Origin: a virus
Lineage: Duplodnaviria > Heunggongvirae > Uroviricota > Caudoviricetes
DNA length: 9,613 bases
Reading direction: 5' to 3' (one strand)
IMG/VR virus record: IMGVR_UViG_2684622670_000011
Coordinates: 1 to 9,613 of that record
Shown here: positions 1 through 9,613 of the stretch, piece after piece
Layout: every line of letters begins with the position of its first letter
Numbering within the stretch: position 1 is the stretch's first letter
Notes under the pieces: model-generated
The model's input: the letters and a program-made list of their open reading frames with translations, nothing else
Told to the model about the DNA's origin: nothing
Databases searched by the model: none
Translations under genes and position numbers: made by a program

Positions 1-17
1 GCCACAATAATGGGCTA

Positions 18-2000
18 TCACCCTGTGAATATGAAAATCAATGGAAAGAGGCTACACGGGTGTCCTGATTTTGTGATCCACAACAATCCATGCAGAATGA
101 CCAGAGCCTCGGCATACACCATCAGGTCAAAAGCTTCGTTGGCACCGCGACCCGGCTTACTCCATTTCCCGTCACTGCTCCGCTCTTCATACGTCAGTTC
201 GTCGTAAAACCAGCTCCCCAGCCAGTCAGGGAAATGCACATAGCCGGGACCTGGCGAGTCACGCCATAACGCGTTATTCACCCGGTCTTTCAGGGCATCC
301 GTCTGAAGAAGCCAGAGCGGCACATCACCTGCGGCCTGCGCCCGTCGGCCCGTTCGTCCGGTGTTATCAGGGAATGTACGGGTGATCAGTTTTGCGCGCC
401 GGATGCTGTCGCCCTTAAACAGGTAAATACGTTTACCAAGGCCATCACGACGGCAACGACGCCAGAATTTATAGGCATTATCAGTGACCCCGTCTTCACC
501 GCCGGAGTCCACCGCCATTGCCATCAGTCGCATTTGTTGAGAAGGATCGGAGGCCAGCGGCCAGCTTTTATGAAAAACATCCGTCAGCAGGACATCCCAG
601 TCTTCCGGATAGCTGGCCGGATCAATTCGCTGGCTCCCCCCGTCGCTGTCACCGCGCAATGACTGCGTGATGTTGTAACGATCAATAATCCAGCGTTCGC
701 CACGGCTGCCATAGCCCGTTACCTGAACCACAAAACGGCGATGACGTCCCGCCTGCACATCCACTGTCGCCACAAGGAAATTAACGCCATCCGGCACACT
801 GCGGGAAGGAACTGGCTCTGCCCGCTGCCCAAGCAGTTCACTTTTTCGTTGCTCCATGCTGGCGCGGGGAAGATAAGGTAATCCCCAGTCGGTATTGATA
901 ACCGTCTTGAGTGTTTCTTCACTTCCGGTTGTCTCGTATTCCTGTTCTGCAGTAAGCAGTTTGTAAACGAGTTGCGAGAGTGTCTGGTAAGCAGCTGCCG
1001 GACCCTCCATCCAGAATGACGCAATACGTGAGCGTCGGGGATCACCATAACGACTGCCATCCGCATTGATGGATTCACCATCCCGCAACCAGACCCCACG
1101 TCCGTTCAGCTCACGTTTTTGTTCAGGCATAATCCGTCCTGAACAGGAAGGACACTGAATATAAGCCGCCTCACTTGCCAGCACGGGATCGGCAATATCA
1201 CGGAAACCAGCAACCACATCGCCGCAGGGCTGAAAATACTCACCACAGTGTGGACAGGGCCAGTACCAGCGACGGCGATCGCCACGGTTATAGAGCGACA
1301 GTATCCCCGTGGTTGGTGGAGCCTCATGCGGTGAAGTCCGTCTCCATTTCACATCCTTCACATCCCTGCCGGGGGAACTCTCCACCAGCGTCATACCGCT
1401 GGACATAAATGTGGTGGTACGTTTTGAGGCAAGAGAGAAAGCATCCCCCTCGCCATCAATATCTTCCGGAAAACGGTCATAATCCGTCAGCGCCACGCAT
1501 TTATAATCTGATGAGGACATGATATTGACTGACGGCCAGCCGATTTTCAGGTAGTTGCCAGCAAGGAATGTTCTGTCATAAACGTTGTTGTCATTTTTGT
1601 TCGGACTCAGGCGACTGACCACTTCCGGGCTGACGCGAAACGTTCTGGCGAGTCGTTTTTTGGAGTGTTCGCGGGCTTTTTCCTCCGTCATCTGAATGAT
1701 CAGCATATCCGCAGGATCGCAAATCACGTTGTAAATCACCCAGCCGTCAATCAGGCCGATAGTCTTGCCGGTTCGTGCCGGGCCAACAAATATCACTGCG
1801 TCGTATTCACGCGAGGCCAGGCAGTTCATCGGCTCAATAACATACGGTGCCACCAGCGGATCCCACGGGACTGAGTTCCCTGCCCCCATGGGCACCCGCA
1901 TATACTGAGCAACGGCATCAGCAACCCGCATTCGTCTCGGTGCGCGAAGGATATAACCTGAATCGGTTCGTGCTGCCTTTGCGGTTTCCTGATTCAGCAT
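18..2000 (-). CDS. A: Phage terminase large subunit (lambda gpA family)
   Basis: 660-aa ORF. Walker-A-like GPARTGKT near the N-terminus; WPCPHCGEYF aligns with lambda gpA ACPHCGEEQY; VWLRDG and NEAFDLMVYAEAL segments match gpA. Start ATG overlaps the stop of the upstream small-subunit gene (TAATG), as in lambda Nu1/A. Confidence 0.9.
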   Translation of the reverse strand: MLNQETAKAARTDSGYILRAPRRMRVADAVAQYMRVPMGAGNSVPWDPLVAPYVIEPMNCLASREYDAVIFVGPARTGKTIGLIDGWVIYNVICDPADMLIIQMTEEKAREHSKKRLARTFRVSPEVVSRLSPNKNDNNVYDRTFLAGNYLKIGWPSVNIMSSSDYKCVALTDYDRFPEDIDGEGDAFSLASKRTTTFMSSGMTLVESSPGRDVKDVKWRRTSPHEAPPTTGILSLYNRGDRRRWYWPCPHCGEYFQPCGDVVAGFRDIADPVLASEAAYIQCPSCSGRIMPEQKRELNGRGVWLRDGESINADGSRYGDPRRSRIASFWMEGPAAAYQTLSQLVYKLLTAEQEYETTGSEETLKTVINTDWGLPYLPRASMEQRKSELLGQRAEPVPSRSVPDGVNFLVATVDVQAGRHRRFVVQVTGYGSRGERWIIDRYNITQSLRGDSDGGSQRIDPASYPEDWDVLLTDVFHKSWPLASDPSQQMRLMAMAVDSGGEDGVTDNAYKFWRRCRRDGLGKRIYLFKGDSIRRAKLITRTFPDNTGRTGRRAQAAGDVPLWLLQTDALKDRVNNALWRDSPGPGYVHFPDWLGSWFYDELTYEERSSDGKWSKPGRGANEAFDLMVYAEALVILHGLLWITKSGHPCSLFPLIFIFTG

Positions 2001-2494
2001 TACTCCTCCTGCTGTAGTTCCTCCTCATCATCCGCACCTGCTTCAGTCACCCGCAGGGCTATCTGATCGCGCAGATCATCAATAATGGACTGAACACGGC
2101 TCACAGCGGCAGGCTGCAGACCGCAGTCACGTTCCAGAATATCCGGTAATGTCTCCAGCACCTGCACGACCGCTTTTGCCCAGATGGCAAACTCCCGTCT
2201 GACATCACTGGCCGGAATGAGTTGTGCCGTTTCCTGTTCGAACTTAAGACGCTCACGTTCAGACTGATACCAGGCTTTGCGCTCATGCGCGTCCATTTCG
2301 CCTTCTGCAACAGGCGGTGGTAATGCCAGAAATGCCGACACAATATCAACCACCCGATAAAGCTTGAGGTTGCTTTCATGCCCCCCTGCAACGGGTAGAT
2401 TTTGCAGCCTTGCCGCAGCAGTCTGGCGATGTACACCTGACAGTGCCGCCAGTTGACTGATATTCAGCGTCAGATTTTTTAACTCTCGATCCAT
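2000..2494 (-). CDS. Terminase small subunit (Nu1-like DNA-packaging protein)
   Basis: 164 aa. N-terminal HTH-like segment (NISQLAALSGVHRQTAAARL) followed by a Gly-rich turn and LY motif, the same architecture as lambda Nu1; acidic C-terminal tail. Sits between cos and the large terminase gene. SD GGAG about 5 nt upstream of the ATG at 2492-2494. Confidence 0.7.
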   Translation of the reverse strand: MDRELKNLTLNISQLAALSGVHRQTAAARLQNLPVAGGHESNLKLYRVVDIVSAFLALPPPVAEGEMDAHERKAWYQSERERLKFEQETAQLIPASDVRREFAIWAKAVVQVLETLPDILERDCGLQPAAVSRVQSIIDDLRDQIALRVTEAGADDEEELQQEE

Positions 2495-2597
2495 ACCCGC
2501 TCCGGAATGTTTTAAACATGCATCTTGCGAACAACTTTAGGCAAACGGTGTTAGTGATGAACAAAAAATAATCAAAATCGACACCATAAAAATAAAA

Positions 2598-2628
2598 CCA
2601 CTGTAATATCAATCCATTACAGTAGTGG
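2598..2628. repeat. Imperfect inverted repeat inside cosB (candidate terminase small-subunit or IHF-associated site)
   Basis: CCACTGTAAT (2598-2607), 8-nt spacer ATCAATCC, then ATTACAGTAGTGG (2616-2628); arms are complementary except for a 2-nt insertion. Confidence 0.5.
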
Positions 2629-2663
2629 TGATGACGAATGAAATTTCAAAAACTAGCCTTTTT

Positions 2664-2685
2664 CCGCGACGCTCCCGCCCCGTGG
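2664..2685 (-). other. cosN nicking site with a variant 12-nt cohesive end
   Basis: Minus strand reads CACG-GGGCGGGAGCGT-CGCGG; lambda reads ACG-GGGCGGCGACCT-CGCGG. Flanks are identical and 8 of 12 positions of the cohesive-end 12-mer match my recollection of lambda. Confidence 0.55.
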
Positions 2686-3026
2686 CAGGCCACCCCACCG
2701 GGAGGACCCGTCAGCCTGACAGCCATGACGAACGTCTGATACAGCGCCCTGCATGAATGGCATCGGGATAATCCAGAAAGGAATAGCATCGTGCCCACAA
2801 GAATCTGTGTGAGTGTCCTGTTTCTTCCCCCCCGCACACTCACGCAGAAGGGGTTCCCCGTCGAGTTACGGTCATAGTTAATGCAGGAGACAGCGACGAT
2901 ATAGCGCACAGAAATAAATCAAGCATCCATTGAATGCATTGCATCGACAGGAGTAATGGCGTAGGCTGAACCCTTGGCTCTCTTTCGCCGCCGGCAAATC
3001 TTCAGCGGATTATCCTTGGCCGGTTT

Positions 3027-3491
3027 TTATCTGAGGCATTGCTCACGAATGTATAGCTGTGCCCCTTCCAGTTGCTTCTGCATCGTCATCAATCGGTCTC
3101 TGAGAGTGAAATAATCCCGTTCAGCGGTGTCTGCCAGTCGGGGGCTGGTTGCATCATCCACGCCGGAGGAGGCGGTGGCTTCACGCACGGCTGGACAGAC
3201 TGCTCTGATGCGCAACCGACGACGACCAGCGGCAATATCATCACGCAGAGCATCATTTTCAGCTTTCGCATCAGCTAATTCCTTTGAATATTTTGCATCG
3301 AGTGCAGCAACGTCACGCTGGCGCACCTGCATATCAGTAATGATCGCCTCTGCCAGTTTCAGCTCTCTGGCATTGTCATCGCGTTGTGTTTTGTAGGTAA
3401 TGGCGTTATCGCGGTAATGATCTGTTGCCAGCCACAGAGCACTACAGACCATCAGCAGGACAATAATCACGCCATACAGAATCCGGTTCAT
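3027..3491 (-). CDS. Rz: Rz i-spanin (inner-membrane spanin subunit)
   Basis: From the ATG at 3489-3491 the translation [55 protein letters not shown]... is near-collinear with lambda Rz (…[32 protein letters not shown]…). N-terminal TM helix. The TTG at 3542 in the ORF track is an upstream alternative I do not favour. Confidence 0.9.
   Translation of the reverse strand: [154 protein letters not shown]
3089..3271 (-). CDS. Rz1: Rz1 o-spanin (outer-membrane lipoprotein), embedded in Rz in the +1 frame
   Basis: 60 aa, MRKLKMMLCVMILPLVVVGCAS...CVKPPPPPAWMMQPAPDWQTPLNGIIS, nearly identical to lambda Rz1 (MLKLKMMLCVMMLPLVVVGC…CVKPPPPPAWIMQPPPDWQTPLNGIIS). Lipobox VVGC, proline-rich stretch, fully nested inside Rz. 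Confidence 0.9.
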   Translation of the reverse strand: MRKLKMMLCVMILPLVVVGCASEQSVQPCVKPPPPPAWMMQPAPDWQTPLNGIISLSETD

Positions 3492-3492
3492 T

Positions 3493-3630
3493 TCACCACC
3501 AGCGTATCTGACCGATGAAATAACCGGAGCCCATAACCACAAACACCAGCCAGATAAGGATGAACTTCCAGGTGGATAATTTTTCAGCCATCACTCGAAT
3601 CTCCAGAATCAGTTTGCTAAAATCAAACAC
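3493..3630 (-). CDS. Small single-pass membrane peptide (45 aa from GTG; alternative 32-aa form from the ATG at 3589-3591), unknown function
   Basis: Minus strand AAAGGAGAAAAC-GTG gives a strong SD 6 nt before the GTG at 3628-3630. Product MFDFSKLILEIRVMAEKLSTWKFILIWLVFVVMGSGYFIGQIRWW has one hydrophobic helix. Stop TGA lies 1 nt before the Rz ATG. Not present at this position in lambda, where R and Rz abut. Confidence 0.4.
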   Translation of the reverse strand: MFDFSKLILEIRVMAEKLSTWKFILIWLVFVVMGSGYFIGQIRWW

Positions 3631-3656
3631 GTTTTCTCCTTTAGCTTTCCCATGGG

Positions 3657-3707
3657 CAGAAAACAAAACCCCGCTTGCTGCCAACAAACGGGGTTTTTGC
3701 TTTTATT
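3657..3707. terminator. Bidirectional rho-independent terminator between endolysin and the small peptide gene
   Basis: Stem AAAACCCCG (3665-3673) pairs with CGGGGTTTT (3689-3697) around a 15-nt loop. Followed by TTTTTGCTTTTATT on the plus strand and by TTTTGTTTTCTG on the minus strand. Confidence 0.55.
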
Positions 3708-3786
3708 CACTTCCTTTTGCCAGTTTGCAGAATATCGTGTTATCCGCTTGTGTGAGCAAACGGCATTTTTCAGCAAAATATTCTGC

Positions 3787-4320
3787 TTATCTGTCGATCC
3801 CCCAGCACACCAGCGCACTCTCCTGGTCACGACGAATAACCTGACCGTAACAGTTATTTGAACGAATGCGGCAATCACGGCCACCGTCCTTAATCCACCA
3901 GCGAATCGCCTCGCATGCGCCTTTACGATCACCGGCATTCAGCCGCTTATAAAACGTCGACGGGAAACACTTACCGGGGCCAATGTTATAGGGACAAAAT
4001 GACGCAATACCTGCTTTTTGTGGTTCGGTCAGTGGTACTTTTATATTGCGATCCACCCATGCCAGCGCCTTATCACGTTCAATAGCGTTAACCTGGTCGC
4101 ATTTTTCCTTCGACAGCTTCATTCCCGGTATGACGGGCTTACCATCCACCATTGTGGCACCACGACAGATGGTCCATATGCCAGAACCATCACGGTATGC
4201 CGTTGTGTGGTTACCTTCTTTTTCATCCAGAAACTGGTCAAGTATTTGAGGAGCAGACGCGCCTGCAGCAATCAGCGCCAGAACGGCAGCTGACAGGCCG
4301 TATTTGATTTTTACGTTCAT
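3787..4320 (-). CDS. R: Phage endolysin, GH24 (T4-type) lysozyme with N-terminal signal/SAR segment
   Basis: 177 aa. E-x8-D-x5-T catalytic pattern (EGNHTTAYRDGSGIWT) typical of T4-like lysozymes. N-terminal Ala/Gly-rich hydrophobic segment GLSAAVLALIAAGASA, either a SAR domain or a cleavable signal peptide. Downstream of the pinholin. No obvious SD upstream of the ATG (AU-rich leader ATAAATATCC). Confidence 0.85.
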   Translation of the reverse strand: MNVKIKYGLSAAVLALIAAGASAPQILDQFLDEKEGNHTTAYRDGSGIWTICRGATMVDGKPVIPGMKLSKEKCDQVNAIERDKALAWVDRNIKVPLTEPQKAGIASFCPYNIGPGKCFPSTFYKRLNAGDRKGACEAIRWWIKDGGRDCRIRSNNCYGQVIRRDQESALVCWGIDR

Positions 4321-4433
4321 GGATATTTATCAGGATTTATCGGCTTCAAATCCCCGGATATGTTAAATCTTACCTCACCAGTGATGGGCACTGGCGGGAT
4401 GAGGATGTCAATCTGATAAACACAGAGGCGACT
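4321..4433 (+). promoter_or_regulatory. Intergenic region divergent between endolysin and the 86-aa plus-strand gene; probable promoter for the latter, with short direct repeats
   Basis: Contains GGATATTTATC (4321-4331) and GGATTTATC (4333-4341), with GGATAT again at 4356-4361. SD AGAGG at 4424-4428, 5 nt before the ATG at 4434. I could not assign -35/-10 hexamers confidently. Confidence 0.3.
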
Positions 4434-4694
4434 ATGGATTACACAAATCTACCAAAACAAACTTTTGCTGATTTAATCGCACTCAGGCAAGCAGTCGTAG
4501 CTCTAATCAACTTGTTGCCGGAGAAGGAAAAGGAATTAGTTAAAGCGCTTCTTAACAGAACTGCCGCCGATTTTTCATCATATCCACTGACAGATGACCT
4601 TGCGGACCTTCCTGAATTAATTGCAGCGTCCGCCAATAAGCTTACTGAAGAGATTTACCCTCCTCAAAAATCTTCACAAAATTCCTGCGAGTAA
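4434..4694 (+). CDS. Hypothetical acidic 86-aa protein, antisense to the phage late operon, with its own SD and terminator
   Basis: ATG with SD AGAGG; protein-like helical composition (MDYTNLPKQTFADLIALRQAVVALINLLPEKEKELVKALL…). A textbook intrinsic terminator sits 22 nt downstream of the stop (4717-4748). The last 53 nt overlap the 3' end of the convergent 183-aa gene. Confidence 0.5.
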   Translation: MDYTNLPKQTFADLIALRQAVVALINLLPEKEKELVKALLNRTAADFSSYPLTDDLADLPELIAASANKLTEEIYPPQKSSQNSCE

Positions 4695-5193
4695 CTTCAA
4701 TGCAATAATCGTAAAACGCCGCAAACTGCTCATCGCGGCGTTTTTTTTCATCTTCAGAAGGAATCAGCACCGACAATTTTTTATTCAGATCAGCGACGCT
4801 GCCCTCCAGTTTTTCAATGGGCGATTCAATATCATCTTTTTCTGACCGCAATGCCGTCGGTGGCGTCTTCAGAGAACCAGTAATTCTTCCCGGTAGCTTT
4901 CCTTTGTAGGTTATCCACACATTCTGCGCCTCTAAAATTATGGGGCGCTTTTCCGGCGACTGCTCATCCCCTTCACATAACCCGGCAGCAACATCCAGGA
5001 AGTCCTGTCTGATGCTCCTTCTGGCTGCTGCCTCATAAAACTCCAGCGCGGCACCTTCAACACGGTCCAGCGAGATGTCCAGGTCAAAAATTTCACCGTC
5101 AAAGTGTTTTTTGTCCCGTAAGGCTACAGTTACCGCCACTTTATTCTCAAAATTGCGAACTCCTTTCACAACCAGTTCATAGTCTTGAGTCAT
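4642..5193 (-). CDS. Hypothetical 183-aa soluble acidic protein inserted between holin and endolysin; N-terminus possibly DUF1327/YdfR-like (unverified)
   Basis: ATG at 5191-5193 lies 4 nt after the holin stop, with a purine-rich GAGAAGAGAG SD inside the holin 3' end, suggesting translational coupling to S. The ORF-track start at 5214 is a TTG overlapping the holin and is not favoured. No TM segments; charged, coiled-coil-like C-terminal half. Confidence 0.6.
   Translation of the reverse strand: MTQDYELVVKGVRNFENKVAVTVALRDKKHFDGEIFDLDISLDRVEGAALEFYEAAARRSIRQDFLDVAAGLCEGDEQSPEKRPIILEAQNVWITYKGKLPGRITGSLKTPPTALRSEKDDIESPIEKLEGSVADLNKKLSVLIPSEDEKKRRDEQFAAFYDYCIEVTRRNFVKIFEEGKSLQ
4717..4748 (+). 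terminator. Rho-independent terminator of the 86-aa plus-strand gene, embedded inside the minus-strand 183-aa CDS
   Basis: CGCCGC (4717-4722), 11-nt loop, GCGGCG (4735-4740), then T8 (4741-4748). On the minus strand the same bases encode KKRRDEQFAAFY of the 183-aa protein. Confidence 0.65.
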
Positions 5194-5197
5194 TGGA

Positions 5198-5413
5198 TTA
5201 CTCTCTTCTCGCAACCTTACGCCTGTCTTCTTTAATCTTGAAATAAAGGTTTGTCAGATACGTCAGCATGCCAAATACCAGACTACCCAATACACCTATT
5301 GCCGCCCACTGTGAGGGCGTGACTTTATCGAGCAACTGTAAAAACCAGTAGCCAGCACTGCCTGCAGAGGTGCTGTAGGCGATGCCCGTTGTTAACTTAT
5401 CCATGGATTTCAT
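5198..5413 (-). CDS. S: Class II holin, phage 21 S21-type pinholin with dual-start (antiholin/holin) motif
   Basis: 71 aa, [71 protein letters not shown], matching my recollection of S21 almost residue for residue. MKSM dual start, two TMDs, strong SD GGAGGTGA upstream of the ATG at 5411-5413. Confidence 0.9.
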
Positions 5414-5502
5414 AGCCTCACCTCCGCAGATAACGGATGGTGTACACGGTTTGGTTCGAAGAAGGAAAGAAGTTACATTAGCGTAAGGCCCGAACATCTA
5501 TT

Positions 5503-5534
5503 CAAAAAGAAAAACGCCAGCAATTATTCTGGCG
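5503..5534 (-). terminator. Rho-independent terminator downstream of the AraC-family gene
   Basis: Minus strand: CGCCAG, loop AATAATTG, CTGGCG, then TTTTTCTTTTTG; about 70 nt after the regulator stop codon. Confidence 0.5.
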
Positions 5535-5603
5535 TAGCTAAAAATATCGTATAATCTTACACTTCAAAAAATAACTTTATAAAATGCCATCACATCATAT
5601 CTT

Positions 5604-6317
5604 CTAAGAAAATCTTGATAAATATTGGTGCGGAGGCACACCAAAATATCCTCTAAAAACACTTACAAAATATGATGCATTGTCATACCCGCATATTCCC
5701 GCCACCTTGCCGACAGTATGGTTACTGTAGATCAATAATCTTTGCGCCATCATCATTCGTTCTTCAAGAATTAATTTACTAAACGATAACCCTTCATCTT
5801 CTAATTTTCTTTTTAACAAACTCTCGCTCATATATAATCTTGAAGATATATCACAAAGTCTCCATGACGCTGAGATATCCGAGTGAATAATAGCCTTAAC
5901 TTTACAACCTAAGCTATTAAGACTTCCGAACAAAAAACTTTGCACTATTTTCTCTGAAGATAAGACAGCAAGACATGCAAGTGATATTTGATTTCTAACT
6001 ACATCCACGGTTTTGCTATCACAATTCAAGCATGCAACCAAGTTCTTTAACAATGAAAAATCTTCACATTCTACTATAAAGTATGACGGATAAAACCTTC
6101 TTACAGAAAAAGGTGAGAGTGTGTAGTTTTTAAAGAAATCATTAACTGTTTTCTCCTCAACATCTACGATCATTAGATGATCTGTATTTGACGAAAAAAG
6201 ATCTTTTAAATTGTATTCAATGAGAACAGCATTTCCTTTTTTAAACAAAATATCTTCTTTACCAATTCGGACACCAAACGAGTTCAACACCAAAATGATA
6301 GAACATATGTATGGCAT
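5604..6317 (-). CDS. AraC/XylS-family transcriptional regulator, AppY/EnvY-like
   Basis: 237 aa from the ATG at 6315-6317, with SD AGGTGG 5 nt upstream (the GTG at 6326 is less likely). C-terminal AraC HTH region WRLCDISSRLYMSESLLKRKLEDEGLSFSKLILEERMMMAQRLL...GICGYDNASYFVSVFRGYFGVPPHQY aligns closely with my recollection of E. coli AppY. N-terminus MPYICSIILVLNSF resembles AppY MDYVCSVVFICQSF. Gene and flanks are visibly AT-rich. Confidence 0.8.
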   Translation of the reverse strand: MPYICSIILVLNSFGVRIGKEDILFKKGNAVLIEYNLKDLFSSNTDHLMIVDVEEKTVNDFFKNYTLSPFSVRRFYPSYFIVECEDFSLLKNLVACLNCDSKTVDVVRNQISLACLAVLSSEKIVQSFLFGSLNSLGCKVKAIIHSDISASWRLCDISSRLYMSESLLKRKLEDEGLSFSKLILEERMMMAQRLLIYSNHTVGKVAGICGYDNASYFVSVFRGYFGVPPHQYLSRFS

Positions 6318-6723
6318 ATTATCCACCTGATATCATTGGGGTTACACCAGGTAAGTATAGGTGGAAAATCAATATTCGCCAGTTCAACAATAAGGAAAAT
6401 CTCATTGCATCACAACTATAAAACCATGTGTTTAACTCACAAAAAACAAATCATTAAACTAATCTGTTATATTATAATAGCTGCGTGCAATAATAATATT
6501 ATATGCTCTTAATATTCACTTGAAATATCTTCATATAAAAACAGATTGAATAAAATCTTTTGGGGCTGGTATGTTTACCAACATTAAATTGCATCTCAAT
6601 GTTTTCTTTAGCGTGAACAGGATTTTTATAAAAACTGACACTATGAGCATCATAGCGTAGTTTTTACGATTGTAAATATCCTGCATACAGGAACTCATCA
6701 CTTTCAGATGATATCGCATACAG
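6318..6723 (-). promoter_or_regulatory. AT-rich ~400 bp intergenic region upstream of the AppY-like gene (probable promoter and silencing region)
   Basis: Very AT-rich with many TATAAT-like hexamers on both strands and no convincing ORF. Typical of upstream regions of horizontally acquired AraC-family genes. No specific promoter assigned. Confidence 0.3.
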
Positions 6724-7683
6724 TTAATTCACCATCAGTCTTAGAGCCAGTTCTTCCGGATAGGGATCGAAGTAATTCTGTGTAAGCAAGTAATCATTAG
6801 GATACTCACCCAGATAATGCTTCAGCAGAGTCAACGGCGCAAGAAGAGGCAATGTGCCAAAGCGATAGTTAAGTATAACCTCGCTCAACTCTTTACGCTG
6901 GCGTGTACTTAAGTAATTACTAAAATACCCCTGTATATGCATCAGCACATTCGTGTGATTTTTACGTGATGCTGGTTTTCTGAGAATCGCCATCAGATTA
7001 TCACGATACACCTCAAAGTATGATTCAAGGTCCGCCCACTCGTGTATTGCAGCCACAAATGGTCCCATATCTTTATAGCCTGCCTGGCTATGCGCCAACA
7101 ACTGAAGCTTATAACGACTATGAAAAGCTAATAACTCTCTTCTTGATAATTTCTCCTTGTAAAGGTGATTGAGCTCATGCAAAGCAAAAACTCTTTCAAT
7201 AAAATTCTCACGAAGCACTGGATCATGTAATCGCCCATCCTCTTCAACCGGTAGCCAGGAAAACTTTTCCATCAAAGTGCTCGTAAATAGTCCCACTCCA
7301 TCTTTACGACCTCGATTACCATTTTCATCATAGACACGCACGCGCTCCATGCCACAGCTGGGAGATTTAGCACAAACCACAAACCCCGATACATCCTTTA
7401 ATTTGTCCATATAAGAACGACTAAACTCTGTCATTCTCTCTGTCACATCCTCATTCTGGTCGTGGCTGAAACACATCTGTATATTTCCTTGCTTCGAGCG
7501 CACAAGTCGTAGAGCAGGACGCGGAACTGGCAGCCCTATAGCCATTTCCGGACATACTGGTCTGAATGTTACCCATTCCACTAATTTGTCCATTAAAAAG
7601 TCATCTCTTTTGTGACCACCATCAAAACGAACAGCAGAACCGCCCAAACAACCGCTGATCCCAATCACAGGTTTTTTTATCAT
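6724..7683 (-). CDS. Fused DUF523 (TudS-like [4Fe-4S] thio-nucleobase desulfurase) / DUF1722 (YbgA-like) protein
   Basis: 319 aa. N-terminal half has conserved cysteines in DUF523-like spacing (GISGCLGG, RPVCPEM, CAKSPSCG); C-terminal half is helical and YbgA-like. SD GGGGGAGG immediately upstream of the ATG at 7681-7683. Confidence 0.75.
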   Translation of the reverse strand: MIKKPVIGISGCLGGSAVRFDGGHKRDDFLMDKLVEWVTFRPVCPEMAIGLPVPRPALRLVRSKQGNIQMCFSHDQNEDVTERMTEFSRSYMDKLKDVSGFVVCAKSPSCGMERVRVYDENGNRGRKDGVGLFTSTLMEKFSWLPVEEDGRLHDPVLRENFIERVFALHELNHLYKEKLSRRELLAFHSRYKLQLLAHSQAGYKDMGPFVAAIHEWADLESYFEVYRDNLMAILRKPASRKNHTNVLMHIQGYFSNYLSTRQRKELSEVILNYRFGTLPLLAPLTLLKHYLGEYPNDYLLTQNYFDPYPEELALRLMVN

Positions 7684-7875
7684 TTCCTCCCCCTTGACTA
7701 ATTCATTAACACATAAACTTTGTAGTGCACGGACTAAATTGCCTTTCTGGCTTCATCACTGACAATTTTTCTGTTATTGACTATTCCTAATATAGTAGGA
7801 AAGTTCTTTAAGTGATCGGTCGTACTCATCTATCTTTCATACTTACTCTCAACTATCAAAAGTACAGGATTTATT
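7684..7875. promoter_or_regulatory. Divergent intergenic region between the DUF523/DUF1722 gene and the lipocalin gene
   Basis: 192 bp AT-rich spacer between divergently oriented starts; contains TTGACT hexamers (e.g. near 7693 and 7779) but no confidently paired -10 element. Confidence 0.3.
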
Positions 7876-8400
7876 ATGAAGTTATGGCCTGTGTTGACTG
7901 GCATTGCACTCTCTTTCACTCTTATAGCATGTAAGGCCCCGACACCACCTAAAGGTGTGCAGCCGATTACAAATTTTGACGCCAACCGCTACCTCGGAAA
8001 ATGGTATGAAATAGCTCGCCTCGAGAACTGGTTCGAACGTGGTCTGGAACAGGTCAGCGCTACTTATGAAAAACGGAACGACGGAGGGATTCGCGTACTT
8101 AACCGTGGATACGATCCAACGAAAAACAAATGGAGCGAGAGCGAAGGTAAAGCATACTTTACTGGAGATACTAAAACTGCAGCGTTGAAAGTTTCGTTTT
8201 TTGGCCCCTTCTATGGTGGCTATAATGTAATCAAACTGGATGATGAGTATAAGTATGCTCTTGTCAGTGGTCCGAACAGAGAATACCTATGGATTCTGGC
8301 AAGGACCCAAACTATTCCAGATAATGTAAAAGCAGACTATGTGCGTACCGCTCAAAAGTTGGGATTCAATGTCAATGAACTATTATGGGTTAATCAATAA
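7876..8400 (+). CDS. blc: Bacterial lipocalin Blc-like outer-membrane lipoprotein
   Basis: 174 aa. Signal peptide with lipobox LIAC then CKAPTPPKG. NFDANRYLGKWYEIARLENWFERGLEQV, SEGKAYFTGD, ALKVSFFGPFYGGYNVI and YLWILART blocks match E. coli Blc motifs (roughly half or more of residues identical by eye). SD AGGA 6 nt upstream of the ATG. Confidence 0.85.
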   Translation: MKLWPVLTGIALSFTLIACKAPTPPKGVQPITNFDANRYLGKWYEIARLENWFERGLEQVSATYEKRNDGGIRVLNRGYDPTKNKWSESEGKAYFTGDTKTAALKVSFFGPFYGGYNVIKLDDEYKYALVSGPNREYLWILARTQTIPDNVKADYVRTAQKLGFNVNELLWVNQ

Positions 8401-8428
8401 AATCCCCACCCGAAATGATACTTATTAG

Positions 8429-8455
8429 AAAAAAACCAGCCTTTGGGGAGGCTGG
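8429..8455 (-). terminator. Rho-independent terminator downstream of Q (tR'-like)
   Basis: Minus strand: CCAGCCT, loop CCCCAA, AGGCTGG, then T7; about 100 bp downstream of the Q stop. On the plus strand the hairpin is not followed by a T-run, so it is oriented for minus-strand transcripts. Confidence 0.55.
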
Positions 8456-8555
8456 CTAAATCAGGAAACAAGCTGTTATATGATAATAACTACGTTGCGA
8501 TTCCAACATTTAAAATGTTAGACTAATGAAAATCAGACAGCAACTTTTCCTTTAA
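8456..8555 (-). promoter_or_regulatory. Putative late promoter pR' and qut region
   Basis: Position immediately downstream of Q and upstream of the tR'-like terminator matches lambdoid late-control architecture. Candidate hexamers TTGGAA...TATCAT and a near-palindrome AACATTTTAAATGTT (plus-strand coordinates about 8501-8520); exact promoter not resolved. Confidence 0.35.
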
Positions 8556-8933
8556 TTATTTCGAACAATCAGCATCCATCTCCAATCGGAGATCCAACAC
8601 CATCAGCATGCCCTCCACTACGCCCTCAGCTTTCTGGAGCATCCTGCCAACCCAACAATCAGATCGCCCATGCTTACGTGCAAGCGCCATAAAAGTCATG
8701 CCGCCGACATAATAGTCCACCAATAAATCATGTAAATCGCTGTTGTTTTTTTTCAGGCGAGCCATACATTCACAAATGATCATCGCGTCATCGTCACAGC
8801 ATTGCGGACGAGATCTTACTTTTGAAGGAATTAATCCCTTAAAACCGGCGGCAATGGACGACCAGGTCACATCTTCATGATTATTAGCCGCCCATGCCCC
8901 CCAACGCTCAAGAACCATCTGAATATCACGCAT
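8556..8933 (-). CDS. Q: Late-gene antiterminator Q (phage 82 / DLP12 QuuD type)
   Basis: 125 aa from the ATG at 8931-8933 (SD GGAG upstream; the ORF-track start at 8948 is a TTG). [35 protein letters not shown]...[32 protein letters not shown] matches my recollection of E. coli QuuD closely. Confidence 0.85.
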
Positions 8934-8950
8934 CAACTTACTCCACAAAA

Positions 8951-9613
8951 TTAGGCCAGCACACCAATTGCCAGCGCGCGATCGATAAATCGAAAAATCA
9001 GCTCCAGTTGGGAGCCATACTTCTCTTCAAATGCCACGGTATCCGTATGCAACTCGTCGTGATGCTTTCTGCACAAAGGCAACACAAAGAGATCATGTGC
9101 TTTGGTTCCCATTCCGCCCTGCCCGTGACCAATCAGATGATGCGGATCGTCGGCTGGCATACCGCAGCAAGCACACGGCTGTGTCTTAACCCAGCGTGTG
9201 TATTTCTCCTTAACCCAACGGTGACGTTTAGGCAGCTTCATGAAAGATTCCGGAGACTCTGGATCAACGGTGATGCTTACCACCGTCTTTTCCTGTGATG
9301 GGTTTTGTTGCTGGTGGGCGTGAGGCAACGGTGCAAGATTTTTTGTGCGCTGTTTCAATATGCTGGTGGCGGTCTGCTCTCCCGGTACGATGTCGCTTTC
9401 GCGGTACACCGAGCAGTTTTTTTCCGCTGGTAATCCCAGCGAGCGACGTAATACCGCTTCCGGTAACGCGTCCGCCACCTGATTGCGGACCGCCCACCAG
9501 GATAATTCAGCCAGAGATAATTCACGCTCCTGCGTACCGCTTATTGCGTGACCGATGACGTCAATCATCCATGCTGACAGGTTTTGATGAGCAAGTTGCT
9601 CGAGTGATTCGGA
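8951..9613 (-). CDS. nin-region protein with C-terminal Cys/His-rich HNH-like zinc-binding domain; 5' end probably outside the window
   Basis: Reading frame is open from the window edge (no in-frame stop between 9569 and 9613). C-terminal region has CACCG...DDPHHL...CRKHHDELH, a CxxC...HH...CxxH pattern. Sits immediately upstream of Q, where lambdoid phages carry NinG / YbcO / YdfU-type genes. An internal ATG at 9239-9241 would give a 96-aa domain-only product. Confidence 0.5.

Follow-up and report, generated by a model that had tools for sequence, protein, structure and literature searches.

Toxin-antitoxin (TA) systems of type I with a cis-encoded antisense RNA that overlaps the 5' end of the toxin mRNA include symE/symR, ibs/sib and hok/sok. 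The locus described here, which lies between the endolysin gene R and the spanin gene Rz in 9,613 nucleotides of DNA from a virus of the Caudoviricetes (the window, IMG/VR record IMGVR_UViG_2684622670_000011), resembles such systems in that its peptide is shorter than 60 residues with one transmembrane (TM) helix, a small antisense RNA (predicted in this case) with a constitutive promoter and an intrinsic terminator covers the Shine-Dalgarno (SD) sequence and start codon, the mRNA leader sequesters the SD, and the locus is carried on mobile elements, with multiple copies on a single element (L016). It is unlike them in showing no sequence or profile similarity to known toxin or antitoxin families, in having no dedicated toxin promoter, being co-directional within phage late operons and apparently driven by read-through, in having its terminator upstream of the peptide gene and shared by both directions, and in encoding a peptide with a conserved 22-residue cytoplasmic helix. 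Pfam, NCBIfam, PADLOC and Rfam revealed no toxin or RNA similarity to the known type I families (Hok/Gef, Ldr, Ibs, TisB, ShoB, Zor, DinQ, SymE, PtaRNA1 and others). The hokW-sokW locus of prophage Sp5 is a Hok-family system that has been characterised separately (PMC8621323), and was rejected as the same locus because it has no sequence similarity to the cassette peptide.

Other phage and plasmid elements offer partial parallels. Classical lambdoid morons (Juhala et al. 2000, as cited in PMC4104026) are expressed from the prophage through a sense promoter of their own and have a terminator downstream. Compared with them, the cassette is similarly polymorphic for presence or absence among otherwise collinear phages, is inserted as extra DNA between essential late genes that are adjacent in related phages, carries a terminator and has a GC content (0.41-0.43) below that of its flanks (0.47-0.56), but the terminator lies upstream of the gene, the only conserved promoter is the predicted antisense one, and we found no sense promoter and downstream terminator of its own that would let the lysogen express it autonomously. 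Plasmid counter-transcribed RNAs (Rfam ctRNA_pGA1) and the P22 sar RNA likewise combine one target-pairing stem-loop with a terminator in a short antisense RNA that blocks translation at the mRNA 5' end, although the target in the cassette is a membrane peptide and not a replication or antirepressor gene. At E<=1 Rfam gave no match in this region of the window and, among nine other loci, only a weak ctRNA_pGA1 match on the antisense strand of the Azoarcus copy (30.5 bits, E 0.033), which falls short of the gathering score; the likeness is one of architecture and not of homology. The enterohaemorrhagic Escherichia coli (EHEC) RNAs AgvB and AsxR are located at the moron site of pR', and their targets, reached in trans, are core sRNAs (PMC4104026). 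Like these prophage anti-sRNAs and Hfq-bound sRNAs, the predicted cassette RNA is short, ends in a terminator and lies at a conserved late-region position of lambdoid prophages, whereas it would be cis-antisense to a coding gene. AgvB, AsxR and the EcOnc series were rejected as the cassette RNA, as they map to the pR' moron site or elsewhere and none maps here; EcOnc10-12 are located after Rz in ant-type prophages. Literature matches to the peptide sequence, its PHROG identifier and its RefSeq accession were zero, and keyword searches returned nothing relevant.

Organisation of the cassette

The cassette lies in the 295-bp gap (3492-3786) between R and Rz, both encoded on the minus strand (Table 1). 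The original prediction of an insert separating two normally adjacent genes is borne out by other phages, as R and Rz overlap in the Qin prophage of K-12, and 933W and Sakai prophages have ant at this position. The hairpin, SD, GTG start, 45-residue reading frame abutting Rz and TGcTAAAAT/TCGAAT elements were each found in the sequence where they had been placed, although the spacer between AAAGGAG and GTG is 5 nt and not the 6 claimed. The N-terminal sequence of R, AAVLALIAAGASAP, looks like a signal-anchor-release (SAR) segment. The R-proximal spacer lies outside the mobile cassette, to judge from its occurrence: it is kept in E. coli O145, 933W, SPN3UB and phiSTEC1589, is followed in 933W by ant in place of the cassette, and is missing at cassette copies in non-lysis contexts.

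Table 1. Features of the R-Rz region, in window coordinates
Feature	Position	Strand	Evidence and remarks
Rz (i-spanin)	3027..3491	-	Pfam Phage_lysis E 1.9e-49; PHROG 13; ATG at 3489-3491; downstream flank
Rz1 (o-spanin lipoprotein), inside Rz	3089-3271		lipobox LVVVGC in ORF
45-aa membrane peptide gene	3493..3630	-	GTG start 3628-3630; TGA 1 nt from Rz ATG; VFDFSKLILEIRVMAEKLSTWKFILIWLVFVVMGSGYFIGQIRWW
RWW codons GGTGGTGA	peptide 3' end	-	SD-like, for Rz
Predicted antisense sigma-70 promoter	3595..3623	+	-35 TCGAAT 3595-3600; extended -10 TGCTAAAAT 3615-3623
Predicted antisense RNA, ~75 nt	3630..3706	+	5' anti-start/anti-SD, stem-loop 1, A-rich linker, terminator, U tail
Leader / stem-loop 1 (SL1) region	3631..3664	both	per-sequence folds
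SD AAAGGAG of peptide gene	3636-3642	-	read directly from sequence
Bidirectional intrinsic terminator	3657..3707	both	A-tract, GC hairpin 3665-3697, U-tract; terminator scan and fold
R-proximal conserved spacer	3700..3786	-	contains small covarying hairpin 3744-3763
Endolysin R, SAR-type by appearance	3787..4320	-	Pfam Phage_lysozyme E 1.2e-24; PHROG 7 endolysin; stop at 3787-3789; upstream in late operon

In the sense direction the terminator is predicted to mark the cassette's 5' edge, and in the other direction to form the 3' end of the antisense RNA. The scan called it on the minus strand, with 15 pairs in the hairpin; that no call was made for the plus strand is due solely to a C.A mismatch that interrupts the stem there, and RNAfold gives the plus-strand hairpin 9 bp, a 1x1 loop and 3 bp, with UUUUUGCUUUU next. 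All full-length copies have the hairpin ~35-45 nt ahead of the start codon, and compensatory changes are seen at 9/13 of its pairs, with 93% of cells paired, so that the bidirectional GC-stem terminator first read from this one sequence is upheld by scan, fold, covariation and retention in full-length homologues. Each full-length copy has a 5' module built of this A-tract/GC hairpin/U-tract, a covarying hairpin that covers the SD, and an antisense extended -10.

Sense expression

A sense promoter was sought in the hairpin, in the leader of 40 nt and in the 85 nt next to R, and none is positionally conserved across 21 diverse copies; as far as sequence comparison can indicate, it is read-through of the late operon around it that transcribes the peptide gene. 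The hok/sok-like layout originally proposed is accordingly retained in part, as peptide, predicted antisense RNA and shared terminator have strong comparative support and a toxin promoter of its own is not conserved. A classical type I TA or abortive infection system, in which such a promoter has escaped recognition and a stable, constitutively made toxin mRNA is held in check by a labile antisense RNA until prophage loss or host shut-off by an infecting phage frees the toxin, would be compatible with a small hydrophobic peptide and a predicted cis-antisense RNA across its SD, and with those copies that lie within TA or defence-type islands. At L016-18, where the upstream neighbour is encoded on the opposite strand, a local sense promoter would indeed be needed. 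We nevertheless consider this explanation unlikely, given that no sense promoter is positionally conserved in the 21 copies, the absence of PADLOC, Pfam and Rfam matches to known systems, the stop codon of the upstream gene that in several contexts lies only ~25-30 nt before the hairpin and leaves no room for a promoter, and the co-orientation of the gene with its late neighbours in every context examined except L016-L018. An operon-internal terminator would be expected to exert polarity on Rz/Rz1 or, in non-lambdoid hosts without known antitermination, on the baseplate genes, and this expectation counts against the reading of the cassette as antisense-gated.

Distribution and genomic contexts

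The cassette is present at the R-Rz junction in 871 of 5426 complete E. coli genomes, or about one in six, and its carriers at that junction include SPN3UB and Stx1-, Stx2a- and Stx2c-converting phages, the classic H-19B among them. Phages with homologues infect Escherichia, Salmonella, Yersinia, Pseudomonas, Azoarcus and other hosts, and their copies lie at baseplate genes (SEN34, L008, Yersinia and Izhakiella), tail genes (L009, L123, L124 and L132), head genes (L131), internal-virion genes (L129 and Azoarcus) and within TA islands (L012 and L016-18). The cassette is absent from K-12 Qin, 933W and the ant-type Sakai prophages Sp6, Sp10 and Sp15; K-12 small-protein catalogues are uninformative because Qin is without it. 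The only Sakai copy of the 5' module is that of Sp4, and the peptide behind it is a different one. The cassette is mobile, widespread and previously undescribed, and in most records it is unannotated or called hypothetical.

The contexts bear directly on the suggestion, made originally as an equal alternative, that the peptide is a lysis accessory factor, antiholin-like or spanin-associated. Such a factor would work only with S/R/Rz/Rz1, and its hairpin and antisense signals would do no more than tune lysis-gene stoichiometry. The exact R-Rz position, translationally abutting Rz, here and in the E. coli genomes counted above is what such a factor would show, co-expression with the lysis genes is expected, and other small TM reading frames occupy the slot before Rz elsewhere (ECs_1966 in ant-type prophages and ECs_1094 in Sakai Sp4). 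Yet the same peptide and 5' module recur, away from any lysis gene, at the baseplate, tail, head, internal-virion and TA-island sites, the cassette is dispensable for lysis in many lambdoid phages that lack it, and in Pfam and PHROG the peptide resembles none of the known families of holins, antiholins or spanins. The peptide family is not specific to lysis, and a dedicated lysis function is improbable.

Predicted antisense RNA and its promoter

The two hexamers of the predicted antisense promoter are exactly 17 bp apart, and the extended -10 (TGnTAnnnT) lies within codons 3-6 of the peptide gene. This motif is invariant in 25/25 aligned homologues although the encoded residues vary: nucleotides at -15, -14, -12, -11 and -7 are fixed, only -13 and -10 to -8 are variable, and residues 4 and 5 beneath them change among F/I/L/S and between S and I, respectively. 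The same-codon fraction is 1.00 at codons 3-5, 0.80-0.90 at codons 10-12 and 0.24-0.62 elsewhere, frozen synonymous sites being found only at the predicted -10 and -35 footprints, with the second island 17-18 bp from the first; the elements singled out beforehand as -10 and -35 coincide exactly with these two islands. In 20/21 sequences no other site on the two strands outscores the predicted promoter, and in 28/33 matches to the RNA model a TAnnnT precedes the model start by 3-10 nt, against a background of 7.9%. A -10 at the matching offset is found also in cassettes with unrelated peptides. By these comparisons the motif is conserved far more than chance or coding constraint would predict.

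The RNA structure of the 5' module is shown by the alignment to covary. In the plus-strand RNA the anti-SD UUCUCC sits in a covarying stem and in the minus-strand mRNA the SD is paired with UUUCU just after the terminator; SL1 has compensatory changes at 9/9 pairs. For both hairpins together 89-92% of cells are paired and 18/22 pairs are compensatory, values reached by 0/500 shuffles and compared with 35-55% in slid controls, though the shuffle and binomial figures overstate independence as the sequences are phylogenetically related. G.U pairs in SL1 number 26 in the antisense and 8 in the sense orientation (p = 0.003), and at this locus the plus strand reaches 68.2 bits with covariance model R1 and the minus strand 44.2, the antisense strand leading by 20-50 bits at every site. 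The predicted antisense RNA folds at -23.2 kcal/mol (z -2.8). The proposed layout, an antisense RNA laid over SD and start codon and ending at the shared terminator, thereby gains comparative support from the conserved promoter and the covarying hairpins, and the ~75-nt RNA is predicted to block translation of the peptide.

It may be objected that no antisense RNA exists, the hairpin being an intra-operon terminator or mRNA stabiliser and the frozen codons 3-5 and 10-12 serving initiation, mRNA folding or cassette recombination. The -35 is weak, with 3-4 of 6 matches, and a simple consensus scan rejects the promoter here, where 3/6 match; AU-rich early codons favour translation initiation, the sense leader also folds to sequester the SD, and the cassette ends are conserved in the manner of recombination linkers. 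EHEC sRNA tables show no experimental RNA here, and the Hfq-CRAC orphan-peak table of O157 Sakai has no peak at the Sp4 copy of the 5' module. That copy has a different peptide, and an RNA of this kind need not bind Hfq. Against the objection stand invariant and variable positions that match the information profile of an extended -10 exactly even as amino acids change, the presence of a -10 at the same offset in cassettes for unrelated peptides, a second frozen island at just the promoter spacing, a G.U asymmetry of SL1 that favours the antisense strand, and a U-tract that in all aligned copies comes after the hairpin when read in the antisense direction, and we judge the objection to be improbable as well. 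Synthesis of the antisense RNA, and repression of translation by it, are what we infer from this conservation.

The peptide

The peptide gene is a real one under purifying selection, as shown by a full-length match to PHROG 6632 (E 4e-28, residues 1-45 on profile positions 1-45), distant homologues, low dN/dS and a predicted TM helix. PHROG 6632 is a phage protein family to which PHROG assigns no function. There are 33 close homologues, and a profile search gave 35 distant representatives of 42-51 residues; dN/dS is 0.06-0.21 with synonymous change near-saturated, homologues retain the SD (GGAG/GGGAG/GAGG), and one, WP_000459345.1, carries a PGAP annotation. The single-TM peptide of the original prediction agrees with a Kyte-Doolittle hydropathy of 2.0 across residues 24-42 and with an AlphaFold model (mean pLDDT 81) of helices at 3-16 and 19-43, the second of TM length, giving a predicted N-terminal amphipathic helix followed by a C-terminal transmembrane helix. 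Neither Pfam, NCBIfam nor PADLOC families matched it, and it has no sequence relationship to Hok. That it is a degraded remnant of a larger gene, with a chance reading frame, is favoured by truncated copies in Serratia (L029) and Dryocola (L030) but is effectively refuted by the conservation of its full extent, with length, start and stop kept consistent among phages of proteobacteria, the distant homologues, the pattern of codon conservation, the PHROG family and a dN/dS well below 1.

The family consensus, M-x-D-F-S-K-L-I-R-E-L-R-x-M-x-E-K-L-P-x-W-K-F and then the TM segment, is better conserved in the N-terminal helix than in the TM segment. This pattern is commoner in regulators that bind a specific protein than in generic pore-forming toxins, and it counts against the mechanism proposed below. 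From the conserved cytoplasmic helix of 22 residues one may suspect a specific partner.

Proposed mechanism

We regard it as fairly probable that the cassette is a moron whose membrane peptide, driven by the late operon, is kept silent by a constitutive antisense RNA of ~75 nt, in the manner of a type I TA system. Such a moron would have three parts. The first would be the inner-membrane peptide, in which a kink separates a cytoplasmic amphipathic N-helix from a C-terminal TM helix that ends in RWW; its promoterless gene would be transcribed only when late-operon transcription, at this locus from pR' with Q antitermination, reads through the hairpin. The second would be the constitutive sigma-70 extended -10 promoter on the opposite strand, within codons 3-6 and 11-12, its RNA matching start codon, SD and entire leader with perfect complementarity. 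The third, the bidirectional terminator, would stop the antisense RNA short of R and dampen sense read-through. In the lysogen, excess antisense RNA would pair with leaky sense transcript and occlude the SD, probably inviting RNase III, and keep the peptide off. On induction, massive late transcription would titrate the antisense RNA and occlude its promoter, so that the peptide would be made with Rz/Rz1, probably after a delay, and translation of Rz/Rz1 would be re-seeded by the SD-like GGTGGTGA at the peptide 3' end. Silencing in two tight layers implies a peptide harmful to the growing host; its target would most likely be the membrane and its usefulness to the phage late in infection, toxicity and late timing alike being inferred.

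More tentatively, the cassette may stand as the first example of a large and modular class of late-operon cassettes in phages that act as a promoter-less, type I-like 'late switch', a possibility that we put slightly below even odds. In this class a 5' module (bidirectional terminator and ~75-nt cis-antisense RNA with its promoter within the first codons) would be joined to interchangeable peptides, of at least four unrelated N-terminal families and most ending (A/V)IRWW, and to a 3' end serving also as SD for the gene that follows. The antisense RNA would hold the peptide off in lysogens until late transcription titrates that RNA and occludes its promoter, and a membrane-active peptide would then appear at a set delay in the lytic cycle.

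If the antisense-gated moron model holds, it adds a family of antisense RNA and peptide to the phages of Enterobacteria and Pseudomonas, with a design not described for type I loci, in which the toxin promoter is absent and the gene is embedded in a late operon and gated by its transcription. A promoter placed in the synonymous sites of the gene that it regulates would show cleanly, in a natural setting, how coding and regulatory constraints overlap. The conserved ends suggest that small morons are swapped among unrelated phages with operon expression left intact. The peptide itself is a candidate for an unrecognised late function, such as lysis timing, membrane depolarisation or exclusion, that would affect the release of Shiga toxin.

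Results

The window is a late region from a lambdoid prophage. Followed along the minus strand, the gene order is NinG, Q, cargo genes, P21-type holin, DUF1327/YdfR-like gene, SAR endolysin R, 295-bp gap, spanins Rz/Rz1, and small and large terminase subunits (see table). In E. coli, the DNA most similar to the region reaches only ~90% identity, and the GC content of the insert is below that of its flanks. Proteins encoded by the cargo genes (5604-8400, from Q to the holin) have putative functions guessed from their translations. Two genes separate the holin from R (4434-5214), the DUF1327/YdfR-like gene, whose product has a C-terminal extension of ~70 residues, and a convergent 86-aa ORF overlapping its 3' end. 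The hairpin and U-run directly past the Q stop resemble Betaproteobacteria_toxic_sRNA of Rfam at a sub-threshold score (28.6 bits, E 0.017); the simplest reading is that they form the tR'-type terminator for the short transcript from pR'.

Coordinates of features in the window and in other loci (L handles) carrying or compared with the cassette
Feature	Locus	Position	Strand	Remark
Rz	window	3027-3491	-	embedded Rz1
Rz1	window	3089-3271	-
Peptide gene	window	3493-3630	-	45 codons
Antisense -35, TCGAAT	window	3595-3600	+	spacer 17 bp
Antisense -10, TGCTAAAAT	window	3615-3623	+
Start codon GTG	window	3628-3630	-
SD AAAGGAG	window	3636-3642	-
GC hairpin	window	3665-3697
R-proximal spacer	window	3700-3786
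Small covarying hairpin	window	3744-3763
SAR endolysin R	window	3787-4320	-	flanks gap upstream
86-aa ORF	window	4434-4694	+	PHROG 2572
DUF1327/YdfR-like protein	window	4642-5214	-
AraC-family (AraC-like) regulator, putative	window	5604-6326	-	translation
DUF523/DUF1722 YbgA-like protein, putative	window	6724-7683	-	translation
Blc-type lipocalin lipoprotein, putative	window	7876-8400	+	translation
Hairpin + U-run past Q	window	8427-8470	-
36-aa hydrophobic ORF	L005 (SPN3UB)	~2235-2345		unannotated
sRNA-Xcc1 match	L009	4630-4718	-	Rfam
ctRNA_pGA1 match	L028 (Azoarcus MAG)	2411-2494	-	antisense strand
ECs_1966, 48-aa TM ORF	L133 (Sakai Sp10)	5625-5771
Truncated peptide-gene remnants	L029 (Serratia sp. 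Ag1), L030 (Dryocola)	~2500
ECs_1094, MKGIEVETPASLDLTRAAAFAIRIVAIAVLVWAIRWW	L136 (R-Rz junction, E. coli O157 Sakai Sp4)	5670-5950 (record 1184614-1184948)		R1
Two module copies, MNSTDAGIV...AIRWW	L016	4124-4379; 5650-5884		R1
60-aa ORF behind module	L009	2411-2670		R1
59-aa ORF, ...AAIRWW, behind module	L132	2605-2863		R1
Peptide, ...YVIRWW, behind module	L030 (Dryocola)	2026-2200		R1

Every feature of the original prediction was found where it had been placed, although the spacer between SD and GTG is 5 nt rather than the 6 claimed. The ORF in the gap, which ends 1 nt ahead of the Rz ATG, is a real gene under selection, with a dN/dS of 0.06-0.21 over codons 13-45 and synonymous differences close to saturation. 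It has a full-length match to PHROG 6632 (E 4e-28), searches of Pfam, NCBIfam and PADLOC with the peptide gave zero matches, and in PGAP annotation the homologue from E. coli is a hypothetical protein of 45 aa. The closest peptide homologue, annotated in Escherichia albertii, has 98% identity; together with the ~90% DNA identity to E. coli, this points to a probable origin of the window in an Escherichia other than E. coli, such as E. albertii. A word-indexed search retrieved 33 close relatives and an exhaustive profile search 35 representatives at 50% clustering, nearly all 42-51 aa, with the N-terminal consensus M-x-D-F-S-K-L-I-R-E-L-R-x-M-x-E-K-L-P-x-W-K/R-F, a hydrophobic stretch after it and, in many cases, GYFIGQIRWW. 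The single transmembrane segment that had been proposed is evident in the hydropathy profile (maximum 2.0, residues 24-42) and in the AlphaFold model (mean pLDDT 81), in which helices 3-16 and 19-43 are separated by a break. Strong conservation of the cytoplasmic helix hints that the peptide has a specific partner and is not a generic pore. The remnants in L029 and L030 are N-terminally truncated and lack the hairpin and antisense -10, so the cassette can decay.

A consensus scan of the window finds no promoter at the locus. In 20 of 21 diverse copies, however, a position-weight scan of both strands ranks the antisense promoter at the position originally proposed above every other match. The antisense strand of codons 3-6 reads TGCTAAAAT, TGCTAATAT, TGCTAAGAT, TGCTAGAAT, TGATAAAAT or TGATAAACT in all 25 aligned copies, with TG, T-12, A-11 and T-7 invariant and variation only at -13 and -10 to -8, the information profile of an extended -10 element. 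Residues 4 (F/I/L/S) and 5 (S/I) differ between copies, including those of GC-rich Pseudomonas and Azoarcus. Computed over sequence pairs having the same amino acid at a codon, the same-codon fraction is 1.00, 1.00 and 1.00 at codons 3-5 and 0.90, 0.87 and 0.80 at codons 10-12 (GAG TTG CGA, one a rare Arg codon), and 0.24-0.62 at all others; the codon 10-12 island coincides with the -35 position at a 17-18-bp spacer (TCGCAA, TCGAAT or TTCGCA). Five distant members carry TGCTAATGT, TGATATAAT, TGATAGGAT, TATGAT and TAAGAT at the same site or at most 2-3 nt off. As judged from sequence comparison, an antisense promoter footprint is selected and is written into the coding sequence.

The hairpin, which has an A-run on one side and a T-run on the other, had been proposed to terminate in both directions. 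The consensus scan calls it a terminator on the minus strand only, missing it on the plus strand because of a single C.A mismatch, and RNAfold of the plus-strand RNA gives a 9+3-bp hairpin followed by UUUUUGCUUUU. All full-length copies, among them five distant members taken as an out-of-sample test, have the hairpin ~35-45 nt ahead of the start codon; its sequence across copies is AAAGCGAAA(A/G)CCCCG...CGGGG(T/C)TTT, and it is often preceded by the stop of the upstream gene just 25-30 nt away. This placement makes the hairpin the cassette's 5' edge, leaving no room for a sense promoter, and the position-weight scan of both strands in the 21 diverse copies found none that is positionally conserved.

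Beyond this edge, the 85 nt directly after the R stop are kept in 933W, SPN3UB, phiSTEC1589 and E. coli O145 regardless of what comes next, and contain the small covarying hairpin, which has AGAATATTTTGCTGAAAAATG on one side and CGGATAACACGAAAT, similar to a lac operator, on the other. In the predicted fold of the sense transcript (3600-3790, minus strand) CAGAAUAUUUUGCUGAAAA, just past the R stop, pairs long-range with the peptide's first codons UUUGAUUUUAGCAAACUGAUUCUG, which could provide an extra translational lock in the R-Rz context only.

The predicted antisense RNA would start ~6-7 nt past the -10 and is 72-81 nt long in all copies, comprising a 5' stem-loop (SL1) with the anti-SD UUCUCC in its 5' arm, an A-rich linker AGAAACAGAAA, the terminator and a U tail; that of the window (77 nt) folds at -23.2 kcal/mol (z = -2.8). 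Paired cells make up 92% of a MAFFT alignment (11 of 15 pairs compensatory) and 89% of a 31-copy alignment (18 of 22) to R1, a covariance model of the RNA built from 25 copies, with 0 of 500 shuffles as high in either and 35-55% paired in slid controls on the R1 alignment; G.U pairs in SL1 number 26 in the antisense orientation versus 8 on the sense strand (p = 0.003) and those in the terminator 6 and 11, as expected for bidirectional function, statistics whose independence is overstated by the shared ancestry of the sequences. Stems are wholly different between lineages (CCUUG/CAAGG, GACU/AGUC, CAUG/CAUG, CCUUCUG/CAGAAGG, CGUUA/UAACG), and at each site R1 gives the antisense strand 20-50 bits more than the sense strand (68.2 versus 44.2 bits in the window). 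These comparisons indicate that the predicted RNA structure is selected. The Hfq-CRAC peaks listed for Sakai include none at the Sp4 copy of the module. The L028 match to ctRNA_pGA1 is weak and sub-threshold (30.5 bits, E 0.033), a resemblance that is architectural only.

Of 5426 complete E. coli genomes, 871 carry the entire R-cassette-Rz order, which is also found in many Stx1a, Stx2a and Stx2c phages, H-19B, CP-1639 and Salmonella SPN3UB. Qin of K-12 lacks the cassette and its R and Rz overlap; in 933W and Sakai Sp6/10/15, also without it, ant occupies the position. Such a location had left open a lysis accessory role, which is disfavoured by the presence of the same peptide between baseplate genes (SEN34, L008, Yersinia, Izhakiella), after tail gpK beside Bro-N (L009-11), near tape-measure or gpJ genes (L123, L124, L132), between Mu-F/DUF2513 and scaffold and capsid genes (L131), beside T7_gp14-like internal virion genes (L129, Azoarcus), and among PrlF/YhaV, ParE, RelB and HicAB modules (L012, L016-18); it also follows a GH108 endolysin in Edwardsiella and is present in Pseudomonas phage YMC11/02/R656. 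These placements mark the peptide gene as a mobile cassette rather than a lysis gene. It is co-oriented with the adjacent late genes in these contexts, except in L016-L018 where the upstream neighbour is on the opposite strand.

The slot directly ahead of Rz is a recurrent home of small membrane ORFs. ECs_1966 (MGWLMISDKLITLVKSLCVLVGISFLVMLVAIFFSTAWRVLTLSGLVG) is a different TM ORF between ant and Rz that abuts the Rz start, and ECs_5713 of Sp6 and ECs_5741 of Sp15 have the same arrangement, all three prophages being of the ant type. In SPN3UB, the 36-aa ORF (MSKRDVSALCFLMAAAVAISGNDGWGWLIFAGIIIL) runs over the stop of the endolysin gene and precedes both the conserved spacer and the cassette. 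The sRNA-Xcc1 match in L009 (63.3 bits, above the gathering score) lies upstream of the Bro-N gene adjoining the cassette.

Discussion

The type I toxin-like layout originally proposed stands as far as architecture and comparative evidence go, the cassette having the arrangement of type I toxin-antitoxin loci with a 5'-overlapping antisense RNA. However, those loci have a dedicated toxin promoter, which was not found for the cassette, and searches of Pfam, NCBIfam, PADLOC and Rfam revealed no homologous known family. The toxin-antitoxin label is a working analogy. Identity with hokW-sokW is rejected, as this is of the Hok family, to which the peptide has no similarity, and the cassette is not among the EHEC anti-sRNAs. 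It is moron-like, yet lacks a sense promoter and a terminator downstream, both usual in morons. Our literature search found no paper mentioning the peptide or its accession.

The sequence comparisons show a selected peptide gene, antisense promoter footprint and RNA structure, mobility, and co-orientation within late operons in all but one context. In the mechanism we propose, the antisense RNA would be made constitutively and pair with the leader, SD and start, keeping the peptide off in lysogens, and the hairpin would stop this RNA before the upstream gene and also attenuate sense read-through. Late transcription in lambda proceeds from pR' and is antiterminated by Q; from this established biology, and because the window includes Q, we infer that upon induction Q-antiterminated pR' transcription would read through, titrating the antisense RNA and occluding its promoter so that the peptide is made alongside Rz/Rz1. 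The RWW codons GGTGGTGA would serve as SD of the following gene. Such double silencing argues that the peptide may be harmful to the growing cell.

R1 also detects the same 5' module ahead of other, unrelated small TM peptides, most ending (A/V)IRWW, with three cassettes inside 2.5 kb in L016. In 28 of 33 matches, unrelated-peptide cassettes included, a -10 is located 3-10 nt ahead of where the model begins, versus a background of 7.9%. That module and -10 also precede unrelated peptides suggests that the cassette belongs to a modular superfamily in which the RNA module at the 5' end and the IRWW-stop 3' end are conserved and the peptide bodies interchangeable.

What the first reader, a model, noticed from the sequence alone, without database searches (positions are those of the whole stretch)
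4321..5197. Two-gene insertion splitting the pinholin–endolysin pair: a holin-coupled 183-aa protein and a convergent antisense 86-aa gene
In phage 21 and lambda the holin and endolysin genes abut. Here about 880 bp are inserted between them. The 183-aa gene starts 4 nt after the S stop with its SD inside S, so it should be made in step with holin. The 86-aa gene is on the opposite strand with its own SD and its own intrinsic terminator, and its 3' end overlaps the 183-aa gene by 53 nt. The endolysin is thereby displaced about 320 nt from the upstream gene and has no recognisable SD. I recognise neither protein with confidence; the N-terminus of the 183-aa protein vaguely recalls DUF1327/YdfR-type proteins found between holin and lysozyme in E. 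coli Qin, but this is unverified. Candidate roles are lysis-timing control, superinfection exclusion or abortive-infection, or a toxin/antitoxin-like pair regulated by convergent transcription.
Basis: partly seen in the sequence, partly recalled or inferred. Interest (0 to 1): 0.7.

Follow-up and report, generated by a model that had tools for sequence, protein, structure and literature searches.

The report
Antisense small-gene slot beside prophage endolysin
The stretch between the holin and endolysin genes of this E. coli prophage holds a YdfR-family late gene and, on the other strand, a self-contained small gene that is one of at least five interchangeable small genes found at this spot; it is common, already annotated and of unknown function.

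Summary
The 183-aa protein is a DUF1327/YdfR protein. Its first 74 residues are 82% identical to K-12 YdfR, which a 2026 paper showed binds the catalytic half of RNase E. The 86-aa ORF is a real gene (PHROG 2572, "hypothetical protein" in RefSeq), with 93-aa homologues at 38-55% identity in Salmonella prophages and metagenomes.

It is not a one-off two-gene insertion. In every context the small gene converges on, and overlaps by 53-59 nt, a late-strand gene ending in a conserved helical tail. That tail is free-standing (73 aa) in Salmonella and fused to DUF1327 here.

The small gene sits behind an invariant block, ATATTTATCAGGnTTTATC, followed 17 nt later by TATGTT, which abuts the endolysin start. 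In other E. coli prophages the same block precedes four other unrelated small acidic ORFs. One of them is in 1112 of 5426 complete genomes; this allele is in 311.

My best reading is a hypervariable antisense moron slot. The small gene would be expressed from the prophage and silenced by late transcription. Its function is unknown, and no defence, toxin-antitoxin or anti-CRISPR membership is supported. Interest is moderate.

The parts
5198..5413 (-). S21-type pinholin gene (71 codons) with the dual-start motif M-K-S-M. The ORF listing extends the ORF to 5497.
   Evidence: PF04971 8.9e-34. PHROG holin families. Sequence read.
4858..5193 (-). DUF1327/YdfR N-terminal part (residues 1-112) of the 183-aa late protein. 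The start lies 4 nt after the holin stop, with a GAGAG Shine-Dalgarno inside S.
   Evidence: Pfam PF07041, 139.6 bits against a cut-off of 25. 82% identity over residues 1-74 to K-12 YdfR. The AF2 model gives a beta-beta-beta-alpha domain at pLDDT 66-81.
4642..4845 (-). Helical C-terminal tail of the 183-aa protein (residues 117-183, SEKDD...KKRRDEQFAAFYDYCIEVTRRNFVKIFEEGKSLQ), stop codon included.
   Evidence: Homologous to a free-standing 73-aa Salmonella protein and to the tails of 144-aa and 243-aa proteins. All of them converge on a homologue of the 86-aa gene. Raw pN/pS outside the overlap is 0.38-0.51.
4434..4694 (+). Antisense gene for an 86-aa acidic protein (pI 4.6) predicted as three helices (PHROG 2572).
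   Evidence: phrog_2572 4.4e-53. Homologues at 38-55% identity. AF2 three-helix bundle at pLDDT 76. Only this frame stays open in all lineages. Charge and pI.
4323..4364 (+). Invariant block ATATTTATCAGGATTTATC (two ATTTATC repeats) holding a -35-like TTTATC (4336-4341), a 17-nt spacer and a -10-like TATGTT (4359-4364). This is the predicted promoter of the antisense gene. It abuts the endolysin start codon.
   Evidence: Invariant across lineages whose coding sequence has diverged to 38% identity, including loci with no endolysin alongside. At least 120 IMG/VR contigs carry it. The -10-like hexamer is kept in 59 of 59 cargo-bearing sequences against 20 of 39 without cargo.
4378..4394 (+). Leader hairpin CCAGTG-ATGGG-CACTGG in the predicted 5' UTR. 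Its right edge is a recurrent recombination breakpoint.
   Evidence: Fold. The GCCAGTGGTGGGCACTGGC version is shared by alleles A, D and E, and F has a close variant. Homology to other alleles ends at 4364 or 4396.
4424..4428 (+). Shine-Dalgarno AGAGG, 5 nt before the ATG of the 86-aa gene.
   Evidence: Read. The homologues have TAAGGA at the same place.
4713..4748 (+). Intrinsic terminator of the antisense gene (10-bp stem, 12-nt loop, T8), embedded in the codons K-R-R-D-E...A-A-F of the late gene. On the - strand it also forms a 12-bp hairpin followed by UUUUAC.
   Evidence: -14.6 kcal/mol, z = -3.0. The stem pairs in 100% of cells across three lineages, with one compensatory G-C to A-U pair. 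The 15-nt 5' arm is absent from the 296-aa ydfR allele that lacks the antisense gene.
4642..4694 (.). The 53-nt convergent overlap of the two coding sequences.
   Evidence: The overlap is 59 nt in the Salmonella and metagenome homologues.
3787..4320 (-). Endolysin of 177 aa. The hydrophobic N-terminus suggests the phage-21 SAR type. It has no Shine-Dalgarno, and its leader is the reverse complement of the promoter block.
   Evidence: PF00959 1.2e-24. The leader is shared with prophages that lack the antisense gene.

Best explanation
The 877 bp between holin and endolysin are one allele of a polymorphic accessory slot in phage-21-type lysis cassettes.

On the late strand lies a YdfR-family gene. 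It is translated in step with the pinholin. Its N-terminal beta-beta-beta-alpha domain is the RNase E-binding part of K-12 YdfR. Here it is fused to a 67-residue helical tail.

On the other strand lies a complete transcription unit of the moron type:
- a sigma-70-like promoter that abuts the endolysin start codon (-35-like TTTATC, 17 nt, -10-like TATGTT);
- a leader of about 60 nt with a hairpin;
- a Shine-Dalgarno;
- the 86-aa ORF;
- an intrinsic terminator buried in the late gene's codons.

Shown here: the anatomy, the reality of the small gene, the physical linkage to the tail, and the interchangeability of the cargo.

Inferred:
- The small gene is transcribed from the repressed prophage and on DNA entry.
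- Q-driven late transcription running head-on through its promoter and body silences it.
- Its small, acidic, helical, enzyme-free product works by binding another protein, in a phage-host or phage-phage conflict.
- It is not part of the lysis machinery proper.
For: Identity of the late gene:
- Pfam, PHROG and BLAST results.
- RNase E binding by YdfR residues 1-72 and co-purifying RNA (PMC13232886).

The small gene is real:
- Homologues at 38-55% identity keep the length, start and Shine-Dalgarno.
- The shadow frame on the - strand is broken by a stop in the Salmonella allele L093, while the + frame is open everywhere.
- Only in-frame indels are seen.
- Raw pN/pS is 0.4-0.5, equal to that of the YdfR N-domain.

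It is an autonomous unit:
- The promoter-like block is invariant even in Salmonella and L100, where no endolysin is adjacent.
- The -10-like hexamer is retained in 59 of 59 cargo-bearing sequences against 20 of 39 cargo-less ones.
- The terminator hairpin is kept in three lineages with one compensatory change.
- The hairpin is missing from the otherwise near-identical (about 89%) 296-aa allele, which has no antisense gene.
- The cassette is 41-42% GC against 49-51% in the flanks.

The cassette is mobile and linked to the tail. It always converges by 53-59 nt on the conserved tail, in three contexts:
- after Rz and before terS in Salmonella;
- downstream of Q in L100;
- between ydfR and R in E. 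coli.

The slot is polymorphic:
- Five cargo families, PHROGs 2572, 2411, 18136, 1853 and 25324, sit behind the same block.
- hhalign found no homology among three of them, A, C and D.
- All are 86-104 aa with pI 4.5-5.8.
- Locus L164 has the window's flanks at 89% and 97% identity, with 4397-5032 replaced by a different cargo.

Plaque-forming or inducible phages carry the module.
Against: - No transcription data were available. The promoter matches consensus at only 3 of 6 and 4 of 6 positions and was not picked up by the scanner.
- In E. coli the block's conservation is confounded by its being the endolysin's translation-initiation region.
- 19 of 39 cargo-less sequences also keep TATGTT.
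- The covariation support for the terminator is a single pair in closely related sequences. 25 of 500 shuffles reach the observed covariation score.
- Substitution patterns cannot separate the + ORF from the - strand shadow ORF, because the two share third codon positions.
- The strict linkage to the tail could mean a two-protein system rather than an independent moron.
Confidence: 0.55

Rival explanations
1. Cognate two-protein pair, in the manner of toxin and antitoxin or effector and immunity. The prophage-expressed 86-aa protein would bind and neutralise the helical tail, and hence the YdfR-long late protein. That would protect the lysogen from leaky late expression, or turn the pair into an abortive or exclusion device when a related phage infects.
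For: - The small gene and the tail are never found apart in three diverged lineages and three genomic positions. The tail is a free-standing 73-aa gene in Salmonella.
- The two have co-diverged as a unit: the small protein down to 37% identity and the tail down to 22%.
- The genome counts almost coincide, 311 against 314.
Against: - The physical overlap alone enforces co-inheritance.
- The other cargo families (C, D, F) pair with quite different ydfR ends, or with a 72-aa stub.
- The genes are convergent, not co-transcribed.
- There are no PADLOC hits.
- Overproduced K-12 YdfR was not toxic (PMC13232886), although that protein lacks this tail.
- Both partners are acidic.
- No complex prediction could be run.
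Confidence: 0.15
2. RNA-level control of late genes. Convergent transcription and the antisense RNA would damp ydfR and endolysin expression or set lysis timing. The antisense RNA is about 380 nt, is complementary to the ydfR 3' end and covers the whole spacer before R. The closest parallel is lambda OOP RNA acting on cII. The bidirectional hairpin would insulate R from read-through. The encoded protein would be secondary.
For: - The unit lies wholly inside the late transcript, between ydfR and R.
- The overlap of 53-59 nt is conserved.
- The hairpin is at least as stable on the - strand (-19 kcal/mol) and is followed by UUUUAC.
- The promoter abuts the R start codon.
- The fused YdfR domain binds RNase E and co-purifies with RNA.
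Against: - The protein sequence is under purifying selection, and the ORF length is kept at 38% identity.
- Five unrelated protein-coding cargos use the same promoter. That points to the proteins, not one RNA.
- The cassette also works next to terS or Q, with no endolysin nearby.
- Many working cassettes have no cargo.
- Q-modified late transcription should swamp a weak promoter.
Confidence: 0.12
3. Anti-defence gene locus of the anti-CRISPR type. A fixed promoter would drive interchangeable small acidic inhibitors of host immune systems, made on DNA entry.
For: - Conserved promoter plus leader with at least five unrelated acidic ORFs of 86-104 aa at a fixed site in the late region.
- AcrIIC4 is the top Foldseek PDB hit. 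It is also a colinear hmmsearch hit (query 25-86 on chain 20-83), but only at E = 0.12.
Against: - The AcrIIC4 similarity is not significant: Foldseek E = 3.4 and hhalign probability 8.8%.
- From general knowledge, E. coli and Salmonella have no type II-C CRISPR-Cas.
- No Aca-like regulator gene is adjacent.
- The genes are retained in old cryptic prophages such as Qin of strain HS, where an anti-defence gene would have little use.
Confidence: 0.1
4. The 86-aa ORF is not a gene. On this view the region is the decayed 3' half of a longer ydfR, and the ORF, Shine-Dalgarno and hairpin are accidents.
For: - A 296-aa ydfR allele fills the same space.
- Substitution counts between E. coli alleles are too few to be informative: 13-16 differences, pN/pS 0.4-0.7.
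- The PhiR63_1 and 2H10 GenBank records do not annotate the ORF.
Against: - The C-terminal half of the 296-aa allele shows no similarity to this region on either strand.
- Homologues at 38-55% identity keep the ORF, start, Shine-Dalgarno and terminator in unrelated genomic contexts.
- Only in-frame indels are seen.
- AF2 gives a moderately confident fold from a shallow alignment.
Confidence: 0.04

Closest known systems
YdfR of the cryptic prophage Qin, E. coli K-12 (P76160; Pfam DUF1327/PF07041)
   Same: - Same position, 4 nt after an S21-type holin stop.
- 82% identity over residues 1-74. This is the segment shown to bind the RNase E catalytic half and to co-purify with RNA (PMC13232886).
   Different: - K-12 YdfR is 103 aa, and its stop overlaps the rrrQ start. 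It has no antisense gene and no helical tail.
- The window's protein is 183 aa. It has an extra middle segment and the conserved tail, and it ends 321 nt before the endolysin.
Morons of lambdoid phages (promoter-gene-terminator units set into late operons, e.g. lambda bor on the opposite strand after Rz; concept from the HK97/HK022 comparisons). From general knowledge.
   Same: - Own promoter-like site, own terminator and lower G+C than the flanks.
- Sits between genes that are adjacent in relatives.
- Opposite in orientation to the late operon.
   Different: - Lies inside the lysis cassette.
- Overlaps the 3' end of a late gene by 53 nt, with its terminator inside that gene's codons.
- Shares one promoter and leader with at least four alternative cargos.
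- Expression from the prophage was not shown.
Hotspots of variable cargo in prophages, e.g. the P2/P4 hotspots of antiviral systems (PMC9122126), and anti-CRISPR loci of Mu-like Pseudomonas phages (the latter from general knowledge)
   Same: A fixed site flanked by conserved phage genes, with unrelated interchangeable genes and sharp recombination breakpoints.
   Different: - The cargo here is a single ORF of 86-104 aa with no recognisable defence domain, and PADLOC gives nothing for the 86-aa protein.
- There is no regulator gene.
- The slot is antisense to the operon and convergent on it.
Lambda OOP antisense RNA against cII (convergent transcript overlapping the cII 3' end by about 50 nt, RNase III-dependent). 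From general knowledge.
   Same: A convergent unit whose 3' end overlaps the 3' end of a phage gene by a similar length, ending at an intrinsic terminator inside that gene.
   Different: OOP is a 77-nt non-coding RNA. Here the transcript encodes a conserved protein, and no RNase III involvement is known.
Anti-CRISPR AcrIIC4 (PDB 7f7p, 8hns)
   Same: About 88 aa, helical and prophage-borne. It is the best PDB match by both fold and profile, and the match is colinear.
   Different: The scores are not significant (E = 3.4, E = 0.12, hhalign probability 8.8%). It is treated as a lead only.
Phage 21 lysis cassette (S21 pinholin, R21 SAR endolysin, Rz/Rz1)
   Same: The holin family and the MKSM dual start, a lysozyme with a hydrophobic N-terminus, and Rz1 embedded in Rz.
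   Different: In phage 21 the S and R genes abut (general knowledge). Here 877 bp lie between them.

Membership tests
DUF1327 / YdfR family | Match to PF07041 above the gathering score | tested here: met
   139.6 bits against a cut-off of 25, residues 1-112. Full-length match to phrog_2091, 183 of 183 positions.
DUF1327 / YdfR family | Gene lies directly downstream of a class II (S21-type) holin in a lambdoid late operon | tested here: met
   A 4-nt gap to the holin stop, as for essQ-ydfR in K-12.
DUF1327 / YdfR family | N-terminal domain binds the RNase E catalytic half and co-purifies with RNA (shown for K-12 YdfR only) | not testable with these tools
   82% identity over residues 1-74. The experiment is in PMC13232886.
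Moron (autonomous transcription unit in a late operon) | Own promoter | tested here: inconclusive
   TTTATC, 17 nt, TATGTT is invariant across lineages and correlates with the presence of cargo. The consensus match is weak, the scanner did not call it, and there are no transcript data.
Moron (autonomous transcription unit in a late operon) | Own factor-independent terminator | tested here: met
   Hairpin plus T8 at 4713-4748, z = -3.0. Conserved with one compensatory pair. Absent where the gene is absent. This is a prediction, not a measured 3' end.
Moron (autonomous transcription unit in a late operon) | Lies between genes that are adjacent in related phages, and has a deviant base composition | tested here: met
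   In K-12, ydfR overlaps rrrQ. In O157 prophages the gap is 50 nt. The cassette is 41.8% GC against 49-51% in the flanks.
Moron (autonomous transcription unit in a late operon) | Expressed from the repressed prophage | not testable with these tools
   No expression data could be found.
Toxin-antitoxin or known anti-phage defence system | Match to a known toxin, antitoxin or defence protein model | tested here: not met
   PADLOC, NCBIfam and Pfam give nothing for either protein beyond DUF1327.
Toxin-antitoxin or known anti-phage defence system | Toxicity of one partner, relieved by the other | not testable with these tools
   The only indirect datum is that K-12 YdfR overproduction gave no growth defect. 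That protein lacks the tail.
Anti-CRISPR AcrIIC4 family | Significant sequence or fold similarity to AcrIIC4 | tested here: not met
   Foldseek E = 3.4 with TM 0.34. hmmsearch E = 0.12. hhalign probability 8.8%.
Phage-21-type pinholin / SAR-endolysin cassette | PF04971 holin with dual start, lysozyme with an N-terminal signal-anchor-release segment, Rz with embedded Rz1 | tested here: met
   Pfam hits. MKSM start and the G/A-rich hydrophobic N-terminus MNVKIKYGLSAAVLALIAAGASAP were read. Rz is at 3027-3542 and Rz1 at 3089-3271. SAR behaviour itself was not tested.

The most novel reading that the evidence does not exclude
The interval next to the endolysin start in E. coli and Salmonella lambdoid prophages would be an unrecognised reservoir of small protein inhibitors. 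One conserved promoter and leader would drive interchangeable acidic proteins of 86-104 aa, at least five families, present in well over a quarter of E. coli genomes. Each would target a different host or phage factor. The window's member would work as a cognate pair with the helical tail that is fused here to an RNase E-binding domain. The convergent layout would act as a built-in switch, so that the inhibitor is made in the lysogen and shut off by late transcription.
Probability: 0.2. Interest if true: 0.7.

Novelty: new member of a known kind. Interest (0 to 1): 0.45.

Why it matters
For annotation, the locus is routinely mishandled. RefSeq flags intact long ydfR genes as truncated pseudogenes because they overlap the small gene. 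Two of the three phage records examined omit the small gene altogether.

For biology, the lysis cassette of very common E. coli prophages contains a fixed promoter with swappable small genes of unknown role. That gives a compact, testable set of candidates for prophage-encoded inhibitors or exclusion factors. Natural isogenic allele swaps already exist, for example this window against locus L164.

The locus also links a protein domain recently shown to bind RNase E to a family of variable C-terminal modules. This may help explain what YdfR does during phage late development.

Tried and rejected
- Is the 86-aa ORF a shadow of a decayed long ydfR? The 296-aa allele's C-terminal half shows no similarity to the region on either strand. 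Rejected.
- dN/dS between E. coli alleles. There are only 13-16 substitutions, and the - strand shadow ORF 4439-4636 shares third codon positions, so the test cannot discriminate. Deeper homologues were used instead.
- The AcrIIC4 lead failed hhalign.
- The "DUF1823" label in the PhiR phage records corresponds to a sub-threshold Pfam hit only: E = 0.024-0.13, 12.9 bits for the window protein against a cut-off of 25.
- A hit to a 975-aa TPR/CHAT protein (P0140) reflects repeat-like helical composition, not homology.
- Homology among cargo families A, C and D: hhalign probabilities of 1.2% or less.
- Rfam found nothing above chance in 3700-5700.
- No second copy of the invariant block exists in the window or in the whole PhiR63_1 genome. 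It is therefore not a dispersed operator.
- "Pseudogene" ydfR calls in strain HS and others were checked, and the ORFs are intact.
- Literature searches for DUF1327, the PhiR phages, and lysis-cassette morons or hotspots found nothing on this locus. The genome-contig scan returned only one locus.
Full report
**Setting.** The window is the late region of a Qin-like lambdoid prophage, read on the - strand. The gene order is:
- a DUF968 gene and Q (8556-8948);
- three cargo genes: a lipocalin on the + strand, a YbgA-like gene and an AraC/YdeO-like regulator;
- an S21-type holin;
- the 183-aa gene, with the 86-aa gene on the + strand;
- the endolysin, and Rz with Rz1 embedded;
- a DUF1441 protein at the small-terminase position and the large terminase.

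**The observation.**
- The holin stops at 5198-5200. The 183-aa gene starts 4 nt later, at 5193, with GAGAG inside S.
- The 86-aa ORF runs 4434-4694 with AGAGG 5 nt upstream. The two overlap by 53 nt.
- A hairpin plus T8 lies at 4713-4748. It folds at -14.6 kcal/mol with z = -3.0. The consensus scanner missed it only because of its 12-nt loop.
- The endolysin starts 321 nt below the 183-aa stop and has no Shine-Dalgarno.

**What the 183-aa protein is.**
- It matches DUF1327 at 3.9e-41 and PHROG 2091 over its full length.
- RefSeq calls close relatives "YdfR family protein" and the small ORF "hypothetical protein".
- Residues 1-74 are 82% identical to K-12 YdfR.
- A 2026 study found YdfR in a two-hybrid screen and confirmed by co-purification that it binds the N-terminal catalytic half of RNase E. 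Residues 1-72 are sufficient. RNA co-purifies with it, and overproduction is not toxic and changes few transcripts (PMC13232886).
- The family is modular. Members of 103, 114-116, 169-211, 243 and 268-296 aa share the N-terminal domain and differ after about residue 70 or 115.

**Is the 86-aa ORF a gene?**
- Length alone proves nothing, because the window has longer spurious ORFs.
- Substitutions between the E. coli alleles are too few to help (13-16). They are also uninformative because a shadow ORF on the - strand (4439-4636) shares third codon positions.
- The exhaustive HMMER search, and a profile search after it, found homologues of 89-93 aa at 38-55% identity in Salmonella enterica and in metagenomes.
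- In all of these the + frame is open and has ATG or GTG with a Shine-Dalgarno. The shadow frame is broken by a stop in the Salmonella allele L093 and lacks a consistent start.
- Length variants differ only by 6-nt indels.
- Raw pN/pS at depth is 0.42-0.53, the same as for the YdfR N-domain at 0.55.
- AF2 predicts a three-helix bundle at pLDDT 76 from a shallow alignment. The protein is acidic, with pI 4.6.
- I conclude that it is a real protein-coding gene.

**The pair is a mobile cassette.** In every context found, the small gene converges on a late-strand gene and overlaps its 3' end by 53-59 nt. The last roughly 40-70 residues of that gene are homologous to the tail here. Three arrangements occur:
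- In Salmonella Gifsy-like prophages the tail is a free-standing 73-aa gene between Rz and the DUF1441 terminase-small-subunit gene.
- In L100 it ends a 144-aa protein downstream of Q.
- In E. coli it ends DUF1327 proteins of 169-243 aa.

The tail evolves under constraint outside the overlap, with pN/pS of 0.38-0.51. In complete E. coli genomes, 311 of 5426 carry at least 80% of segment 4321-4641 and 314 carry segment 4642-4860. Among the fetched loci that carry the small gene, 66 have both ORFs intact. A second allele, with the small protein at 38% identity, sits in the same S-R slot in six genomes. Functional phages carry the module: PhiR63_1, 2H10, the PhiR12 series and PhiR5_1.

**Signals of an autonomous unit.**
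- The most conserved element is non-coding: ATATTTATCAGGnTTTATC (window 4323-4341), then 17 nt, then TATGTT (TATTGT in Salmonella).
- It is invariant in lineages whose coding sequence has diverged to 38% identity. That includes Salmonella and L100, where no endolysin lies beside it.
- It reads as a -35-like TTTATC, a 17-nt spacer and a -10-like hexamer with the key A2 and T6.
- The predicted start is near 4371, giving a leader of about 60 nt with a hairpin.
- The terminator stem pairs in all seven sequences of three lineages, with one compensatory G-C to A-U change that alters both encoded residues. This is suggestive only.
- The 296-aa ydfR allele has no antisense gene and is about 89% identical to the window from the holin stop to about 4703. 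It lacks exactly the 15 nt that make the 5' arm (AAAACGCCGCGATGA) and reads GCTGCG instead of GCGGCG. The hairpin therefore exists only where the small gene does.
- The cassette is 41-42% GC against 49-51% for its neighbours.

**A hypervariable slot.** Scanning IMG/VR for the invariant block returned at least 120 contigs. Most lack the 86-aa gene.
- Downstream of the same block and leader they carry other ORFs with their own Shine-Dalgarno and ATG. These are a 90-aa family (MDNNTISLQELLD...), an 87-91-aa family, a 104-aa family and a 98-aa family. Each points towards the 3' end of a ydfR variant or a tail-like gene. The 90-aa and 87-aa families overlap it, and the other two stop 10-25 nt short.
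- They belong to PHROGs 2411, 18136, 1853 and 25324, all of unknown function and without Pfam hits.
- hhalign found no homology among the three families compared, A, C and D.
- All are acidic and soluble.
- The 90-aa family alone is in 1112 of 5426 complete genomes.
- All 59 distinct cargo-bearing sequences keep the -10-like hexamer, against 20 of 39 without cargo. These counts are not corrected for phylogeny.
- Breakpoints against the window cluster at 4364 or 4396 on the left and 4703-5033 on the right.
- Locus L164 matches the window's flanks, at 97% on the holin and AraC-gene side and 89% on the endolysin side. There, 4397-5032 is replaced by the 98-aa cargo and a 72-aa ydfR stub.

**The endolysin.** Its last 9 nt before the start (ATAAATATC) are shared with K-12 rrrQ. 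There ydfR overlaps the start, and no Shine-Dalgarno exists either. O157-type prophages have the same 51-nt leader with a 50-nt gap after a 114-aa ydfR. The lack of a Shine-Dalgarno is therefore a trait of this endolysin family, not an effect of the insertion.

**Mechanism.**
- Shown: the anatomy, the reality of the small gene, its linkage to the tail, and the interchangeability of the cargo.
- Inferred: the small gene is a moron transcribed from the repressed prophage and on DNA entry. Head-on, Q-modified late transcription shuts it off. Its product acts by binding another protein in a phage-host or phage-phage conflict.
- The main rivals are a cognate inhibitor-effector pair with the tail, an OOP-like antisense control of ydfR and R, an anti-defence locus, and a non-gene. 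The evidence for and against each is given under the rival explanations.
- No defence, toxin-antitoxin or anti-CRISPR membership is supported.

**Novelty.** Both proteins are catalogued. The arrangement is best described as a new member of the moron and hotspot kind. I found no paper describing the antisense slot. Interest is moderate.

Noticed in passing
window 5604-8400: Three cargo genes lie between Q and the holin: a Blc-like lipocalin on the + strand (7876-8400), a YbgA-like protein with 2-thiouracil desulfurase and DUF1722 domains (6724-7683), and an AraC-family regulator closest to YdeO, GadX and HilD (5604-6326). A terminator-like hairpin at 5514-5535 (- strand) sits just upstream of the holin. 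The same set is found in E. coli HS at the Qin locus.
   Followed up: partly
L001 5657-5992 (E. coli HS); L103 4522-4818; L010 and L011: RefSeq annotates the long ydfR genes as pseudogenes "missing C-terminus", yet the ORFs are intact: 183, 243 and 169 aa in the loci checked. This appears to be an artefact of the convergent overlap with the small gene.
   Followed up: yes
L003 6001-6258 (PhiR63_1); L005 2967-3224 (phage 2H10): The 86-aa gene is not annotated in these two GenBank phage records. In the PhiR12 and PhiR5 records it is labelled "DUF1823 containing protein", which corresponds only to a sub-threshold Pfam hit.
   Followed up: yes
window 4439-4636 (- strand): A 65-aa shadow ORF lies antisense to the 86-aa gene in the frame that shares third codon positions. 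It stays largely open in all lineages, so codon-position statistics cannot tell the two strands apart.
   Followed up: yes
window 4318-4350 (- strand): A 10-codon mini-ORF (TTG AAG CCG ATA AAT CCT GAT AAA TAT CCA TGA) ends in an ATGA overlap with the endolysin start. It is in the frame that ydfR uses in K-12. It looks like a remnant of the ancestral ydfR 3' end, and it could conceivably allow coupled initiation.
   Followed up: no
window 4385-4411 (- strand reading CATCCCGCCAGTGCCCATCACTGGTGAGGTAAG): By eye the leader hairpin region resembles lambda operator half-sites (TATCACCGCCAGTGGTA and TACCTCTGGCGGTGATA, recalled from memory). A perfect TTGACA also lies on the - strand at 4409-4414, with no matching -10. 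This is probably coincidence.
   Followed up: no
L105/L106 2501-3391; P0068, P0114: The 268-296-aa ydfR alleles carry an extra C-terminal domain of about 120 aa (PHROGs 36381 and 26186) of unknown function in place of the antisense gene. L114 has that domain plus a tail-like segment as a 213-aa protein without the DUF1327 part.
   Followed up: partly
L012 2347-3560; L104 1094-3401: Insertion sequences (IS3 family, IS21 family) have landed inside the slot in some genomes. In L012 the insertion disrupts the small gene.
   Followed up: no
L008 and L009, between the lysozyme gene and the DUF1327 pseudogene: About 1 kb of unannotated DNA lies between a partial DUF1327 gene and the endolysin in some O-antigen-diverse strains. 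It may hold further slot alleles.
   Followed up: no
window 4695-4752 (- strand): On the late strand the terminator sequence folds into an even more stable 12-bp hairpin (-19 kcal/mol) followed by UUUUACGAUUAUU. It could stop non-antiterminated read-through before the endolysin.
   Followed up: partly

Follow-up and report, generated by a model that had tools for sequence, protein, structure and literature searches.

Between the late antiterminator gene Q and the holin gene S of a lambda-like E. coli prophage we find three genes, a blc paralogue, rudS and a gene for an AraC-family regulator. We read them, with a probability of about three in four, as a composite moron cassette that was assembled from two modules in the Q–S slot of a QuuD-type phage and that would work as set out below. 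The DNA is a stretch of 9,613 nucleotides (IMG/VR record IMGVR_UViG_2684622670_000011), here called the window. The cassette proves real and is well conserved, yet it is also widespread and in part already described. What is new here is the divergent chromosomal blc/rudS pair and the independent araC–terminator module.

Layout of the Q–S interval

By gene calls and Pfam matches, positions 5414–8555 are the exact gap from the stop of Q to the start of S, with a QuuD-type Q on one side and a P21-type holin on the other (Table 1). The late region is transcribed on the minus strand. From Q to the holin the order is blc, rudS, araC, with blc on the plus strand and rudS and araC on the minus strand. 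These calls agree with a preliminary description of the window, in which two cargo genes were co-oriented with late transcription and a lipocalin gene was antisense to it. Its placement of the cargo in the Q–S slot of a real lambdoid phage is matched by this geometry and by plaque-forming carriers, and the foreign origin it proposed is mirrored in base composition: GC drops to 0.30–0.44 within the interval, against 0.47–0.56 in the flanks (by gene, araC 0.33, rudS 0.43, blc 0.44 and Q 0.47, with flanks at 0.50–0.56). In strain MB20 an IS3-family element is inserted in the spacer between rudS and araC. An open reading frame in this spacer (orf62, 62 aa, 6531..6719) was considered as a fourth gene; it matches no family, is unconserved between alleles and is probably not a gene. 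The values of dN/dS lie at 0.12–0.28 across the three genes (blc 0.12–0.28, rudS 0.14–0.27, araC about 0.22), indicating purifying selection. Rfam and tRNA scans of the interval gave nothing meaningful, the only hits being two Rfam matches below threshold, of which one falls on the tR' hairpin.

Table 1. Features of the Q–S interval and its borders, in window coordinates
Feature	Position	Strand	Evidence and remarks
Class II holin (P21/S21-type)	5198..5413	-	PF04971 9e-34; phrog_9876 and phrog_20, annotated holin
Intrinsic terminator of araC module	5504..5535	-	Terminator scan; just upstream of holin
AraC-family regulator, PatE-like, 237 aa	5604..6317	-	PF12833 9e-16, PF00165 5e-10
Spacer rudS/araC	6318..6723		AT-rich, GC ~0.30; presumed araC promoter region and IS landing site
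rudS, TudS(DUF523)-DUF1722 fusion, 319 aa	6724..7683	-	PF04463 7e-40 and PF08349 9e-40
Divergent blc/rudS intergenic region	7684..7875		192 bp; promoters presumed
blc paralogue, outer-membrane lipocalin lipoprotein	7876..8400	+	PF08212 9e-43
tR'-like intrinsic terminator	8427..8457	-	Terminator scan; 9-bp stem, U7 run
Candidate late promoter pR' (low confidence)	8515..8543	-	TTGCTG, 17 nt, TAACAT; read from sequence
Q antiterminator, QuuD type	8556..8933	-	PF06530 8e-51; 125 aa from ATG

Late control signals

The Q protein is 86% identical in amino acids to QuuD of DLP12 and 95–100% identical among all cassette-bearing loci. The mechanically called Q reading frame begins earlier, at a TTG at 8948. 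Below Q lies a tentative pR', a low-confidence candidate. Its -35 element is conserved, and its -10 element TAACAT becomes TAATGT in the Lambda_2E9 allele, with T1, A2 and T6 kept. A consensus promoter scan did not pick this site, and in the region as a whole promoter-like sites were not above chance (13 found, 10.7 expected in shuffled sequence). Aligning DLP12 and 434 to the DNA downstream of Q, in search of pR' and QBE, failed despite the 86% identity of Q; only short words are shared, in a different order. The tR'-like hairpin is kept in all cassette alleles. It lies downstream of Q, some 100 nt from the stop, and immediately ahead of the point where blc ends in the opposite direction; its RNA fold has an energy of -14.9 kcal/mol (z = -4.7). 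At the other end, the holin gene, with the dual start MKSMDK, forms the downstream border of the cassette. For the spacer and hairpin between araC and S, a late promoter was considered and rejected, because both move with araC and accompany it behind unrelated Q families.

The three cargo proteins

RudS consists of PF04463 (residues 7–149) followed by PF08349 (residues 192–309) and shares 92% identity with RudS_vir of 1H12/Lambda_2E9 along its entire 319 aa. Cys12, Cys44 and Cys110 are the [4Fe-4S] ligands as listed for RudS_vir, and Glu46, Ser107, Ser109 and Arg55 lie at the offsets of Glu51, Ser111, Ser113 and Arg60 in RudS_KT, such that the window protein has the cluster and catalytic residues shown to be essential in RudS_KT. 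The Fe-S enzyme of the preliminary description is RudS, a predicted [4Fe-4S] tRNA 4-thiouridine desulfidase; the anaerobic traits suggested with it give way to removal of s4U from tRNA. RudS_vir, encoded as gp66 in Escherichia phage 1H12 (NC_049947), comes from the 1H12 copy of this cassette, with the same Q, blc and rudS neighbours; it is the same gene but a different allele (dS about 0.29). Over-expression of RudS_vir in E. coli lowered tRNA s4U. Its protein levels were good, yet its activity on tRNA was below that of other RudS enzymes. Over-expression of RudS_KT diminished the growth delay induced by UVA (PMC11417400). That study took the gene alone, leaving its Q–S position, the linkage to blc and the AraC neighbour undiscussed (PMC11417400).

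The Blc protein scores above the cut-off of the NCBIfam Blc model (NF007786, 312.4 bits against 267). Its translation has the lipobox LIAC with Cys19 and carries no Asp at +2 (MKLWPVLTGIALSFTLIAC(19)K), which predicts sorting to the outer membrane. It belongs to the same family as the chromosomal Blc of E. coli K-12 (b4149) but is only 59% identical to it; the window protein is nearer, at 68–80%, to a second paralogue found beside rudS in chromosomes of Enterobacter, Leclercia and Citrobacter. A terminator scan found none after blc, and the promoter scan returned no site between blc and rudS. This intergenic region is conserved among phage alleles, and comparison with Citrobacter chromosomes gave no promoter conservation. 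The bor gene of lambda is an outer-membrane lipoprotein moron, antisense in the late region. The window blc likewise codes for a predicted outer-membrane lipoprotein and lies antisense to late genes, and in the related phages examined bor-like genes sit next to Rz in antisense orientation.

The regulator has a C-terminal double helix-turn-helix (PF12833 at 161–237) and matches phrog_1450 at 1e-95. Its best match among characterised regulators is the presumptive PatE, ECs_0287 of strain Sakai, with 47% identity end to end over 237 aa and no gaps; ECs_0287 is taken as PatE (z0321) by position only, as the sole AraC-type gene in Sp1/CP-933H. Homology also extends over the full length of GadW (33%, 233 aa), AppY (30%, 238 aa) and YdeO (29%, 230 aa). 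The curated equivalog cut-offs are not reached (YdeO 110 bits against 348, GadX 88 against 500), and the protein is, by these scores, a relative and not YdeO, GadX or AppY itself. Of the AppY-like AraC regulator first proposed, the AraC family holds, while the likeness to AppY is loose, at 30% against 47% for the presumptive PatE. PatE (z0321, OI-8/CP-933H of EHEC O157:H7) is an AraC-like activator of acid resistance that is likewise prophage-borne and of similar size, with 247 aa compared with 237; its presumptive gene differs in position, lying past the tail-fibre genes at the distal end of a defective prophage and not between Q and S, and an identity of 47% does not guarantee that targets are shared. 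PatE and PsrB activate gadE/hdeAB and raise acid survival (review PMC10877973). AppY, an AraC/XylS regulator of prophage DLP12 in E. coli K-12, also touches acid resistance (PMC10057817); its gene lies beside ompT where the prophage ends, outside the Q–S slot. Two further comparators could not be placed: by annotation and tblastn, positions 1,618,000–1,689,000 of EDL933, searched for PsrA/PsrB z1789 of CP-933N, hold no AraC homologue, and for the EcN "PatE" CIW80_12240 (a preprint) the RefSeq numbering does not correspond, RS12240 being bcsZ. The araC terminator folds at -11.3 kcal/mol (z = -2.9).

Two modules of probably separate origin

At 41 of 62 Enterobacterales rudS loci, a blc paralogue is located divergently upstream. 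Because such pairs are common in Enterobacter, Leclercia and Citrobacter chromosomes, the phage probably captured blc and rudS together from an Enterobacter- or Citrobacter-like chromosome. On the chromosome, genes for a MerR/MlrA-like regulator and a transthyretin-like protein usually lie between the two; in three loci, C. sedlakii included, the gap is at most about 200 bp, like that of the phage. The phage copy of the pair has no MerR/MlrA-like regulator.

The history of araC is different. In the same phage pairs dS is 0.33–0.59 for araC compared with 0.04–0.29 for rudS. Distant araC alleles also occur alone in the Q–S slot behind Q proteins of the PF03589 and PF06323 types (loci L089 and L090). 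In L090, the only one with downstream sequence, a PF06323-type Q precedes an araC of 50% identity, and the same terminator hairpin comes after this gene. On these comparisons, araC and its terminator are a separate module that is also found solitary in the Q–S slots of other lambdoid phages.

Other cargo in the same slot

In DLP12, 434, mEp332 and Turner, nmpC lies antisense behind the same Q family in place of the cassette, in keeping with the variable slot of the preliminary description. The two arrangements share the slot, a Q with 86% amino-acid identity, and a first cargo gene that follows the terminator and encodes an outer-membrane protein in antisense. They differ in content, one porin gene compared with three genes, and the sequence from Q to the cargo is unrelated. 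In Stx phages, stx is located below Q, pR' and tR' and above S, co-oriented with late transcription. The geometry is equal for rudS and araC of the window. Unlike an stx region, the cassette has neither toxin nor tRNA genes, and its Q is of another family.

Distribution and integrity

Among 5426 complete E. coli genomes, 1154 have a match to the interval, 883 of them with a cover of at least 80%, and 12 deposited phage genomes have it too. The rudS gene is present in 1111 of the 5426, and carriage of the cassette is about 20%. Plaque-forming carriers are 1H12, the Lambda_ev series and IdasGreatGrand; the study that is the source of the Lambda_ev and 1H12 phages obtained its coliphages as plaques, and it counts blc among the morons, with carriage by more than 50% of gut lambda phages (PMC6969025). 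Gene order is identical in all loci that span the slot (13P484A, PSJ-07, IdasGreatGrand, Lambda_2E9 and L008–L011), and three partial contigs (L012, L073 and L078) are consistent as far as they extend. The cargo combination had been called unusual. The count of rudS, the known moron blc (PMC6969025) and the characterised rudS allele (PMC11417400) contradict this. A literature search gave no description of the three genes together as one cassette.

There is next to no chance that the interval is misassembled chromosomal DNA or the inert debris of a dead prophage, despite its foreign base composition and the IS insertions in some copies. Hundreds of closed genomes share the same junctions, as do the 12 phage genomes, most of which come from the plaque-isolation study. 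The prophages around the cassette extend from integrase to tail genes, and none of its three genes is broken, each being under purifying selection. Together these results already refute the idea. The assembly join considered in the preliminary description fails in particular because plaque-forming phages carry the cassette. The MB20 and BL21(DE3) prophages retain all or some of the cassette although IS elements cut it from Q or truncate it. Together with purifying selection, this retention offers indirect support for a possible expression in the lysogen to the benefit of the host.

Discussion

We infer how the cassette is expressed, its promoters included, and what it does physiologically from its anatomy and its relatives. 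In a lysogen, blc, rudS and araC would each be expressed from a weak or stress-responsive promoter of its own. Blc would go to the outer membrane, RudS would strip the photosensitive s4U8 from host tRNA and lessen the growth delay in near-UV, and the AraC protein would feed the host acid-resistance GAD/hdeAB circuit, as do PatE, GadW/X, YdeO and AppY. Upon induction, Q-modified RNA polymerase that sets out just below Q would pass tR', blc in antisense, rudS and araC in sense, and the araC terminator on its way to S. Because polymerase must cross the cassette to reach S, rudS and araC would be co-expressed with the late genes and blc would be opposed.

The cassette could instead be mainly lytic, with rudS and perhaps araC as auxiliary late genes and lysogenic conversion secondary: UV induction would coincide with near-UV damage of tRNA at s4U8, and late RudS would erase s4U so that translation continues for the production of virions. 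Several observations point this way. The two genes run in the direction of late transcription, their place is obligatorily between tR' and S, the promoter scan gave rudS no convincing promoter, the MerR-type chromosomal regulator was lost at capture, and over-expressed RudS_KT does relieve the UVA growth delay (PMC11417400). We nevertheless consider a mainly lytic role unlikely. Antisense blc gains nothing from late transcription, araC has its own terminator as typical morons do, PatE-type regulators work in uninduced cells, and the MB20 and BL21(DE3) copies persist where IS elements sever them from Q or truncate them. A bolder form of the idea, which we offer as a doubtful speculation, is that RudS acts as a late tRNA "eraser": driven by Q after UV induction, it would strip s4U8 and disable the near-UV/stringent growth-delay checkpoint, allowing virions to be made in sunlight-stressed cells, and blc/rudS would be a light or envelope stress module that has so far gone unrecognised, taken over by the phage and joined to a regulator of acid resistance.

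It is improbable that the AraC protein regulates blc and rudS locally, replacing the MerR/MlrA-like protein, rather than the acid resistance of the host. The chromosomal module normally has a dedicated regulator, and the phage has araC beside rudS in its stead. However, related araC alleles occupy the Q–S slot without blc or rudS (L089, L090), the presumptive PatE gene at its prophage end has neither nearby, the nearest characterised relatives (PatE, GadW, AppY, YdeO) act on host loci, and the divergence of araC is unlike that of blc/rudS.

On the reading we prefer, a composite moron cassette, the interval is an example of a Q–S cassette built from a captured chromosomal pair and a roaming regulator module; it does not overturn current views of lambdoid morons. 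Plaque-forming phages of the same Q family with either blc-rudS-araC or nmpC in the slot provide a natural experiment. With this contrast in cargo one can ask whether a tRNA-editing enzyme and a regulator of the acid-resistance type are coupled to induction through Q-driven transcription. The finding also corrects the RudS literature, in which E. coli is stated to lack RudS (PMC11417400): K-12 is without it, yet about one fifth of complete E. coli genomes have a prophage rudS, and therefore tRNA s4U levels and near-UV responses may vary between strains.

A conserved cassette between Q and the holin

The window comprises the part of a lambdoid prophage that serves late regulation, lysis and packaging; it is read on the minus strand. 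Gene families were assigned using Pfam, NCBIfam and PHROG searches.

Genes of the window, with positions in window coordinates
Gene	Position	Strand
DUF968 (YdfU-like)	9568..8951	-
Q	8933..8556	-
lipocalin (blc)	7876..8400	+
DUF523+DUF1722 (rudS)	7683..6724	-
AraC family (araC)	6317..5604	-
P21-type holin, MKSMDK dual start	5413..5198	-
DUF1327/YdfR-like	5214..4642	-
lysozyme	4320..3787	-
Rz / Rz1	3542..3027 / 3271..3089	-
small terminase	2494..2000	-
large terminase	2000..18	-

The preliminary description placed foreign cargo between Q and the holin gene (S). This is borne out by the limits of the interval 5414-8555, which runs precisely from the Q stop to the S start, and by its base composition: GC content is 0.47-0.56 in the flanks and falls to 0.44 in blc, 0.43 in rudS, 0.33 in araC and about 0.30 in the rudS-araC spacer. 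Elsewhere in the window, an 86-residue open reading frame (4434-4694, plus strand), antisense between the lysozyme and DUF1327 genes, may be a further small moron. It matches phrog_2572 (4e-53) and nothing in Pfam; the PSJ-07 annotation calls it hypothetical.

The same gene order, Q, antisense blc, co-oriented rudS and araC, then holin, is found in every cassette locus that spans the slot, and partial contigs agree over their extent. The interval is matched in 1154 of 5426 complete E. coli genomes, with at least 80% of its length in 883; rudS alone, at a cover of at least 80%, is present in 1111 (20%). In 13P484A and PSJ-07, the cassette lies within full-length prophages (integrase through tail genes) adjoining rspB, in the ydfJ/rspB region that is the Qin site in K-12. 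Twelve deposited phage genomes also carry it (IdasGreatGrand, 1H12 and the Lambda_ev/Lambda_2E9 group); in the source study of 1H12 and the Lambda_ev phages, coliphages were obtained as plaques on indicator strains (PMC6969025). Because the same cassette occurs in closed genomes, full-length prophages and phages of a plaque study, it is not chromosomal sequence at an assembly join, and its assignment to an intact prophage stands. The earlier view of the slot as a moron hotspot is also right: in phages and prophages of the same Q family (DLP12, 434, mEp332 and Turner) it holds a single antisense porin gene, nmpC.

Insertion sequences of the IS3 family and IS1 recur within the cassette (as in MB20 and other E. 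coli genome matches), in the AT-rich rudS-araC spacer, between Q and blc, or inside rudS; such insertions cut the cassette off from late transcription and leave the remaining genes intact. In BL21(DE3) (NZ_CP053602.1 1589487-1590883), Q is retained, as is an intact phage lipocalin whose protein accession is shared with wild strains; rudS is reduced to a 147-bp 5' stub cut by IS3. Some 60 places on E. coli plasmids hold a distinct rudS homologue with 65-67% nucleotide identity (for example NZ_CP187565.1 58279-59219). Two short contigs (L073 and L078) from a metagenome-assembled genome labelled Candidatus Nanosynbacter (Saccharibacteria) carry cassette pieces at 92-98% identity, almost certainly through binning contamination.

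The three cassette proteins

The lipoprotein is a Blc-family lipocalin, scoring 312 bits against the NCBIfam Blc model (cut-off 267) and carrying the lipobox LIAC, with only 59% identity to K-12 Blc. Mathieu et al. listed the gene among the morons, present in over 50% of their gut lambda phages (PMC6969025).

The Fe-S enzyme consists of a TudS/DUF523 domain and a DUF1722 domain (Pfam) and is 92% identical to the Lambda_2E9/1H12 protein, the RudS_vir assayed by Jamontas et al. (PMC11417400). Judged by sequence it is RudS, a predicted tRNA 4-thiouridine (s4U) desulfidase, a description that should take the place of the earlier anaerobic/Fe-S speculation. When over-expressed in E. coli, all RudS proteins tested, including RudS_vir, reduced tRNA 4-thiouridine; the activity of RudS_vir was lower than that of the others although its protein levels were good (PMC11417400). 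Over-expression of RudS_KT diminished the UVA-induced growth delay, and its activity was abolished by mutation of Cys17/49/114, Glu51, Ser111/113 or Arg60 (PMC11417400). The counterparts of these residues are all present in the window protein (Cys12/44/110, Glu46, Ser107/109 and Arg55). Jamontas et al. noted ten viral RudS genes and described E. coli as devoid of TudS/RudS homologues (PMC11417400), in contrast to the 1111 rudS-bearing genomes counted here.

The regulator, at first labelled AppY-like, is better described as PatE-like. It aligns gaplessly with Sakai ECs_0287 over 237 residues with 47% identity, compared with 33% for GadW (233 residues), 30% for AppY (238 residues) and 29% for YdeO (230 residues), and falls below the curated NCBIfam equivalog cut-offs for YdeO and GadX. 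We take ECs_0287 to be PatE (z0321, OI-8), as it is the sole AraC-type gene in prophage Sp1/CP-933H. Reviews assign another AraC-like protein, PsrA (z1789), to OI-50/CP-933N; no AraC-type gene was found in EDL933 CP-933N (NZ_CP008957.1 1618000-1689000), either in the RefSeq annotation or by tblastn with the window AraC. In E. coli, GadW, GadX and YdeO are AR2 regulators. Prophage AraC-like regulators of acid resistance are well documented, with PatE and PsrB (PMC10877973) and AppY (PMC10057817) reportedly regulating the AR2/GAD genes. By analogy with these regulators, the window AraC may regulate acid-resistance genes.

Origin of the cassette

The cassette occurs in three allele groups, with amino acid identities to the window of 99, 97 and 95% for Blc, 99.7, 97 and 91.5% for RudS, and 99, 84-85 and 75% for AraC. 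Purifying selection acts on all three genes (dN/dS 0.12-0.28). Compared within the same phage pairs, dS for araC (0.33-0.59) is much higher than for rudS (0.04-0.29) or blc (0.05-0.17), which points to a separate history of araC. Consistent with this, distant AraC alleles with 59% (L089 6001-6735) and 50% (L090 6001-6735) identity stand alone downstream of Q proteins of the lambda type (PF03589) and the PF06323 type. In L090, araC is followed by a terminator hairpin and a P21-type holin; the L089 sequence stops at araC.

When species-representative genomes were scanned, rudS was not found in that of E. coli; 62 chromosomal rudS loci (66-75% identity) turned up in Citrobacter, Enterobacter, Leclercia, Kluyvera, Klebsiella, Pectobacterium and others. 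Of these, 41 have, upstream of rudS and divergent from it, a Blc paralogue that is 68-80% identical to phage Blc, far nearer than E. coli Blc is. The blc-rudS gap of Enterobacter cloacae (L039 3021-5960) contains a MerR/MlrA-like regulator and a transthyretin/HIUase-like gene; the neighbourhood is conserved at 40 other Enterobacterales loci, usually with genes of these two kinds in the gap. In Citrobacter sedlakii, blc and rudS are immediate neighbours, 187 bp apart versus 192 bp in the phage. No AraC homologue accompanies these chromosomal genes. In the simplest reading, a lambdoid phage would have taken up blc and rudS as a pair from a chromosome, leaving their regulator behind, and the pair would then have joined a resident araC-terminator-holin arrangement.

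Predicted transcription through the cassette

Roughly 100 nt past the Q stop, directly ahead of the convergent blc end, the late strand contains a strong intrinsic terminator (8457-8427; 9-bp stem, U7 run, -14.9 kcal/mol, z = -4.7), at the position expected of tR'. Upstream of it, TTGCTG and TAACAT separated by 17 nt (8543-8515) form a plausible candidate promoter, as read from sequence; in another allele the -10 element is TAATGT, with the key positions kept. In a consensus scan of the region, promoter-like sites were no commoner than in shuffled sequence. Despite 86% identical Q proteins in cassette-type and nmpC-type phages, the promoter/terminator region below Q does not align with its DLP12/434 counterpart. 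Between window 8401-8560 and the compared loci L017 (1335-1530) and L015 (3288-3500), only short words are common (ATATAACAG; TTAnATGTTGG..GCAACG).

A second terminator (5535-5504, -11.3 kcal/mol) lies 3' of araC. Since the same hairpin follows the 50%-identical araC of L090, behind a PF06323 Q, it belongs to the araC part rather than being specific to one Q type. With S, R, Rz and the structural genes all located further downstream, the arrangement implies that Q-modified polymerase must traverse the entire cassette; it would run antisense across blc and in the sense direction through rudS and araC.

The preliminary description regarded this cargo as unusual, which is wrong: the cassette is common (about 20% of genomes) and partly characterised, through RudS_vir and the blc moron. 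Our search of an incomplete literature corpus turned up no account of blc, rudS and araC as a single Q-S cassette, and none of the blc/rudS linkage in chromosomes or of this prevalence. The point of greatest interest is whether late, Q-driven expression of a tRNA s4U eraser makes a difference to the phage when induction is linked to UV.

Follow-up and report, generated by a model that had tools for sequence, protein, structure and literature searches.

A predicted tRNA 4-thiouridine desulfidase, RudS, in an apparent cargo cassette between the Q antiterminator and the lysis genes of a lambdoid phage

Here we describe a gene on a Caudoviricetes genome (IMG/VR record IMGVR_UViG_2684622670_000011, positions 1 to 9,613; these 9,613 nucleotides are called the window throughout) which, to judge from its sequence, encodes RudS, a tRNA 4-thiouridine (s4U) desulfidase. 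We propose that the enzyme is carried in a cargo cassette of the late transcription unit and lowers the s4U content of host tRNA, and we put the probability of this proposal as a whole at about 0.8. Its two parts do not stand equally firmly. That RudS would convert s4U at position 8 of tRNA (s4U8) to uridine is held with high confidence; that the phage benefits through the lowering of s4U is held with low confidence. The original prediction, of a phage-borne DUF523/DUF1722 fusion related to the desulfurase TudS, is confirmed as an observation. As an interpretation it was partly right, and it has been overtaken by the 2024 characterisation of RudS, which included a phage orthologue 91.5% identical to the protein described here. 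The molecular biochemistry thus appears to be known already, the window protein being an allele almost identical in sequence to the enzyme whose properties were worked out that year.

Table 1. Features of the window in order of position. All genes lie on the minus strand except blc and the 86-aa ORF.
Feature	Position	Strand	Basis or remark
DUF1327, lysozyme, Rz/Rz1 and terminase genes		-	Farther downstream of holin
86-aa ORF between lysozyme and DUF1327 genes	4434-4694	+	phrog_2572 (unknown function), full length; no Pfam match
P21-type holin, first lysis gene past the cassette	5198..5497	-	Pfam Phage_holin_2_1, E=9e-34
Terminator-like hairpin with T-run, downstream edge of the cassette	5514..5535	-	Terminator scan; between AraC-like gene and holin
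AraC-family regulator (AppY/YdeO/GadX-like), third cassette gene	5604..6326	-	Pfam HTH_18 and HTH_AraC
rudS, 319-aa TudS-DUF1722 fusion, predicted tRNA 4-thiouridine desulfidase	6724..7683, stop codon included	-	ORF and Pfam
DUF1722 domain, aa 192-309, all-helical	6757..7110	-	tRNA-binding half in RudS
Predicted catalytic TudS/DUF523 domain, aa 7-149	7237..7665	-	Ligands C12, C44, C110; E46, R55, S107, S109
Divergent blc/rudS intergenic region	7684..7875		Holds 18-bp near-palindrome
blc-like outer-membrane lipocalin	7876..8400	+	Pfam Lipocalin_2, E=9e-43
tR'-like intrinsic terminator	8427..8457	-	GCCAGCCU-loop-AGGCUGG then U7; between Q and cassette; terminator scan
Q21-family late-gene antiterminator	8556..8948	-	Pfam Phage_antitermQ, E=8e-51
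DUF968 gene	8951..9568, off window end	-	Upstream of Q

The rudS interval is filled exactly by one unbroken ORF with an ATG start (Table 1). Its product matches PF04463 (2-thiour_desulf, formerly DUF523) with E=7e-40 and, on the same 319-aa polypeptide, PF08349 (DUF1722) with E=9e-40, so that the predicted fused architecture is borne out. Both Pfam scores are well over the curated cut-offs, and because they exceed them so far a chance ORF can be excluded at 6724..7683. The protein also matches phrog_3275 over its full length, and residues 161-315 match the NCBIfam YbgA model with 189 bits; the phage gene is labelled 'YbgA family protein' in RefSeq, a name that masks the enzyme half. An AF2 model of the window RudS built with 144 diverse sequences reached a pLDDT of 96.6 and replaced an earlier AlphaFold model from 37 close homologues (pLDDT 61.6), which was dropped.

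The cysteine pattern from which membership of DUF523 had been predicted also holds. Three of the five cysteines in the window RudS, C12, C44 and C110, line up with the [4Fe-4S] ligands C10, C43 and C104 of TudS (PDB 6Z92), a protein only ~25% identical to that of the window, and C71 and C104 are unconserved. These comparisons were made in an alignment of 146 sequences, the window protein and 145 homologues, 140 of them cluster representatives that are 35-56% identical to the window protein. Conservation of the cysteines, on which the original prediction had been made to depend, was found in 142-144 of the 146 members (144 for C12, 144 for C44 and 142 for C110). E46, R55, S107 and S109 are likewise present in the window RudS and are kept in 139-145 of the 146 sequences; they were matched to the catalytic residues of RudS_KT (E51, S111, S113, R60) by a constant offset inside the CPE and SPSCG motifs. 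The positions that contact tRNA in RudS_KT were also located by sequence offset, limited to motif-anchored residues, and the family consensus is held at R19, F20, G22, R59, R114, Y118, E148, R151, S239 and R240. Two positions depart from the usual residue. S142, immediately ahead of the conserved LPVEE tRNA-contact loop, is found in every phage allele examined and is proline in 138 of the 146 family members, and Q69 is private to the window allele, all other copies examined having arginine.

The fusion of TudS to DUF1722 was named RudS and identified as a tRNA 4-thiouridine desulfidase by Jamontas et al. (NAR 2024; PMC11417400), who found that six orthologues lowered the s4U of E. coli tRNA by 4.7- to 26-fold, that purified RudS_KT bound tRNA and removed its sulfur in vitro, that mutation of its Cys, Glu, Ser and Arg residues abolished activity and that its overexpression reduces the growth delay caused by UVA. 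Within the family the [4Fe-4S] cluster has been seen by spectroscopy in RudS_KT only (PMC11417400). DUF1722, which the original prediction described as being of unknown function, is now known as the tRNA-binding domain of RudS and touches the anticodon region (PMC11417400). Among the six orthologues was RudS_vir, the product of gp66 of Escherichia phage 1H12 (H3V29_gp66, NC_049947), which has Cys12, Cys44 and Cys110 and lowered tRNA s4U when expressed in E. coli BL21, though by less than its protein level predicted (PMC11417400). RudS proteins allowed growth on 4-thiouracil only after a lag, which was shortest for RudS_vir among those tested, and none supported growth on 2-thiouracil (PMC11417400). 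Because RudS_vir combines low tRNA activity for its protein level with the shortest 4-thiouracil lag, the phage enzyme may be less specific for tRNA, with some TudS-like activity on free bases persisting.

The window RudS is identical to 1H12 gp66 at 292 of 319 residues (91.5%), the 27 substitutions leaving the catalytic residues untouched; it is 97.2% identical to the copy of phage IdasGreatGrand and one residue away from that of a Qin-like prophage. The two phage proteins share their length of 319 aa, their three ligand cysteines and the gene order Q, blc (opposite strand), rudS, AraC-like gene and holin, whereas the downstream endolysin and Rz modules of 1H12 are unlike those of the window. 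The fusion and its catalytic residues are common also to RudS_KT (Pseudomonas putida PP_0741) and RudS_ST (Salmonella STM1389/ORF319), and RudS_ST equals the window RudS in length and in its Cys12/44/110 numbering. Two stand-alone proteins mark off what each half lacks by itself. TudS is a single domain of ~150-166 aa that acts on free thiouracils and 4-thio-UMP and leaves the s4U level of tRNA unlowered, in contrast to the 319-aa window RudS with its DUF1722; E. coli YbgA (b0707) is a stand-alone DUF1722 homologous to aa 161-315 of the window protein, is without the catalytic domain and leaves s4U unaffected (PMC11417400).

According to the mechanism that we propose, C12, C44 and C110 would hold the [4Fe-4S] cluster of a monomeric RudS, and its free fourth iron would bind the sulfur of s4U at position 8 of the tRNA. 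E46, oriented by R55, S107 and S109, would activate a water molecule, and the sulfur would be replaced to give uridine. The helical DUF1722 half is expected to dock the anticodon arm, for which reason the substrate would be whole tRNA and not the free base.

The surroundings of rudS suggest how the gene reached the phage and how it might be transcribed. It comes after Q and the tR' terminator and before the lysis genes, all of which share its strand, and by its position falls within the Q-dependent late unit. The Q protein also matches the Q chains of PDB 6P18 and 6JNX (E=5e-9). The RNA fold of the 91 nt around the tR'-like terminator has z=-3.55, and 1H12 and IdasGreatGrand preserve the hairpin together with most of the T-run. 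Candidate late promoters are a 9/12 site at 8584..8555 and a weaker TTGCTG-17-TAACAT, read by eye, at 8543..8515. To reach the lysis genes, polymerase modified by Q would have to transcribe rudS first. An upstream DUF968 gene that might have been thought truncated simply continues past the window end. A search of Rfam at E<=1 returned two sub-threshold chance matches, one of them the terminator hairpin, and the window was found to hold no tRNA genes.

Three genes, blc, rudS and the AraC-like gene, look like a cargo cassette, apparently imported. The module behaves as such because blc, divergent from rudS, runs antisense to the late transcript. The cassette has a GC content of 30-45% (~32% in the AraC-like gene) against 50-56% for the terminase genes. 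The lipocalin passes the NCBIfam cut-off for Blc (312 bits against 267), and the window gene is a second copy of the outer-membrane lipocalin gene Blc. For the AraC-like protein YdeO is the best NCBIfam match (1e-31, under the cut-off), followed by GadX and HilD, and AppY of the prophage DLP12 is 30% identical to it over full length; among copies its identity ranges from 78 to 100%, as against 97-99.7% for rudS. The order Q, blc on the opposite strand, rudS, AraC-like gene and holin is constant in 80 viral contigs, except where a contig ends and in two cases that have lost the AraC gene, and recurs in 1H12, IdasGreatGrand and the Qin-like prophage. The pair blc and rudS is present in 79 of these 80 contigs, among which DUF968, the endolysin (down to 30% identity) and the Rz modules vary. 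The original placement of rudS in a late operon therefore holds as regards location between Q and holin; it is an assignment by position, to be read beside an antisense blc and a cassette that seems imported. Shiga toxin genes are familiar cargo between Q and the holin of lambdoid prophages. In DLP12-type prophages and in related quuD-essD (Q-essD) backbones the slot between Q/tR' and holin holds a porin gene, whereas the cargo of the window is an eraser of tRNA modification together with a lipocalin and a regulator. Apart from the RudS paper, a literature search turned up no account of the cassette in prophages.

The divergent region between blc and rudS is better conserved than the gene that it precedes, with 96% mean column identity among the window, 1H12 and IdasGreatGrand compared with 91.5% nucleotide identity of the rudS coding DNA to 1H12. 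In its middle, at 7784-7801, is an 18-bp near-palindrome (TTCCTAATA/TAGTAGGAA) that is kept in 1H12 and altered at one position in IdasGreatGrand, and which we regard as a candidate operator. A promoter scan found no sigma-70-like site of at least 9/12 in the intergenic region on either strand, and hence no promoter of that strength upstream of either rudS or blc. Light control is not evident, because the genes of the window, searched by ORF and Pfam, include neither a MerR/LitR regulator nor a photolyase; the divergent blc-like gene is the only remnant of the chromosomal locus in the window.

Chromosomal relatives of rudS point to where that locus may have come from. Chromosomal RudS genes adjoin a MerR-family regulator, a photolyase or a photo-oxidative-stress operon (CFA-synthase, DUF2878, DUF3833), whereas the phage gene is without MerR, adjoins an AraC-type regulator and lies by position in a Q-dependent unit. 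The MerR regulator of chromosomal rudS has been tied to light induction (PMC11417400). In Enterobacter and Leclercia (nine loci, four of them read by name) blc is divergent from merR, uraH, rudS and an AAA gene; in Raoultella and Buttiauxella it is divergent from merR and rudS, and in Kluyvera cryocrescens from rudS directly. Enterobacterial chromosomal RudS proteins are 69-75% identical to the window protein, and the chromosomal Blc copies paired with rudS are 72-78% identical to the phage Blc. From these gene orders we infer that the divergent blc and rudS of the phage are a captured enterobacterial unit minus its MerR regulator, the cassette having probably been taken from a light-stress locus of the form blc divergent from merR-(uraH)-rudS. 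At 11 further loci, Citrobacter included, rudS closes the CFA-synthase/DUF2878/DUF3833 operon. The Citrobacter operon encodes an SDR, an amine oxidase, DUF1365, a CFA-synthase-like methyltransferase, DUF2878, a 175-aa protein, DUF3833 and, last, RudS, and presumably resembles the clusters for lipid modification under singlet-oxygen or light stress.

Other mobile copies of rudS were also encountered. A second RudS with 71% protein identity occurs at ~60 places on E. coli plasmids. On pCFSAN061762 (NZ_CP042902.1, 7982-10726) a partial lipocalin gene is divergent from genes for MerR, a UraH-like protein, RudS and an AAA ATPase, the RudS module adjoining IS26 and a class 1 integron; this is the Enterobacter chromosomal module mobilised onto a resistance plasmid. 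A 10-mer, GTGCACTACA, that occurs between blc and rudS of the phage and again between the lipocalin and merR genes of pCFSAN061762 was set aside as a chance match; it contains the palindromic GTGCAC and lies in opposite orientation to the genes. A prophage of Proteus myxofaciens ATCC 19692 (2373-8754) carries DUF968, Q, a 475-aa lysozyme/amidase gene and a rudS whose product is 57% identical to that of the window, followed by a gene for an ADP-ribosyltransferase like pertussis S1 and enterotoxin A and by two small ORFs. Since this rudS follows Q in an unrelated prophage, it must have entered the post-Q slot independently. A Salmonella enterica copy (72% identical) is flanked by ttcA and a DUF1367 gene, and in one contig a fragment of a phage integrase gene is also present; it looks more like a prophage remnant than like the MerR-adjacent ORF319/STM1389 locus of the RudS paper. 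A 3.2-kb contig with rudS (92% identical), the AraC-like gene and holin, from a MAG labelled Candidatus Nanosynbacter, is almost certainly a binning contaminant.

RudS has been said to be lacking from E. coli, both in the paper that named it (PMC11417400) and in a review (MMBR, 2026). This is contradicted by our survey and is true only of the K-12 and B laboratory strains. DNA like rudS is present in 1183 of 5426 complete E. coli genomes (~22%), nearly always on the chromosome and nearly always in the form of the prophage cassette described here, and at least 80% of the gene is found in 1111 of those 1183; the remaining ~72 (~6%) have partial copies only. A 2.2-kb query for the cassette matched 1154 E. 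coli genomes, and the whole segment from Q to holin was present at a coverage of at least 80% in 952. Several E. coli genomes carry an IS3, IS1, IS2 or IS200 element within the cassette or next to it, and in one of them rudS itself is broken by IS1. Selection on the cassette is thus not universal, since IS elements break or border some of the E. coli copies and ~6% are truncated.

Such interruptions and partial copies would be expected of a decaying, non-functional passenger. That description is largely refuted and hardly credible. The dN/dS ratio is 0.14 between the rudS genes of the window and 1H12 and 0.11 between those of 1H12 and IdasGreatGrand, all 79 copies on IMG/VR contigs are intact at 319 aa, with the catalytic residues unchanged in each of their 14 alleles, and activity is known for the 1H12 orthologue. 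Purifying selection acts on DUF1722 just as it does on the remainder of the protein, and none of the 79 copies has lost the domain, a result that bears equally on the suggestion, made in the original prediction, that the enzyme salvages or detoxifies free thiolated nucleobases. On that account RudS would behave as stand-alone TudS does, and would act during lytic growth on 4-thiouracil, 4-thiouridine or 4-thio-UMP released from degraded host tRNA. The catalytic domain does have the TudS fold with the same active-site residues, and the short 4-thiouracil lag and low tRNA activity per protein level of RudS_vir are what such a role would predict. However, no RudS equalled TudS in rescue of a uracil auxotroph, the lag on 4-thiouracil and the failure on 2-thiouracil speak against free bases as primary substrates, RudS of P. 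putida takes no part in thiouracil use, and tRNA s4U was lowered by RudS_vir and not by TudS alone. Salvage is therefore not the primary function, and as an account of why phages keep the gene we consider it improbable. The other suggestion made at the outset, interference with a host system dependent on thiolated nucleotides, came close to the truth because s4U8 of tRNA is the near-UV sensor.

If lowering of host s4U is the function, as we prefer, expression could come from the late unit, from a promoter of the gene's own or from both, and the expected outcome would be less near-UV cross-linking of tRNA, less growth delay and a weaker stringent response, whether in lysogens or in cells that sunlight or UV has induced. 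One possibility, which we take seriously while rating it somewhat short of even, is lysogenic conversion: rudS would be read from its own promoter, perhaps under AppY-like control, to the benefit of the host under near-UV or oxidative stress, and late read-through would be incidental. The antisense blc needs a promoter of its own in any case, the cassette has a foreign GC content and its own downstream terminator, its intergenic region is more conserved than the rudS coding DNA, and a porin gene occupies the same slot in related Q-essD backbones; moreover, Qin-like prophages in which early-region genes have become pseudogenes still carry the cassette, as do ~22% of E. coli genomes. Against this, the scan gave no sigma-70-like promoter of at least 9/12 upstream of rudS, the gene is in late-operon orientation in every copy examined, and the MerR regulator of its chromosomal relatives is absent. 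An effect independent of light is a good deal harder to credit, and we think it very improbable. The loss of s4U might reshape the host tRNA pool to the advantage of the phage, for example through decay of s4U-less tRNA-Tyr and tRNA-Ser by the degradosome or as evasion of a defence that targets tRNA. Overexpression of RudS_KT halved two tRNAs, one tRNA-Ser and tRNA-Tyr, s4U loss exposes tRNA-Tyr and tRNA-Ser to the degradosome in Vibrio cholerae, and the Proteus rudS stands after Q beside a toxin gene in an unrelated prophage; but the effect on E. coli tRNA levels is modest, no PADLOC defence model was matched by any cassette protein, and our search found no report tying s4U8 to a defence system.

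Returning to the lowering of s4U as the preferred function, the position of rudS in the Q-dependent unit could be an adaptation of lambdoid phages to induction by sunlight, a reading that we offer as unlikely though not far-fetched. UVB damage would induce the prophage while UVA would cross-link s4U8 to C13 and provoke a burst of ppGpp. Such a burst is reported to inhibit lambdoid lytic development. By stripping s4U from the tRNA pool RudS would keep translation running for the phage.

The cassette is fixed in one group of phages and a Proteus prophage has acquired rudS independently, both in the slot that follows Q, which raises the question of what temperate phages gain from erasing a modification of host tRNA. 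For E. coli itself, near-UV growth delay, s4U levels and RNA labelling based on s4U may vary between strains. If the sunlight reading were true, about one fifth of E. coli strains would be unlike K-12 in their near-UV physiology.

Follow-up and report, generated by a model that had tools for sequence, protein, structure and literature searches.

The analysed window, one whole contig of 9,613 nucleotides, is a lambdoid late region. The plus strand carries only the gene under study, a blc-like lipocalin gene, and one small ORF (4434-4694); everything else of substantial size is encoded on the minus strand. The features of the region are listed in Table 1. The remaining minus-strand genes are a DUF968/YdfU-like gene ahead of Q, a DUF1327 gene between holin and lysozyme, and Rz/Rz1 and a DUF1441 gene between lysozyme and terminase. 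Truncation of the DUF968 gene was considered as a real defect and rejected, as the gene merely runs off the contig end.

Table 1. Coordinates of genes and sequence features in the window.
Feature	Position	Strand	Details
Large terminase	18..2000	-	
Lysozyme	3787..4320	-	
P21-type holin	5198..5497	-	
AraC-family regulator (YdeO/GadX-like)	5604..6326	-	Profile matches
rudS	6724..7683	-	TudS/DUF523 + DUF1722 fusion; Cys12, Cys44, Cys110; divergent partner of blc
Divergent blc/rudS intergenic region	7684..7875		Alignment with donor-type loci
18-bp near-palindrome, TTCCTAATA followed by TAGTAGGAA	7784..7801		Overlaps donor-conserved AATATA[G/C]TA[G/C]GAA
CATACT, candidate blc -10	7838..7843	+	About 33 nt 5' of ATG; inferred from comparative alignment
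Shine-Dalgarno AGGA	7866..7869	+	6 nt 5' of ATG; read from sequence
blc-like gene	7876..8400	+	174-aa prolipoprotein, bacterial lipocalin (Blc) family; ATG start
Predicted signal peptide with lipobox L-I-A-C (Cys19)	7876..7932	+	GIALSFTLIAC, residues 9-19; lipoprotein pattern match
Intrinsic terminator, predicted tR'	8427..8457	-	Stem AGCCAGCC/GGCTGG(TT), then T7
-10-like TATTAT	8483..8488	-	Possible sigma-70 pause site
Candidate late promoter pR' (TTGCTG-17 nt-TAACAT)	8515..8543	-	Conserved; function inferred from lambdoid architecture
Antiterminator Q (PF06530)	8556..8948	-	Convergent with blc

The plus-strand gene is a Blc-type lipocalin gene, as the initial annotation had stated. Its product matched Pfam Lipocalin_2 (PF08212) with an E-value of 9.4e-43 and, over the full length (residues 1-174), the NCBIfam model NF007786 'outer membrane lipoprotein Blc' with 312.4 bits, above the curated cutoff of 267 bits. 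All Pfam and NCBIfam family matches of phage Blc were to lipocalins. Alignment with the solved E. coli Blc structures (3mbt, 1qwd and 2aco) was gapless, with E-values of 1e-66 to 1e-65 and 62% identity over the mature protein, which supports a lipocalin fold. The exact protein of the window is WP_059276430.1; its PHROG family, phrog_2809, is annotated as 'unknown function'.

The lipobox that had been read from the sequence was recovered as well. Its cysteine, Cys19, is invariant in 121 of 121 homologues and is shared with K-12 Blc. The +2 residue of phage Blc is Lys, likewise found in 105 of the 121 homologues, and the protein therefore lacks the Asp inner-membrane retention signal. Together, the lipobox and the +2 residue point to a type II signal peptide and to sorting to the outer membrane. 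The lipocalin G-x-W motif is present as G41-K-W43, and 93 of 97 strongly conserved positions (at least 90% across 120 homologues) are kept. For the ligand pocket we took the published list of 19 residues that lie no more than 4 Å from the ligand when E. coli Blc is bound to heme (PMC8177097). At 18 of these phage Blc is identical to K-12 Blc, the sole change being K77R.

An outer-membrane lipoprotein of a temperate phage, predicted to be made in the lysogen, might also serve superinfection exclusion by blocking a phage receptor from the periplasmic side, as Cor or T5 Llp do, and lambda morons are mostly membrane proteins (PMC6969025). For the present gene we consider this very unlikely. Phage Blc is a conservative Blc that scores above the NCBIfam cutoff, keeps nearly the whole pocket and is 76-79% identical to chromosomal orthologues, which argues for the ancestral lipid-binding role. 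A PADLOC scan of the cassette proteins gave no match to known defence proteins, and an assignment of blc to the known exclusion or defence proteins was dropped, given that its family matches are to lipocalins only.

The allele of the window carries several substitutions. Position 52, which adjoins the pocket residues F53 and E54, is Arg in 118 of 121 homologues and Trp here (R52W); G65E and P145Q are further changes at otherwise conserved positions. The allele may therefore be weakened. R52W is also present in the L001-type allele, a member of the class with at least 99% identity (409 records).

The initial annotation had placed the gene in a prophage, and this was upheld. Genes for Q, holin, lysozyme, Rz/Rz1 and terminase flank blc, and the same order is found in viable phages. 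Specifically, the isolated phages 1H12 and IdasGreatGrand share the order Q-blc(+)-rudS(-)-araC(-)-holin, as do two further prophages and the complete prophage at the Qin site of E. coli 13P484A; the nin and lysis modules vary among these loci. The objection that the flanks might belong to the native chromosomal blc locus, for which the family name only can be adduced, is thereby already refuted: the neighbours are phage genes and the gene recurs in isolated phages. Moreover, blc genes of the canonical clade sit elsewhere: in C. freundii (60% identity) the neighbours are a sugE-like SMR gene and a gene for a LuxR-type regulator, and more generally the clade is found beside sugE/ecnR-type genes. 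In a blastn search with phage blc over complete E. coli genomes, the species' own blc went undetected.

Within this context blc is one gene of a three-gene cassette (blc, rudS, araC) that occupies a known accessory slot, from Q to holin, flanked by core phage genes. The GC content is 38-44% over blc/rudS and 30-35% over araC, compared with 52-56% in the structural genes and terminase. The low GC content and the chromosomal location of the nearest relatives in other genera mark the cassette as foreign to the phage backbone. The rudS product is 91.5% identical to gp66 of phage 1H12, which is RudS_vir, and expression of RudS_vir in E. coli lowers tRNA 4-thiouridine (Jamontas et al. 2024, PMC11417400); the product is thus predicted to be a tRNA 4-thiouridine desulfidase. 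That study noted a MerR gene beside rudS in E. cloacae, and the lipocalin goes unmentioned there. The AraC-family protein is 47% identical over its full length to ECs_0287 of strain Sakai, which is the only AraC-type regulator of prophage Sp1/OI-8 and therefore probably PatE. An identification of the AraC neighbour as PsrA/PsrB was also tried and found unsupported, since Sakai prophage Sp6 is without any AraC gene.

With regard to the origin of blc, the initial annotation had gone too far in calling it a paralogue of the host's chromosomal gene. Phage Blc and K-12 Blc (1QWD, 2ACO, 3MBT) belong to the same family and yet are only 58.6% identical (61.9% in the mature part). The closest chromosomal homologues, at 76-79%, were found in Enterobacter, Leclercia, Buttiauxella, Huaxiibacter and Kosakonia, followed by Raoultella with 72%. 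In a neighbour-joining tree phage Blc fell within this Enterobacter-type clade, apart from the Blc proteins of E. coli, Salmonella and Citrobacter. Phage blc thus appears to be a xenologue from a distinct second Blc clade, not a duplicate of the host blc.

The chromosomal loci of the second clade share their organization with the phage. At ten of them blc is divergent from a MerR-family gene, usually followed by uraH and then by a gene with the DUF523 and DUF1722 domains. The proteins encoded by the latter at Enterobacter-type loci are 70-72% identical to phage RudS. The regulator is MlrA-like, with Pfam MlrA_helical and MlrA_C matches; its NCBIfam MlrA score of 196 bits is below the cutoff, and CarH ranked second. 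The divergent rudS geometry and the alignable 5' region are common to the phage and to the Enterobacter/Leclercia/Buttiauxella/Huaxiibacter/Raoultella clade. Unlike these, the phage version has neither the MlrA-like regulator nor uraH, and blc abuts the phage tR'. The right ~100 nt of the blc/rudS intergenic region have their homologue between merR and blc at Enterobacter-type loci; for the left ~95 nt there is no counterpart in these loci, merR and uraH being absent. Past the blc stop no donor sequence was recognized. Because the phage keeps blc and rudS in the donor's divergent order, we infer a single capture of the pair, in which the regulator and uraH dropped out. Between the phage and donor-type genes synonymous sites are saturated, hence the capture is old.

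This shared geometry also raises the idea of a module against light or near-UV. Here blc and rudS would be a functional pair from a locus regulated by an MlrA/CarH-like protein, with the regulator left behind. RudS would erase photosensitive tRNA s4U, while Blc, in the envelope, would bind away porphyrins that act as photosensitisers, or lipids oxidised by light, or would help to destroy them. One lambdoid Q module would have spread the pair to about one fifth of E. coli genomes, a species natively without RudS. The divergent blc and merR-uraH-rudS arrangement in at least ten chromosomal loci, kept in the phage, fits this idea. So do the published tie of RudS to light-responsive MerR regulators, with UVA-induced s4U loss in E. 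cloacae (PMC11417400), and the binding of hematoporphyrin by E. coli Blc at ~0.14 nM; an accelerated degradation of hematoporphyrin is speculation of the authors of that work (PMC8177097). However, Blc-RudS adjacency was rejected as a general rule: it is specific to one enterobacterial clade, and RudS was found near only 1 of ~50 distant Blc loci (L051). Even within the second clade, the Kosakonia and Pantoea members have no rudS nearby, and both the light response of the regulator and its control of blc are hypothetical. Such a paired role is therefore rather improbable in our view.

The initial annotation had also assigned to blc its own Shine-Dalgarno sequence and its own upstream region, and both assignments hold. 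The AGGA is common to the phage and Enterobacter-type blc copies, and the last ~100 nt before the gene can be aligned with the sequence 5' of donor-type chromosomal blc. Two blocks upstream are conserved between phage and donor, AATATA[G/C]TA[G/C]GAA and CA[T/C]ACTT. The near-palindrome that overlaps the first block is a candidate operator and/or a candidate -10 (TATATT, minus strand) for rudS. The second block reads gCacTACACTtaa, which is sigma-S-like, in Enterobacter-type blc and tTTCATACTTac in the phage. The candidate blc -10 within it is imperfect, the hexamer starting with C in place of the T of TATAAT. A scan of the plus strand upstream of blc for consensus sigma-70 promoters found none, and the proposed blc promoter accordingly comes from the comparative alignment only.

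Downstream, blc runs against late transcription, as had been stated at the outset, with blc on the plus strand and the late genes on the minus strand. The predicted tR' hairpin lies 34 nt past the blc stop and is identical in 6 other phage or prophage copies. In the direction of blc it is predicted to be a weak terminator, because no U tract follows on that side, and this reverse face is the only candidate terminator for blc. The motifs that separate the Q stop from the blc stop fit a layout of pR', promoter-proximal pause and tR'. Q-modified late transcription would thus cross blc in antisense on its way to rudS, araC and the lysis module, and blc must then have independent transcription. An Rfam scan of the region gave two sub-threshold matches that were treated as chance; one of them, to a Betaproteobacteria toxic sRNA (28.6 vs 50 bits), fell on the tR' hairpin.

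The same arrangement could be regulatory in itself. Convergent blc transcription, passing through the weak reverse side of tR' into pR' and Q, would damp leaky late expression, and the protein would be secondary. The short distance from the end of blc to the hairpin and the U tract on the late strand only would suit such a unit. It would leave unexplained why the protein is under purifying selection and why pocket and lipobox are conserved, and it is purely inferential. We give this reading very little credence.

The distribution of blc was assessed in complete E. coli genomes. At a coverage of at least 80%, blc was present in about 1,045 of 5,426 genomes (~19%), with 409 records at ≥99% identity and 721 at 95-99%. 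The Q/pR' segment gave nearly equal counts (415 and 725, respectively), so that blc is practically confined to a single Q allele. The Q that comes next in similarity, quuD, is about 85% identical (coding part only) and is without the cassette. The tight linkage to Q could stem partly from hitch-hiking. In the phage collection searched, 12 lambdoid coliphages and the Morganella phage IME1369_01 carry genuine phage-borne Blc genes, and the latter is an independent capture.

Selection on the protein was estimated from pairwise comparisons. Among phage alleles of blc, dN/dS was 0.06-0.28, with dS up to 0.20. For rudS, pairs with at least 9 synonymous differences gave 0.11-0.27, with dS up to 0.30; one near-identical rudS pair had a dN/dS of 0.42 that derives from 2 synonymous and 3 non-synonymous changes. 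These low values indicate purifying selection on blc and rudS within the phage lineage.

Linkage and selection bear on the question whether blc is a mere passenger, with selection acting on rudS and/or the AraC regulator or the Q module and blc being useless to the lysogen. The gene would then persist simply through its position, 34 nt from tR' and 192 nt from rudS. The near-perfect linkage to one Q/pR' allele and the co-capture with rudS can be read this way, and the commonest class of near-identical alleles has the substitutions R52W, G65E and P145Q described above. Against this stand the low dN/dS across alleles that have diverged to the dS given above, the intact pocket and lipobox, the separate acquisition of a Blc gene by the Morganella phage, and the stress-induced production of a closely related prophage allele as a protein (see below). 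On balance a passenger role is unlikely.

Evidence for expression comes from published data. A TMT proteomics study of E. coli CCUG 70745 (PMC13459554, 2026) quantified a 'Blc' protein, WP_000780581.1, that increased 1.99-fold and 2.98-fold at two meropenem doses. It was grouped with envelope-stress proteins including Spy, PspC, MliC and other envelope lipoproteins. We found that WP_000780581.1 is the prophage lipocalin of locus L007, 97.1% identical to the protein of the window. The study makes no mention of a prophage origin and does not explicitly separate the chromosomal Blc. The objection that a prophage copy might not be expressed at all is thus countered by detection of this allele in another strain. 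The proteomics allele is a different allele, from a different species than that of the window.

That blc might be a conversion gene, the central proposal of the initial annotation, is supported by our data and had already been published, likewise as a prediction: among 19 infant-gut lambda phages, Mathieu et al. 2020 (PMC6969025) found blc in more than 50% and classed it with the predicted morons. Our literature search for a functional or phenotype test of phage blc found none, and the physiological role of E. coli Blc itself is unsettled (PMC8177097). The finding is thus largely ordinary: the protein departs little from a known family, and the gene occupies a classical moron slot. Modest new points are the assignment to a second-clade xenologue, the co-capture of rudS from a locus with an MlrA-like regulator, the lock to one Q allele, and the recognition of prophage-copy protein expression in published data.

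Taken together, we favour with moderate confidence the view that the gene encodes a functional Blc-type lipocalin, a phage moron expressed in the lysogen and captured together with rudS from an Enterobacter-like locus. Where the protein would sit, what it would bind and how the host might profit are extrapolated from E. coli Blc, and the putative promoter from the alignment with donor-type loci. The source would be a chromosomal locus of an Enterobacter-like bacterium in which blc diverges from mlrA-like-uraH-rudS, the regulator and uraH being lost en route. In the phage, blc would be transcribed alone from the co-acquired promoter region, opposite to Q-dependent late transcription; with its own, opposite transcription, the gene would be active in the lysogen and stand outside the lytic programme. 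Lipidated at Cys19, the prolipoprotein would be delivered by the Lol system to the outer membrane, on its periplasmic side, and would bind hydrophobic ligands of the E. coli Blc class there, namely lysophospholipids or fatty acids and possibly tetrapyrroles. The gene would add a second, divergent Blc to the envelope-stress equipment of the host.

Several known systems are comparable. The closest is gp65 of phage 1H12 and its kin (Lambda_2E9 and the Lambda_ev series), which is the same gene (95.4% amino acid identity) in the same Q-blc-rudS-araC-holin order; at the nucleotide level the gene with its flanks is 93% identical. In contrast to the 1H12 type, the allele of the window is from E. albertii and carries R52W, G65E, P145Q and K173N, and the lysis module is a different one, with a P21-type holin. 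Lambda Bor/Iss and Lom are likewise outer-membrane proteins expressed in lysogens from lambdoid accessory slots, as is predicted for blc. They show no sequence or fold kinship to Blc; bor lies after the lysis genes, whereas blc lies between Q and S. Bor/Iss confers a serum-resistance phenotype, to which any counterpart in phage blc is hypothetical. Both bor/iss and blc are present in phage 1H12 and in the L006 prophage.

Transfer of a chromosomal blc onto a mobile element is also seen in plasmids, where blc accompanies Citrobacter-derived ampC regions. The E. coli plasmid NZ_CP081685.1 carries an Enterobacter-type blc-merR-uraH-rudS segment, in which blc is truncated and lies beside IS26. These plasmid copies differ from phage blc in that they have 67-74% nucleotide identity and are not phage-borne. 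The Blc gene of the Morganella phage IME1369_01 likewise sits in an accessory slot of a temperate phage. It differs in its 50% identity, in its location, with the lysis genes on one side, the small terminase on the other and all in one orientation, and in a score of 235 bits, below the NCBIfam Blc cutoff of 267.

If phage Blc aids envelope-stress tolerance, a very common prophage cassette would harden commensal and pathogenic Escherichia. This cassette, present in ~19% of complete E. coli genomes, brings Blc together with an eraser of tRNA s4U and a PatE-like regulator of the acid-resistance type. Beta-lactams in particular are hinted at as the relevant stress by the 2-3-fold rise under meropenem. 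In addition, 'Blc' signals in strain-specific proteomics may stem from the prophage copy and not from the chromosomal one. In a study of STEC, 'Blc' (A0A7U9G1P7) was 4-6 times higher in two strains than in EDL933; that protein may be either the prophage or the chromosomal copy.

The blc locus has also been carried by other mobile elements. On plasmid NZ_CP081685.1 of E. coli (304 kb), the segment 162819-173147 holds merR-uraH-rudS of the Enterobacter mori type, with 99-100% amino acid identity, and a blc gene truncated at its 3' end. A copy of IS26 lies past rudS and integrase genes lie past the truncated blc. This plasmid is a second, independent mobilisation route for the blc-merR-uraH-rudS locus. 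Morganella phage IME1369_01 encodes a Blc homologue (5001-5516, 50% identity) that is independent of the coliphage blc and has the lysis genes on one side and the small terminase gene on the other. Another gene in this record has the annotation lipid A lauroyl acyltransferase, and this phage therefore carries envelope-modifying cargo.

Two further copies of the coliphage segment were found. The Q-blc-rudS segment is present with 96-98% amino acid identity in JARKOR010000135.1, a contig of 2.1 kb that was assigned to a 'Candidatus Nanosynbacter' bin and is almost certainly a binning contaminant. The prophage of E. coli JS316 is decaying, with araC frameshifted and rrrD truncated by IS3. Both blc and rudS are intact there, providing anecdotal support for retention at the host level.

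The Blc protein of the window carries the substitutions R52W, G65E and P145Q, an allele shared with the L001 prophage (at least 99% identity class). Arg52 is found in 118 of 121 homologues, and Arg, Gly and Pro are kept at the three positions in the other phage alleles and in all donor-type genes, the chromosomal blc copies divergent from merR-uraH-rudS. The allele may be weakened or altered.

Features of the blc cassette and the neighbouring lysis genes
Feature	Position	Strand	Remarks
Lysozyme	3787-4320		N-terminus hydrophobic, Gly/Ala-rich
86-aa ORF	4434-4694	+	phrog_2572 (unknown function)
DUF1327 gene	4642-5214	-	
Holin	5198-5497		P21-type
AraC-family regulator	5604-6326	-	YdeO/GadX-like; in 30-35% GC DNA
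Spacer beside araC	6327-6723		AT-rich
Terminator-like site	6658-6638	-	upstream of araC
Promoter-like site	6676-6649	-	upstream of araC
rudS	6724-7683	-	DUF523(TudS)+DUF1722 fusion; RudS tRNA 4-thiouridine desulfidase
Palindrome	7784-7801		18 bp, near-perfect, TTCCTAATA/TAGTAGGAA; blc/rudS intergenic region
Blc residue 52	8029-8031		
Blc residue 65	8068-8070		
Blc residue 145	8308-8310		

The intergenic palindrome overlaps a block conserved with the Enterobacter-type loci and is possibly an operator. The rudS gene is oriented with late transcription. Its product is 91.5% identical to gp66 of phage 1H12 (RudS_vir), which was assayed in PMC11417400. RudS is natively absent from E. coli; thus, a tRNA-demodifying enzyme is supplied by the prophage. 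The AraC protein shows 47% identity to Sakai ECs_0287, the probable PatE, an activator of acid resistance. Between cassette variants it retains 75-86% amino acid identity, a divergence far above that of blc or rudS.

In the lysis cassette, the lysozyme N-terminus looks like a signal-anchor-release (SAR) domain. Holin and lysozyme genes are separated by the DUF1327 gene and the 86-aa ORF on the opposite strand, which may be a further small accessory gene. At the hairpin of tR', the predicted late terminator beyond blc, a sub-threshold Rfam match to a Betaproteobacteria toxic sRNA (8427-8470, minus strand; 28.6 versus 50 bits) was judged a chance similarity of the terminator stem-loop.
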